The position numbers were made by a program, and so were the translations under genes. A model generated the notes under the pieces. That model was not told the origin of the DNA. It did no database searches and saw only the letters and a program-made list of their open reading frames with translations. Source: Desulfosoma sp. (GTDB taxonomy: Bacteria; Desulfobacterota; Syntrophobacteria; Syntrophobacterales; DSM-9756). Taken from it: a stretch of DNA of 64,000 nucleotides. The DNA is taken from the NCBI GenBank assembly GCA_037481835.1, contig JBBFKW010000012.1, positions 93,505 to 157,504 on the forward strand, written 5' to 3'. Of this stretch, positions 1 through 64,000 are shown piece after piece. Position 1 is the stretch's first letter, and each line of letters begins with the position of its first letter.

Positions 1-234
1 GACCAGGGGATCGTGGTCATCGATATCGGCCACTTCGCCTCCGAAGCCTTCGTGGTCGCCCCTCTGGCCGAAGCCCTTGCGGCTGCAGCCCGAAGCCGCG
101 GCGCTGTTTTGGAAGTCATGGCGTCCACCGTGGAAAAAGACCCGTTCGTCACGGTGATTTTCAATGCACACAGGAGGGAATGCGTTGCAGGAGCAATTGA
201 AATATCTGGTGGAACTGCAGATTCTGGAAAATAA
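1..234 (+). CDS. Nif3-like dinuclear metal-centre protein, C-terminal part (5'-truncated by window)
   Basis: Frame 1 reads DQGIVVIDIGHFASEAF, matching the Nif3 C-terminal ID.GH..SE motif; usual neighbour of the Zn-ribbon gene. Confidence 0.75.
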   Translation, partial: DQGIVVIDIGHFASEAFVVAPLAEALAAAARSRGAVLEVMASTVEKDPFVTVIFNAHRRECVAGAIEISGGTADSGK

Positions 235-931
235 GAAGGTGGAACTCCTGCGGCGACGCGAAGAGACGCCGCTCAAGATCGCCGCTCTGGACAAGGAATT
301 CGCCGCTTTTGAGAGCGAATATCTCCTGAAAAAGACCGAGCACGACAACGCCGTGCAGTTGCGCCGTGCAGAGGAAAAGGACATCGCGGACCTGGAAGCG
401 CGAATTCGGCGCAGCCGGCAAAAAGAACACGAGGTCAAGACCAATCGGGAGTATCATGCCCTGCTGAAGGAAATTCAGGACTTGCAAGACGAGATCCGGG
501 CACGTGAAGACCATGTGCTGGAACTTATGGAAAAAATCGAAAAGCTTGCCAAGGAACTGAAAAGCTTGGGCCAGGAGCTGGAAAAGCGCCGCAAGGAAGT
601 GGAAGAAAAAAAGACGGCCCTGCAACGGGAAAGCGATCAGGTGGAAGACAAGATCGCCCATCTGGAACGCCTTCAAGCTGAAGTCCGCCAAAAAATCACC
701 CCGTCCCTTTTCAGCAAGTGGGCTACCCTGGCGCAGCGCTACAAAGGGGTGGCCGTGGCGCCGGTCAACAACGGCGTCTGCCAGATCTGCCACCTGAACA
801 TTCCCCCTCAGCGGTTCATCGAACTGCTGCGGGACCAGGACATCCTCACCTGTCCCCATTGCCACCGTTTTATTTATCATCCGGAAAATGAAGCCTACAA
901 AGCCGTCCACGACGATCTTAAAGACTTTTAG
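185..931 (+). CDS. Coiled-coil protein with C-terminal C4 zinc ribbon (DUF164/CT398-like)
   Basis: Long coiled coil, CQICH...CPHCHR; TTG at 185 follows AGGAGG. Confidence 0.85.
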   Translation: MQEQLKYLVELQILENKKVELLRRREETPLKIAALDKEFAAFESEYLLKKTEHDNAVQLRRAEEKDIADLEARIRRSRQKEHEVKTNREYHALLKEIQDLQDEIRAREDHVLELMEKIEKLAKELKSLGQELEKRRKEVEEKKTALQRESDQVEDKIAHLERLQAEVRQKITPSLFSKWATLAQRYKGVAVAPVNNGVCQICHLNIPPQRFIELLRDQDILTCPHCHRFIYHPENEAYKAVHDDLKDF

Positions 932-1074
932 GGCTTTGAGGCCGCTCCAGGCCCTTCCTCAAGGGCCTTTTCCCTCAGGGGCAAAAGGCTTGCCATTTCA
1001 GGTCCCCTGGACTATTTAGGGACCGCTCAGTTCGTGAAGTCGGGAACGCTATGTGACGCAGAGGAGAGCCGGCC

Positions 1075-2028
1075 ATGGCGACCTATGGTTTGAAGATCTT
1101 TTCGGGCAACAGCAACCTGGAGCTTGCTCAAAAGATCTGTGATTCTCTCGAAATCCCCTTGGGGCGCGCCTTGGTGACCACCTTTAGTGACGGGGAAATC
1201 CGCGTGGAAGTCGGGGAAAACGTGCGCGGCGCCGATGTTTTCGTCGTGCAGTCGGGAGCTCCCCCCGTGAACGATCACTTGATGGAACTCCTTGTCATGA
1301 TCGACGCCCTGAAAAGGGCCTCCGCCCGGCGCATCACCGCTGTCATCCCCTACTACAGCTATTCGCGCCAAGACCGGAAGAACAAGCCTCGCGTGCCCAT
1401 CACCGCTCGGCTCGTGGCGGACCTCATCACCAGCGTGGGCACGGACCGCATCCTCACCATGGATCTCCATGCCGGGCAGATTCAGGGTTTCTTCGACATT
1501 CCCGTGGACAATCTTTACGCCTCGCCCATCCTGCTCCCCTACATTCGCGAGCACTTCAACCACAACCTGGTGGTCGTCAGCCCAGACGCGGGTGGCGTGC
1601 CGCGGGCCCGGGCTTACGCCCAAAGGCTCCCTGCGGGTCTGGCGCTGATCGACAAGCGCCGCGTGGACGTCAACCAAGCCGAGGTCATGAACATCATCGG
1701 GGACGTGGCTGGCAAGACGGCGATTATTTTGGACGACATGGCGGATACGGCCGGCACCTTGGTGGAAGCGACCCGCGCCTTGCTGGATCGGGGCGCGAGC
1801 GAAGTCCACGCGTGCGTCACCCACCCCGTGTTGTCGGGGCCCGCCGTGGAACGGATTGAAAAAAGCGAGCTGAAAAGCCTCGTGGTCACGGACACGCTGC
1901 CGCTTCGACCCCAAGCCGCCCACTGCGACAAGATCAAGGTCGTCTCAGCAGCCCGCTTGTTCAGTCAGGCCATCAAGAGCATCCACAACGAGGACAGCAT
2001 CAGCAGTCTTTTCGATATCCAGCATTAG
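1075..2028 (+). CDS. prs: Ribose-phosphate pyrophosphokinase
   Basis: [39 protein letters not shown] motifs. Confidence 0.97.
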
Positions 2029-2209
2029 GCCCTCGCCGTAAGGCCATGTTTTCCGAAGGAACGCGAGGATTTCGTCCCCCATTTCGGACAGGCCGGAACC
2101 CCGCGATCCCCAGAAAGATTTGTCTCACGGCTCTCGGGGGAAAAGCCCGGAGCCCCAGGCCTTGCAAAGCCTTGAGAAATCCCACGGTGCCCGAGCGGGA
2201 GGGTGCAGT

Positions 2210-3517
2210 ATGAACTCCGACCGATACCTCTACGGGCTCGACGATCCCCCTCCCCTCGCCCTATCCATCGTTTACGCCGTCCAATGGGCCGTCATCATCT
2301 TCCCGGCCTACGTCATCGCGGCCAAGATCGTCGCCCAAGCCATGGCCCTTCCTGCAAGTTTAGAAGCCCGCTTTCTCCAGGTGACCCTTGTCTGCTCGGG
2401 GCTGGGCACCCTGGTCCAAACTCTATGGGGACACCGGTACCCTCTCGTGGAAGGACCGGCGACGGCCCATCTCCTGACTTTTGTGTCCTTGAGCCCACTT
2501 GGTCTTGGAGCCGTTCAGGGAGCGACTTTGGCCGCAGCGGCCTGCTTGGCCGTCCTCGCCGCCACGGGCGCCGTGAAGCCTCTGTTACGCCTTTTCACCC
2601 CCAACGTGGTGGGCGTGATCTTGATGCTCATCGCCTTTTCTTTGCTCCCCCATCTCATCCCACCCATGCTGGGCCTGGATTCCCGACACGGGGAGGCGTC
2701 CGCCCTCATCCTGGTCGTGAGCCTGGCCTTGATGGTGATCATGGCCGTTTTGGGGCATCGCCTCCGGGGCCTGTGGAAGACGTGCAACATGGCGTTGGGA
2801 CTTCTTTTGGGAACGGTCCTTTTCGCCTTCCTGGGCAGGATCTCGTGGGCCCCCATCCTCGCTTCGCCTTGGCTTTCGCTCCCTCGACCGTGGTCGCCCT
2901 TTTCTCCGCAATGGCACGGAGACGCCTTTATCGCCTTCCTGCTCACCTACGTGGCCATTGCGGTCAACAGCATGGGAAGCATCCAGGGCATCGCGGCGGT
3001 CACGCAACCCGGCCGGCTTGACGGCGCGCTCCGCCGGGGGCTTTTGACGACCGGGGTCAGCGGGATGGTATGCGCCTTTTTCGGGGTCGTTGGCACCGTT
3101 TCCTATAGCACCGGCCCCGGTGTGGTTTTGGCCAGCCGCGTGGCCAGCCGCTTTCCTCTGGCCTGGTGCGGCCTGCTGGTGACGGCGGCGGCCTTTTTCC
3201 CAAAAGTCGCCGCCGCCCTCACACTGATCCCGTCGGCCGTGGTGGCTTCCGCTTTGTGTGTCGCCATGGCGGGACAGCTGGGCGCCGGCTTGGCCGTGAT
3301 CGCCGCCGGAAGGACCTTGGCCGCGCGGGACTATTTCGTGGTGGGCATACCCGTGCTTGTCGGCACGCTCTTGGCCTTCCTGCCTCAGTCCTTTATAGTA
3401 TCCCTGTCCGGCATGGGCCGGGTCTTTTTGGGAAACGGCCTGGTTTCAGGGATCGTCCTCGTGATGTTTCTGGAACACGGCGTGTTCGTCCAACCCAAGA
3501 AGGAGTCTTCGCCTTGA
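2210..3517 (+). CDS. NCS2 (uracil/xanthine) permease family transporter
   Basis: Highly hydrophobic; [20 protein letters not shown] 2210 after GGGAGG. Confidence 0.8.
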
Positions 3518-3981
3518 AAGCGCCTGTGGTCTCGTGCCCTCGATGCGGCGCCCCTGTGGCCGTACAGCGCAACCCCGCCCTCACGGTGGACATCATCATC
3601 CATCCGGTGCAAAACCCCGCAAGCGTGGTCCTCATCCAACGCCGCCACCCGCCGCTGGGCTGGGCCCTTCCCGGCGGCTTCGTGGACTACGGCGAAAGCC
3701 TGGAACAGGCGGCTCGACGGGAGGCCAAGGAAGAAACCGGCTTGGATCTGACGGACCTAAGGCAGTTTCGAGCCTATTCCGACCCGGCACGCGATCCCCG
3801 TCAGCATACCGTCACCGTGGTCTTCTCGGCCCAAGGCTCGGGACAGGCTCATGCCGCGGATGATGCCCGGGATCTCAAAATTTTCCCGCTGAACGCCCTT
3901 CCCGAAAACATGGCGTTCGACCATGGCCGGATTCTCAAAGACTATATTCGTTGGTCGCTTGAAGGGATCCTGCCCTCATGA
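3514..3981 (+). CDS. NUDIX hydrolase with N-terminal CxxC
   Basis: [24 protein letters not shown]udix box, RDPR motif; TTG overlapping upstream TGA, AAGGAG RBS. Confidence 0.9.
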
Positions 3982-4799
3982 GCGTCACCCCCCCTTCCCC
4001 CACGACGCCCAACGATCAGGAAAAGGTGGCGTGCGTTTCCGCATGGCTCTATTCGGCCGACGGCCCTGTGGAACGCGTCCGCCAATGGGTGATCGAGGAA
4101 ACCCCCGTCACCCTTTATATCAACGAGCAGGAGATCGTGACCCTGCTCTGCGCCGGGCATCACCTCGATGAGCTGGCCGTCGGGTTTGCCTATGCCGAAG
4201 GGTTCTTGGACGGCCCGGAAGATCTGAAAAGCGTCACGGTCGATCGGGAAAACGGCCGCGTTTTTCTTGAGCTCCAAGGGGATGCGCCCCTCGCGGCACG
4301 TTTGTGGAACAGGCGCACCATAACGTCAGGATGCGGCAAAGGAACGGTTTTCTACAACGCCCTCGACGCCCTCTTGGCCCGCCCCATGGAAAGCGGTCCC
4401 CAAATTCCGGCTCGATCGGTCTGGGAGCGCATGGAAGATCTCCATCGGTTGAGTCAAACCTACCGCAGAACTCATGGGGTCCATAACTGCGCTTTGGCCG
4501 ACGCCTCGGCCATCCGACTGTTTCGGGACGACATCGGCCGTCACAACGCGGTGGATATGCTCATCGGACACAGCGTGTTGCACGGTGTGGTTCTGGACGA
4601 TAAGATGCTCGTCACGACGGGGCGGCTCACATCGGAAATCGTCATCAAGGCCGCAAAGGTCGGCCTTCCCGTGCTGGTGAGCCGCAATACGGCGACGACC
4701 CTGGCCATTCGTTTGGCGGAAGCGGTGAACATGACGCTCATCGGATACACCAGGGCCGGCAAGTTTACGGTCTACAGCGGCGAGAAGCGTCTGCGATGA
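3978..4799 (+). CDS. fdhD: Formate dehydrogenase accessory sulfurtransferase FdhD
   Basis: [34 protein letters not shown]. Confidence 0.93.
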
Positions 4800-6007
4800 A
4801 GAAGCCCCCTAGCCGTACGCCAAGGGCCGGCGACGATCCGGAAATTTACCTGGACCATGCCGCCACGAGCTTTCCCAAGCCGAAAGGCGTTCTCAAGCAG
4901 GTCGCATGGGCTGTGGAGGCCTTGGCGTCACCGGGCAGGGGCCATTCCCGAGGGGCCATGGAAGCCGCTGCGGTTCTGGACTCCGCCCGGCGCAAAGCCG
5001 CCCGGTTTTTCGGCATAGCCGATCCGTCGAGACTCGTTTTCACAAAGAGCGCTACGGAAAGCCTCAATGTGGTCCTCAAGGGATTTCTCAAACGAGGCGA
5101 CCGCGTGGTCACGACTTCCATGGAACACAATGCCGTCGCCCGACCTCTTTCGCGCCTGGCGGCGACACGGGATGTGCACGTCATCCGCGTGCCGTGCCGT
5201 GCCGACGGATCCCTGGACGAGGACGCTTTCCGCCGCGCCCTGGATCCGCCGCCGGCCTTGGCGGTCTTGATCCACGCCTCCAACGTGAACGGCGCCTTGG
5301 TGGCCGGACCGGAAGTGCTGGCCCTGTGCCGGAGCCGCGGCGTTCCCGTTCTGCTCGATGCCGCCCAGACGGCAGGACTCCTTTCCATCAATGTTGCGGA
5401 ACATGATCTCGGCATGCTCGCCTGCTCCGGGCACAAGGGGCTCCTCGGACCTCCCGGCGTCGGCCTCCTCTACATCCGCCCCGATTTGGACGTGGAACCC
5501 CTCATCGACGGGGGCACCGGCAGTCGCTCCGAAGAATGGGTCCAACCTCGGCACATGCCCGATTGCTTCGAAAGCGGGACGCCCAATGTTCCCGGCATCG
5601 CCGGAGTCGCTGCGGGCCTGGAACATCTCGCCTCCATGGGAGTCGATGCGCTGGGTGCCCGCGAACTGGAGCTCGCTCAATATGCGGCCGAAAACCTGGA
5701 AGGGATCGCCGGCGTTCGTGTCTACCGCCCCGCCGTCCGCGGCGGCAACGCGGTTTCTTTTACCGTCGAAGGGATGTCTCCCGTCGATGTGGCCATGATC
5801 TTGGGCGGCTCGGGGATTGCGGTACGAGCCGGGCTCCACTGCGCGCCCTGGGCCCATCAGAGCCTGGGCACCTACCCCGAAGGAACCGTCCGGCTCTCTC
5901 CCGGGTGGTGCACAACCCAGGCCGATGTGGACGCAGCGCTCAGATCCGTTGAGGCTTTGGTCTTGCGCCGGTGCCGTAGAATCCGCGGAAGGGAAAAGAC
6001 CTTATGA
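4796..6007 (+). CDS. Cysteine desulfurase family PLP enzyme (class V aminotransferase)
   Basis: YLDHAATSFPKP, EHNAV, DAAQTAG, SGHKGLLGP, RAGLHCAP. Confidence 0.92.
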   Translation: MKKPPSRTPRAGDDPEIYLDHAATSFPKPKGVLKQVAWAVEALASPGRGHSRGAMEAAAVLDSARRKAARFFGIADPSRLVFTKSATESLNVVLKGFLKRGDRVVTTSMEHNAVARPLSRLAATRDVHVIRVPCRADGSLDEDAFRRALDPPPALAVLIHASNVNGALVAGPEVLALCRSRGVPVLLDAAQTAGLLSINVAEHDLGMLACSGHKGLLGPPGVGLLYIRPDLDVEPLIDGGTGSRSEEWVQPRHMPDCFESGTPNVPGIAGVAAGLEHLASMGVDALGARELELAQYAAENLEGIAGVRVYRPAVRGGNAVSFTVEGMSPVDVAMILGGSGIAVRAGLHCAPWAHQSLGTYPEGTVRLSPGWCTTQADVDAALRSVEALVLRRCRRIRGREKTL

Positions 6008-6483
6008 TTCGAAAAGCCCGGATCGGCGATGTCAAAGAGCTGCACAAAATGCTCAACGCCTTCGCCGCCGAAGGAAAACTCCTGCCCCGTTCGTTGAGCG
6101 ACCTCTACACGCACATTCGGGAATTCGTTGTCTGGCAATCCCCAGAAAACGGCAAGATTCTCGGCTGCTGCTGCTTGCATATCGTCTGGGAGGATCTGGC
6201 GGAAATCCGTTCCTTGGCTGTCCTGCCGGAGCGACAGGGTCAAGGCATCGGCACCGCTTTGGTGCGCGCGTGTTTGAACGAAGCCCGTGACTTGGGCATC
6301 TTTCGGGTGTTCGTCCTGACGTACGAGGTGCGGTTTTTCCAAAACTTGGGCTTTCGAGTGACCGACAAGCAGGTGTTTCCCCAAAAAATTTGGGCGGACT
6401 GCCTCCACTGCACCAAGTTTCCCGACTGTGACGAAACAGCCATGGTTTTGGACCTCGCAGACGTCCAGGGGGCGAGTGGATGA
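6004..6483 (+). CDS. GNAT acetyltransferase (short ArgA-like N-acetylglutamate synthase type)
   Basis: LAEIRSLAV, QGQGIG, KIWADCLHCTKFPDCDE tail. Confidence 0.85.
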   Translation: MIRKARIGDVKELHKMLNAFAAEGKLLPRSLSDLYTHIREFVVWQSPENGKILGCCCLHIVWEDLAEIRSLAVLPERQGQGIGTALVRACLNEARDLGIFRVFVLTYEVRFFQNLGFRVTDKQVFPQKIWADCLHCTKFPDCDETAMVLDLADVQGASG

Positions 6484-7346
6484 GGCCACCGATCCTCGCC
6501 AAAAGGATGAAACCGGCGGTGCTCATGCTCGCCGCAGCAGCGCTCTTCCTCTTTTCGGGCTGTGCCTCTCGAGAAGTCCCGCAGCCGGCTCCGAAGCCCG
6601 CTGCGGCCCCCACGCCTTCGCCCGTGCAGCCCGCGTCGCCACCGGGATCGCAGGATTCGGTCGCCGGAACGCAACGCATCCACGTGGTGCAGGAACCCCT
6701 TGTCGAGTCCAAGACCCCACGAACGGTCATTCACGAAGTCGCCCCCATGGAAACCGTCTGGCGCCTTTCCAAGATGTACGGGGTCTCCATGGAATCCATC
6801 TACCGGGCCAACGGGCTCAAGCCCGGCGCTCCCATCTCCATCGGCCAGAAACTCACCATTCCCAACGCCACTCAATTCCAGAACATCATCCCGCTCTATC
6901 CCAGTACCTGTTGGCGCTGGATCGTCATTCATCACACGGCGACGGACATCGGCAAGGCCGCCCTGATCCATTACAATCACCAAGACCGCGGCTTCTGGAA
7001 CGGGTTGGGCTATCACTTCCTCATCGACAACGGCAGCCTTGGCAAAGGAGACGGTCAAATCGAGGTCTCCCCCCGGTGGATCAAGCAGCAGAAGGGCGCC
7101 CATTGTAAGGTCGGCGGAATGAACGAAATGGGAATCGGGGTGGCCCTTGTGGGCAACTTCGACGAAGGGTTGCCGACGACGAAGCAGATGCAGTCCTTGG
7201 CGCGGCTCATTCGTGAACTGACCCACTATTACCGCATCCCGGCAAGAAACATCGTGGGGCACGGCGACGTGCCGGGAGCCCGCACGGATTGTCCCGGGAA
7301 GCGCTTTCCCTGGGCCGAACTGCAACGTCTCCTCGCCGCACGCTAA
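6480..7346 (+). CDS. Lipoprotein with LysM and N-acetylmuramoyl-L-alanine amidase (Amidase_2) domains
   Basis: Lipobox LFSGC; LysM ETVWRLSKMYGV; IVIHHT, GYHFLI, GAH, HGDV..TDCPG. Confidence 0.9.
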   Translation: MRPPILAKRMKPAVLMLAAAALFLFSGCASREVPQPAPKPAAAPTPSPVQPASPPGSQDSVAGTQRIHVVQEPLVESKTPRTVIHEVAPMETVWRLSKMYGVSMESIYRANGLKPGAPISIGQKLTIPNATQFQNIIPLYPSTCWRWIVIHHTATDIGKAALIHYNHQDRGFWNGLGYHFLIDNGSLGKGDGQIEVSPRWIKQQKGAHCKVGGMNEMGIGVALVGNFDEGLPTTKQMQSLARLIRELTHYYRIPARNIVGHGDVPGARTDCPGKRFPWAELQRLLAAR

Positions 7347-7984
7347 TCCTTCTTCCAATAGGCGTGCAGGTAAGATCCCCTCTGTGACGTCGCGTTCCCC
7401 AATGCCAAGGACCTTATGGCCATGAGACCGTGAAAGGATTCCGGATAGGGACTTGGGGCGTAGTACAGGAAAAGAACGTGTTCGGCCCCGTCCTGTGCAA
7501 CCTTTGCCGCCAGCCGATGATGGTCGTTGGCGTAGTTGAAGACGACGTCGAAGTTTCCAAAAGCCGTTCCATGCCGGATGTATGTGTCCTCATCGCAGAA
7601 GTCCCCGCACCAGATGGTGGGCGGAGCCTCCTCTGTGCGGTAGAAAGGACGGAAAACAGCCGCGTTGGCGAGCGAACGGCGCCACAAGGCGTCGTCGTAT
7701 TCCACCCCGAAGGTTTTCAGGCCAAAGACCAAAGACGCCAGAATCACGATACGGCCGTCCCCACTTCCCGCATCGAGGAAAGTCTGATTCGACCGAAGGA
7801 GGCCTTCAGCCATGAGTTTCGCCAGGCCCAGGTGAACGTTTTCCAAGGAGGAGGGGACAAATTCCCCGGCGCCGGTGACGGCGTACACGCCGAAACGACG
7901 GTCTTCCCGCGCATAATGGGCCTGGATGGCGCGCAGGAGACCCTTGGAGGACTCATGGGGCAGGGAGCCATCGGCGCCAGGCAT
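7343..7984 (-). CDS. Class I SAM-dependent methyltransferase (DOT1-like)
   Basis: FLDAGSGDGRIV, GVEYD, GDF, VVFNY; start uncertain (7984 or 8053). Confidence 0.7.
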   Translation of the reverse strand: MPGADGSLPHESSKGLLRAIQAHYAREDRRFGVYAVTGAGEFVPSSLENVHLGLAKLMAEGLLRSNQTFLDAGSGDGRIVILASLVFGLKTFGVEYDDALWRRSLANAAVFRPFYRTEEAPPTIWCGDFCDEDTYIRHGTAFGNFDVVFNYANDHHRLAAKVAQDGAEHVLFLYYAPSPYPESFHGLMAIRSLALGNATSQRGSYLHAYWKKD

Positions 7985-8582
7985 CGGCGGGGGCGGGGAA
8001 TCGGGTCGTTCCTTTGGGATCCTGAAGCTGTTCCTTTCGGCGTTGGGATTCATGGCAGCGGCTTTCTCGAGCGATCTGGGACGTGAGTGAAAGTTTCAGC
8101 GCATTGCCCTGGGTGTGCTCTTCGTCGTCTCCGTCGTAATGGCTTAAAACCATGCTGATCTTTTCATTGTCGGCCACTTCGAAAGACCATTTCCAGGCCA
8201 CATAGGCCTGGAAGGGATCCCCCACGTATTGCGTCGGTTCCCCGTATTGTTTTTTCAAAGCATCCAAAAGCCTATCGAAGAAGGCGCGGCCGTCGTCTTC
8301 GTACTTGACTTTAATCCGCACGATGGTCCCCGGGGCGTCACAGACTCCGTAGACGATATAGCCGCTGGCAAAGCCTTGGGGAACCGACACAGCCGCTTCT
8401 TTAAGATACGGGCGCAAACGCACCGCGTAAGCATTCTCCGGCGCGATCCGGCCTTCATAAGCCTTAATGTTCGTTCCCAGCCGGTATCCCGCAATTTCCC
8501 GGGGCGGAGACTGGGCCGATGCAGCCGTCCAGACTCCGACGGTTCCAAACGCAACGCACAGGACAGTTAAAACGGATTTCAT
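7953..8582 (-). CDS. Hypothetical exported protein
   Basis: Signal peptide MKSVLTVLCVAFG...ASA; AGGGG RBS. Confidence 0.7.
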   Translation of the reverse strand: MKSVLTVLCVAFGTVGVWTAASAQSPPREIAGYRLGTNIKAYEGRIAPENAYAVRLRPYLKEAAVSVPQGFASGYIVYGVCDAPGTIVRIKVKYEDDGRAFFDRLLDALKKQYGEPTQYVGDPFQAYVAWKWSFEVADNEKISMVLSHYDGDDEEHTQGNALKLSLTSQIARESRCHESQRRKEQLQDPKGTTRFPAPADAWRRWLPAP

Positions 8583-8702
8583 GACATCCCCTTTTTGTGG
8601 AGCACGCTTTTAAAAATTGCCTTGCGCCCGGCTTTTCCAGAGCGGGGATTCCTTTTTTCACTGCCCGTTGCCGGGGCGATGTGTCGGTCTTCAAAAGTCC
8701 GC

Positions 8703-11012
8703 TCATCCGCTTCGAGTTTGCTCGGGACCCAAAAACCCCATGCCCCGCTGGCGATGCGCGTCCTGGTACACGTGGAGCTTCAACCCGGCGGAAACGTCCG
8801 GGACGTGCACGACCTTGATCACCTTTTCCCACCGGGCTTCATCGGGGCATATGTCGGAGAGCCTGTTGTGCCGCGGTGCCGCAAAGAATTCTTCACGAAA
8901 CACCTCCTGGGGATCGTCCGGGAAGACGGCGACCGGCACGATCCTCGCCTCCACCAAGTCGCTGAAAAAATGGGTCCCGAAAGACACCTCCGGCGTCACG
9001 CCTTCCGATTCAAAAGCGATCTCGCCCAGCACCAAGGCATGGTTGATGTCTTCATACCCGACGCGGACTCCCAAGTGAAGCTCGTTGGTCCCCCAACGGC
9101 CGGGCCCGAACAAGGCGAAACGCTTCCCCTGAAGGGCCCGGTTGATCCGCCCGATCACACGTCCCACGGACGCCTTCTCGGTCAAGTCCTTAAGACGCCC
9201 ATAGGCCTTCGGGTCCACGTACACCACGTAGTCCAGATTGCGCACAACGGCGTTGAAAAGCACCTTGGAATTGGTGAAGACAATCCGTTCTTCGGGGATG
9301 TCCGTCGGGATGTCCACCTGAGCCAATTCCTCGTGTACCGCCAGGGTCCGGCACTGCAACAAGAACAGCTGATCGTCGTGCCAGGCGAATTCCACATCCA
9401 CCGGGTGTTCATAGGCCTGTTCCAAGCGCCGGAGGATCTTTCGAAGCAGACCGGCAAAAGGGGAACGGCGCAGCAGGTTGTCAAAGGTGACGACTGCCGT
9501 CTCCGGGGCTACGACCTGGCTTTTAAACAGGGGAGACGACACATGGTCGTCATCCACGCTGGACACCGCCCAATAGGCCGCATCCGGCGGAAGATGGGGC
9601 AACAGATCGAGAAACGAAACCGTTTCCACCCGGCCGCTCCGGAGGTTGATCCCATCCACCAGGCGCTGGGAATATTTGATGATCTGGCGCGCCGAAACTT
9701 CAGGGCGCATGTCGGGATGACTCAAGGCCACCAACCGGGGATAGTCCTGCCCGACGCGTTCCACCGCTCGCGTGCCCAAGCCGAGAACCAGTCGAGCCAT
9801 TCCGTCTTCTTCACGGATTTTCGGAGACCACCGATAGGTGTTGCGAGAAAAAGCCACTCCTGAAGCCAGGGGAAAAAAATAATCGCCGTACCGGGCCCCC
9901 ACCACTTTCTGGACGAGGACGCTCATCTTTTCATCGAAGTCCAGCAGGTTGTGATCCCTTCGATACAAGATGGGCGCCGGTGCATAGGTGCTCATGTGCA
10001 CCCTTTTGAGTCCCCAGATGAACTCCTCCAGTCGTTTTTCCAACGGGCCCTGGTTCGCCAAGAAAACGGAATCGTATTTGCCGGAAAACGCATGGCCGAA
10101 GTTGTCTTCCAAGAGACTGGACGATCTCAGGATGATCGGACATTCGCCGAGCCGTTCCAAAAATCTCCTGAACATGGCCACCATATCCGGCGGAAATGAA
10201 GCGCGGGCGAAAAGTTCCGAAATGTGTTTGTACTCCTCTTCGATGACCTCCCGGGTTTTGTACTTTTGGCTATGGAACCAGTGGAGATTGTTATAGTCGA
10301 TAAAATCTGAAAAAATACCGGAATTGAAGTAATACGATTCGGGGATGCGCAGGAATTGCTCCAACTCGGGGTCTTTGGAGGCAAGGCGCGGCAGAAGGAT
10401 CTTATAGGCAAGGAGCATCCCCGCCGCCTTGCCTCCCACTTTGCCGGATCTTCGGGGATTCCAGTAGGCATGGTCCACCATTTCGTCGATATCGCGAATG
10501 GTGATGTGTTTTTTGGCAATGCCTACAAAGGGCAGTTGGTTGGAAATGAAATGGCTGATCAGGGCCACCCGCACTCCTTCTGCTTCGCTCGGGGGGATGA
10601 ACAAATCCCCCTCGGGCAGGGCGCAGAAATCTTTAAGCGCCTTCTTGATGTGCTTCGATGTCGCCCCTTCGGTGTTGACGACCCGACTGAGAATTTGAAA
10701 TCTTTCCAGCTTCTGTGCCAGCTGGATGTGATCTTGGATGTCCTTTTCGGAGAAGGCTTGGGCGGAGAGGATGTCCGTGAGGGCGTCCGAAACCTCGCGC
10801 CGATGCTCTGCATCATCGGCCAGGTTGAGAACCCGCACGGCTTCCTCCACCATGCTTTGGAACCACGATTGCGTGACGACCCCGCGCTCCAGCAAAGAAC
10901 GCCTCAACAGGGTCCGGATGGATTCCGCCAGATTTCCACGGGCCATGATCCGTTGTTGGAGGCGGTAGGTACGAATCAGCCCGATGAGTTGTTCCGAAGG
11001 GACATTGATCAT
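8703..11012 (-). CDS. PEP/pyruvate-binding (PPDK_N, ATP-grasp) domain protein lacking phospho-His and PEP-binding domains
   Basis: GGKAAG, RSSSLLED, FSGKYDS, MSVLVQ, DVEFA, LLQCR; start 11012 or 11033. Confidence 0.85.
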   Translation of the reverse strand: MINVPSEQLIGLIRTYRLQQRIMARGNLAESIRTLLRRSLLERGVVTQSWFQSMVEEAVRVLNLADDAEHRREVSDALTDILSAQAFSEKDIQDHIQLAQKLERFQILSRVVNTEGATSKHIKKALKDFCALPEGDLFIPPSEAEGVRVALISHFISNQLPFVGIAKKHITIRDIDEMVDHAYWNPRRSGKVGGKAAGMLLAYKILLPRLASKDPELEQFLRIPESYYFNSGIFSDFIDYNNLHWFHSQKYKTREVIEEEYKHISELFARASFPPDMVAMFRRFLERLGECPIILRSSSLLEDNFGHAFSGKYDSVFLANQGPLEKRLEEFIWGLKRVHMSTYAPAPILYRRDHNLLDFDEKMSVLVQKVVGARYGDYFFPLASGVAFSRNTYRWSPKIREEDGMARLVLGLGTRAVERVGQDYPRLVALSHPDMRPEVSARQIIKYSQRLVDGINLRSGRVETVSFLDLLPHLPPDAAYWAVSSVDDDHVSSPLFKSQVVAPETAVVTFDNLLRRSPFAGLLRKILRRLEQAYEHPVDVEFAWHDDQLFLLQCRTLAVHEELAQVDIPTDIPEERIVFTNSKVLFNAVVRNLDYVVYVDPKAYGRLKDLTEKASVGRVIGRINRALQGKRFALFGPGRWGTNELHLGVRVGYEDINHALVLGEIAFESEGVTPEVSFGTHFFSDLVEARIVPVAVFPDDPQEVFREEFFAAPRHNRLSDICPDEARWEKVIKVVHVPDVSAGLKLHVYQDAHRQRGMGFLGPEQTRSG

Positions 11013-11038
11013 AAATCCTGGGTCCCCCTTCATCCCTT

Positions 11039-12289
11039 TCAGACCCAACCGCGCAGCTTGCACGCTTCCGCCACTCGAGCCACACTCACCAAGTAGGCGG
11101 CCTCTCTCAAGTTCGTTTTGTGGCGCGTCGCCATGTCGAAGACGGCGTGGAAAGCGCGGGTCATCTTGTCGTCCAGGCGCGTATGGACGTCCTTGATTTC
11201 CCAATAAAAATTGTAAGTGTTCTGCACTTGTTCGAAATAGGACACCGTCACCCCGCCGGCGTTGGCTAAAAAGTCCGGAAGCACCAGGATCCCTTTGTCA
11301 TGGAGAATGGCGTCGGCTTCCGGCGTTGTCGGTCCGTTGGCCAATTCGCACATGATGCGGGCGCGAAGGCGGGGAGCGTTTTCTTCGGTGATGGCGTTTT
11401 CCAGGGCGGAGGGGAAAAGGACCGTGACGTCCAGTTCCAGGAGTTCCTCGTTACTCAGGGATTCGCCGCCGGGAAAGCCTGCAACCGTGCCTGTGTGCTT
11501 CTTGTGATGGATGAGAGCCGCCGGGTCCATGCCCTTTGGGTTGTAAACGGCTCCTTTGGAATCGGATGCGGCCACAAGTTTGAGGCCCAGGATTTCCGAA
11601 CCCAGCAGCGCCGCGTATTGCCCCGCATTGCCGAAGCCCTGCACCGCCATGGTGCCTCCGTCCAAGGAAATTCCATAGGCCTTGGCCGCCTCCCGCGTCA
11701 CGTAAATGCCTCCTCGCGCCGTAGCGTCATGCCGGCCCAGGGATCCTCCGAGGGGGACGGGTTTTCCCGTAATGACACCGGGATGATGCTCGCCCACGAG
11801 GGTTTCGTACTCGTCCATCATCCAGGCCATGATTTGCGGCGTGGTATAGACATCAGGAGCCGGCACATCTTTGGTGACCGCCACAATCCCGGCGATGGCC
11901 CTCATGTAGGCTCGAGCCAGCCGCTCCTTTTCCCCTTCCGAAAGTTCCTTGGGATTGCACACAATCCCGCCTTTGCCTCCTCCCAGGGGAATGTCCACCA
12001 CGGACGTCTTCCACGTCATCCATGCCGCCAAGGCACGAACGGTGTCGAGCGTCTCATCGGGATGCCAGCGCAATCCCCCTTTGGCCGGACCTCGGGCCGT
12101 ATTGTATTGGACGCGAAAACCTCGAAAAATCTTTGTGGTCCCATCGTCCATCCGAACCGGCATGGTAAAGGTGTACTCTCTCATGGGCCAGCGCAAGAGC
12201 TCGTGGGTGGCCTCATCCAACCCCAACTTTTCGGCGGCCCGGTCCAATTGCTTCTGGGCCATAACAAACGGGTTGAGTCGCTCTGTCAT
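11039..12289 (-). CDS. gdhA: Glutamate dehydrogenase (Glu/Leu/Phe/Val family)
   Basis: [53 protein letters not shown]. Confidence 0.93.
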
Positions 12290-12376
12290 GTCCTCTCCTT
12301 TCCACTTCGCGAGATTTTGGGATGAACGACAAGAAGCCTCACAGGTTCCACGCACCATTCAGGGAACACTTTCCGC

Positions 12377-12405
12377 TTGACATCCTTAACCTGTCATTCT
12401 AAAAG
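12377..12405 (+). promoter_or_regulatory. Putative sigma-70 promoter for the FMN glutamate synthase gene
   Basis: TTGACA-17 nt-TAAAAG. Confidence 0.55.
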
Positions 12406-12439
12406 TCAGCTCCGACTTTTAAGTGGCGATAAAACCCTG

Positions 12440-12531
12440 CGCACAACGGCGTGCGGCTTCCAAGGGTTTTTGGGGACGAGGGCGTCCGATCTTTCTCCCG
12501 TAAAAGGGGGGAAGCGGGCGCTTTTTTATTT
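12440..12531 (+). promoter_or_regulatory. ANTAR-type dual-hexaloop leader with overlapping intrinsic terminator
   Basis: P1 CGCAC-AACGGC-GTGCG (12440-55), P2 GGAC-GAGGGC-GTCC (12474-87) overlapping the 5' arm of a hairpin 12479-12524 followed by a T tract. Confidence 0.65.
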
Positions 12532-12566
12532 CGGGGCACCTTACTTTTTAGGAGGAGGACTAAAGC

Positions 12567-14132
12567 ATGTCTTACAGCCAGCCGAACCGCAGTGCAGCTA
12601 CCCTGACCACCACCCGAGTGGAACCGGCTCCCATCTCCGGCATCTGCGTCACGTGCCTGGACGGCTGTGAAGGGCCGTGCGAAATCGGCCGTTCCGCCCT
12701 CAAAGGCCGTGAGATGATCTACCCTCAGCCCTTCGGTAAGATCACGGCGGGGGCCAACAAAGATTACCCCGTGGATTTTTCCCACTTCAACATTCAAGGC
12801 ACCTGTGTGGGTGCGGTGGGCGTGGCGGCCGATCCGGACGTGGCCACGTTCCCCGCTGTGGACTGCACGACGGCGGTCGGCGCCGACGGATCCATCAAGT
12901 TGGATTTTCCGGTTTTCACGGGAGCTGTGGGTTCGACGGATATCGCTCGCATCAATTGGGAAGACGTGGCCGTAGGCGCCGCCATTTCCGGGGTATTGGT
13001 CGTGGCGGGGGAAAACATTTGCGGCATGGACCCTCAGGCCGAAATCAAGAACGGCCGGGTCGTCAAGTCCCCCGAAATGGAACGGCGCGTGTCCGCTTTC
13101 AAGCGCTGGTACAACGGCAAGGGCGGCATTATCGTCCAGGCCAACGTGGAAGATACCAAGCTGGGTGTTCCCGAATACGTCATCGAAAAACTGGGCATTG
13201 AAATTTTTGAGCTCAAATGGGGTCAAGGCGCCAAGGACATCGGCGGTGAAGTGAAGCTGCCCACCATCGAGCGGGCCCTTCAGCTGAAGGAACGCGGCTA
13301 CATCGTTTTGCCCGACCCCACACGACCTGCGGTGCAAAAAGCCTTTCAGTCGGGCGGCATCACGGAATTCGAACGCCATTCCCGACTTGGAATGGTGGAC
13401 GAAGAAGGCTTCTACAAGGAAGTGGAACGGCTGCGCACGGTGGGCGCCAAGTACGTGACCCTCAAAACCGGTGCCTACCGTCCCGCCGATTTGGCACGAG
13501 CCATCAAGTATTCTTCGGAAGCCAAGATCGATTTGCTCACCATCGACGGCGCCGGCGGTGGAACGGGCATGAGCCCGTGGCGGATGATGAACGAATGGGG
13601 CATCCCCACGGTCTACCTGGAATGCATGACCTATGAGATGTGCGAAAAGCTTCGAGCCAAAGGGGCGTATATTCCGCCCATCGCCATCGCGGGCGGCTTG
13701 AGCCTGGAAGACCACTTGTTCAAGGCCATTGCGTTGGGGGCCCCCTACGTCAAGGCCATTTGTTTGGGCCGGGCCATCTTGACCGCCGCCATGGTCGGCA
13801 AGACCCATGGGAAGCTCATGGCGGAGAAAATGACCCAGCAGGGACGGCGCCTGGAAGAAGGCTATCTTTCCTTGTTCGCCGTCGGCGCACAGCTCAAGGA
13901 ACGCTTTGGGGACGACTTCGAAAAGCTCCCGCCCGGCGCCATCGGCATGTACTCCTATATCGATCGCTTGCGCCAGGGCCTCCAGCAGCTCATGGCCGGA
14001 GCGCGCAAGTTTGCGCTTCGATACATCGACCGTAATGACATTGTGGCCCTGACCCGAGAAGCCGCGGAAATTTCCGGCATCCCCTACGTCATGGACAGCG
14101 ACCGCGAGGAAATCGAAAAAATCCTCGGCTAA
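12567..14132 (+). CDS. Stand-alone FMN-binding glutamate synthase family subunit with N-terminal Cys cluster
   Basis: CVTCLDGCEGPC, ELKWGQGAKDIGGE, TIDGAGGGTG, AIAGG, ALGA; AGGAGG RBS. Confidence 0.9.
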   Translation: MSYSQPNRSAATLTTTRVEPAPISGICVTCLDGCEGPCEIGRSALKGREMIYPQPFGKITAGANKDYPVDFSHFNIQGTCVGAVGVAADPDVATFPAVDCTTAVGADGSIKLDFPVFTGAVGSTDIARINWEDVAVGAAISGVLVVAGENICGMDPQAEIKNGRVVKSPEMERRVSAFKRWYNGKGGIIVQANVEDTKLGVPEYVIEKLGIEIFELKWGQGAKDIGGEVKLPTIERALQLKERGYIVLPDPTRPAVQKAFQSGGITEFERHSRLGMVDEEGFYKEVERLRTVGAKYVTLKTGAYRPADLARAIKYSSEAKIDLLTIDGAGGGTGMSPWRMMNEWGIPTVYLECMTYEMCEKLRAKGAYIPPIAIAGGLSLEDHLFKAIALGAPYVKAICLGRAILTAAMVGKTHGKLMAEKMTQQGRRLEEGYLSLFAVGAQLKERFGDDFEKLPPGAIGMYSYIDRLRQGLQQLMAGARKFALRYIDRNDIVALTREAAEISGIPYVMDSDREEIEKILG

Positions 14133-14212
14133 GGGCCGAAAAGGCGTCATCGCCGATCACCGATCCGGGGCTGCCTCAGCCCCGGGCAGTCACTTGAAGA
14201 AAGGAGTCCACC

Positions 14213-14419
14213 ATGTCCAAGAACGTTTGCGCCCATCTGTGCAAATCCTGCTATGCCGCTCACGTGTGCGCCGTCAACGCCATCACCGAACTCAACGGGA
14301 CGGTGCTCATCAACTCTGAAAAATGCATCGGGTGCGGATCCTGCCGGACCGCTTGCGTCGCCTTCGGGTATAAGGCGCTGCAGAACAAATCGGCAGCGTC
14401 TTTTATGAAAGAAGCTTAA
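14213..14419 (+). CDS. Small 4Fe-4S ferredoxin
   Basis: CAHLCKSC....CAVNAI and CIGCGSCRTAC; AAGGAG RBS. Confidence 0.85.
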   Translation: MSKNVCAHLCKSCYAAHVCAVNAITELNGTVLINSEKCIGCGSCRTACVAFGYKALQNKSAASFMKEA

Positions 14420-14497
14420 TCCTGCGCATCCCTCAAGGGCATGGCCGGGGTTCGGGGACTCCCCCGCGCCTCGGCCGGCCCACAAACGCCCTCCCCA

Positions 14498-15796
14498 TTA
14501 TCGTACGACCACCCAAAAGAGGCGGGCCGTCTCAGGGGTGGTGTTTTGCCATTCCTCGGGAATTTCCGCCGCCAGATCAATCACGTCTCCTTTGCGTGCC
14601 GTAAAGGTTTTGTGTCCCAGCCGAAAGGCCACCGTTCCCACCACAACGCAGCCCAGCTCATGGCCTTTGCTTTTGAAAAAGTGCGTGCGGGCATGACTCC
14701 CGGGATCCAGCTCGATGAGATAAGGCTGGGCTCTGGCTCCAAAGTCCCACGGGGCAAAGGCTTTCACCCGAATGCCCGGGGACATGGGTCCGAGGGTTTT
14801 CACCACCAGGGCATCGGCCTCGCACAAGACGGGGCTCCCTTCCCCAGAGGTTTCTTCGCCGAAAAATGAGGCCACCGGCACCTGGAGGACTTCGGCCATC
14901 TTCAACAGCGCCGGGACAGATGGGTAGATGAGGTTGCTTTCCACCTGGGAGATGCTGCTCGGGGTCACCCCGACCAATCGCGCCAGTTCCGTTTGGGACA
15001 GGCCTCTTTCGGTCCGCACATGCCGAAGACGCCGCCCGATGCCCGCACGATCGCTCCCCCGAACGTCTTGCCCGAAAACCACCTGAGGGCCGTCCGTCCA
15101 GTAAATCACGGGATCGCCCAGGGAAGGGACTTTTCGTCCTTCGGCTTTCAGGACTGTGAGGGTCGTCGTGCCCCGCTTGACGGCCAATTCGATGACCACC
15201 TGGGCGATTTGATTGACCTGGGCCCGAAGCTTCGGGGAATGAGCTTTCTTTTCCATGATCCAGTAGGCCACGGTGCGCAACTCGTAGAGTCGCGGGCATG
15301 AATGGGTGTAAAAGCGGGCCATATTCTCCTCACCGCCCCACAGCTCTTGCATCCCCGTGAGACTCTCGAAGACGAACCCCACCACTCCGGACAGCTCGCT
15401 GTGGAGCCGGTAAAGGGCGTCCATGAAAACCTCCACGTCGCCGGGCCGGTCCACGCAGTGAATACGACACGGCCACGCTCTGGCCTCCTGCTCGTAGAAA
15501 CTGACAAAAGGCGGGGATCCTCTGCCTTTTCCAAGCGTGAAACAGTCCATGAGAATAAAGAGCGGATGCCGGGCGACGGATCCCAAACGTTCCAGAAGGT
15601 TCCTCGGAGAACGGTCAAAACTCGCATAGATCACCGGCCGCCCTTCCTCGAGACATTGCTCCATAAAACGAAGGCAAAAGACGGGAGCGAGACTCCCCGC
15701 GTCATCATACCAAATGACGTTGTCCCCAATGAGAATGCCCTCGAGCAAGCGATCCAAATCGGGAATGCCGGAGATAATGGTTTCTTTTTCGGGCAT
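14498..15796 (-). CDS. Transcriptional regulator: RecA/KaiC-like N-terminal domain + XRE HTH + cupin
   Basis: SGIPDLDRLLEG start; GLSQTELARLVGVTPSSISQVE HTH; C-terminal cupin. Confidence 0.85.
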   Translation of the reverse strand: MPEKETIISGIPDLDRLLEGILIGDNVIWYDDAGSLAPVFCLRFMEQCLEEGRPVIYASFDRSPRNLLERLGSVARHPLFILMDCFTLGKGRGSPPFVSFYEQEARAWPCRIHCVDRPGDVEVFMDALYRLHSELSGVVGFVFESLTGMQELWGGEENMARFYTHSCPRLYELRTVAYWIMEKKAHSPKLRAQVNQIAQVVIELAVKRGTTTLTVLKAEGRKVPSLGDPVIYWTDGPQVVFGQDVRGSDRAGIGRRLRHVRTERGLSQTELARLVGVTPSSISQVESNLIYPSVPALLKMAEVLQVPVASFFGEETSGEGSPVLCEADALVVKTLGPMSPGIRVKAFAPWDFGARAQPYLIELDPGSHARTHFFKSKGHELGCVVVGTVAFRLGHKTFTARKGDVIDLAAEIPEEWQNTTPETARLFWVVVR

Positions 15797-16021
15797 CGAA
15801 TCACACTCCTTGGGAAAAGAAGAAATTGTTCACCGTGACGTTAGCCGAGGCCGGCTTCCGCGTCAATGCGGGGCCGGTCTTCGGCCCAGGCTGAAGAAGC
15901 ATCCTTGTCCGATGGGAAGTTTTTGCGCCGGCAACCACTCTATGCTAGTCTGCACGTGGATAATTCTTGGAAGGCCCAAAGGAACCGCCGAGGCACCCTC
16001 ATCGCGGCCGCGGGGAAAAGC

Positions 16022-16453
16022 ATGCGCCCAGAGGAACCCAACGACAAGGACGACGTGGCCACCTGGGCCTCTTTGTGCCATTTCAGCGCTCTTCTCGGGG
16101 CAATTTGGTGGATTCCCGCGAGCACGCTATGGCTGCCCGTGGGCCACGTGCTGTGTCCTTTGGGCGTGTGGCTTGTGAAACGAAAAAAGTCGCCGAAAAT
16201 CGATTGGGCCGGCAGGGAATCTTTGAATTTTCAGCTGAGCATGACCGCTTACGGTGTTTTGGGCGCCATGGTGCTCCCCGGCATGGGCGCCACCCTATGG
16301 CTGTGGGCCGTCGCCCTCACGGACCTTTATTGGATCGCCCGGGCCGGTGTCGCCGCCAGTGAAGGGCGCTTCTTTCACTACCCCCTCATTGTCTGGCGGC
16401 TTTTCAAGGAAACGGAAGCCATTCGGGCCCTTCGCGAAAAAGACCCCGATTGA
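16022..16453 (+). CDS. DUF4870-like membrane protein
   Basis: WASLCHFS, GRESLNFQLS, FFHYPL. Confidence 0.8.
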   Translation: MRPEEPNDKDDVATWASLCHFSALLGAIWWIPASTLWLPVGHVLCPLGVWLVKRKKSPKIDWAGRESLNFQLSMTAYGVLGAMVLPGMGATLWLWAVALTDLYWIARAGVAASEGRFFHYPLIVWRLFKETEAIRALREKDPD

Positions 16454-16475
16454 CCCTTGCCCCCAAAGGCGTGTT

Positions 16476-16967
16476 ATGGATTCTTCACACGAAAGACTGG
16501 TGCCCCTCTTGAGGGAAGGCGTGGATGTGATCAAAATGGTGCTGTTTAAGCACCTGAAAGAGCACATCCGCGCGACACATGGCGCCCTGGAGCCAACCCA
16601 GGTCGTCCGGTTGACGGGAGCGGCGGTCAATGAGTTGTTCGGGCACGTTCCTGCCGAAGAACCCCATCTGTCCTTTGCGTTGCGTCACGGCGAGCTCATT
16701 GAAAACATCTTGCGGGAAATCCCCTCGGCGCTGGCCCCTCTAAGAGCCCCCCTCACCGACGCCTTGCGCATGCAGTGCCTATGCGACAGCTACGAAGGGA
16801 GAGATTCCACTCAGGTTCTCAGTCGGGCCAAAGAACTGGGAATCCTCGTCCTGGAGCGCGACGTGCCCCTCCCGGCATCCTTTATGAGCCTGGTGCGCAG
16901 CTGGGGCATCGCAAGTGGCCTTCTCGCCCCTTCCCCCGCAGCACCCCCTTCTTCGTCGGTGGCTTAG
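16476..16967 (+). CDS. Hypothetical protein
   Basis: Coding-like ORF directly after the DUF4870 gene. Confidence 0.65.
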   Translation: MDSSHERLVPLLREGVDVIKMVLFKHLKEHIRATHGALEPTQVVRLTGAAVNELFGHVPAEEPHLSFALRHGELIENILREIPSALAPLRAPLTDALRMQCLCDSYEGRDSTQVLSRAKELGILVLERDVPLPASFMSLVRSWGIASGLLAPSPAAPPSSSVA

Positions 16968-17021
16968 AATTCATAAGACCAGAGCGCAAGGACATCCCAG
17001 GTGCGAAGCTACTCAGATTTT

Positions 17022-17112
17022 GTTGGGGTTCGCTGCGCTCACCCCAACCTACATCGCCGCCCAACATCCTTGAATAAAATCGTAGGTTGGGGTGAGCGAA
17101 GCGAACCCCAAC
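17022..17112. repeat. Inverted pair of GTAG-family REP elements
   Basis: 17022-17052 and 17082-17112 are 31-nt inverted copies (1 mismatch) of GTAGGTTGGGGTGAGCGMAGCGAACCCCAAC. Confidence 0.85.
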
Positions 17113-17198
17113 TCAGATCCAGGTCGGGCGACACTACGAACCACGAAAGCCCTGCCCTCTCAGATTCCCAGCGCGACTTTTATATAGAGCACCGAGAG

Positions 17199-17227
17199 TT
17201 GACAGAGCCGCTCAAAGCCTTTAGGCT
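17199..17227 (+). promoter_or_regulatory. Putative sigma-70 promoter of gspG
   Basis: TTGACA-17-TAGGCT. Confidence 0.5.
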
Positions 17228-17313
17228 TCGTGTGCGAAAATAAGGAACAATCTTTCCAAATGAAATTCTTCAACCGGCTGAAGGCTTCCGGCATGAGAGG
17301 CGAGGCGGACGTG

Positions 17314-17769
17314 ATGAACGAGACAAGGAAAAGGGAAGGGCAACGCAGGGAGAGATTCGGCGGGCGGGACCGGCGAGGTTTTACCCTGATCGAACTTTTG
17401 ATCGTCATGGTGATCTTGGGCCTTTTGGCGGCCTTGGTTGCGCCCAAGATGTTCCAGAAAGTCGGCACATCCAAGATCAAGGCGGCAAAAGCCCAGATCG
17501 CCCTGTTGGGAACGGCCCTGGACGCCTACCGCTTGGACGTGGGGCGCTACCCGAGCACCGAACAGGGCCTGTCGGCTCTTCGGGTCAATCCGGGTTTCGA
17601 CACGTGGGACGGCCCCTACCTGCCCAAAGACGTGCCCAAGGATCCGTGGGGGCGGGACTACGTGTACCGCTGCCCCGGCCAGCACGGGGACTATGACCTA
17701 TATTCCCTGGGTGCCGATGGTCAGGAAGGCGGCGAAGGCGAAAACGCCGACGTGGCCAGCTGGCAGTAA
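17314..17769 (+). CDS. gspG: Type II secretion major pseudopilin GspG
   Basis: G|FTLIELLIVMVILG, YRLDVGRYP, WDGPYL, DPWG, SLGADGQEGG; start approximate. Confidence 0.92.
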   Translation: MNETRKREGQRRERFGGRDRRGFTLIELLIVMVILGLLAALVAPKMFQKVGTSKIKAAKAQIALLGTALDAYRLDVGRYPSTEQGLSALRVNPGFDTWDGPYLPKDVPKDPWGRDYVYRCPGQHGDYDLYSLGADGQEGGEGENADVASWQ

Positions 17770-17858
17770 CCTGGGAACCATCGAGCACGGCCGAGGGGTT
17801 GGAAGCCCATGAAACGGGCCTCACCCCCCACCGTGACCGTCCGCAGTCCCCTTTGCGC

Positions 17859-19250
17859 TTACGCGCACCGATAGGTTTCTTCCGTCTCCGTGTCCCAGCC
17901 GTCCCAGAGATAGGCGTCTTCCCGCCCCTGGGCGATCACCCGAAAGGCGTACCGGACCTGTTCCTCATAGAACCGGCAGTACGGACTCGGCGCACCCAGC
18001 GTGCCGTGAACCGCGCCCACTTCGGCGGGACACGGCGCACCGCAAAAATGCCGGACGGCGCAACGCCGACACGGCTCGATCCCTTCCACCACTCGAGAAG
18101 TCACCGCCCGGAAGGGCTCGCTTTTCAGCACCGCGTCCAGATCGTCCTGAAAGAGATTCCCGCCGCAATATTCGGGAAACCCGAGGAACTCGCTGCAAGG
18201 AAAAACATCCCCGCGGGCGGAGACGGCCATGAAACACCTCCCGCCGCCGCACGGGGAAATGTCGCACATGAGGCGACGACCCGTCGGTCCCAGGATCCCA
18301 GCCAAAACGTTGGCGAAGTTGGCGACGACAAGCCTTCGCCCCGTGTGCTCGAACAGGGCGTAGGTTCGATCCAGCGCCGCGCAAAACGCCTCCGCCAAGA
18401 CGGTGTCGTCCGGCTTGAGGGCCATGCCGCCGCTGCGCGTGCAGCGCACCGGATTGAACATCACGACCCGGACACCGGCATCGTGATAAAAATCCGCGAG
18501 TTCCGGAAGCAACGCCACATTTTCACGGGTGACCGTCGTGATGACGTTGAAGGCCGGATAGGAGGCCAGGCGCTCCATGACCCGGACCACGTGCGCGAAG
18601 GCCCCATGCCCATGCCAGTTCTTTCGAACGGCGTCGGCCGCCCGGGTTTCATGGGCGTCCAAGGAAATGCCGACGCCCACGCCCCGGGACGTGAGAAATT
18701 CGATGGCCTCTTCGTCCAAAAGAGTGGCATTGGTCTGGATCCCGAAAAGAAATCGGTCGCGGAAGCGGTCGATGGCGGCAAAGACGGCCTCTCGGGCCAA
18801 CATGGGCTCTGAGCCGTGGAAGATGCATTGGGGCCTGATCCCGGGCTCCAAGGTCCGGTCGAAGTACGCCGCAAGGCGTTCCAACGCCTCTCCGACCTCC
18901 TCCACGCTCATGGTCTTGCCTGCCCGGCGCATCTCTTCCGGCAGATAGCAGTACGTGCAGTTGAAGTTACACCGCTCCGTGGGATTGAAATAGACCGCCG
19001 AAGGCTTCAAGCGGAAGCGAAGCTGATCCATTTCGTCCCTGAAAGTTTCCTGTTGATCCAGGAAAGCTTCCACCACACGCCCCGAAAGAGCATCCGGCAG
19101 CCCGTTGCCGTCCACAACAGCCCAAAAGGCGCTGTCCGGCTCCACCACCGCGACCCGGTCGGGTAAACCGATGTCCAAAACGGAAAAGGAAGGGCCCGCT
19201 CCGCTGTTGGCATAGCGGGGGCGGCCCGTTTTGAAAACCCCGTCGTTCAT
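17859..19250 (-). CDS. cbpB: Peptide-modifying radical SAM/SPASM enzyme CbpB
   Basis: CNFNCTYC; SPASM CGGGRC...PC...CRRCAVRHFCGAPC; abuts the precursor ORF. Confidence 0.85.
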   Translation of the reverse strand: MNDGVFKTGRPRYANSGAGPSFSVLDIGLPDRVAVVEPDSAFWAVVDGNGLPDALSGRVVEAFLDQQETFRDEMDQLRFRLKPSAVYFNPTERCNFNCTYCYLPEEMRRAGKTMSVEEVGEALERLAAYFDRTLEPGIRPQCIFHGSEPMLAREAVFAAIDRFRDRFLFGIQTNATLLDEEAIEFLTSRGVGVGISLDAHETRAADAVRKNWHGHGAFAHVVRVMERLASYPAFNVITTVTRENVALLPELADFYHDAGVRVVMFNPVRCTRSGGMALKPDDTVLAEAFCAALDRTYALFEHTGRRLVVANFANVLAGILGPTGRRLMCDISPCGGGRCFMAVSARGDVFPCSEFLGFPEYCGGNLFQDDLDAVLKSEPFRAVTSRVVEGIEPCRRCAVRHFCGAPCPAEVGAVHGTLGAPSPYCRFYEEQVRYAFRVIAQGREDAYLWDGWDTETEETYRCA

Positions 19251-19370
19251 TTACTTGTCCTGTTTTTCATTCTTCGTGGGGGTGAGCAGAATGTAATGGG
19301 AAAGCCCCGTGGAGTCGCCAAGCTTGCGACAACGCCGCCGATAAGAAATGATGCGAGCTTCTTTCTTCAT
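19251..19370 (-). CDS. cbpA: RiPP precursor peptide CbpA (39 aa)
   Basis: MKKEARIISYRRRCRKLGDSTGLSHYILLTPTKNEKQDK; GGGAGG RBS; TAA adjacent to cbpB ATG. Confidence 0.85.
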   Translation of the reverse strand: MKKEARIISYRRRCRKLGDSTGLSHYILLTPTKNEKQDK

Positions 19371-19422
19371 GCCGTTTCCTCCCATCTTCTCTTTTGAATT
19401 GACCTCACAAGGACTGCGGACC

Positions 19423-19470
19423 AAAGAAAAAGCCCGGAGCAATCCGCATCATGCGATTCGCTCCGGGCTT
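19423..19470 (-). terminator. Riboswitch expression-platform terminator
   Basis: GCCCGGAGC...GCTCCGGGC followed by TTTTTCTTT on the minus strand. Confidence 0.85.
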
Positions 19471-19497
19471 CCTTTGCCATCGGTGACCCAGCATTGC

Positions 19498-19669
19498 GTC
19501 TTCCAGCAGGTCTTCTGGCTCTCGGATCCTCTGAAGGGCCGCGGCCTTCCCCCCGGGGTGGACCCCGAAAGTGACCGGTCCGGATCATCGGACCTCTGCG
19601 CCCCTTCATCCCCGATCACAGCGGCGGGACCGCCACGGATTTGCACCGTGTTCCGGGATGCTGAAAGAC
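19498..19669 (-). ncRNA. Cobalamin riboswitch
   Basis: GGAA-CACGGTGCAAATCCGTG, GCGGTCCCGCCGCTGTGA, CACT...GGGAAGG, B12 box GAGCCAGAAGACCTGC; closing helix GTCTTTCAGCA/TGCTGGAAGAC. Confidence 0.92.
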
Positions 19670-19881
19670 TTTATGCCATCAGCGAGCTTTTTCCCATAAG
19701 GATCCCATTTTGTCAATATGGCGCTTGAGCCTTTCACACCCATTGCGGTCCGGCAAAAAACCGCCTGTTCTGGCTCGGGGCCGGCTTGTTCTGCGGGGGG
19801 CAGGCACGCCCAATTCTATAAACGAGAAAAGATCGCAAGGAAAGCCCGGGACCTATGCGACTTACGAGAACGAGCGGGCAT

Positions 19882-19910
19882 AAAAAAAGCGGGGGGAACA
19901 CCCCCGCTTT
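19882..19910 (-). terminator. hsp20 intrinsic terminator
   Basis: GCGGGGG stem with 7 T. Confidence 0.8.
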
Positions 19911-19952
19911 GTGCGCTGAACCCCTCAAAGGGGCTCACGTTTCGCTTCCCCA

Positions 19953-20396
19953 TCAGTGCTTCACTTCGATCCGCTTGGGTCGAGAAGCCTCGGCCTTGGG
20001 AATTTCGATGCGCAGCACCCCATCTTTGTAAACCGCCTCGACCCCTTCCGCTTTCACTTCCGCGGGCAACGTGAAGGACCGAGAGAAGGATCCGTAACGC
20101 CGCTCCACCCGGTGGAAGGATTCACCTTTCTCTTCCTTCTCCTGCCGCTTCTCGCCTTTGACCGTGAGCACGTTTTCCGTAATGCTGATGTCGAGATCCT
20201 TCACATCCACCCCGGGAAGATCGGCCTTCACCACGATCTTGTCTTCCGTTTCGGAAATGTCGAAGGCCGGCATCAGAACCTTTTCGTCGCCCCACACGGC
20301 GGGAAGGGCTTCTTCAAAGAAGCGATCCATCCAATCGAAGGCCCTAGGCCATGCAAGGAGCGACTCCCTACGGCTGCGAGGAACCAATCCGAGCAT
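19953..20396 (-). CDS. Hsp20/alpha-crystallin small heat-shock protein
   Basis: DLPGV, ERRYGSFSRSFTLP, YKDGVLRI; AGGAGGT RBS. Confidence 0.95.
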   Translation of the reverse strand: MLGLVPRSRRESLLAWPRAFDWMDRFFEEALPAVWGDEKVLMPAFDISETEDKIVVKADLPGVDVKDLDISITENVLTVKGEKRQEKEEKGESFHRVERRYGSFSRSFTLPAEVKAEGVEAVYKDGVLRIEIPKAEASRPKRIEVKH

Positions 20397-20535
20397 GTCC
20401 AATACCTCCTTTTGTTATGGTTTCTAGGGACTTACCGTTCCCAACCGCACCATAAAAATAATCCCGACCGCCACCCTGTCAAGTCCCTTTCGGGAGGACT
20501 CCAACGCGGTGTCCGTCATGGCCCGTCTAGCCCCT

Positions 20536-20793
20536 TTACGGAATCTCCGTTTCCCCCGTTTCTTCGAGGAGCCTCTTGAACCGTGCGGAATCCCTCACCC
20601 GGCGCGCCCCGGCCGCTTCGGCATCTTCCTGTGTGAGATGAATTTCCCCGCATTCGGGACACGTCACGTTGAGCTGGTCGCCGATGATGCGTTCTCGGAT
20701 TTCGTCAACCGTCATGTGGCCGAGGAATCCGCATTTGGTGTCCACGCGTCGGGCGCGGACACGAAAGGGAAAGGGTTTTTCCCCGCTGGCCAT
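20536..20793 (-). CDS. Small hypothetical protein, possible Zn-binding
   Basis: KCGFLGH and CPECGEIH; GAGG RBS. Confidence 0.65.
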   Translation of the reverse strand: MASGEKPFPFRVRARRVDTKCGFLGHMTVDEIRERIIGDQLNVTCPECGEIHLTQEDAEAAGARRVRDSARFKRLLEETGETEIP

Positions 20794-20908
20794 TCTGTCT
20801 TCCTCACCCCGGCATCGTCATACGCCGTTCATGAAAATTCTTTAAAAGCACCCATCCTTCGTCGAAGGCTTCGGCGGAATCACGGAATCGCACCCAGGGC
20901 GGCCGGAG

Positions 20909-21316
20909 TCAGTGCTCCGGGTCGAGGGCTTCCAGGGTTTCGGCCATGTCCCGGCACGCCTGGACGAAGGTTTCTGCTTCCGACGAAGCGCACCAAACCA
21001 TGCGGAACCGCTCCGGTTCCAGCCCCATGGCATCCATCATCTCCTGGATCACCAGCCGCCGGGCGTCCGCTCGGATATTGCCGTCTTTGTAGTGGCATTC
21101 GCCCAGTCGGCATCCCATGACCAGCACGCCGTCCGCTCCCAGAGCGAAGGTTTCCATCACGAGCTTGGGATGGACCATGCCGGAACACATGACCCGCACG
21201 ATCCGGATGTTTTCCGGATAATCCAATCTCCGGATCCCGGCCAGGTCCGCGGCGCTGTAAGCGCACCAATGGCACGCAAAAACGACGATCTTCCCCCCTC
21301 CGTTTCCGGAAGCCAT
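20909..21316 (-). CDS. mvhD: Hydrogenase iron-sulfur subunit MvhD/FlpD
   Basis: FACHWCAYSAADLAG, RVMCSG, GADGV..GC..GECHY..GN. Confidence 0.93.
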   Translation of the reverse strand: MASGNGGGKIVVFACHWCAYSAADLAGIRRLDYPENIRIVRVMCSGMVHPKLVMETFALGADGVLVMGCRLGECHYKDGNIRADARRLVIQEMMDAMGLEPERFRMVWCASSEAETFVQACRDMAETLEALDPEH

Positions 21317-24300
21317 CACGCCGCTCCGCTTTCTTCCGACCGCAGAATGGCCTTCACCTGCTGCAAGAGTTGGGGCACGCTGAATCCCGCCACACGGATC
21401 CCGTCCTTGGGACAGGTGGCCTCACAGATCCCGCATCCTTTACACAAAGCCGTGTTCACCGCCGGAAGCCGCGTCTCCTCAGGGGCCTCCCGGGTCCCTT
21501 TGGGATAGTCCTTCCAGCGGATCGCCTGAAACGGGCACACATCCAAACACAGAGCGCACCCGTCACAGTTTTCCGGAACCACATGGGCCTTGATGGCATC
21601 CAGGGCCTTGCGACGCGTGGCCAAAACGGCTGCAGCCCGAGCCGTCACCGCCTGGGCTTGAGCGATGACCTCGTCCAAGGGCTTGGGATAATGGGCCAGA
21701 CCGGCCATGAAAATCCCTTCCGTCAGAAACTCCACGGGCCGCAGCTTGGCATGGGCCTCTTGGAAAAACCCGTCGGCGTTCAAAGGCAGTTTATAAATCT
21801 TGGCCAATTCCTCCACATCCGGCTGCGGGACGATGGCCGTGGCCAAAATGACCACATCGGCCCGCACGGTCAAAGGCATGTGGAGCACATGGTCCGTCAC
21901 CCTCACGTAGAGTTCGTTCGGGCCGAGGCGTATGGTCGGCTTATGGTGCCTTTCGTAATTGATGAACACCACGCCTTTTTCTCGAGCCTTCTTGTAGAGG
22001 GACTCCCTGAGTCCGTAAGTGCGCACGTCCCGGTACAGGATGTAGACGTCCCGGGTGGGGTCTTCTTCCTTGAGTTCCAACGCCGCCTGGATGGAATGGG
22101 TGCAGCAGACTCGAGAGCAATAAGGCCTGTCGGGCTCACGGGACCCCACGCACTGGATGAAGACAAGGGTCTTGGCACCCGCAATGCGCTCATCGCCCAC
22201 GGCACGGAGCTTATCGAATTCCAGGGCCGTGAGCACCCTTTGGGACTCGGCGTAACCGTATTCTTCGGGCTTGTAGGCCGTGCCGCCCACGGCCAGGACC
22301 GTCACCCCATGATCCACACTGATGGTCGCCCCGCCTTTCTTGATGGTGGATCGAAAATTCCCCACGAACCCTTCCGCGGCGACGACTTCGCTCTTGAGAT
22401 AGACGCTGATGTAAGGGTGAGAGCGCACGCGAGCCGTCAGCCGATCCACGAAGGCGGTGATGTTTTCCCCCTTCCAGGTACGGAAGAGATGGCGTGCGTT
22501 GCCGCCCAGCTGGGAACTCTTTTCCACGAGGTGCACCGGGAACCCCTGGTCGGCCAGTCCCAGGGCCGTCACCAAACCGGCCACACCGCCTCCCACCACC
22601 AGAACCGTCGGATTGACATTGACAGTCACCGGCGGCAGCGGCTCCTGCGCGCACACCTTGGCCACCGCCATGCGCACCAAGTCCACGGCCACGGCCGTGG
22701 CCGCCCGCGGATCCTTCCCATGGACCCACGCCGATTGGTTGCGGATGTTGGCCATGTCGAACAGGTACTCATTGAGCCCGGCGTTCTTGAGGGTCTCCCG
22801 GAAAAGGTTTTCATGGGTCACGGGCGAACAGGCCGCCACCACGACGCGGTTCAGAGCGCACTCTCCGATGCGCCGCCGGATCAGTTCCTGGCTGTCGTGA
22901 GAACAGGCAAACAGCTTGCGTTCCACGTGGACCACATAAGGGAGCCGGGAGGCCGCTCGAGCCACTTCTTCCACATCCACGACTCCGGCGATGTTGGACC
23001 CACAATGGCACACGAACACCCCCACCCGAGGCGCTTGTCCGACCACAGGCCGTTCTTCGGGGAAGTCTTTGAGCCGCGACAGACTGTTTCGCACATCGGA
23101 CAGAGGGACGGCCGCCGCGGCGGCCGCCGCCGATCCTTCCAGCACCGCCTGGGCGATGTCCTTGGGCCCCACGGCCGTGCCGCAGGCGTAAACGCCCGGT
23201 CGGGATGCCGTTACGGGTTCGAAGGACGAGGTTTCCACAAAGCCGTGGGCATCGGTTTTCAGCCCCAAACGTTCATAAAGGCTCTTCGTCGCCGATGGGA
23301 CCTCCATCCCTACGGAAAGAACGACCACATCGAAGACTTCCCGACGCCGCCGGCCCTCTTCGGACGTATAATGCACCACGAGCCCACCGCCTTCTTCGGC
23401 GGGTTCCACAGCCGGCACGCGGCACGGGACGAACCGGACCCCTCGGTCCCTCATCCCGTTGAAATAGCGCTCAAAATCTTTTCCCGTGGTGCGCATGTCC
23501 AGGTAAAAAACCGCCACGTCCAGCGACGGATCGCCTTCCAGGGCCATGGACGCTCCCTTGACGGCGGTCATGCAGCACACGGACGAACAATAGGCGTGGC
23601 TTTTTCCCGTTTCGTCCCGGCTCCCCACACACTGGACGAAGGCGACTTTGCGGATGGGCCGCCCGTCCGAAGGCCTCACCAAGGGCCGCCGGTGGGATCC
23701 TGCGGCGGCAAGCATGCGTTCCCAGATGTGGGATGGAAGCACATCGGGAAAAACACCGTAACCCCAAGGGTTTCGCTCGGGGGGCTCAAAAGGCTGAAAG
23801 CCCGGCGCCAGGATCACCGATCCCACGGTCACCGTCACCCAGCGTTCCCGGTCGTCCAAGCGCACGGCCTGAGCCGGACAGACCTTTTCACAGGCCCGAC
23901 ATGTCCCTTGGGTGAGGTAAAGGCATCGATGGGGGTCGATCTGGTAGGTCAACGGAACGGCCTGAGGATAAGCAAGATAAATGGCGGAGCGCTCCGCCCA
24001 CGGCCCGCATCGGGGATCCCTGACCACCACGGGGCACACCCGGGCGCAGTCGCCGCAGGCCACACACCGCTCGGGGTCCACATAACGGGGCCGCTGTCGC
24101 AAGGTGGCCTGGAACCGGGGCGCCTCCCCTTCCAGGCGTTCCAGCTCCGTCAGGGGCATGAGTTCAATATTGAAGTGCCGACCGCACTCCACCAGCTTGG
24201 GCGCCAGGATTCACATGGCGCATTCGTTGGTGGGAAAGGTCTTGTCCAGGCGGGCCATGGTGCCGCCGATGGCCCCGCCCTTTTCTGCAAGATAGACGAA

Positions 24301-24390
24301 ATAACCCGCTTCGGCCAAATCCAAAGCCGCCTGCAGGCCGGAAATGCCGCCGCCGACCACGAGCACGGCGCCCACCTTCTGGCGTATCAT
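21316..24390 (-). CDS. hdrA: Large tandem heterodisulfide reductase subunit A-like selenoprotein (1024 aa, Sec60)
   Basis: N-term [10 protein letters not shown]...[25 protein letters not shown] in frame with the 958-aa ORF; two CVGSR/YCS.VCC repeats; ATGA overlap with upstream gene. Confidence 0.9.
24171..24191 (-). promoter_or_regulatory. Bacterial SECIS hairpin
   Basis: TGGAGTGC-GGTCG-GCACTTCA stem-loop with G-led loop 27 nt 3' of the UGA at 24213-24211. Confidence 0.75.
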
Positions 24391-25859
24391 CCCACCACCT
24401 CACGAGGTGCCTTGGAAGGCACGACCAGGGCTTCCGCCACCAGTTCCCACAAGAGCTTCACGTCCACCGAAAGATCGTATTCCTTGCGCAGACTTTTCAG
24501 GATTTGATCCCGGCAGGTGTGGCAGGACGTCACCACCAGCGAGGCACCGGTGCGTCGAATCTGGAGCGCCTTATGGCGGCCGTGAAAAACCCGCTCTTCG
24601 TGAAACGGCAAAGCCGCAAGCCCCCCACCGGCCCCGCAGCAGTAGGCGTCTTCGCGGTTGGGAATCATCTCCACAAAATCCGCGCAGCACCAGCGCAGGA
24701 TCTCCCGGGCCTCTTCGTCATACGCCTTGCCGAACGCCTTGGCGGACTTCCGCGTCACATGGCACGGATCGTGATAAGTGGCCGCCTCCGCAAAGGGCCG
24801 GTCTCGGAGTTGAATTCGGCCGCTTCGGATATAGTCTAGGAGAAGATCGAAAAGCGTCACCACTTGAAACCGCCGGGATTCTTCGGCATACCAGCGGCCG
24901 AGCCCCATGCGCACCGCATGGTAGGCATGGCCGCACTCGGGCAAAAGCAGGGTTTGGCACTCGAGCCGACGCATGGCCTCCACGATTCGTCCCACGCCGA
25001 GCCGCACCGCCTCGTCATCGCCCGTGTAGGCCCCCCATTGCACCCCGTCCCAATTTAGCGTTGGGATCGTCCAGGATTCTCCCGCGGCATAAAAGATCTT
25101 CCACCAGTGCTTCATCTGCCGCGGTTCCGCAAAGGGCTCCTTGGAATTGACCGTGACCAAGAGCCGAGCGCCCTTCACATCCAGAGGCACCCGAAATCCG
25201 GGGCATTCTTCTTCGGCCAGTTCCCGCGCCACGGCTTCACAACAGGCGATGAAGTCTTCGCGAGGAATGCCCAAATTGTTGCCCGTCTCCGCCATGGTCA
25301 GGACACCCTTGTGGAGCGAACCAGGCACCCGATCCCGTTCCCGGGCCCGCCGCACCGCCGTCATGAGCCCCGTGATGTCCACGCCCATGGGGCAGGCCTG
25401 TTCGCACTTGCCGCACAGGGTGCACTTCCACGGCCACGAAGCCGCCACCAGATCCTCTTCCATGCCCAAGACGGCCATGCGCACGACTTTTCGCGGATCC
25501 CAATCATCCACCCCGGAGATGGGACACGCCCCGGCGCAACTGCCGCACGTGAGGCACACGTCGGCCCCCAGGGACGAAAGACCAAAGGGGTGATGGCGCG
25601 CCCCCAATACCGTCTGCCCTTCCCAGTCCTCCTCGGGTTCGGACGCCGCCGCCGACGCCGCGGAAACCCGCCGGAACTGCAGGGCCGACGCATCCAACCC
25701 ATAGGCATGACACAGCCGGATGAACTCCTCTTCGTCCACCAGGTAGCGCTTACCCGGCACCCGACGCGCCGGCAGCCGACCGCTTCGGATCCAGTTTCGG
25801 ATGGTGTTTCGATGCACGCCCAGCTGCTCCGCCAGGCGGCCGATCTGGACGACGATCAT
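24387..25859 (-). CDS. HdrD-like Fe-S/CCG oxidoreductase with N-terminal excisionase-type (HTH_17) domain
   Basis: [23 protein letters not shown]; two CxxCxxCxxxCP; YHDPC, CCGAGGG, SCHTC. Confidence 0.88.
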
Positions 25860-26356
25860 GGATTGACCCCCACGTGCCGAAGAAGGAGATCCACGGCTCG
25901 AGGCACCGCTTCCGCCACGGCAGGCGACAAGCCCGGGGCCACATGGTCGGGCAACTCAGCCGCCTGCACCGCAAGGATGGCCACCCGCACCCCTCCTTCT
26001 TCGGCCAGTTCCCGCAAAAGATCCGCCGAAGGGAACTGGTGCATGAGAAAATCCGCCCGCTTGACCGACGGCACCTCCTGGGGCGAAAGCCAGAAAAGCT
26101 CACCCGGATCACGCCCCGAAACCTGCAGAGCGTCCACGATGTAAAGGGCTTGGGGTTTTTCCGCCGAAAGGACCATGTCGAACAAGAGGTCGCTGAGAGC
26201 CGTTCCCGCATCCACAACGCACACATGAGCCGGCAAAGCGTCGTTGGCCGCCAAACGGTCCGCCACCGCCGGGCCGAATCCATCATCGCCGAAAAGGGTG
26301 TTGCCGCATCCAAGAATCACCACGGAAGCGGAAAAAAGCCGGCTTCGTTCACTCAT
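25856..26356 (-). CDS. Hydrogenase maturation protease (FrhD/HycI-like)
   Basis: ILGCGNTLFGDDGFG, VDAGT, IVDA; GGGAGG RBS. Confidence 0.88.
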   Translation of the reverse strand: MSERSRLFSASVVILGCGNTLFGDDGFGPAVADRLAANDALPAHVCVVDAGTALSDLLFDMVLSAEKPQALYIVDALQVSGRDPGELFWLSPQEVPSVKRADFLMHQFPSADLLRELAEEGGVRVAILAVQAAELPDHVAPGLSPAVAEAVPRAVDLLLRHVGVNP

Positions 26357-26402
26357 GAAACAAAGTCCTCCCGGTCCTTGTGCATCTTGTGCATCGGCAG
26401 GT

Positions 26403-26431
26403 TTCCTACCTCGACCCCGCCCGTTTGTCAA
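26403..26431 (-). promoter_or_regulatory. Putative sigma-70 promoter of the hdr operon
   Basis: TTGACA-17-TAGGAA; tandem ATGCACAAG repeat at 26377-26394 just downstream. Confidence 0.55.
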
Positions 26432-26489
26432 CGGGGAAGTCCGGTCCCGAAGCGGTCGCGTAAAGGCCTTGGGGTGTCGTCGGGACGGT

Positions 26490-29138
26490 TCAGGGTTGAT
26501 GCGCTGTGGCGGGTTCGCCGGAGGTGGATCGGAGAACTGCCAGGAGATCGGCGATGCGATAGGGCTTGGTCAGGATGGTGATGTTTTCGGCCTTGCCGAT
26601 GCTTTCGGCCAGGGAGGCGCTGCTGTAGCCGCTTGTGAGCACGACGGACATCCAAGGGTATCTTCGGCGGATTTCCTTGTAGCAGGCGCCGCCTCCCATG
26701 CCGGGCATATGGAAATCCAAAACGACCGCATCCACGCGGGGCGCTTCCTTATCGAGCACATCGAGGGCCTCTTCGCCGCTTGCGGCCTTGAGCACCCCAA
26801 AGCCTTCGGCTTCCAAACTTTCCGTTACGAATTCCAAAAGTGCCGTCTCATCGTCCACGACCAAAACCGTGCACCCCTCTTTTTTCTCAGGCTTTGGTTC
26901 GCGCTGCACGCCTTCGTCTTTCCGGACCGCTTCGGCGGCTTCTGCTCCGCCGGCCCTCTTCACGGGAAAGGTGAGGGTAAAGGTCGTCCCTCGGCCCAGC
27001 TCGCTTTCGCACGTGATGGTTCCGCCGTGGCGTTGGACGATGCTATAGACGGTGGAAAGGCCGAGTCCCGTTCCCTTGCCGGGTTCTTTGGTCGTAAAGA
27101 ACGGATCGAAGATCCGGTCCCGAATGGGTTCGGGAATGCCCTGGCCCGTATCGGAAACCTTCAGGACGACGATGTCCATCCCATCCGGATGCGTGTCCCG
27201 GCGTGTGCTTACGCGGATGCGCCCGCCGCCCCCTTCCCCGATGGCATCCCGGGCGTTGACCACCAGGTTGATGACAACCTGTTCCAGCGCCAGCCGGTCT
27301 CCGTAAACGGCGGGGACATCAGGGGCCAAGTCCGCTTCCAGCCGGATCATGCGCGGAATGTTTCGGCTGAGAAAATCCAGCGTCTCCTCAACGACCCGGT
27401 TGATATCCAGCAGTTCCGGCGTCATTTCGTCCTGGCGGGCGAAGGTGAGCATCCTTCGGACCAGTTCGGCGCCCCGGTCCGCCGCTTCCCGCACGCGTCC
27501 GATCCAACGGCGCTTTCGGTCCGAGCCTTCCGTGTGCATTTCCAAAAGATCCAGGTAACCCGTCATGGCCTGGAGGAGGTTATTGAACTCGTGGGCGATG
27601 CCGCTGGCCAGGGTCCCCAGGGATTCCATCTTTTGGGCGTGGGAAATGATCTTCTCCAGTTCCTGGGCCCTTTTTTCCGCTTCCACCTTGGCGGTCACAT
27701 CCCGCGCCATGATGCGCAGCCCGCGCACGGCTCCTTCCCTTCCGCCCATGGGCCGAGCGGAAATTTCCACCGTCTTGGCCGGCCCGTGATGATCCCGAAG
27801 GACGAAGCTTTTGAGTTCTCCCACGCTCCGTCCCGCCGCCACATCGTCGAAAAACGCGTGCATGGCGCCGACCGTTTCGGGATCGGCCATATCGTGCAGC
27901 GAAAAAGGCTCCGGCGGGGGACCGTCCACGCCCATGAGCCGCAAGAAAGCCGGATTGTAAAACGTGACAACACCATCCGTGTTGATTTCGAAATAGGCTT
28001 CGTGGAGGCTTTCCAGAATCTCTCGATATCTGGCCTCGCTTCGAGCGAGGGCGTCCTGGGCTCGGACCAGTTCCGCCTGGCGACGGACGAGAGCCTCTTC
28101 CCGGTCCCGCACGGCTCGGCCCATCTCTTGAAACTGCCGGGAAAACACCTGGAGCTCGGCAAAGGAGCCGTCGAAGTCCGGCCATGGATCGGTATCCGCC
28201 CGGGAGGCTTCCGCCATGCGAACGGCTTCCCGTGTCAGGCTTTGAACGGGATCGATGATGGAGCGGTGCATACGGCCCATAAGCCCCTGAAAAACGATGT
28301 AGAGGAAGGCAAAGAAAAGGGCAAAGCCGGCCACGGCGGCGCCGAGCACCGGCATGAGTGCCGGAACCAAGGGATAGGCCACAAGGACGACCCAGCCCCA
28401 CGGATCGATCCGCCAACTGATGCCGTAGACGGGCGTTCCAGCCAGGCGCCCCAGGAGCTTGACCCCTTCCGGATGGGCCAACGCCGTGCGCACCAAGGGT
28501 TCATGGCCCACATTTTCCTGCTCTTTGACCACGCGTTCTTCAGGGTGCACGATGGCGTTGCCGTAACGATCCGTGATCCAGACGATCCTTCGGGGCATTT
28601 TTCGCAAATACGCCGAAATGAGCTGATGCAGGCGATCCAAGTTCAGTTCGCCGATGACGCTTCCCCAGCGGCTGGGAATCATGGATGCAATGGTGACCGC
28701 CCCCAAATCGGCGCGGTAGTAGGGGACCGAATAGACCGGCCACGTGCCCGTATCGGGAAAGGCGGAGGCGGCTGGAGGGGTCACGCCTCTTAAGGCAGGC
28801 ACGCTCTCCCCTTTGACGAAAACGCCATAAGACTCCGCTCCGACCCAAAAGATTCGGTGATACAACTGCCCAGCCTCGTTCATGAGGGCCGTGGCGGCAT
28901 CCTCCTCGGGCCCCTTGAAAGTGAAAGCCGTGAGTCTCAGCGTTTCGTCGGCCGATGCGAGAAAACTCGTCAGCTAATTGTCGATGCCCCACGCGATGAT
29001 TTCATGTTCACGCTCCAAGGCACTGATCCGCCAGGCCACGAGCCCCCCGGTAGTCAGCATGGCGACAACGACCAACGGAAGGACGAGGCGCCGGTGCACA
29101 AAGCCTCGAATGACATCAAAGAGGGCTCGATCGCTCAT
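26490..29138 (-). pseudogene. Membrane hybrid sensor kinase (Cache/PAS/HisKA/HATPase/REC) with in-frame TAG at codon 55
   Basis: ATG 29138 with GAGG RBS and TM1, TAG at 28976-28974, frame continues into the 797-aa ORF with AHEFNN, DPFFTTK, GTGLGL and REC. Confidence 0.7.
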
Positions 29139-29144
29139 GGATCC

Positions 29145-30263
29145 TCACAGTTTGTCCACCAGGACGAAACGGCCTTCGCGCATCCCGACAAGATAGCTTT
29201 CCCCATGGGCGTCTCCGAAGGCGTCCATGGCCGATGGTCCGAGCACGCCTTCAAAAATCCGCGGCCGACCGAGAGCTTCCGCGAGGCCGTCCCGCCGCCC
29301 CCGCGTCTGCTCCAACGCCTCGGCCAGAAACTTCACGGCATCATAGCCGCGGGCCGCCGCAAAGGACGGCTTCCCACCGAAGCGCTTCCGATACGCCTGG
29401 ATGAAGTCCCGAGCGGAAGGAACGTCCTCCAAGGGGGGATCGTTGGTCGCAAGAATCAACAGATCCTTGGGGCTCGCTCCTTCCGTGAGCAAACGATCCG
29501 TTTGGGCCCACCCGACTCCAAACAGGCGGGCTGACGGCTTGAACCGGGACAGCCTGCGGACCCATCGGGCCGTGTCGGTGGCCGAGGCGACGATGAGCAC
29601 CCCATCCGGATCATCGCTCAAGATTCGCAGGATGCTCAAGGTCCAAGGAACGTCCTCGAGGATGGAAAAAGGTTCCCCAATGAGCACCCGCCCTCCAAGA
29701 CTCGTCATCGCCTCGGAAAAGACCTTCACCCACGGCTCGGTGTAAGACGGGTTCTTGGCGTCATAGACAACAGCAAAACGCCACAATCCTCGAGCGACGG
29801 CGTAGCGGGCAAGGGCGCGGGCCGGAGCGTCCGTGTCCTGGCGCATGCGAAAAAACAGGTCCTTTTTGCCGCTCAGCAAAGCACTGGAAGCGACGGGGGA
29901 AATGAGCGGTAGATTCAGTTCTTGGAGGAGAGGCAAAACCTCGAGGCACTGCGTGCTGAGCATGTGACCGACGACAGCGACGACCTCCTGCCTCGCCAGG
30001 GACCTAAGGGCTCGCTTGGCCCCGTCCGCACTTCCTTCGTCGTTTTGGACGATGAGTTCCAGACGCCTGCCGGCAATCCCTCCACGCTCGTTGATGGCCT
30101 CGACGGCCAGCCGTGCCCCGTTTCGGGCGTGAATGCCGAGATCCGCATAAAGGCCCGTGAGCACCCCGGAAAACCCAATGGGAATCGTCGGCTTTTCGCA
30201 GCCTTGAAGGAAAAGGAACACCAGGGCCGGGAGGATTCCCAGAGCCCGGCGCCGTCTTTCCAT
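29145..30263 (-). CDS. Branched-chain-type periplasmic binding lipoprotein (likely sensory partner of the kinase)
   Basis: Lipobox LQGC; IGFSGVLTG, AVEAINERGGIAGR. Confidence 0.85.
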   Translation of the reverse strand: MERRRRALGILPALVFLFLQGCEKPTIPIGFSGVLTGLYADLGIHARNGARLAVEAINERGGIAGRRLELIVQNDEGSADGAKRALRSLARQEVVAVVGHMLSTQCLEVLPLLQELNLPLISPVASSALLSGKKDLFFRMRQDTDAPARALARYAVARGLWRFAVVYDAKNPSYTEPWVKVFSEAMTSLGGRVLIGEPFSILEDVPWTLSILRILSDDPDGVLIVASATDTARWVRRLSRFKPSARLFGVGWAQTDRLLTEGASPKDLLILATNDPPLEDVPSARDFIQAYRKRFGGKPSFAAARGYDAVKFLAEALEQTRGRRDGLAEALGRPRIFEGVLGPSAMDAFGDAHGESYLVGMREGRFVLVDKL

Positions 30264-30278
30264 GGTTTTCCCTCACGG

Positions 30279-30755
30279 CTAAGGGGACATGGATGGGTTC
30301 ACACCGTCGCGGCCGTCCAGGAGGGAGCGCACGGCCTGGAGCAGGACGCGCCTTTTGACCGGTTTTTCCAAAAACAGCGTATCCCGCAAAGTTTCGGTTT
30401 GCAAGGCGCTGGATCGTCCCGTGTAGCCGCTGATGAAAATCGCCGGAACCCGCCGGCCTCCGTGCCGAATCATGGCCACGGCCTCCTGGCCCCCCATGGT
30501 CGGCATCACCCCATCGCACACCACAAGACTTATGGTTTCCAGATGATCCACAAAGACCTCCACGGCTTCCACGCCGTCTCGGGCCTCCAAGACCCGGTAC
30601 CCCGCTTCGCGAAGCACCGACACCAAATAGTCCCGAACCCCCTTGTCGTCTTCGGCCACCAAAATCGTCTCGGACCCTCCGGGAACGTCCGGATCGGGGC
30701 TGGAATCCTTCGTTTCAAGACGCCCTTCGTAGCGCGGCAGGTAAATCCGAAGCGA
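30279..30755 (-). pseudogene. Receiver domain with residual HATPase tail (truncated hybrid kinase)
   Basis: Frame reads LRIYLPRYEG...GGSETILVAEDD...D..MP...SGY...KP; in-frame TGA upstream, no ATG. Confidence 0.6.
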
Positions 30756-30774
30756 ATGTTCTACAACAGCGCAA

Positions 30775-30814
30775 CCGCTCCTTCAGGAAAGGAACCTTCT
30801 TCCTGAAGGAGCGG
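30775..30814. repeat. Perfect 15-bp inverted repeat
   Basis: CCGCTCCTTCAGGAA / TTCCTGAAGGAGCGG. Confidence 0.8.
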
Positions 30815-30844
30815 CTTCGGAAGACCGGGAGGTCGCGCAAGAGC

Positions 30845-32887
30845 TTAAAAGTCCTGGAAATCCTCGTCAAAGGGGATGAGCTCTTCCGGCTTGGCCGGGT
30901 TCACGCCTTTTGTCACGCCAGACTTGGAGGATGGACGGGCCTTGCCGTTTCCGGCTTTCACCGCGGGCTTTGCCGCACCCGCATGAGCGGCCTCCCGTCC
31001 GGGCTCGGCCGCCTTTCGGCTGTCGGTCTTTTTCTCCTTGCGCCGCACGAAGCACAGGCCCTTTTGTTCGCCACGGCGTCCTACAAGGGCCTGGAGCTCT
31101 TCCACCAGGGCCTGGAGCTGGGCCGCCTGGGCGCTCAATTCTTCCGCCGCTGCCGCCGATTCCTCCGCATTGGCCGCCGTTTGCTGCACCACCTTGTCCA
31201 TCTGGGAAATGGCCGTGTTCACCTGGCCGATCCCTTCGCTCTGCTCATGGGACGCGGCGGCGATCTCGTTCACCAGTTCCGCCACCTTGGCCACACTTTC
31301 ATGGACCTGGGAAAACGCCTGGTTTGTGGCTTCCGTCAAGTCCGCCCCTTCCTTGACGCGCACGACGGTGCCTTCGATGAGCTGGGCCGTGTTCTTGGCC
31401 GCCTCCGCCGCCCTCATGGCCAGGCTGCGCACTTCGTCGGCCACCACGGCGAACCCCGCGCCCGCCTCCCCGGCCCGCGCGGCCTCCACCGCGGCGTTGA
31501 GCGCCAGAAGATTGGTCTGGAAGGCGATCTCATCGATGGTCTTGATGATCTTCTGGGTTTCCTGGCTGGAACGGTTGATCTCTTCCATGGAACGCAGCAG
31601 TTCGGCCATGGATCCCTTGGCCTGTTCGGCGGCCTTGGCGGCCTGTTTCATGAGCCCGTCGGCCTGGGCGGCGTTGTCGGCGTTTTGGCGGGTCATGGAG
31701 GCCATCTCTTCCACGGCGGAAGAGGTTTCTTCGATGCCGGCCGCCTGCTGGGATGAGCCTTCAGCGAGTTGCTGACTCGCCGACGCCACCTGGCCCGCGG
31801 CGGACGCCACCTGTTCGGCGCTTTCCCCGAGCTCTTCGGCGGACTTGCGGAGCACCGCATTGATCCCCCGCGTGACGAGCACTCCCAAAATCGCAGCCAA
31901 AAGGAGGCCCAAGACGGAGACCGCCGCCATGATGCCTTTCATGCGACCGGCAAAAACGGAGGCTTCCTCAGCCGTTTTTTCTCCGACCGTCTGATTGATT
32001 TGCACCACCTTGTCCAGGAGAGGCAAGGCAACCCGCTGTTTCTCTGTGACCGGGCCGAGAAGGTGTTGCATAAGGGCGTGCATCTGGGCCAGAGCTTCAT
32101 TCGCCAGGCCGTCCACGGCTTCCAGGTCCTTGAAGACAACCTCCCGGGATGCCCGAAGCTGATTTTCGACGATCATGCGGGCCTCGTCCGTGCGCCCCGA
32201 GGCCACCAGTTCCTTGATGGCGTGCACCGCTTCGTGGAACCGGCGGTGCGGCTCAGCTATGTCGGTGAGGATTTTTTTCAGGTTGGGGTTTTCCGTCCGA
32301 AACTCAGCGAGCCACTTTCCGAATCGGCAGGCCGTGTGATCGTCTCCCCCTTCAAAGGTTTTCCCCGTGAGCACCATGTCGAGCACCCGGGCTTCCAAAT
32401 TATAGTGATCCCCCCGGAAGGTGGCGATGTCTCGCTTGAGCTGATCGGGATCGGCAATGCCCAGGGCATCAAAGTTTTTGGCCATCTGGATGGCCTTGTC
32501 ATTTTCGGCCTTCCAGCTTTCCAAGGCCGCTTTAAACTGTTTCCAGGTTTCAGCCTCTTCGGCAGTTTTGGGCAAGGGCTCGTAAGCTTTTATCGCCTCC
32601 ATCTCCCTTTCCCGAGCCGCAGCGATGTTTTCGTACTGGCGTTTTCGCACGGCGGGATCCAGCCCCGAGATGGCCAGGGTGCGCAAACTGCCCCGGATGT
32701 CTTGCAGCTCATTGGCCATGGTCAGTGTGGAGTCCACGCTGGGCAGCCTCACATGGCCCACCTCTTCCAGGGCATGGACGCCCCGCACAGCGGTAAAGTA
32801 TCCCACCGCCCCCAGCGCCGCCGTCACAAGGCACACCACGGCGAAGCTCATTGCCAGTTTCTTTCCTACCGTCCATTTCTTCTTCAT
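30845..32887 (-). CDS. Methyl-accepting chemotaxis protein, 4HB sensor with inserted CZB domain
   Basis: Two TMs, [10 protein letters not shown]...[29 protein letters not shown]-terminal DFQDF. Confidence 0.93.
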
Positions 32888-33321
32888 GGTACCGCCCTCC
32901 TTGGTTTGTAAATTTTTTCAACGCTGCGCTCCCTGAAAGCGCAAACCGACGTTTCGCGGCTCAGGCATTTGAGCACCTCGGGAACGGCGGCATCGTCGGC
33001 ATCCGATAGGGCGATGAAACACGGCGAATAGGACTGCACCGCAAGGATAAGATCCTCATCGGGAGCCAAAACCGCCGCCGCCACCTTGAGATGCCTCAGC
33101 CGGTCCCTGCACGGCTCCAGGGGCTCCAAATCCTGAAATCCCGCAACCACCATGAGAAACACACGGGCGTCGGCCACATACCGGGGATCGCCATCCATGG
33201 CCTCCCGCCAGTCCATCCACCGCCACCCCTCCTCCCGGGAAAGCTCCGCCATGGCCGAGGCCATGCGGCGGCTGCGGCGATCTCGCTGCGTTCTTTTGGG
33301 CAGATGATAGAGTGCGATCAT
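32884..33321 (-). CDS. Hypothetical protein coupled to the MCP
   Basis: GGAGGG RBS, ATG 33321, ATGA overlap with MCP start. Confidence 0.6.
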
Positions 33322-33367
33322 GAGCCGTCCCTCCGGTTCCGCGTGCCATGACAGTTCACTCGGATTA

Positions 33368-33382
33368 TCAATTTGCATGCCA
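33368..33382 (-). promoter_or_regulatory. Putative sigma-54 promoter
   Basis: TGGCATGCAAATTGA vs consensus TGGCACGNNNNTTGC. Confidence 0.6.
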
Positions 33383-33534
33383 AAGAAGCGAAATTTCTTT
33401 CGGGTCCCCACCTTCTTGAGGTGCGGCCCGAGGGAACCGAGGTTTTGCACGCACACGATTGCAAAATCCAGACATCCGGGGAGCACGCCCGTTGCCGGCT
33501 CCAATCGTCGGCATGCCGGTCCCCTCAATCCGAA

Positions 33535-33620
33535 GGGTGTCCTGTTTTTCAGGACACCCGCCCCGTGATGCTCGGCAACGCCGTCCTCTTTTTCAGGACA
33601 GTCGTCTTGCTTTTCGGGAC
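33535..33620. promoter_or_regulatory. Three palindromic candidate enhancer (UAS) sites
   Basis: GTCCTGTTTTTCAGGAC (33539), GTCCTCTTTTTCAGGAC (33583), GTCTTGCTTTTCGGGAC (33604). Confidence 0.65.
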
Positions 33621-33639
33621 GGCTCTGAAGCCCGAAGGA

Positions 33640-35118
33640 TTATTTTTGGGATGCTTGATCGGGAGGGCTTTGGGGCCGGATGGAGCCGGCTTCCTTGAGG
33701 AGGGCGTAGAGCCTGGAACGGGAAAGACCGCTCAGGGCGCAAGCCTTTTCCACATTGCCGCCGCATCGTTCCAAGAGGCGCTCAAAGTAGCGCCGATCGG
33801 CCCAATCCAAAACATGCTGCCGAAAGGCTTTATAGGTGGGAAATTGCGGATTTTCGAAAATTTTTTCCAGTGCGTCCGCCGAACCTTGGGCGTCTTGAGG
33901 GAGACTTTGTGAGGTTTCGGCCGCGGCCGCACGGGCCCGCTCCGCCCGCGCCGCACTCACGGCCGCCCGCACATGGGGAGGCAAATGCACGGCAAAAAGG
34001 GTCGGGCTTGCCGGGCTTACGGCCAGGGCATGGAGGGTGGCGTGGAGGAGTTCCCGCACGTTTCCCGGCCAGGAATACGCCAGGACCGTCTCCAGGAAAT
34101 CCGGCGAGAGCCCCTTGACCTCGCCGCCTCCTCTCGAGGCCTCGCGACGGAGAATATCCTGAATGATGGGAAGGATATCGTCTTTTCGATCCCGAAGGGG
34201 CGGCACGGCAAGCCGCATGCCCGCCAGGCGATAATACAGGTCCCTGCGAAAGGCTCCCTTTTGGACCATGTCTTCCAGGTTGCGGTGGGTTGCGGCGATC
34301 ACCCGGAAATCGGACGTCACTTCGGCGGAAGAGCCCATGGGCCGGAAGGTCTTTTCCTGGAGGACGCGCAAGAGCTTGGCTTGGGCTGCAGGGGGAAGAT
34401 CGCCCACCTCGTCGAGGAACAGCGTTCCCCCGTGCGCCAGTTTCACCAAACCCACGCGGCTCTTGTCCGCCCCGGTGAAGGCCCCTTTTTCATGGCCGAA
34501 AAGGTGGCTTTCCACCAAGTGTTCCGGAATGACCGTACAGTCCACGACGACAAAAGGCTTGGCGGAGCGGGCGCTCCGGCCGTGGATGCCCCGGGCGATG
34601 AGCTCCTTGCCCGTGCCCGTCTCTCCGGTAATGAGAACGGCGACATCGCAGGCCGCCGCTTGGGATGCCGTGTGCAGACATTCCATCATGGCCGGCGACG
34701 TGGCCACCAGCCCCGGGATGCTGAACACCGCGGCGCTCGGCGGGGCCGACGAGCGCCGATAATCCAGGGCGCGCACCACGGCCAAGCGCACATCATCCGG
34801 CATCAAGGGCTTGGACAGGTAATCCCATGCCCCGTGTTCCATGGCCAAGGCCGCCCCGGAAGTTTCCGCCCTTCCCGTCATGATGACCACCTCGGGGCGG
34901 CCTTGGGAATTGCGAAACTTTTCTAAGGCGTCCAGCCCGCACCCGTCGGGCAGCCATACATCCAGAAAGACCACATCGAAGGGCTGGGCTTTTGAGGCCT
35001 GCAGCGCTTCTTCGAGCGACGCCGCGCTTCGCACCTGAAGCCCCAAATCTTCGAGAACCCCTTGGAGAAGATCGCGCACCGGCCCATCGTCATCGACCAC
35101 CAGAATTCGCCCGGTCAT
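33640..35118 (-). CDS. Sigma-54-dependent response regulator (NtrC family)
   Basis: REC, GETGTGKE, GAFTGA, LFLDEV, WPGNVREL, Fis HTH. Confidence 0.95.
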   Translation of the reverse strand: MTGRILVVDDDGPVRDLLQGVLEDLGLQVRSAASLEEALQASKAQPFDVVFLDVWLPDGCGLDALEKFRNSQGRPEVVIMTGRAETSGAALAMEHGAWDYLSKPLMPDDVRLAVVRALDYRRSSAPPSAAVFSIPGLVATSPAMMECLHTASQAAACDVAVLITGETGTGKELIARGIHGRSARSAKPFVVVDCTVIPEHLVESHLFGHEKGAFTGADKSRVGLVKLAHGGTLFLDEVGDLPPAAQAKLLRVLQEKTFRPMGSSAEVTSDFRVIAATHRNLEDMVQKGAFRRDLYYRLAGMRLAVPPLRDRKDDILPIIQDILRREASRGGGEVKGLSPDFLETVLAYSWPGNVRELLHATLHALAVSPASPTLFAVHLPPHVRAAVSAARAERARAAAAETSQSLPQDAQGSADALEKIFENPQFPTYKAFRQHVLDWADRRYFERLLERCGGNVEKACALSGLSRSRLYALLKEAGSIRPQSPPDQASQK

Positions 35119-36673
35119 CCGCTCCTCGACCTTCTAGACAATCTTGCAAAACCCTCATGAGTTCGCTCTTCATTACGGGCTTGTACAGGATCTTGTCAAT
35201 TACGGTGGAATCCATGCACGGCCCGCCTGAGGGGTCCGTGTAGCCCGTGAGCATCACGATGGGGAGGTCGGGGCGAAGGGCCTTGACCGAGTGGGCGAGC
35301 TCCGTGCCGCTCATGCCGGGCATGGAAAGATCCGTCAGGAGAAGATCGGGGGCAGAAGATGGGGACTGGCAGGCATTCAAAGCCTTGGAGGGATCGGAAA
35401 ACAGAGTCAGCCGATCCACGTGCGGAGACAGGAAGGTTTCCAAGATGCGAAGCACGTCGGAGTCGTCGTCCACGGCCACGACGTGGGCCTGGAATTTTTT
35501 TTCGGCAACCGGTTCGGAAGCGGCTTCCGGCAAGGCAGGCTCCGAAGCGGCGGGCAAAAGGACGTGAAATACAGCCCCCCCTTGAGGGTTGTCTCCCACC
35601 CAAACGGAGCCGCCCAAGCGATTGACAATGCCCGAGACGATGAAAAGACCCAAGCCGGTGCCTTGGTCCGGTCCTTTCGTGGTGAAGTAGGGATCAAAGA
35701 TCCTTTCCCGAAGGTCCGCGGGAACTCCTGGACCGGTATCCGCCACCGAAAGGTGCACCCACGATTTGGAGGCTTCGGGAGCCTTCCTTAAAATCTCCGC
35801 GTCCCGGCACGGGCACGCCAGCCGAAAGCGGATGGTTCCCTTGTCCTTTCCCACCGCGTGGAAGGCGTTCACGGAAAGGTTCATGATCACTTGGTGGATC
35901 TCCACGGGATCGGCCCGCACCGGAGCCGCCTCGGGAAGCCCTTCATAGGCAATCTCTATGGTTTTGGGCACCCCGGCCCGAAGGAGCTTGGCGCATTCCT
36001 TGAGGATGGGCACCGTGTCCACGACCGCAGGGGGAGAGGAGTCATCACGGCTCAAAAGGAGGATTTGTCCCGCCAAATTCTTGGCCCGTCGGCCCGCATC
36101 CAGAATTCTTTGGAAAATCCGTGCCGACGGATCCCCCGGGCGGCACCGCTCCACCCCCATCTGCGCATAACCCAGAATGGGCATGAGAATGTTGTTGAAA
36201 TCATGGGCGATCCCGGCCGCCAAAGCAGCCAGGGACTCCATGCGCTGAGCCCGGTGGAGTTGTTTGAGGAGTTCGAGTTTTTCGTGTTCCGCCCGCTTCC
36301 GGGCCGTTTCGTCCTCGTAGACCGCCAGAATCTCGCCCGAGGGAAGCTTGCACACGTAGTTTTCCACCCAAAGAGCGATCCGGCTGTCTTGGTACATGGA
36401 GATGGGGAGTCTTTGCGGGACGCCCGTGCGATAAACTTCCCGGAAGACCTTGAGCAGCCCCAGATCCCTCACGCCGGGATAGACTTCCGTCACGCGCCGT
36501 CCCAGGTGGGCTTCCCGGGGCAGCCGACCGATGCGGGCTCCTGCGGGATTGATGTCCTTGAAGATAAAATCCTCGCCGTCGTCGACGGCTTCATAGACGG
36601 CGATTCCCGTGGAGGCATGCTCGAAAATCTCCCGGAACAGTCTTTCCACACCCGTGTTTTCGTGATCCCCCAT
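35090..36673 (-). CDS. Cytoplasmic PAS hybrid histidine kinase/receiver
   Basis: PAS, AHDFNN, DPYFTTK, GTGLGL, C-terminal REC. Confidence 0.9.
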   Translation of the reverse strand: MGDHENTGVERLFREIFEHASTGIAVYEAVDDGEDFIFKDINPAGARIGRLPREAHLGRRVTEVYPGVRDLGLLKVFREVYRTGVPQRLPISMYQDSRIALWVENYVCKLPSGEILAVYEDETARKRAEHEKLELLKQLHRAQRMESLAALAAGIAHDFNNILMPILGYAQMGVERCRPGDPSARIFQRILDAGRRAKNLAGQILLLSRDDSSPPAVVDTVPILKECAKLLRAGVPKTIEIAYEGLPEAAPVRADPVEIHQVIMNLSVNAFHAVGKDKGTIRFRLACPCRDAEILRKAPEASKSWVHLSVADTGPGVPADLRERIFDPYFTTKGPDQGTGLGLFIVSGIVNRLGGSVWVGDNPQGGAVFHVLLPAASEPALPEAASEPVAEKKFQAHVVAVDDDSDVLRILETFLSPHVDRLTLFSDPSKALNACQSPSSAPDLLLTDLSMPGMSGTELAHSVKALRPDLPIVMLTGYTDPSGGPCMDSTVIDKILYKPVMKSELMRVLQDCLEGRGADDRANSGGR

Positions 36674-37307
36674 TCGGCCCCCCCCGTTTGCCCATGTTTC
36701 AACCGCGCCGCTTCTGCCGAGGCCTCCCTGTTTGACCAGCGAATAAGGTGAATAGCATGCCTGTGCATTTAAGCTTAGCATAAATGAAAAGCACAAGACA
36801 TTTTGAACAATCCTTCGCAAAGTCAGGACGCGACCTTCTGAGATGCCCAAGGTGGTATTGTGCAGAAAACCCAATCGGCCCTCAAGAAAAAAACCAGGCG
36901 GGACAGTGGGATGATGGCGACTCTAGGGCCGAACGCAGTGCCTCCCGAAAAAATCCTTGGGCGCGCTTACCCCCCACAGGTGGGAAGGCGTGAAGGGCGC
37001 TCTACGGTCGGGCCAAGGTGGAGCGCCGCCCGAAAACCTCCGATGCAGGTGGAGGGAATAACCGGCGCACGGTTCGCCTCCAGGCCACAAGTTTTGGTTG
37101 GTTCCGGCAGAAGATGGATTCTCGGCCTGCGTTGGGATTGCCGACCCGCCTTGCGGGCATGAGGCATCAAGGCCGTTCGGGAAGAGTCTGTCGGAGAGGA
37201 ATGAGGGTCGACGCGGTGCCTGGCGCCTTCAATCTTCACGAGTCCCAAGGGGAACCCGGGGATGAGCGGGAGAGCTGCCGGTCATCCCCGGGACCGCTGC
37301 TTATTGA

Positions 37308-39323
37308 TTAAAAATCTGCAAAATCTTCATCGAAGGGAATGAGTTCTTCGGGCTTTCGGCGCGCAGAGGCCGATCCGTTCCCTCCTCCCTTAAGACCGCG
37401 AGGCTGGGCTGGCATGGTCGGGGTTTGCCGTTTTATGCCCGACCCGCCACCGTGGGCGCCAGGGCGTCCCGATCGGCCATCCCGTACCGTTTCTTCCGTC
37501 GTTACTCTTCCCGCTTTGCCAAAGCGCCTTTTCTTTGCCGAACGGGTTGGATCCGCCGTTTGGACAGTGCCCACCATGGCCGCCAGCTTGGAAACGAAGC
37601 CGCGCATCTGTTCCGCCTGGGCGTTGAGTTCCTCGGCGGCAGAGGCGGACTCTTCGGCATTGGCCGCGTTTCTTTGAATGACCTTATCCATTTCGGCCAC
37701 GGCCCGGTTGACCTGATCGATCCCTTCAGCCTGTTCCCCCGAAGCGGCGGCGATTTCTCCCACCAGTTCCCCGATGCGCGCCGATCCCTGGGACACCTTC
37801 CCGAAGGCGTCGTTGGCTTGCGCCAGGACCTGATCGCCCTCGTGGACTTTGTTCACCGTGTCTTCGATGAGCTGCGCCGTGGTGCGAGCGGCATCGGCGG
37901 CCCGCATGGCCAGGTTGCGCACCTCATCGGCCACCACGGCGAATCCCGCTCCGGCTTCCCCGGCTCGAGCGGCCTCCACGGCGGCATTGAGGGCCAGGAG
38001 GTTCGTTTGGAATGCGATTTCGTCAATGGTCTTGATGATCTTTTGAGTCTCTTCGCTGGCGGAGGCGATCTGCGCCATGGATTGGGTGAGCGCCTGCATG
38101 GACCGTTGCGCCTCCTGAATGTCCTTCAAGGCGGTTTTCACGATGCCGTCCGCCTGGCTGGCGTTGTCGGCGTTCTGGCGGGTCATGGACGCCATTTCCT
38201 CCAGCGCCGAGGAGGTTTCTTCCAAAGAAGCCGCCTGTTCGCTGGTGCCCTCGGCAAGCTGCTGGCTCGCCCCGGCCACCTGGGAGGCCGCGGCGGCCAC
38301 CTGTTCGGCGCCGGCATTCAGCCCGTCCACCGCTTCCATGATGGGTGCCGTCACCTTTCGAGAGAACACGTAAAAAACGGCCAGGGTCATCAAAAGAGCC
38401 ACGGCGCCGATGGACAGCATGCCCATGACCTGGCGCCGCACGGGTTCGAGAAACTCCGATGCGGGCTGGGTCGCCCCCACCATCCAGCCGTTGATGCCGA
38501 CGGGGGCGTAGCCCGAAATTTTCTTCTCACCCTTGAACACGTAGTCCACCACACCGGCCGTCTGGGTCGCCATGGCTTTGGCGAGGTTTTCCAGCCCCGG
38601 GGTTTTGGTGAGATCGAGTTTGAGGATGTTTTCCTTCACGGGATGGGAAATGCAGAGGCCGTTTCGATCCACCATGTAGGCATAGCCGGTCTTGCCTACC
38701 TTGGTTTTGCTCAGGGTTTCGATGAGAAAGTCGATCCGGGCGGTGAGGCCCAGCACGCCGCGAAAGGAGCCGTCCTGGCCCTTGAGGGGGACGGCCACAA
38801 CCACCACGGGCTGATTGGACACCTTGGATATTACGGGCTCACCGATGACCGCCTCCCCGGCGGCCTTGGCCTTTTGAAAGTAGGGCCGCTCCGCAATCTT
38901 CACCCCTTTGTAGACGTCGGTCTTTCCGTCCGGCGTTGTCCCGGCGTAGAGGGTTCCGGCGGCATCGGAAACGAACACGCCTTCGTAATTATCGCCGATG
39001 TTTTTAAGAAGAAGCAGCAGTTCTTTATTCAGGGCCTCGATCTCGCCCAGCGCGGCTTCCGGGCCGTGAACGGCGACTTTTTCAGAAGCCGCCGCCAGGG
39101 TATCCACGGAAGCCAAGGCGCGGGCCGACCACTTTTCCCCGTCGAGCACGGCGGCCACCATATCGGCCAGGCCCTGCGACTGGGCGATGGCGGCCTGTTC
39201 TGCGTTCTGGCGCAAGGCCGAAGCCGCTTTCCACGCGGAAAAGATCCCGGAAGCCGTAAGACTCAAGAAAACCAAGACGCCGCCGACGATGAGGAGTTTT
39301 CCTCGAAGTGTCCATGTTCGCAT
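37308..39323 (-). CDS. Methyl-accepting chemotaxis protein with dCache sensor
   Basis: RPYFQKA, GYAYMVD, MCP hairpin, C-terminal DFADF. Confidence 0.93.
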
Positions 39324-39354
39324 GGGCGCTTTCTCTCCGCTGTGAGTTTTCGCT

Positions 39355-39867
39355 TTAGGCCGCCTTTTCCAGGACGCTCATCTCCTGCGTGGTGAGGACG
39401 CGGTCGATATCCAAAAGGATTTTTACGGCATCGCCCGCCTTGGCCATGCCCAGGATGTATTCCGTGGAAAGGCGGGTGCCGAACGTCGGCGTGTCTTCAA
39501 TGTCCTCTTCTTTGATGTTCACCACTTCCGAAACGGAATCCACCACAAGGCCCATCATGACCCGCCCGGCGGCGAGCCCTGAGGCCTCCACGACGATGAT
39601 GCACGTGCGTTCGTTGTAGGGGATGGATTCCATGCCGAACTTGAGCCGAAGGTCGATGACCGGGATCACCTTCCCCCGAAGATTGATCACCCCCTTGACG
39701 AAGGTCGGCGTCTGCGGAACGGGTGTGATGGGCATCATGCCGATGATTTCTTTTACCTTCAGGATGCCGATGCCGTATTCCTCTCCCCCCAGGGAAAACG
39801 TAAGGTATTTCCCCTCCCTTTCCTTTTTCTCCTCGTTCACGTTCACTCTGCCGTGTGCCGTCGCCAT
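39355..39867 (-). CDS. cheW: Chemotaxis coupling protein CheW
   Basis: [38 protein letters not shown]. Confidence 0.95.
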
Positions 39868-39970
39868 GGGACGCCTCCTTGCGCTATGGGTTCGGGTTAT
39901 GGATTCACGGTGACGCGTTCCGGTTGCAAGCCCCAAGCCTGCCTCGGGGAATCAACCTTTTCAGAGTCCC

Positions 39971-39997
39971 TAATCGGCAAAGGACAGAACGTTCTTA
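39971..39997 (-). promoter_or_regulatory. Sigma-28 (FliA) promoter of cheW-mcp
   Basis: TAAG-15 nt-GCCGATTA. Confidence 0.75.
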
Positions 39998-40224
39998 AGA
40001 AAAAAAGTCATCCTGCCGAAGCGCCTTCGGGTGCCATAATCGCCGGCACCTGGAAGATGTTCTCCACGGGCACCGCAGAGCCTCGATGGCCGATGTAGCG
40101 GGGCGGGCGTGGGCGCAACCCTTACGATTGCCCAGCGCCGCCCCTTCTCGCCTCAAATTTTTCCTTGCCGCCCGGGGCTTCTTTGTGTTAGGAAGCCGTT
40201 GCTTTCGTAAGGAAAAAGCGTTGC

Positions 40225-40302
40225 GGTGGGTGTAGCTCAATAGGTCAGAGCACTGGGTTGTGGCCCCAGAGGCTGTCGGTTCGAGTCCGATCACTCACCC
40301 CA
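40225..40302 (+). tRNA. tRNA-His(GTG)
   Basis: Cloverleaf, anticodon stem CTGGG/CCCAG with GTG, GGTTCGAGTCC, G-1/C73, encoded CCA. Confidence 0.96.
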
Positions 40303-40310
40303 TGGATTCC

Positions 40311-40333
40311 AAAAGCCGCTCTGCGGCTTTTTT
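40311..40333 (+). terminator. Terminator after tRNA-His
   Basis: AAAAGCCGC-TCT-GCGGCTTTTTT. Confidence 0.75.
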
Positions 40334-40377
40334 CATTTCCCCAAGCCGTCCTCTTCCCAGCTCCCGTGGAGGCGCCC

Positions 40378-41475
40378 ATGGCCTACGGGCCCATGCCTTT
40401 TAAACGACGAGTGCTCATTATCATCGCATCGAGCCTCGCCGCGGTCCTCTTCGGTGTGGCCGGCTACATGCATCTGTGCGGTTATACCTTCCTGGAAGCC
40501 CTATACATGACCGTCATCACCCTGACCACCGTGGGGTTCACCGAAGTGAAGCCCTTGAACGAAACGGGGCGGATCTTCACCATCGTGCTCATCACGGGAG
40601 GAGTGAGCCTCATTGCTTACCACATCGCCGCTTTCGGCGAGATGTTCGTGGAAGGCACCCTCTTGGAGGTGTACCGGAGGCATCGCGTGAAAAAGAAACT
40701 TCAGGGCATTCAAGATCACTACATCATTTGCGGCTACGGGCAGATGGGGAAAACCATCGTGGATCAGCTCATGCGCCACGGTGTGCCGCTGGTGGTCATC
40801 GAGGCTGACGAGGCGGCCTTGGGCCGGCTGCAGGAACTGGGTGTCCCCTATCTGGCCGGAGACGCCAAGGAAGAGGAAAACCTCTACGCGGCGGGCATCC
40901 TTCAAGCCAAGGGTTTGGTGGCCGTTGTCCACAGCGACACGGACAACGTCTTCATCGTCCTTACCGCGCGGGATCTGAACCGAAATCTTTTCATCTGCGC
41001 GCGGGCCGGTTCGCCCGGGACCGAAAAGCGGCTCCTCAAGGCCGGAGCGGACCGGGTGGTGTCTCCTTACGCCAGCGGCGCCATGCGCATCGCCCAAAAC
41101 ATCCTGCGTCCCACGGTGACGGATTTTCTCGAACTCGCCCTTTCGGGAGAAGGCATGGAATTGTCCATGGAAGAGCTGGTGATCCCGGACGGGGCCGATC
41201 TGGCGGGAAAAGATCTCATGCACTCCGGCATCCGCAGTGATTTCAACCTCATCATCGTCGCCATCAAACGCCCCGACGGCCTCATGATCTACAACCCCTC
41301 CCCTCGAGAGCATCTCCACGTGGGGGATACCCTCATCGCCATCGGCCCTCGGGAGAATTTGGACCGGTTCACGGAAAAGCTCTACGGCACCCGCGCGTGG
41401 GGATCGGCAGGACGCCGAAGGGCGCTCAACGGGATGCCGTCGGGTGCGGAGCTCCCAGACCGGGCGCCCAAGTGA
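40378..41475 (+). CDS. Potassium channel with RCK (TrkA-N/C) domains
   Basis: TLTTVGF pore, ICGYGQMG Rossmann, TrkA-C. Confidence 0.9.
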   Translation: MAYGPMPFKRRVLIIIASSLAAVLFGVAGYMHLCGYTFLEALYMTVITLTTVGFTEVKPLNETGRIFTIVLITGGVSLIAYHIAAFGEMFVEGTLLEVYRRHRVKKKLQGIQDHYIICGYGQMGKTIVDQLMRHGVPLVVIEADEAALGRLQELGVPYLAGDAKEEENLYAAGILQAKGLVAVVHSDTDNVFIVLTARDLNRNLFICARAGSPGTEKRLLKAGADRVVSPYASGAMRIAQNILRPTVTDFLELALSGEGMELSMEELVIPDGADLAGKDLMHSGIRSDFNLIIVAIKRPDGLMIYNPSPREHLHVGDTLIAIGPRENLDRFTEKLYGTRAWGSAGRRRALNGMPSGAELPDRAPK

Positions 41476-41631
41476 GCCAACGCGCAAGAGCTTTCTTGGG
41501 TTTGACAACCCCAAAGGCATCCCGTATATGGGATGCGGCATGTCAGAAGCGGATTTATTTGCCCAACGCTCATCCGCTGCGGGTGGGACCTTTTGATCGA
41601 ACCGCAGCGGGGCCATCCTCGGGAGGTGCCC

Positions 41632-42810
41632 ATGGAACAAGCCGTCATTGTCAGTGCCGTTCGAACACCCGTTGGTTCTTTCGGAAAATCCCTCACCTCC
41701 GTCCCCGCCGTGCGCCTCGGTGTCATCGCCCTGAAGGAAGCCTTGAAGCGCGTGGGGCTTTCCCCCGAGCAGGTGGACGAAGTCATCCTGGGTAACGTTT
41801 TGCAGGCGGCCCAGGGCCAAAACCCCGCCCGGCAAGTGGCCGTCCATGCGGGCATTCCCCATGAAGTCCCGGCCTTCACCATCAACAAGGTGTGCGCTTC
41901 GGGCTTGAAATCAGTGATCCTGGCGGCGCAGGCCGTCGCCCTTGGAGATGCGGAAATCGTCGTGGCGGGCGGCATCGAAAACATGAGCGCCTCGCCCTAT
42001 GCCCTCACCCAGGCCCGGTGGGGGCAGCGCATGGGCCATGGAGAAATCCTGGACCTCATGATCCACGACGGACTGTGGGACATCTTCAACGGCTGCCACA
42101 TGGGGATCACGGCGGAAAACGTGGCGGCCAAGTACGGCATCAGCCGGGAAGAACAGGATCGGTTCGCCCTATCCAGCCAGGCCAAGGCGGAAGCCGCCAT
42201 CAAGGCCGGCCGGTTCAAAGACGAAATCGTTCCCGTGGAAATCCCCCAGCGCAAAGGCCCTGCCGTTGTGTTTGACACGGACGAACACCCCCGGTTCGGC
42301 ACCACTTTGGAAGCCTTGGCCAAGCTGCCTGCGGCCTTCAAGAAAGACGGGACCGTAACGGCGGGCAACGCTTCGGGCATCAACGACGGAGCGGCGATTC
42401 TCATCGTCATGTCTGAAAAGAAAGCCGCCTCTTTGGGGCTCACCCCGCTGGGCGCCATCCGGTCCTACGCTTCGGCCGGCGTGGATCCGGCCATCATGGG
42501 CACCGGCCCCATTCCCGCAAGCCGCAAGGCGCTCCAGAAAGCGGGCTGGTCGGTGCAGGATCTGGATCTTGTGGAAGCCAACGAAGCCTTTGCCGCCCAA
42601 GCCCTGGCTGTGAACAAGGAGCTGGGCTGGAACCCCGACATCGTCAACGTCAACGGTGGGGCTATCGCCATCGGCCATCCCATCGGAGCCTCCGGCGCTC
42701 GGATACTCACCACGCTGCTCCATGAAATGACCAAGCGAAACGCCCGCAAGGGCTTGGCCACCCTGTGCATCGGAGGGGGCCAAGGCTGCGCCCTGACCAT
42801 CGAACGCTAA
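41632..42810 (+). CDS. Acetyl-CoA acetyltransferase (thiolase)
   Basis: [28 protein letters not shown]. Confidence 0.96.
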
Positions 42811-42834
42811 CTGCTGCAAAGGAGACATCCCGCC

Positions 42835-43626
42835 ATGGCATTTGAAAACATTCTCTTCGATGTGCAAGACCAGGTGGCCTTGGTGACGATCAATCGCCCC
42901 AAATCCCTCAATGCGCTCAATCCGAAGACCTTGGAAGAACTTGATGAAGCCGTGCGGCGGGTGAGCCAAGACGATGCCCTCCGCGTGCTTGTGCTGACCG
43001 GGGCCGGTGAAAAGGCTTTTGTGGCCGGGGCCGACATCAGCGAATTCCCCAAGATGAATCCCCTCCAAGCCCGTCTTTTCGCCCAGAAAGGCCAAGACGT
43101 GTTTTTCGCTCTGGAAGCGCTCCCGAAGCCCGTCATCGCCTGCGTCAACGGCTTCGCTCTGGGCGGCGGTCTGGAACTGGCCATGAGCTGCGATTTCATT
43201 TACGCTTCCGAAAAAGCCAAATTCGGCCAACCGGAAATCAACCTGGGGATTCTGCCCGGTTTCGGCGGCACCCAGCGGCTCGCGCGGCTCGTCGGCCGGG
43301 CCAAGGCCAAGGAACTGTGCATGACCGGGGAAATGATCGATGCGGCAACCGCCCTGCAGCTCGGCCTTGTGGCCAAAGTCTTCCCAGCGGAGACGCTCCT
43401 GGAGGAAACCATGAAGGCGGCCAAGGCCATGGCCGCTAAGAGCGCCCTGGCCCTGCGGGCCATCAAGACCGTGGTGGACCGCGGCATGGATGCGGACCTC
43501 AAGACCGGATGCGCCCTGGAAGTGGAAGCCTTCGGTTTGTGCTTCGCCAGCGAAGACGCCAAGGAAGGAGCCGCAGCTTTCCTGGAAAAACGCAAACCCC
43601 AATTCAAGGGATCCTTCACCGCCTGA
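42835..43626 (+). CDS. Enoyl-CoA hydratase (crotonase)
   Basis: AFVAGADI, ALGGGLE, PEINLG..PGFGGTQRL. Confidence 0.95.
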   Translation: MAFENILFDVQDQVALVTINRPKSLNALNPKTLEELDEAVRRVSQDDALRVLVLTGAGEKAFVAGADISEFPKMNPLQARLFAQKGQDVFFALEALPKPVIACVNGFALGGGLELAMSCDFIYASEKAKFGQPEINLGILPGFGGTQRLARLVGRAKAKELCMTGEMIDAATALQLGLVAKVFPAETLLEETMKAAKAMAAKSALALRAIKTVVDRGMDADLKTGCALEVEAFGLCFASEDAKEGAAAFLEKRKPQFKGSFTA

Positions 43627-43672
43627 AAGGCGCCCCCTGTCACACAACTCATCGCCTTGGAGGACGAAAACC

Positions 43673-44821
43673 ATGCATTTTGAACTCACCGAAGAACAAA
43701 AGATGATCCAGGACATGGCGCGCAAATTCGCCGAAAGGGAAATCGCCCCCGTGGCCGCCGAATTGGACCGCACCCATCGCCACCCGGAAGAAATCGTCAA
43801 AAAGATGGGCGAACTGGGCCTCATGGGCGTTACCATCCCGCCGGAATACGGGGGAGCCGGCATGGACTATATCTGCTACGTGCTGGCCATGATCGAAATC
43901 TCCAAAGCGTGCGCTTCGTGCGGTGTCATCATGAGCGTGTGCAACAGCTTGTACAACTTCCCCGTGTACACGTACGGGACGGAAGAGCAGAAACAGCAGT
44001 TCTTGACCCCGGTGGCCAGCGGCGAATACCTGGGCTGCTACGGCCTCACCGAAGCCGGCGCCGGATCCGACCCGGCCCGCATGCGCACCACGGCCGTGCT
44101 GGACGGCAATGAATGGGTCATCAACGGGGAAAAGAAATTCATCACCAACGGCAACGTGGCGCGCTACTGCGTGCTGGCGGCCGTGACCGACAAGGAAAAG
44201 GGCTACAAAGGGATCAGCTCCTTTCTGGTGGATCTGCACAACACGCCGGGTTTCCGCGTCGGCCGAGTGGAAGAAAAGCTCGGGATCAACGCATCGGGCA
44301 CGGCGGAACTGATTTTCGAAGATGCACGGATTCCCAAGGAAAACCTTCTGGGCAAGGAAGGCGAAGGCTTCAAACAGATGCTCACCACGCTGGACGGCGG
44401 CCGCATCGGCATCGCCTCCCAGGCCATCGGGATCGGCCGCGCAGTCCTGGAAGAAGCCATCGCCTACAGCAAAACGCGGGAGCAATTCGGCCGGCCCATC
44501 GCTTCTTTCCAGGCCATCCAATGGAAACTGGCGGATATCGCCACCCAACTGGACGCCGCCGAGCTGTTGACCCTCAGGGCTGCATGGCTCGAACAGAACA
44601 AGCGGGGCTACGAAAAGGAAGCCGCCATGGCTAAGATGTACGCTTCGGACACGGCCATGTGGGCCGCTGTGGAAGGCGTCCAAATCCTGGGCGGCTACGG
44701 CTACTGCAAGGAATACCCCATGGAACGGCATCTGCGCGATGCCAAGATCACTCAGATTTACGAGGGCACCAACGAAATCATGCGATTGGTGATCTCCCGA
44801 AACATCCTGGGAAAAATCTAA
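43673..44821 (+). CDS. Acyl-CoA dehydrogenase (butyryl-CoA DH-like)
   Basis: LTEAGAGSD, KFITNG, REQFG, GGYGY, IYEGT. Confidence 0.95.
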   Translation: MHFELTEEQKMIQDMARKFAEREIAPVAAELDRTHRHPEEIVKKMGELGLMGVTIPPEYGGAGMDYICYVLAMIEISKACASCGVIMSVCNSLYNFPVYTYGTEEQKQQFLTPVASGEYLGCYGLTEAGAGSDPARMRTTAVLDGNEWVINGEKKFITNGNVARYCVLAAVTDKEKGYKGISSFLVDLHNTPGFRVGRVEEKLGINASGTAELIFEDARIPKENLLGKEGEGFKQMLTTLDGGRIGIASQAIGIGRAVLEEAIAYSKTREQFGRPIASFQAIQWKLADIATQLDAAELLTLRAAWLEQNKRGYEKEAAMAKMYASDTAMWAAVEGVQILGGYGYCKEYPMERHLRDAKITQIYEGTNEIMRLVISRNILGKI

Positions 44822-44873
44822 AGGAACGGGGGGCCTGCACAGCCCCCTCGCCCATCGTTTCCCGTTGACTCAT

Positions 44874-44905
44874 AAAAAAACCCCGGAAGCTTCCGGGGTT
44901 TTTTT
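44874..44905. terminator. Bidirectional intrinsic terminator
   Basis: A7-CCCCGGAAGCTTCCGGGG-T7 palindrome between convergent genes. Confidence 0.88.
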
Positions 44906-44986
44906 ATGGCAAACTGCAGGCTCACCGACCGGGCGCGACGGTCCCTTTTGGAGACACGGACGCCGGATGGGGCGGCGTGCGGGCCT

Positions 44987-45178
44987 TTAAATGCCCTGCA
45001 GGCGGCGCATCCGACGTTGGATTCTCTTAATGGCTTTTTTCCGCTTGATACGGCGGCGTTCACCCTTGGAGAGGTAGTAGTTGTGCCGCCGCAAAACGGG
45101 CTGGACGTTCTTTTGAAAGTCCTTTCGCAGTTTGCGGATCTTCTTTTCGAAACTCTCCCTGGCCTCCGGTTCGGTCAT
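44987..45178 (-). CDS. rpsU: 30S ribosomal protein bS21-like (divergent)
   Basis: 63 aa, very basic, ESFEKKIRKLRK...YYLSKGERRRIKRKKA pattern. Confidence 0.7.
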   Translation of the reverse strand: MTEPEARESFEKKIRKLRKDFQKNVQPVLRRHNYYLSKGERRRIKRKKAIKRIQRRMRRLQGI

Positions 45179-45346
45179 CCAGAATTCACCTGCCTTTCAG
45201 CAACAAAAAAACCCTCGCGGGGTTTCCGTTGGAATCGACCCGTGCGGCGTCCGGCACACCGCAGGGGGTGGATAAGGTCGGGAGCCTGCCGTTTCGCTCT
45301 AAAACGATTTTCTTTAGCACGGGGCACGCCGCGAAGCAACGTCTTT

Positions 45347-47389
45347 TTAAGAACTGAGGGCGTCGTAGCGGAAAAACTGCATGGTAAAGGTGGCCCGTCC
45401 CTGGCTGGCCGAACGCAATGCCGTGGAATAGCCGAACATCTTGGACAGAGCGACCGTGGCGTCCACGACCTGGATGCCCTTCTTGGCCGTGATGCCTTCG
45501 ATGCGGGCCTTGCGAAGATTCAAATCGGCGATGACGTCCCCCAGGAATTCGTCGGGCGTGAGGACTTCCACGCGCATGTACGGTTCGAGAAGGATGGGTT
45601 CCCCCTTATGGAAGGCGTCGCGAAACGCCATGGAGGCCGCCACTCGATAGGCCAACTCCGTGGACAGCCCCTCCCGGTGCTCCCCTCCAATGACCGCCAC
45701 TTCCACATCCACCACGGGGTAGCCCATGAGATCCCCGCTGGTAAAGGCATCCATCACCCCGGCCTCCACCACGGGCAACCACGTTTCCGGGATGGAGGCG
45801 TCCCGCACCCGATGGACCACCCTGTTGCCCTTGCCCCGCTCCCGGGGTTCCAGGCTGAGTTCCACGGCGGCAAAATGCTTGGTCCCGCCGATGTCCCGCT
45901 CGAAAACCCCTCGACCCAAAGCCGCTTTCTGGATCGTCTCGCGATAGACCACCTGCGGTTTTCCGGCGTTCACCCCCACGGCGTAGTCCCGCTCCAGGCG
46001 GCTCAGCAGGATCTCCAAATGGAGTTCCCCCATGCCGCGGATGACCATCTGTCCGGTGTCCGGGTCTTCCTTGAAGCGAAAGGTGGGGTCTTCATCGGCC
46101 AGTTTGGCCAAGGCGTCGGGAAGCTTTTCCTGGTCCGCCCGGGTCTTGGGTTCCACGGCCACGGCGATGACCGGTTCGTAGATGTCGATGGGTTCCAAAA
46201 GAATGGGATGTTTCTCGTCACAAAGGGTATCGCCCGTTCCGGCGGATTTGAGTCCCATGAGGGCGACGATGCTGCCGGCTCCCGCTTCTTCGAGCCGTTC
46301 CCGCTTGTTGGCGTGCATGCGGAAGATGCGGGAAAGTTTTTCCCGAGTGCGCTGTCTGGCGTTGTACACCGTGTCCCCGGCCTTGAGCTTTCCCGAATAG
46401 ATTCGCGCGTAGGTGAGCTTACGGCCTTGATCCATGAAGATTTTGAAGGCCAGGGCTGCCAGGGGTTCGTTGTCGTCGGCCAGCCGTTGGACGGTTTCCT
46501 GCGTCACGGGATCAATCCCTTGGACCGGCGGGATGTCCAAGGGACATGGGAGATATTGGACCACGGCGTCCAAAAGCGGTTGGATCCCCTTATTGCGCAA
46601 AGCAGCGCCGCACAGGACCGGTACGGCTTCCAGCTCCAGGGTAAGGCGGCGCAGCACGGTTTCAATCTCTTCAGGGGAGACGGGCCGCCCTTCTATGTAT
46701 TTTTCCATGATCCCGTCGTCCCGCTCCGCCACCTTGGCCAGAAGCTCGTCCCGGGCTTCCGCGGCGGCGTCGGCCAACTGAGGGTCAATGGGCATGTAGG
46801 TGTATTCCGCTCCCAGGGTTTCGTCTTTCCAGACGATCTGGCGCATGTGGATGAGATCCACCACGCCGCGGAAGTCGGACTCCCGTCCCACGGGGATCTG
46901 CACCGCGATGGGATCGGCCTGGAGCTTTTCCCGCATCTGTTCCAGGACGTGGCGGAAATCGGCCCCGATGCGATCCATCTTGTTGACGAAAGCGATCTTC
47001 GGCACACGGTATTTGTCAGCCTGCCGCCACACGGTCTCCGATTGAGGCTCCACACCGCCCACGGCGCAAAAGACGGCCACGGCCCCGTCCAAAACCCGCA
47101 GAGACCGCTCCACTTCGATGGTAAAGTCCACATGGCCCGGAGTGTCGATGAGCTGGATCTGGTACCCGTTCCATTCGCATGTCGTCACGGCCGACGTGAT
47201 GGTGATCCCCCGCTCCTGCTCCTGTTCCATCCAGTCCATCACGGTGGTCCCTTCGTGCACTTCGCCGATCTTGTGAGACCGTCCCGTGTAATAGAGGATG
47301 CGCTCGCTCACCGTGGTCTTTCCCGCATCGATGTGCGCGATGATCCCGATGTTGCGGATCTTTTTCAGCCGCTGCATTGCCGCTTTCAT
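45347..47389 (-). CDS. fusA: Elongation factor G, second copy outside the str operon
   Basis: [38 protein letters not shown]. Confidence 0.93.
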
Positions 47390-47501
47390 CGCCTCACCCC
47401 TTGGTGGCCGCCCGGCGTGGGGAACATCCCTTGCAATCCCTCCGCACGTGATTAACGATTTATATGTCCGTGTCATTCCGTTGCGCGAAGGAGGGTTCCT
47501 T

Positions 47502-47717
47502 ATGCCGCGTGCACGAACTGCCCGAGATTTCCGAGCCGCCCCGCCCCGATCCAACGTGCAGGCTGTGCCCAACCCCGTGGCCTGCCGCGAAGGGCGAGGC
47601 GTCCGCCATTTCGACTGCCCCTACTACGACGCGTGCCTGGACAAGGCCGCTAAAGGCTTGTGGGCGGGATTCACCTGCGCCCACTGCCTTTTCTACCTCA
47701 ACCGTGCCACCGACTGA
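47502..47717 (+). CDS. Small Cys-rich hypothetical protein (71 aa)
   Basis: AAGGAGG RBS; CPYYDAC...FTCAHC; terminator follows. Confidence 0.65.
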
Positions 47718-47753
47718 AAATGAAGAGTTGTCGCCCAGGCGCTTCGGCCTGCA

Positions 47754-47792
47754 TAAAAAAAGCCCGGTGCCATGGAGTGCCGGGCTGTTTTT
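47754..47792. terminator. Intrinsic terminator
   Basis: A-tract, AGCCCGG.../CCGGGCT, T-tract. Confidence 0.7.
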
Positions 47793-48075
47793 GCGCCGCC
47801 GGTTCGTGCGGGAGAGCACCGTGGCTTTGTGGAAAGCGTGTCCCCCCACGCCACCCTGACAGTTCCCCACACCGAGAGCCCTCGTCAGGAGCTTTCTCGT
47901 GACGGTCAAGTGCCATTGGACTCTGCACGCGCCGTAGAGGTGCAAATCGGGCTTGAAATGCCGCTTTTCTGAATTGGTCGGTTTTTTTCTCGTGGCGCCG
48001 TTCCGGGGCGGGTTTTACGCCGCCCGAGAACGAATCGATCTTTCGGCCGAGCGGCGTTTATCGTCCCCGACTCAT

Positions 48076-48106
48076 GTCGGGGTTCGCTGCGCTCACCCCA
48101 ACCTAC
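48076..48106. repeat. Third GTAG-family REP copy
   Basis: One mismatch to 17022-17052. Confidence 0.85.
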
Positions 48107-48143
48107 CCATCCTTGAACCAACCGGTCCATTGTCACACAACCG

Positions 48144-48269
48144 CTAGGAGGCTGTCTGAGAACGAACCCGAAGGCCTCTTCTCCTGGGAGCGCGGGCCTC
48201 CGGCCCGCACGAGAAGCGGGCGAGACGCCCGCGCTCCCAGGACTATGCCATTCTCGGACAAGCTCCTAG
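48144..48269. mobile_element. Putative MITE with CTAG target duplication
   Basis: CTAG-GAGGCTGTCTGAGAA...TTCTCGGACAAGCTC-CTAG (12/15 IR) enclosing a 16-bp perfect hairpin. Confidence 0.65.
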
Positions 48270-48682
48270 GCCTCTGCGGCCTCCTTGTCCTGGGCGCGGG
48301 GTTTCTTTTTGGGCTTGGCCTTGATCTCCGAGCCCGTGAGCTCGATCAGGCACATGGGCGCCCCATCCCCTTTGCGATACCCCATCTTTACGATTCGCGT
48401 GTAGCCCCCCTGGCGGGTCTGGTATCGCGGGCCCAGTTCCGTAAAGAGCTTCCGAACCACGTCTTTTCGGCGCACGACGGCCAAAGCCTGGCGCCGTGCA
48501 TGGAGGTCTCCGCGTTTTCCCAGGGTGATCATGGAATCGGCCCATCGCCGGATTTCCTTGGCCTTGGGGACCGTGGTCACGATTCTTTCATGCTCCAAAA
48601 GCGATGTCACCATATTGCGAAACATGCCCGACCGGTGGCTGGAAGTCCTGTTGAGCTTCCGACCCGATTTCCTGTGGCGCAT
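48266..48682 (-). CDS. rplQ: 50S ribosomal protein L17
   Basis: [18 protein letters not shown]. Confidence 0.97.
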
Positions 48683-48684
48683 GG

Positions 48685-49695
48685 CTATTCCTCTTCCTTT
48701 CTCCGCTGTTCGATCTCTTCACGACTCGGAAAGTTGTCCAGCTTCATGCCCAGGGACAGGCCCATTTCGGCCAGGATTTCCTTGATTTCGTTCAGAGACT
48801 TGCGGCCGAAATTCTTCGTCCTGAGCATCTCCGATTCGGTCTTTTGCACGAGTTCGCCGATGTAGCGGATGTCCGCGTTTTTCAAGCAGTTGGCGCTGCG
48901 CACGGACAGCTCCAGCTCATCCACGCTGCGGAACAGGTTCTCGTTGAGCGGCGGCTCCTCAGCCGCCTCTTCCGTGAACGTCGGCGCCTCGTATTCTTCG
49001 AAGTTCACGAAGACGCTCAGCTGGTCCTTAAGGATTTTCGCCGCCATGGCCAGGGCGTCTTCCGGTGTGACGCTCCCGTCGGTCCAAATCTCCATGGTCA
49101 GCTTATCATAGTCCGTTCGCTGGCCCACGCGGGCCTGGCTCACGTTGTAGCTGACCTTGCGAACCGGCGTGAAGATGGCGTCGATGGGGATGGTCCCGAT
49201 GGTTTCGATCTTTTCCGGATCCCATTCGGCCGGTTCATACCCTTTGCCTTCTTCCACCACCAGTTCCATTCGGACTTTGCCGTCCCGGGCCAGGGTGCAG
49301 ATGTGTTTTCCCGGGTTCAAGATGGTCACGGACGTATCCGTTCGGATATCTCCGGCCGTCACAGGCCCTTCCCCGGCTTTTTCCAGGATAAGGTGTTTCG
49401 GCCCGTCCCCGTTGAGCCGCAAGCGCACTTCCTTGAGGTTGAGGACGATGTCGGTCACGTCCTCCACCACGCCCGGAGCCGACGAAAATTCATGGAGCAC
49501 CCCGTCGATCTTAACGGCCGTAATGGCAGCACCCCGCAGGGATGAAAGCAGAACCCGCCGCAGGGCATTGCCCAGCGTCGTCCCGAAACCGCGCTCCAGC
49601 GGCTCGCACGTGAACTTAGCGTAGCGCGTAGGGTCCTCCCCGGGCTCTACCGCCAGGGGCTTCGGTCGAATCAACTCGCGCCAGTTTTTCTCCAT
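48685..49695 (-). CDS. rpoA: RNA polymerase alpha subunit
   Basis: [28 protein letters not shown]. Confidence 0.98.
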
Positions 49696-49823
49696 ACCCG
49701 TCCTCATAAGCCTTCGGCCCCCATGCCGGAACCTCCGCCCCGACAAAAGGCCTCAGAAAACGGACAGAGGACCCTGCCCCGTGCATGGACCCTCCGCCCA
49801 TAAGCCACAATGTCGATGAGATG

Positions 49824-50450
49824 TTACTTGGAGTAGAATTCCACCACCAAATGCTCTTGCACGGGCAGCGGCATTTCATCTCGGGTCGGAAGGCTCCGGA
49901 ACGTGCCCCGGTACGCTTCCTTGTCCAGCTCCAGCCAGGGGACCAGGCCGCGGCGCGGCAGGGCGTCCAGAGCTTCGTTGATCACTTCCAACTGCCGGCT
50001 CTTCTCGCGGACGGCGATCACATCGCCCGGGCGCAGCAAGTAGGACGGGATGTTCACCTTTCGGCCGTTGACCAGGAAGTGGTTGTGCCGGACCAGCTGG
50101 CGCGCCTGGGCGCGTGAGTTGGCGAATCCCAGTCGGAAGACCGTGTTGTCCAGGCGACGTTCCAGAAGGATCAGGAAGTTCACGCCGGTCACGCCTTTTT
50201 GACGATCCGCTTCCTTGAAATAGGCCTTGAACTGTTTTTCCTGCAGGCCGTACATCCTCTTGATTTTTTGCTTTTCCCGGAGCTGCACCCCGTAGTCGGA
50301 CAGCTTCCCGCGCCGCTGTCCGTGCTGCCCCGGCGCATAGTTGCGGCGCTCGAAGGCGCATTTATCCGAATAACACCGATCGCCTTTCAGATAGAGCTTC
50401 ATGCTCTCCCGGCGGCAGAGCCGACATTGCGGACCAGTATATCGAGCCAA
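49824..50450 (-). CDS. rpsD: 30S ribosomal protein S4
   Basis: MARYTG, LERRLDN. Confidence 0.97.
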
Positions 50451-50504
50451 GACCGATTCCTCCTTATGGGCATGGCGCCACAGGGGCGCCGACCGATGAC
50501 GCCA

Positions 50505-50897
50505 TTAAACGCGACGGCGCTTGGGCGGCCGACATCCGTTGTGAGGGATGGGCGTCACATCTCGGATCACCGTCACATTCAACCCCGCAGCCTGAAGAGC
50601 CCTCAGGGCCGCCTCACGGCCGGACCCCGGCCCCTTGACGTAGACTTCCACGTTCTGCAGGCCGTGTTCCATGGCGGCTTTGGCCGCCGCCTGAGCTGCG
50701 GTCTGCGCCGCGAAGGGCGTGCTCTTGCGCGAGCCCTTGAAGCCCTGGTTGCCGCCGCTGGCCCATGAGAGCGTGTTGCCGCTCATATCCGTGATCGTCA
50801 CGATGGTGTTGTTGAAGGTCGAACGGATGTGTGCGATCCCGTTCTGAATGTTTTTCCGCTCTTTTTTCTTGCGCGGACCGCCTCTGCCCCGTGCCAT
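50505..50897 (-). CDS. rpsK: 30S ribosomal protein S11
   Basis: [19 protein letters not shown]. Confidence 0.97.
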
Positions 50898-50912
50898 TGT
50901 GCCTCCCATCCC

Positions 50913-51284
50913 TTACTTTTTGCGTTTTCCGATAACCGACCGACGAGGACCCTTGCGCGTCCTGGCATTGGTATGGGTCCGTTGCCCCCTGACGGGCAAG
51001 CCGCGCCGATGCCTCAGGCCCCGGTAGCAGCCCAAATCCATCAAGCGCTTGATGTTCATGGAAACTTCCGCACGAAGATCCCCTTCCACTTTATAGTGGG
51101 TGTCGATGACGCGGCGGATGGACGTGATCTGTTCTTCCGTCAAATCATCCGATTTGGTCCCCGGATCCACCTTGGCTTCTTCGAGGATCTTCAAGGCCGT
51201 GCTTCGCCCGATGCCATAGATATAGGTCAGAGCGATTTCCATGCGCTTGTTCTTCGGTAAATCGATGCCTGCAATCCGTGCCAA
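50913..51284 (-). CDS. rpsM: 30S ribosomal protein S13
   Basis: [23 protein letters not shown]. Confidence 0.97.
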
Positions 51285-51299
51285 TGCCGTGTCCTCCAG

Positions 51300-51413
51300 T
51301 TAGCCTTGACGCTGTTTGTGCTTCGGATTCTCGCAGATGACGCGCACCTGGCCGTGTCGCCGGATGATCTTGCATTTGCGGCAGATGATCTTCACTGACG
51401 CCCGCACCTTCAT
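51300..51413 (-). CDS. rpmJ: 50S ribosomal protein L36 (not in ORF track)
   Basis: [37 protein letters not shown]. Confidence 0.96.
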
Positions 51414-51449
51414 GGTTCACTCCCTTCTACACACCAGCACGCTGACTCG

Positions 51450-51671
51450 TCAGCTCTTGGCTCTGTAAATGATTCGGCCCCGGGTCAGGTCATAGGGGGA
51501 AAGCTCCACCGTCACCTTGTCGCCGGGCAAAATGCGGATGAAGTGCATGCGCATCTTCCCCGAAATGTGGGCGAGCACGCGGTGGCCGTTTTCCAGCTCG
51601 ACGCGAAACATGGCGTTAGGCAAAGGCTCGATGACCGTGCCTTCCACCTCAATCGCTTCTTCCTTGGCCAT
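51450..51671 (-). CDS. infA: Translation initiation factor IF-1
   Basis: [21 protein letters not shown]. Confidence 0.97.
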
Positions 51672-51760
51672 GGGGTCTTCCTCTGTTCAAGTCCCGGTCT
51701 TCTTCCGCACCAACGGAAACGCGCCATTATAGGCGCTCGAATTCGCTCTGTAAAGGTCTT

Positions 51761-52510
51761 TTACGGCCGGGACAGCACGTCCGGACCGTTCTCCGTCACC
51801 GCCACCGTGTGCTCGAAGTGGGCCGACAGTTTCCCGTCCGCAGTGACGGCGGTCCAACGGTCTTCCAGGATGCGGATGTCCGGGACCCCTTGGTTGATCA
51901 TGGGCTCGATGGCGAACACCATCCCCGCCTTCAGTTTGACGCCGCGGCCGGGAGGACCGAAATTTGGAATCTGTGGGCTTTCGTGGAGGTTTCGTCCAAT
52001 GCCGTGCCCCACGAATTCCCGCACCACGGAGTAGCCGAACGGCTCCACGTGGGCCTGGACAGCGTGGGAAATGTCCGAAAGGCGATTGCCCACCACCGCT
52101 TGGGCGATGGCCCGATCCAGGGCTTCCCGGGTGACACGGCACAGCCGCTCGGCCTCTTCCGAAATGCGCCCGACCGGAAGGGTCACAGCCGCGTCCCCGT
52201 AGTATCCATCGAGGACCACCCCGAAATCCACGCTGACGATGTCGCCTTCCTGGAGGATCCTCGTCTTGCTCGGCATGCCGTGCACCACTTCTTCGTTGAT
52301 GGAGGTGCACAGCGCATAAGGGAAGCCGTGATAGCCCTTGAAGGCCGGCACGGCTCCCCTCTTCAGTGCCTCTTCTTCACTGATGGCGTTGAGGTCCCAG
52401 GTGCTCACCCCAGGAGCGACCATCTCCCGGAGTCGCTCCAGGACCTCCGCCACGATCAGACACGCCTTTCGGATCTTTTCAATTTCTTCTGGGGTCTTGA
52501 GAATGATCAA
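51761..52510 (-). CDS. map: Methionine aminopeptidase type I
   Basis: VVHG, GHGIG..LHE, IEPM, SAHFEHT. Confidence 0.96.
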   Translation of the reverse strand: MIILKTPEEIEKIRKACLIVAEVLERLREMVAPGVSTWDLNAISEEEALKRGAVPAFKGYHGFPYALCTSINEEVVHGMPSKTRILQEGDIVSVDFGVVLDGYYGDAAVTLPVGRISEEAERLCRVTREALDRAIAQAVVGNRLSDISHAVQAHVEPFGYSVVREFVGHGIGRNLHESPQIPNFGPPGRGVKLKAGMVFAIEPMINQGVPDIRILEDRWTAVTADGKLSAHFEHTVAVTENGPDVLSRP

Positions 52511-52518
52511 AACGCCCT

Positions 52519-53184
<666 letters not shown>

Positions 53185-53271
53185 TCACACCAGTTCCAGA
53201 AAGCCCCCTAAGGTACCCGGGCGGCACTCTTGTCGTGCCCCACGCTTCCGTTTTCCGAGGCGCCCCCTGAT

Positions 53272-54579
53272 TTATCGGCGCCCTCGGATCCGCCCCGATT
53301 TTAGAAATCCCTCGTAATGGCGCGTCAGCATATGGGCTTCGATCTGCCCCACCGTGTCCATGGCCACGCCGACCACGATGAGCAGGGCCGTGCCGCCGAA
53401 GTAAAAAGGCACATTGAAATTACGGGTGAAGATACTCGGCAGGACGCACACAATGGACACATAGAGGGCCCCGCCCAGGGTAATGCGACTCAGGACTTTG
53501 TCGATGTATTCCGCCGTGGGCCTGCCGGGCCGAATGCCGGGAATGAACCCTCCATATTTTTTCATATTGTCCGCCACGTCCATGGGGTTGAAGACGATGG
53601 CGGTGTAGAAGTAGCAGAAGAAGATAATGAAACCCACGTAGAGCACTGTGTAGAGCCAGTGGCCGGGCATGAGCATTCTGGCGATGTTTTGCATCCACGG
53701 CACCTGGATGAAATTGGCCACCGTGGCCGGGAACATAATGATCGACGACGCGAAGATGGGCGGGATTACACCGGATGTGTTGATTTTCAGAGGAAGATGG
53801 GTGCTTTGCCCGCCGTACATGCGCCGCCCCACGACCCTCTTGGCGTACTGGACGGGAATCCGCCGTTGGCCCCGTTCCACATGGACGATGAAGCCCACGA
53901 CGGCCACCATGATGACGAGAAGAATGAGGGCCTTGAAGGCACTCATTTCCCCGGTCTGCATGAGCCTTAAGGTGTTTCCCACGGCGGTGGGCATCCCCGC
54001 GACAATGCCGGCGAAGATGATGAGGGAGATCCCGTTGCCGATGCCACGTTCCGTGATCTGTTCCCCCAGCCACATGATGAAGGCCGTTCCGGCCGTCAAG
54101 GTGATCACCGTGATGATGCGGAAAGCCCAACCAGGTGCGAGGACCACGGGTTCGCCGCCGGGTCCGGTCATGCCTTCCAAGCCGAAGGCGATCCCGAAGC
54201 CCTGGATGATGCTCAAGACCACTGTACCGTAGCGCGTGTACTGGGTGATCTTCTTCCGGCCCGCTTCCCCTTCCTTGCTCAGCCGCTCCAAGTGGGGAAT
54301 CACCACCGTGAGCAGCTGCAAGATGATGGACGAACTGATGTAGGGCATGATCCCCAGCGAGAAAACGGACAGCTGCTGCATGGCCCCACCGGAGAACATG
54401 TTGAATAGACCCAGGAGCGTCCCCTGGGCGGCGGCGAAGAAGGCGGCCAAAGCCTCCCGGTTGATGCCCGGTGTGGGCACGTGGACGCCGATCCGGTAGA
54501 CGGCCAAAAGGAGCAAGGTCGCGCCGATGCGCCGTTTCAGCTCGGGAATTTTACCGATGTTTTGGAAGCCCGTGAGCAC
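53272..54579 (-). CDS. secY: Preprotein translocase SecY
   Basis: [28 protein letters not shown]. Confidence 0.97.
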
Positions 54580-54592
54580 CCGCGTGTTCCTC

Positions 54593-55036
54593 TCAGCTAA
54601 GGATTTCCACCGTCCCGCCGGCCGCTTCCACCTTGGCCACAGCCGAACCACTCGCCTTGTGGACGCGCACCGCCAAGGACACCTTCAGTTCCCCGTCTCC
54701 GAGAAGCTTGATGCCGTCGGCCTTCTTCTTGGCCAGTCCCGCCCGGATGAGTTCCTCGGGACCCACCTGGCTGCCCGCCTCGAAGCGATCCAGGTCCCCC
54801 ACATTGACCACGGCATAGACCTTGCGGAAGATGTTGTGGAATCCCCTTTTGGGGACACGGCGCTGCAGAGGCATCTGGCCGCCTTCGAACCACGGCACCA
54901 CGCCCCCGCCGGCTCGCGCTTTCTGCCCCTTATGACCCTTGCCCGCTGTCTTTCCCAGGCCGGATCCAGACCCTCGGCCGATGCGTTTGCGATCTTTTCG
55001 CGAACCGGCCGCCGGTTTCAATTCATTCAGTCGCAT
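54593..55036 (-). CDS. rplO: 50S ribosomal protein L15
   Basis: GRGSGSG.GKT, FEGGQMP. Confidence 0.96.
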
Positions 55037-55068
55037 GGCATTCACCCGTTCTCGTCGTCTCGTCCCGA

Positions 55069-55251
55069 TCAGGCTTCACTCACCTGAACCAAGTGATTGA
55101 CCTTCTTGATCGCGCCCACAACCGGAGGGATCGCGGGCAGCGTCACTTCCTTCTGCAGTCGCGTGAGCCCCAAGGCCTGAAGGATCTTTCGGTGCTTTTC
55201 AGGCCGCCCGATGGGGCTGCGCACCAGTTTGATGCGAATCATCTGCGCCAT
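55069..55251 (-). CDS. rpmD: 50S ribosomal protein L30
   Basis: RSPIG, ALGL, synteny. Confidence 0.93.
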
Positions 55252-55254
55252 GGA

Positions 55255-55770
55255 TCACCTCCCGGCTCCCTGCATCTTGGCTTCCGTCACATCCACCCCG
55301 CGTGTCTTGGCAATCCGCTCGGGACTCCTCAGGGCCTTCAATCCCGCTATGGTGGCTTTGACCACGTTGTGGGGATTGCGCGAGCCCAAGCACTTGGTGA
55401 GGACATCCGTCACCCCGGCCGCTTCCATAATGGCCCGCACCGCCCCGCCGGCGATCACCCCCGTTCCTGGAGAGGCGGGCTTCAGGACGACCGATGAGGC
55501 GCCAAACTTGCCCAACACCTCATGGGGCAATGTTCCCTGCACCAAGGGCACCTCGAACATCTCCCGCTTGGCGCCCTCCAACCCCTTGCGGATCGCCTCC
55601 GGCACTTCGTTGGCCTTGCCCAGGGAGAACCCCACACGGCCGTTGCCGTCCCCCACGATGACGATGGCGCTGAAAGAAAAACGCCGGCCGCCTTTGACCA
55701 CTTTGGCCACGCGGCTGATGTGGACGATTTTATCGATGTACTGCACGTCATGTGATTCGAGAGGTGCCAA
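55255..55770 (-). CDS. rpsE: 30S ribosomal protein S5
   Basis: [22 protein letters not shown]. Confidence 0.96.
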
Positions 55771-55798
55771 GATACGCCTCCTTGCCCGCCAGTGTCGG

Positions 55799-56170
55799 TC
55801 AGAATTCCAGTCCCGCGGCCCGCGCTCCGTCCGCCACGGCACGAATCCGCCCATGGTAGATGAAGCCGTTCCGATCGAACACCACTTTGGTGACCCCTTT
55901 GTCCAAGGCTTTCTTGGCCACGAGCTGGCCGACCCTTTCCGCAGCCCCCACCTTGCCCTTGACGGGATCTAGGGCCTTGAATTCGGGGGAAAGGGTCGAA
56001 GCCGCCGCCACCGTCATGCCCGTCGTGTCGTCGATGATCTGGGCATAGATGTGCTTGAGGCTTTTGTAGACCGTCAGTCGAGGCCGCTCGGGCGTGCCGT
56101 GGACCTTTGTGCGGATCCGCCGCTTGCGTTTCAGGCGCGCCGCCACGCTGGGATTCGTCTTGGAGCCCAT
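55799..56170 (-). CDS. rplR: 50S ribosomal protein L18
   Basis: RPRL, VVFDR..YHGR. Confidence 0.96.
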
Positions 56171-56182
56171 TTTGTCCTTCCC

Positions 56183-56728
56183 CTATTTCTTCTTGGAACC
56201 GGTCTTGCCGGCTTTGCGCCGGACCCATTGGTTCGCGTATCGGATCCCTTTGCCCTTATAGGGTTCCACAGGGCGCAGGGCCTTGATGTTCGCCGCCGTC
56301 TGCCCCAACAATTCCTTATCGACGGCCTCCAACCGGATCACGGTCTGCTTTTCCACAGAGGCCTTGACTCCTTCGGGCAAAGGGAAACTCAACGGGTGTG
56401 AATGGCCCAAGGTGAAGTTCAGCACATTGTTGGCCACATCGCAGCGGTAGCCCACACCTTGGATTTCCAGCACCTTGGTGAAGCCCTGGCTCACCCCCGT
56501 GACCATGTTGTGGAGCAAAACCCGCATGAGCCCATGGAGGGACCGGGATCGGCGCTCATCGTCTTTACGGCGCACGAGGATTTGGCCGTTTTCCACGGCG
56601 ACGGTCACTTCCGCCGGAACGCGCCGCTCCAAAAGGCCCTTGGGTCCCTTCACGGTGACGAGGTCACCCTGAAGCATGACTTCCACCCCTTTGGGAATGG
56701 GGATGGGGTTCTTGCCGATGCGAGACAT
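56183..56728 (-). CDS. rplF: 50S ribosomal protein L6
   Basis: [16 protein letters not shown]. Confidence 0.97.
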
Positions 56729-56750
56729 CTCACAACTCCTTTACCTGTGT

Positions 56751-57149
56751 TCACCACACGCTGCAGATCAGTTCTCCGCCCACGCCCGCTTGCCTCGCCT
56801 GCTTGTCGGTGAGGATACCCCGCGAGGTGGACAGGATGGCGATTCCCAGCCCGTTCAGGACCCGGGGGATGTCCTTGGATCCCACATAGATCCGCCGACT
56901 GGGCTTGCTGATCCGGCGCATGTCTCGAATGGCCGCCTCTCGGTCAGGCCCGTATTTCAGATGGATTCTCAGGACGCCCTGCTTGTTGTCCTTAATGAGC
57001 TTAAAATGCTTGATGTAGCCTTCCTCCTTGAGAATCCGAGCCAATTCCACCTTGATGCGCGAGGCCGGGACGTCCACCTTATCGAAGCGCGCCCGATGGG
57101 CGTTCTTGATGCGATTGAGAAAGTCGGCAATGGGGTCCGTCATCACCAT
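56751..57149 (-). CDS. rpsH: 30S ribosomal protein S8
   Basis: [16 protein letters not shown]. Confidence 0.96.
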
Positions 57150-57178
57150 AAGAGGTTCTCTCCTTTTCCTTCCGGCTC

Positions 57179-57364
57179 TTACCAGCTGGACTTGACGACG
57201 CCGGGAAGCTCGCCGTTGAGAGCCATATTGCGGAAGCAGATCCGGCACATGCCGAATTTACGCAGATACGCACGCGGCCGTCCGCACAGCGGGCACCTGT
57301 TGTAAGCTCTCACCGCGAATTTGGGCTTTCTTTGGGCTTTTGCGATCATGGATTTCTTGGCCAA
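57179..57364 (-). CDS. rpsN: 30S ribosomal protein S14 (Zn type)
   Basis: CPLCGR...CRIC. Confidence 0.96.
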
Positions 57365-57390
57365 GGCTGCCTCCTTCTCACCCTTCCTCG

Positions 57391-57930
57391 CTACTTTCTG
57401 AACGGCATTCCCAACAGAGCCAACAGCTCGCGCGCTTCGTCGTCGGTTTGGGCCGTGGTCACGATGGTGATGTTCAGTCCCTTGATCTTATCGATCTTGT
57501 CGTAGTCGATTTCCGGAAAGATAATGTGTTCCCGAACCCCCAGCGTGTAATTGCCGCGCCCGTCAAAGGATTTGGGGGAAACGCCCCGAAAGTCCCGCAC
57601 CCGCGGCAGGGCGATGTTGACCAGCTTGTCGTAGAACTCGTACATGCGATCCCCGCGCAGGGTCACCATGCACCCGATGGGCATTCCCTTGCGCAGCTTG
57701 AAAGCCGCGATGCTCAGGCGCGCCCGCGTGATCACCGGCTTTTGGCCGCTGATCTGGGCGAGTTCATCCGATGCCGTTTCCAGGATCTTGACGTTCTGAA
57801 TCGCCTCCCCAAGGCCCATGTTGAGGACGATCTTCTGGAGCCTGGGGATCTGCATCGGGCTTTTGTATTGAAATTTTTCGGCCAGCTGCGGGGCCACTTC
57901 CTTGACGTACAACTCGCGCAAACGTGCCAT
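57391..57930 (-). CDS. rplE: 50S ribosomal protein L5
   Basis: [16 protein letters not shown]. Confidence 0.97.
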
Positions 57931-57962
57931 GAACGCCTCCACTCCGCCCGGAGCCGTGGACG

Positions 57963-58295
57963 TCAACCGTCGATGAGCTCGCCGCATTTCTTGCAGAATC
58001 GCACCTTGCGGCCGTCTTCCAGGTTCTTATAGCCCACACGGGTCGGATCTGTGCACTTGCTGCAAATGACCATGAGATTGGAAATGTGAATGGGTGCTTC
58101 CTTTTCCACAATTCCGCCTTGCCGGCTGTGGGCGCCGGGGCGCATGTGCCGCTTGACCATGTTGAGCTTTTCCACCACGGCCCGATCCTTCTTGGTCAGG
58201 ATCCGAAGCACTTTGCCCGACTTGCCCTTTTCCTTGCCGGCGATCACCATCACCGTGTCGTTCTTCTTGATGTGGTACTTTTTGCTGACAGCCAT
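57963..58295 (-). CDS. rplX: 50S ribosomal protein L24
   Basis: [16 protein letters not shown]. Confidence 0.96.
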
Positions 58296-58319
58296 TGGCG
58301 ACCTTCCCCACCCTTTTGC

Positions 58320-58688
58320 CTAAAGCACTTCCGGGGCCAGCGATACGATCTTCATAAACTGCTTGGCGCGAAGCTCACGGGCCACCGGGCCGAAAATGCG
58401 CGTCCCGATGGGTTCCTTGGCGGCGTTGATCAGGACGGCCGAATTGTCGTCGAACTTGATGTAGGATCCGTCCGGGCGCCGCACCTCTTTTTTGGTCCGC
58501 ACCACCACGGCCCGCATCACATCCCCCTTCTTCACCTTGGAATTGGGGATGGCTTCCTTGACGGACACCACGATGATGTCCCCTACCGTCGCATACCGCT
58601 TGCGGGTCCCCCCGAGGACTTTGATGCAGTAGAGACGCTTCGCCCCCGAGTTGTCTGCGGCGTTCAGTTGTGTTTCAGCCTGGATCAT
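58320..58688 (-). CDS. rplN: 50S ribosomal protein L14
   Basis: ADNSGA, SLAPEVL. Confidence 0.97.
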
Positions 58689-58755
58689 GATGGCCTCCCT
58701 TAACAGCCTTCACCCTATAAACCCCGAACCGGGCCCGCGGCCCTCGGGAGGTGTT

Positions 58756-59025
58756 CTAGACGGCGGCACGTTCCAAGATCTTGACGACCACCCAATGCTT
58801 CGTCTTGCTCAAAGGGCGGCTCTCTTCAATGAGCACCCGATCTCCCATGCGGCACTGATTTTCTTCGTCATGGGCCTTGAACTTGGTCCGTCGCCGCATG
58901 TACTTGCCGTACTTGGGGTGCTTGACGAGCCGCTCCACACGCACGACCACCGTTTTGTCCATACGGTCGCTGACCACGGTGCCGACGCGGGTCTTTCTCC
59001 TTGTTGTCCGCTCTTCCATGGGCAT
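58756..59025 (-). CDS. rpsQ: 30S ribosomal protein S17
   Basis: MDKT, RPLSKTK. Confidence 0.96.
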
Positions 59026-59030
59026 GCCTC

Positions 59031-59227
59031 TTACGCCTCACCGACTTTTTGCTTTTCGTGCAACACGGTCAGCACCCTGGCGATGTCCCGCTTGTGGCGT
59101 TTCAGCTGCGCCGTGTTCTCCAGTTGGCCCGTGGCGTGCCGAAACTTCAGGTTGAACAGCGATTCGCGCAGTTCCGCCAGTTTCTGCCGCAATTCGTCCA
59201 CACTCATGTCACGCAAGGTCGCTGCTT

Positions 59228-59231
<4 letters not shown>
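59031..59231 (-). CDS. rpmC: 50S ribosomal protein L29
   Basis: LFNLKF..ATGQLEN, IARVLT. Confidence 0.95.
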
Positions 59232-59644
<413 letters not shown>

Positions 59645-59732
59645 GAATCGTCTCCTCGACGCTGACCCGCAGGGCCCCGCCTTTTACGGGACGCCCCTTT
59701 TGACCCGAGCCCCCGCAAAAGGCCCGCCGCCC

Positions 59733-60359
59733 TTACGGAAGCACTTCCCCTTTGAAGATCCAAACCTTCACGCCGATGACCCCGTAAGTCGTCCGGGCCA
59801 CGGCCACAGCATAGTCGATGTCGGCTCGAAGCGTGTGGAGAGGGACACGACCTTCGCGATACCATTCCCGCCGAGCCATTTCCGCCCCCCCCAGCCGTCC
59901 GGCGCACGCCACACGAATGCCCTTGGCGCCGAACTTCAAAGCAGAGGTCACCGCGCGTTTCATGGCCCGACGAAAGGCGACCCGCCGTTCCAGCTGCAAG
60001 GCGATGTTTTCCGCCACCAGAACCGCGTCCAGTTCGGGGCGTCGCACTTCCTGGATGTCAATCAGGATCTCCCGGGAAAATTTCTTTTCCAGCTCCCGGC
60101 GCAAGGCCTCGATTTCCGCCCCTTTCTTGCCGATCACAATGCCGGGGCGGGCCGTATGGATGCGGATCTTGGCCTTGTTGGCAGCCCTTTCGATTTCCAC
60201 CTTGGCGATGCCGGCATGGTACAGTCGCTTCTTGATGAAATCGCGAATCTTTCGGTCTTCATAAGCCAGCTTGGCGTAATCCTTGGACGCGAACCATTTG
60301 GAATCCCAGGTCCGGATGACGCCGAGACGAAAACCTTTTGGATTGACCTTCTGTCCCAA
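59733..60359 (-). CDS. rpsC: 30S ribosomal protein S3
   Basis: [20 protein letters not shown]. Confidence 0.97.
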
Positions 60360-60390
60360 TCTCCACCTCCGAGGTCCTATGACAAACCGA

Positions 60391-60726
60391 TTACTTTTCG
60401 CCGAGAACCACCGTGATATGGCTCGTGCGTTTCAAAATCCGGGTCGCCCGGCCCATGGCCCGAGGCCTCCACCGTTTCAGCCGCGGCCCTTCATTCACGT
60501 AGACTTCCTTGATGTAAAGGCCGTCCATATCCATGGTCTTGGTGTTTTCCGCGTTGGCCATGGCGGAACGCAGCGTCTTGGAAAGCAACCGTGCCCCCTT
60601 TTTGGGGGTGTACTTCAAAATGGTCAAAGCTTCGCCCACGCCCTTGCTGCGGACGAGGTCGGCCACCAAGCGCGCCTTGCGCGGAGAGATGCGCAGGTAT
60701 TTGGAAACCGCTCTCACTTCCATCAC
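60391..60726 (-). CDS. rplV: 50S ribosomal protein L22
   Basis: SPRKAR, RAMGRA..KRTSHI. Confidence 0.96.
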
Positions 60727-61010
60727 TTTTTCCCCTTGACCTTGGACTTCTTATCCCCGGCATGGCCGTAGAAGGTTCGCGTGGGCGAAAATTCACCCAG
60801 CTTATGGCCCACCATGTTTTCCGTGATAAAGACGGGTATGAACTTCTTGCCGTTGTGCACGGCGATGGTCAGCCCCACGAAATCGGGAAGAATGGTGGAG
60901 CGCCGAGACCATGTCTTGATCACCTTTCGGTCCCCGGTCTCCTTGGCTGTGAGCACCTTCTTCACCAGGTGATCGTCCACAAAGGGTCCCTTTCTTAACG
61001 AGCGAGGCAC
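60723..61010 (-). CDS. rpsS: 30S ribosomal protein S19
   Basis: TWSRRS, GHKLGEF. Confidence 0.97.
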
Positions 61011-61025
61011 CTTACCCTCCTTACG

Positions 61026-61850
61026 CTATGACTTGCGGCGTCGCACGATGAGCCGATCGCTGTTCTTGGCCTTGCGCGTCCGATATCCCTTGGTGGGCTT
61101 GCCCCACGGCGTGCACGGATGGCGCCCGCCGGAACTGCGCCCTTCACCGCCACCCATGGGATGGTCCACGGGGTTCATGGCCACACCACGCACATGGGGG
61201 CGACGACCCAGCCAGCGGCTCCGCCCGGCTTTACCGAGGCTGATGTTTTCGTGATCAATGTTTCCCACCTGGCCGATGGTCGCCTTGCATCGCGCCAAGA
61301 CCATGCGCATTTCGCCCGACGGCAGCCGCAGTGTGGCGTAACGGCCTTCCTTGGCCATGAGCTGGGCGCCAGCTCCGGCCGATCGGGCCAATTGCCCGCC
61401 CTTGCCGGGAATCATTTCCACGTTGTGGACCACGGTGCCCAAGGGGATGTTTTCCAGAGGCAGGCAGTTGCCCGGCTTCACATCCGCATCCCGTCCCGTC
61501 AGCACAGTGTCGCCCACTTGCAGGCCCAAGGGAGCCAGGATGTAGCGCTTTTCGCCGTCCACGTAGTGGAGGAGAGCGATGCGCGCTGACCGGTTGGGAT
61601 CGTACTCGATGGCCGCCACCTTGGCCGGCACCCCGTCCTTGTCCCGCTTAAAGTCGATGATTCGATAGAGCCTCTTGTGGCCGCCTCCGCGATGCCGCGC
61701 CGTCACACGGCCGTAGTTGTTGCGACCGCCCTTTTTCTTGAGCGGCTCCACGAGACTCTTTTCCGGCTCCTTCTTCGTGACTTCCTCAAAGGTCGGATAG
61801 GTCACGAACCGGGTTCCGGCGCTCCGCGGTTTGACTTTCCTGATGCCCAT
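61026..61850 (-). CDS. rplB: 50S ribosomal protein L2
   Basis: [20 protein letters not shown]. Confidence 0.98.
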
Positions 61851-61929
61851 GACTCACCCTCATCCCGGTCCCCGGCCGATCGCCGCGCCGCTCGCGCGGG
61901 TTCCGTCGCCCGAGGCCCCTGTCGCCTGC

Positions 61930-62226
61930 TTAGACGCCTTCGAAAAACTCGACCTTCTGGCCGGGCTTGATCGTCACAACGGCCTTCTTCCAATCGGGTG
62001 TGCGGATCGTGTGGCGCCCAACCCGCTTGTTATGGCCCTTCACCGTCAGGGTGCGCACTTCCAACACGTCCACCTTGAAGATCTTCTCCACGGCCTCTTT
62101 GATCTCGATCTTGTTGGCCCGGCGATCCACCTCGAAATGGAGCTTGTTGTGCTGCTCCTTGTCCAGGGTGCTCTTTTCCGTGATCAAGGGGCGCTTCAAT
62201 ATGGAATAGGTTTTGTCCCGCATCAC
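61930..62226 (-). CDS. rplW: 50S ribosomal protein L23
   Basis: PLITEKS, WKKA. Confidence 0.96.
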
Positions 62227-62843
62227 CCCAAGGACTCCTCTATTTTGGAAACGGTGTCTTTGGTCAGGACCACATTTCCATGTTTGAGCATGTCGAAAAC
62301 GTTCAGGCCTTCACAGCGCAGCACCTTCACGTTGGGGATGTTGCGCGCTGATTTTTCCACGATCTCGTCCCTTCCGGCGATGACCACGAGAGGCTTCTGG
62401 AGTTCGAAGCGCTGCATCCACGCATGGAAGTTTTTGGTCTTGATCTCCGGAAAGCTCAGCTGATCCACCACCAGCAAGGCCTGTTCGCGCAGCTTCTGGC
62501 TTAGGACCACCTTAAGCGCCAGGCGCCGCACCTTTTTCGGGACCCGCATTTCATAAGATCGGGGTTGAGGCCCGTGAATCGTACCGCCGCCCCGCCACAG
62601 AGGGGACCGGGAGGTGCCGGCTCGAGCCCGCCCCGTGCCTTTTTGCCGCCAAGGTTTCTTGCCGCCGCCGGAAACCTCGCTGCGGCCCTTGGTTTTGACC
62701 GTTCCCCGGCGACGCTTGGCCAGTTGGTACAACACGACCTCATGGACCACATGGGGGTTGGCCGGGACGTCGAAAATGTCGTCGCGAAGCTCCATCTGCC
62801 CCACGACCTGTCGATTCATGTCGAAGATTTCCACCGTTGGCAT
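62223..62843 (-). CDS. rplD: 50S ribosomal protein L4
   Basis: [12 protein letters not shown]. Confidence 0.97.
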
Positions 62844-62884
62844 GTTGTGTTCCCTCTCGTCCTCCACTCACCGGGGCGCGGGCG

Positions 62885-63517
62885 TCATCGAACCCGATTG
62901 GTCTTGCGGATCATGAGGAAGCCGTTGATGCCCCCGGGCACGGCCCCTTTGATCAAAAGGAGATTCTCTTCGGGTCGCACGTCGACGATTTTCAGATTCA
63001 GCACGGTGGCCCGCTTGTTGCCTTTTTGGCCCGCCATCTTCTTGCCCTTGATGACGCGACCCGGAAAAGTGGCGCATCCGGTGGAACCCGGTTCACGAAT
63101 GTTCTTGCATCCGTGCGTCACCGGACCGCGGCTGAAACCCCAGCGCTTGACGGTTCCGGCAAAGCCCTTGCCCTTGCTGATCCCCGTCACATCCACCCGG
63201 TCTCCGATAAGAAACACACCGGTGTCCAGCACCTGGCCCGGTTGGAACTCATCGGGATTCTCGACACGCACCTCCCTCAAAATCCGGAAGTACCCTTTCC
63301 CCACCTTGTCCAAATGACCCTTCAGGGGGCGCGTGACCTTGCTTTCCTTCTTTTCCCCGAAGCCGATCTGCACGGCGCTGTAGCCGTCCCGTGCGGGAAC
63401 TTTGACCTGGGTGACGACACACGGACCGGCCTGGACCACCGTCACGGGAACCACGCTCCCGTCTTCGGCGAAGACCTGTGTCATCCCGAGCTTGCGTCCT
63501 AACAATGCCTTCACCAT
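62885..63517 (-). CDS. rplC: 50S ribosomal protein L3
   Basis: [20 protein letters not shown]. Confidence 0.97.
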
Positions 63518-63560
63518 TTTCTCAGCTCTCTCGGTCTGGGCTCTCCCACTTGAAGCGGCC

Positions 63561-63869
63561 TTACAGTTTGATTTCCACATCGACCCCGGCGGACAGATCC
63601 AGCTTCATGAGGGAATCCACCGTCTGCTGGGTCGGCTCCAGGATGTCCACCAAACGCTTGTGGACACGGATCTCAAACTGCTCCCTGGACTTCTTGTCGA
63701 TATGGACGGACCGCAGCACCGTATAGCGGTGGATTTTCGTCGGCAAAGGAATGGGGCCGGCCACGTGGGCCCCCGTTTTCTTGGCCGTATTGACGATTTC
63801 TGCGGCCGCCTGGTCAAGAAGCTTGTGGTCGTAGGCTTTCAAGCGGATGCGTATTCTCTGATTCATCAT
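63561..63869 (-). CDS. rpsJ: 30S ribosomal protein S10
   Basis: [21 protein letters not shown]. Confidence 0.97.
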
Positions 63870-63945
63870 GGCGTCTGTTCCCATAACTTGGGTCCCCGCC
63901 GGTCACACGCGGTCGGGGACCCCAAGGCTTTCGTGACGTTGGCCT

Positions 63946-64000
63946 TTACTCGATGATATCGGTGACCACGCCGGCGCCCACGGTGCGCCCGCCTTCCCGA
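63946..64000 (-). CDS. tuf: Elongation factor Tu, 3' end (partial)
   Basis: REGGRTVGAGVVTDIIE-stop. Confidence 0.95.
   Translation of the reverse strand, partial: REGGRTVGAGVVTDIIE

Follow-up and report, generated by a model that had tools for sequence, protein, structure and literature searches.

A BamD/HdrD-like iron-sulfur subunit with an Xis/BldC-type winged helix-turn-helix head as the probable repressor of its own operon

The operon lies on the minus strand of the window, the 64,000-nt stretch of Desulfosoma sp. DNA that was analysed, and all features below are on that strand. Its first gene (25856..26356) encodes a FrhD/HycI-type hydrogenase maturation protease of 166 aa (Pfam HycI, 77.7 bits), which in NCBIfam matched hydrog_prot with 126.5 bits and frhD with 113.4 bits, the latter under its cut-off of 134.95. 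This is followed by the gene for a 490-aa HTH-HdrD-like protein (24387..25859), characterized by profile matches, an alignment and an AF2 model, by the gene for a double-length HdrA of 1024 aa (21316..24390) and by that for an MvhD of 136 aa (20909..21319; Pfam FlpD, 165 bits). Codon 60 of hdrA is an in-frame TGA (24213-24211) and is read as selenocysteine. Stop and start codons of consecutive genes overlap, in ATGA from the protease to hdrD and in GTGA from hdrA to mvhD. An ATGA overlap was also found where hdrD ends and hdrA begins (24390-24387), which agrees with the translational coupling of the 490-aa gene to hdrA proposed in the first-pass annotation. In 34 of 35 related loci hdrA comes after the fusion gene; the remaining locus ends at the contig end. 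A Shine-Dalgarno-like GGGAGG (26367..26372) is located 10 nt 5' of the protease ATG (26356). Among the neighbours of the operon scanned within the window there were no AOR-type BamB/BamC and no BamGHI genes, and no membrane partner HdrE was present among the operon neighbours (protease, hdrA, mvhD). The partner of the module is probably an Mvh-type hydrogenase.

The iron-sulfur part of the 490-aa protein begins with a 2x[4Fe-4S] ferredoxin (HdrC-like) domain at residues 99-160 (25380..25565; Fer4_8, 43.3 bits), in which eight cysteines are invariant (C102, C105, C108, C112 and C146, C149, C152, C156). A CCG domain of HdrB-like fold follows at the C-terminus (residues 361-452, 24504..24779; Pfam CCG, 45.4 bits) and contains five invariant cysteines (C366, C407, C408, C446, C449). 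The 2x[4Fe-4S] and CCG motifs noticed earlier were thus both matched, with only one CCG domain passing Pfam. The cluster cysteines of the N-terminal CCG-like half are lost and only C301 and C/U309 are left; of the two complete CCG domains (CXnCCGXmCXXC) of an HdrDE-type HdrD, only the C-terminal one is present. Position 309 is a cysteine in the window copy (PECGHAY, codon at 24933..24935) and an in-frame TGA in 21 of 35 orthologs, where it is probably read as selenocysteine. The best NCBIfam equivalogs were TmcB, HmcF and DsrK, and the cut-offs of these equivalogs were missed by far (201.6 vs 735 for TmcB, 198.9 vs 750 and 157.3 vs 400 for the others). Fold matches of the catalytic part were EtfD, LutA, HdrB and HdrC. 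The catalytic part is HdrD-like, of the TmcB/HmcF/DsrK/BamD type, and not a true HdrD.

Residues 1-55 (25695..25859) form a winged HTH head, composed of a strand, two helices, a two-strand wing and a further helix (E2-4, H6-13, H17-26, E31-34, E38-41 and H43-52 in the AF2 model). The MerR/Xis-like HTH noticed at this place in the first-pass annotation, for which a Pfam scan had been suggested, was recovered above the cut-offs of both Pfam (HTH_17, PF12728, residues 9-48, 41.3 bits vs 27) and NCBIfam (TIGR01764 'excise', 40.5 bits vs 28.8). The isolated head was modelled by AF2 with a pLDDT of 92. Its best PDB neighbours were Pukovnik Xis (TM 0.60/0.65, rmsd 2.2 Å), RacA and BldC-DNA complexes (6amk_B: TM 0.61/0.70, rmsd 2.3 Å); Foldseek E-values for the 62-residue head were weak (0.01-0.08). 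The recognition helix is near-invariant among homologs, and across 68 of them, with identities of 47-90%, no change was seen at H16, R17, N18, T19, R21, N22 or W23. Cys50 in the third helix of the head (codon at 25712-25710) is invariant as well; to our knowledge, HTH_17 domains do not generally have such a cysteine. The head is joined to the enzyme by a variable linker at about residues 56-95 (25575..25694), which is predicted to be disordered from the AF2 model and the alignment, with a pLDDT below 50 at residues 67-82 and no conservation in 68 sequences. No stand-alone close copy of the head was found in its own genome, where the next match had E = 0.05. Judged by the profile matches, the alignments and the model, the head is a genuine domain under selection.

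Upstream of the protease gene, the promoter-like element TTGACA-17-TAGGAA described in the first-pass annotation was found at 26403..26431 (TTGACA at 26431-26426, a 17-nt spacer, TAGGAA at 26408-26403). It was not called in a consensus promoter/terminator scan because TAGGAA lacks the final T. A putative operator starts 8 nt past the -10-like hexamer and consists of two copies of ATGCACAAG as a direct repeat of period 9 (26377..26394). The repeat finder gave the same tandem as two copies of CTTGTGCAT, 100% identical, and a perfect tandem ahead of the first ribosome-binding site was thereby confirmed. No other perfect tandem with a period of 8-12 occurs in the 64 kb of the window. Since about 1.3 such tandems are expected by chance per 64 kb for periods 8-12 together (about 0.24 for period 9), the repeat of the window taken alone is not significant, and its significance is due to its conservation in relatives. 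As a hairpin in the leader RNA, no more than a 4-bp UGCA/UGCA stem could form. Two known elements were rejected as identities of the repeat. The GC cores of the sigma-54 consensus are 11 nt apart and those of the repeat are 9 nt apart; the Rex operator is TTGTGAA...TTCACAA and the units of the repeat are direct, not inverted.

The fusion was found to be conserved in the survey of homologs that the first-pass annotation had suggested, PF12728 being present in 118 of the 120 best database matches to the 490-aa protein. The full-length fusion occurred in 23 of 41 relatives, and a sample of 401 genomes from the phylum contained it in 18. Whole-genome searches provided 35 fusion loci from 16 genera (set A), and the best match to TGCACA-N3-TGCACA was sought in the 700 nt that precede the first gene. 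This match had no mismatches in 20 loci, one in 6 and two in 5. Addition of 30 nt past the estimated start gave two further loci with at most two mismatches, resulting in 33/35; in L048, L051 and L053 the protease start had been estimated too far upstream and the sites were visible only with these 30 nt. One locus (L031, genome G004), in which the contig ends within the gene, was left out of all counts. Shuffled upstream regions had two or fewer mismatches in 2.5% of cases and none in 0.03%. In set B, which overlaps with set A in species, at most two mismatches were found in 59/69 fusion loci vs 0/10 HTH-less loci. Upstream repeat and fusion are thus co-conserved, another of the checks proposed earlier, and the conserved-repeat loci (33/35 and 59/69) span protein identities of 50-86%, although these locus counts overstate the independent events because related genomes are not independent.

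Ten of the 69 fusion loci in set B had no match with two or fewer mismatches in the 700-nt scan. Tandem 9-nt units were seen by eye in two of them, just beyond the scan in L155 and in reverse orientation in L159. R17 and R21 were both replaced only in L052 (GVHSNTVSNW) and L161 (GVTQTVIKNW), and both loci are without the repeat. Two other copies, L073 and L074, have a decayed head. Around 17 HTH-less paralog loci, with about 1500 nt scanned for each, one forward and two reverse matches were observed, none of them promoter-like. The whole genomes of the 41 relatives contained 31 exact matches, compared to 2 for a backwards control pattern; 27 came from the 23 genomes with the fusion and 4 from the remaining 18, and 17 were located at the fusion operon promoter. 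A search of five genomes with one mismatch allowed was noisy (17-29 matches per genome vs 0-15 for the control), and of 30 loci inspected only four own-promoter sites and L103 adjoin hdr genes.

The position of the repeat is also conserved. In 29/35 set A loci the best repeat match was preceded by TTGAC at a distance of 28-60 nt, and the repeat keeps beside a TTGAC-17-TAnnnn element with either the protease or HTH-hdrD as first gene. Even in leaders of about 160-230 nt it is still found beside the promoter-like element and not beside the ribosome-binding site. In L024 the match with two mismatches is not beside the promoter-like element, and the promoter-proximal site is a 3-mismatch variant common to L017. 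Desulfobulbales-type loci have a degenerate first unit (GGCACT) and a site about 20-25 nt past the -10-like element. The number of tandem 9-nt units per site varied from two to four across loci, and the arrangement was kept across Syntrophobacterales-, Desulfobulbales- and Desulfarculales-type genomes.

A matrix was made from 29 sites of other genera only and run over the Desulfosoma genome. The top match, with 29.1 bits, was located about 150 nt upstream of a second hdrA gene, hdrA2; the operon's own leader was second with 25.5 bits, and the next matches had 20.5 and 18.9 bits. The hdrA2 site was found in all four genomes of the genus and is oriented opposite to the gene, with the repeat on the non-coding strand. 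The order of the second operon is hdrA2(Sec)-mvhD2-frhB-like-mvhG-mvhA-like. This second hdrA-mvh hydrogenase operon is probably also under the control of the head in this genus. In another genus, four tandem units were observed ahead of a separate protease-hdrA operon.

The best explanation of these observations is that the BamD/HdrD-like subunit represses its own operon, and probably the hdrA2 operon, by means of its Xis/BldC-type head on the tandem repeat, and we consider this probable. Because many relatives carry a matching repeat at the promoter of this operon, the enzyme probably shuts off its own genes. The 490-aa protein would be the iron-sulfur subunit (HdrC-like plus HdrB-like domains) of a soluble module, with the selenocysteine-containing fused-dimer HdrA and MvhD as its partners. 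Its 55-residue head, carried on a disordered tether of about 35-40 residues, would most likely bind the tandem nnTGCACAA units head-to-tail, each 9-bp unit being occupied by one head. With the units at roughly +2 to +20 from the estimated transcription start, the bound head would block transcription of frhD-like/HTH-hdrD/hdrA/mvhD, resulting in negative autoregulation. The data show the domain architecture, its conservation, the joint occurrence of head and repeat and the place of the repeat relative to a conserved promoter-like element, whereas DNA binding by the head and repression, instead of activation, are inferred; binding may be controlled, if at all, by redox state, substrate or assembly of the HdrA complex. 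The first-pass annotation had proposed a redox-sensing autoregulator within an HdrA-MvhD complex. The autoregulating subunit of such a complex is well supported by the comparative evidence, because the fusion, the HTH match, the upstream repeat and the 9-bp period were all found, and redox sensing is retained as one of the conceivable controls.

It is unlikely, in our estimate, that the repeat is a real operator read by another, unlinked factor that happens to have the same phyletic range as the fusion, with the fused winged HTH acting as a docking module in the Hdr complex. The binder cannot be named from co-occurrence alone, the sites are also found in trans ahead of operons without an HTH gene, and a role in docking would have a parallel in class II benzoyl-CoA reductase, where the winged HTH of the MvhD-like BamF is described to contact BamI (bioRxiv 10.64898/2026.04.10.717634). 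However, the invariant residues of the recognition helix (H16, R17, N18, T19, R21, N22, W23) are of the DNA-contact type, the two loci that lack both arginines also lack the repeat, and genomes that lack the fusion hold few exact matches (4 in 18 vs 27 in 23). The nearest solved folds are those of DNA-bound Xis, BldC and RacA, the 9-bp period agrees with the BldC mode as described in PMC5859096, and the head is predicted to sit on a long disordered tether, not packed on the enzyme.

The head could also bind the repeat and act as an activator, or control translation or stability via the mRNA 5' end, which we regard as quite improbable. If transcription starts about 7 nt past the -10-like hexamer, the repeat would make up the first 20 nt or so of the transcript, and loci of the Desulfobulbales type have it inside the leader, about 25 nt ahead of the start codon; long leaders of about 160-230 nt nevertheless keep it by the promoter-like element, and at hdrA2 it is on the non-coding strand. 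The weak -10-like hexamer would fit an activated promoter. MerR-type activators bind between -35 and -10, but the 17-nt spacer here is free of the repeat, unlike a MerR-type site. HTH_17/Xis domains are known as duplex-DNA binders. An action on RNA also fits poorly with BldC, known as a binder of duplex DNA (PMC5859096). A repeat that arose by chance duplication, or that is a neutral feature of the promoter without a ligand, would be in line with the window itself, where about 1.3 perfect tandems were expected and one was seen. On the sequence comparisons this reading is contradicted by the repeat kept at 33/35 and 59/69 loci over 50-86% protein identity, by 31 exact matches vs 2 for the control in 41 genomes and by the 2.5% in shuffled regions, and it deserves hardly any credence.

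Several known systems are close to the one proposed here. BldC of Streptomyces is described to occupy direct repeats head-to-tail with one subunit per 9-bp site and two to four units per site (PMC5859096), and its period is that of the repeat, in agreement with the direct-repeat, head-to-tail binding that the first-pass annotation had given for such domains. By HMM, PDB sequence match and fold, the head is a MerR/Xis-type winged HTH like BldC and the phage excisionase Pukovnik Xis (PDB 4j2n), and the candidate sites consist of two to four direct units of period 9. BldC and Xis occur on their own, as proteins of about 55-70 residues, whereas the head is fused via a linker to an iron-sulfur subunit of about 400 residues, linker and enzyme together making up 430 residues. 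The unit also differs, being AATTnnnnC for BldC and nnTGCACAA here, and the invariant Cys50 in the third helix is not shared by BldC and Xis.

Like HdrD of methanogens and DsrK/TmcB/HmcF of sulfate reducers, the catalytic part combines a ferredoxin-like 2x[4Fe-4S] domain with CCG, but there is no membrane partner gene and the N-terminal CCG-like half keeps C301 and C/U309 only. A close arrangement is BamD/BamDEF, where an HdrBC-fusion/HdrD-like subunit, a fused Sec HdrA dimer and an MvhD-like adaptor are likewise encoded together. Two cubane clusters and one non-cubane cluster are kept in both, and the distal non-cubane site is disrupted here as it is in most BamD homologs described (bioRxiv 10.64898/2026.04.10.717634). 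BamDEF differs in being associated with AOR-type BamBC and BamGHI, none of which was among the window neighbours scanned, and its MvhD-like adaptor is unlike the short MvhD (136 aa) found here. An N-terminal HTH is not part of the description of BamD in that preprint (bioRxiv 10.64898/2026.04.10.717634).

Enzyme and DNA-binding domain in one polypeptide, with a (here putative) operator at its own promoter, are features shared with PutA and BirA, trigger enzymes that repress their own genes; PutA and BirA differ in DNA-binding fold and enzyme class. In Methanosarcina barkeri, a heterodisulfide reductase operon reportedly has its own dedicated regulator, HdrR (PMC11218639). By its title it is a separate archaeal regulator protein, whereas the putative regulator here is a domain of an Hdr subunit. 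In the literature searched, which comprised sources other than subscription journals and supplements, no description of an HTH-HdrD-like fusion was found, and no trigger-enzyme example for an Hdr-type electron-bifurcation subunit. If the proposed repression is true, this would be the first enzyme-fused Xis/BldC head-to-tail binder in that literature, and the few trigger enzymes would gain an iron-sulfur/selenocysteine member.

In sulfate reducers, syntrophs and relatives of cable bacteria, flavin-based electron bifurcation is the task of HdrA-MvhD-type modules, which are encoded in many paralogous operons. The candidate regulator supplied here is the enzyme subunit itself, and the candidate operator is a tandem of nnTGCACAA units with a period of 9. 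The candidate regulon is small and would consist of its own operon, the second hdrA-mvh hydrogenase operon and the protease-hdrA operon of another genus. Since the arrangement is conserved across three order-type groups, the regulation of these complexes is directly testable.

The invariant Cys50 also allows a more speculative and rather doubtful reading, in which the head is a redox substrate of its own enzyme and electron flow via HdrA-MvhD alters its cooperative binding to the repeat. Cys50 would form a disulfide or selenosulfide, either between two heads or with some other thiol, and in this form would reach Cys/Sec309 via the tether; Cys/Sec309 would be situated beside the non-cubane cluster, and electron flow from HdrA-MvhD would reduce the head. 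If this were true, electron-bifurcating flux would be tied directly to hdr/mvh transcription.

The operon is composed of four minus-strand genes linked via overlapping stop and start codons: a FrhD/HycI-type hydrogenase maturation protease (26356-25856; Pfam HycI, 77.7 bits), the 490-aa HTH-hdrD fusion (25859-24387), hdrA (24390-21316, 1024 codons) and mvhD (21319-20909; Pfam FlpD, 165 bits). The translational coupling to hdrA claimed in the first-pass annotation is seen as an overlap of the HTH-hdrD stop with the hdrA start. The hdrA product is of double length, 1024 aa in two HdrA-like halves, and the in-frame TGA at codon 60 (24213-24211, minus strand; context NECAM-U) is read as a predicted selenocysteine. 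About 22 nt after this TGA starts an 8-bp hairpin whose loop reads GGUCG; its folding energy was no better than that of shuffled sequences (z = 0.38). Upstream lies a PAS/HisKA/HATPase/receiver hybrid histidine kinase gene (26490-28883, minus strand) ending 58 nt ahead of the TTGACA of the operon. In the closest relative (L009) the operon also follows the end of this kinase gene; in more distant relatives it does not. Directly 3' of mvhD, an ORF of 85 aa (20536-20793, minus strand) contains a CPECG-type motif and had no Pfam or other family match; an Hsp20 gene is also found downstream. No AOR-type or NuoEFG-type genes were observed among the scanned window neighbours.

Pfam assigned HTH_17 to residues 9-48 of the 490-aa protein (41.3 bits, cut-off 27), Fer4_8 to residues 99-160 and one CCG domain to residues 361-452, and NCBIfam assigned the excisionase-family DNA-binding domain TIGR01764 (40.5 bits versus 28.8). 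The proposed order of an N-terminal MerR/Xis-like HTH followed by 2x[4Fe-4S] and CCG motifs is thereby borne out. A full-length AlphaFold2 model built with 68 homologs (mean pLDDT 87.8) showed a compact head at residues 1-55 (strand, two helices, two-strand wing, helix), a segment with pLDDT below 50 at residues 67-82 and a confident catalytic body. The closest PDB matches of the body were mycobacterial EtfD, LutA, HdrB and HdrC. Invariant cysteines form two cubane sites (C102/105/108/112 and C146/149/152/156) and a single complete CCG motif (C366, C407, C408, C446 and C449), whereas the N-terminal CCG-like half retains only C301 and position 309. The latter (PECGHAY; window 24933-24935) is Cys in the window copy, and 21 of 35 orthologs (L012-L016, L018, L020, L021, L026-L029, L043-L049, L051 and L052) carry an in-frame TGA there, so a probable active-site residue is Sec in some family members and Cys in others. 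The conserved cluster cysteines and the Cys/TGA at position 309 suggest that the body is an active thiol/selenol iron-sulfur enzyme and not a degenerate sensor. It is HdrD-like rather than HdrD, since one CCG site is incomplete and HdrE is lacking. TmcB, HmcF and DsrK were the best NCBIfam matches below threshold, and the protein falls under every equivalog cut-off of these families.

The isolated head was modelled from 34 orthologous heads with a pLDDT of 92. Its top PDB neighbours were mycobacteriophage Pukovnik Xis (TM 0.60/0.65, rmsd 2.2 A, 32% identity), RacA and DNA-bound BldC (6amk_B, TM 0.61/0.70, rmsd 2.3 A). The fold-search E-values were weak (0.01-0.08), as expected for a query of 62 residues, and a sequence search of the PDB again gave Pukovnik Xis as the best match (E = 0.005). 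By score and fold the head is a member of HTH_17/TIGR01764; the BldC family in the strict sense is stand-alone, so the fused head is not a member of that family. H16, N18, T19, N22, W23 and C50 were invariant in both the 68 database homologs and the 34 locus-derived heads, while R17 and R21 were invariant in the former and kept in 33/34 of the latter. The linker had zero conservation in both alignments. Cys50 (window 25710-25712) sits in the third helix of the head.

The homolog survey showed that the fusion is conserved, with PF12728 present in 118 of the 120 best database matches; source names among these were Desulfosoma, Desulforhabdus, Syntrophobacteraceae, Desulfobulbus, Desulfopila and Desulfogranum. 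In six-frame searches, 23 of 41 relatives and 18 of the 401 genomes sampled from the phylum had a full-length fusion. In the resulting 35 loci from 16 genera (set A), hdrA follows the fusion gene in 34, the remaining locus ending at a contig end, and the protease precedes it in 24. An HTH-less, TGA-containing paralog of about 56% identity is far more widespread, and the Desulfosoma genome has one elsewhere. A second, headless protease-hdrD-hdrA copy is present in some genomes. In two such loci from one genus (L073 and L074), a decayed, untranslated in-frame remnant of the head (HTH wing and third helix, SAPGK...LCARL-like) remains between the protease stop and a new hdrD start, which suggests that the head was lost secondarily after duplication.

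In the 133-nt gap ahead of the protease gene, the minus strand holds the promoter-like element and perfect tandem previously pointed out: TTGACA (26431-26426), a 17-nt spacer, TAGGAA (26408-26403) and, 8 nt further, ATGCACAAG-ATGCACAAG (26394-26377). GGGAGG (26372-26367) lies between the tandem and the protease ATG at 26356, the first start codon of the operon. Taken alone the tandem is not significant, since about 1.3 perfect tandems of period 8-12 would be expected in 64 kb and this is the only one; its weight comes from its counterparts in relatives.

In all of the first 23 loci, a TTGAC(A/T)-17-TAnnnn element is followed by TGCACA(A) in two or three direct copies with a period of 9, regardless of whether the protease or HTH-hdrD is the first gene, and also where the leader is about 160-230 nt long. 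The best TGCACA-N3-TGCACA match was sought up to 700 nt upstream in set A, and 0, 1, 2, 3, 4 and 5 mismatches were observed in 20, 6, 5, 2, 1 and 1 loci, respectively. With 30 nt more, L051, L053 and L048, whose sites had been cut by start estimates, gave 0, 1 and 2 mismatches. The total with at most two mismatches was thus 33/35, including L024, whose match is not next to the promoter-like element. After shuffling, 2.5% of upstream regions had a match with at most two mismatches and 0.03% an exact one. Seventeen HTH-less paralog loci of about 1500 nt each gave one forward and two reverse matches at this threshold, none of them promoter-like. Across the whole genomes of the 41 relatives the exact pattern occurred 31 times, compared to twice for a backwards control; the 23 genomes with the fusion accounted for 27 of these matches and the remaining 18 for 4, and 17 were at fusion operon promoters. 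In a second set from named public genomes, with species overlapping set A, at most two mismatches were found in 59/69 fusion loci versus 0/10 HTH-less loci. The Desulfobulbales-type site, GGCACTGTTTGCACAATG, is located about 20-25 nt past a TTG(C/A)A(C/G)-17-TA(T/G)TTT-like element and about 25 nt ahead of the protease ATG. Both recognition-helix arginines are replaced in two fusion loci, L052 (GVHSNTVSNW) and L161 (GVTQTVIKNW). L052 had no match with up to two mismatches in the upstream 700 nt, and its leader was without tandem units by eye; L161 had no repeat, the best match having five mismatches, or four in a wider stretch. Although there are two cases only, joint loss of arginines and repeat is the pattern expected if the helix reads TGCACA.

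BldC is described in PMC5859096 as placing each subunit on a 9-bp direct-repeat unit, head-to-tail, with two to four per site. A similar mode fits here on three counts: fold, 9-nt period and a unit number that varies. The putative operator starts 8 nt past the -10-like hexamer; heads bound to its tandem units should hinder RNA polymerase at their own promoter, and we therefore read HTH-HdrD as a candidate repressor of its own operon. Translational coupling joins hdrD to hdrA and mvhD, so free HTH-HdrD would signal how much of the complex is being supplied. HdrA-type complexes were dimeric in the solved structures among the PDB matches, and because the tether is long and flexible, two heads of one complex could reach two adjacent units. 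The first-pass annotation had proposed a redox-sensing autoregulator. Comparative evidence strongly supports the autoregulator reading, and DNA-binding autoregulation by HTH-HdrD is, judged from sequence, probable; given the redox-enzyme body and the invariant cysteine of the head, a redox signal is no more than a reasonable guess.

Fusions of an enzyme with a repressor have precedents, such as PutA and BirA. HTH-HdrD would be new among them in DNA-binding fold, enzyme class and operator. No description of an HTH-Hdr fusion was found in the literature searched, and homologs carry only the database names 'helix-turn-helix domain-containing protein', '4Fe-4S dicluster domain-containing protein' and 'excisionase family DNA binding protein'. 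The trio of HdrD-like protein, fused HdrA dimer with Sec and MvhD resembles the BamDEF module of class II benzoyl-CoA reductase as described in bioRxiv 10.64898/2026.04.10.717634; there, most BamD homologs are reported to have a disrupted distal non-cubane site. However, Bam partner genes are not nearby here.

Operator matches elsewhere point to a small candidate regulon. The exact pattern occurs four times in the Desulfosoma genome, with about 0.19 expected from hexamer frequency. This genome was also scanned with a matrix of 29 operator sites from other genera, its own genus excluded. The highest score (29.1 bits) went to a site (G000:C13:146496-146510; L039 3997-4011) some 150 nt 5' of hdrA2, a second hdrA with Sec, followed by the own operon leader (25.5 bits), a site within a Kef-type antiporter gene (20.5 bits) and one between LysR regulator and ArgZ-like genes (18.9 bits). 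The hdrA2 site is present in 4/4 genomes of the genus (loci L039 and L063-L065), and each time the gene is on the other strand. hdrA2 is followed by mvhD, FrhB/FdhB-like, [NiFe] small-subunit and VhuA-like large-subunit genes; this operon as a target would explain the hydrogenase maturation protease in the HTH-hdrD operon. In another genus, four tandem 9-nt units, TTGCACATT TGCACAAAT TGCATAAGA TGCACAGGA (L103; G005:C37:132468-132503), lie about 25 nt ahead of a separate protease-hdrA operon, and the HTH-hdrD operon of that genome is without the protease gene. The LysR/ArgZ-like intergenic site (G000:C9:76290-76304; L038 ~3991) is an exact TGCACA-N3-TGCACA directly after TTGACA and was found again in one other genome of the genus (L070); the product of the ArgZ-like gene resembles ArgZ in its C-terminal Rossmann domain. 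Further along G000:C13, 3' of the mvh-type genes, genes with phage-tail-sheath and Pvc16_N domains (L062 555-4424) suggest a contractile injection system or prophage tail module.
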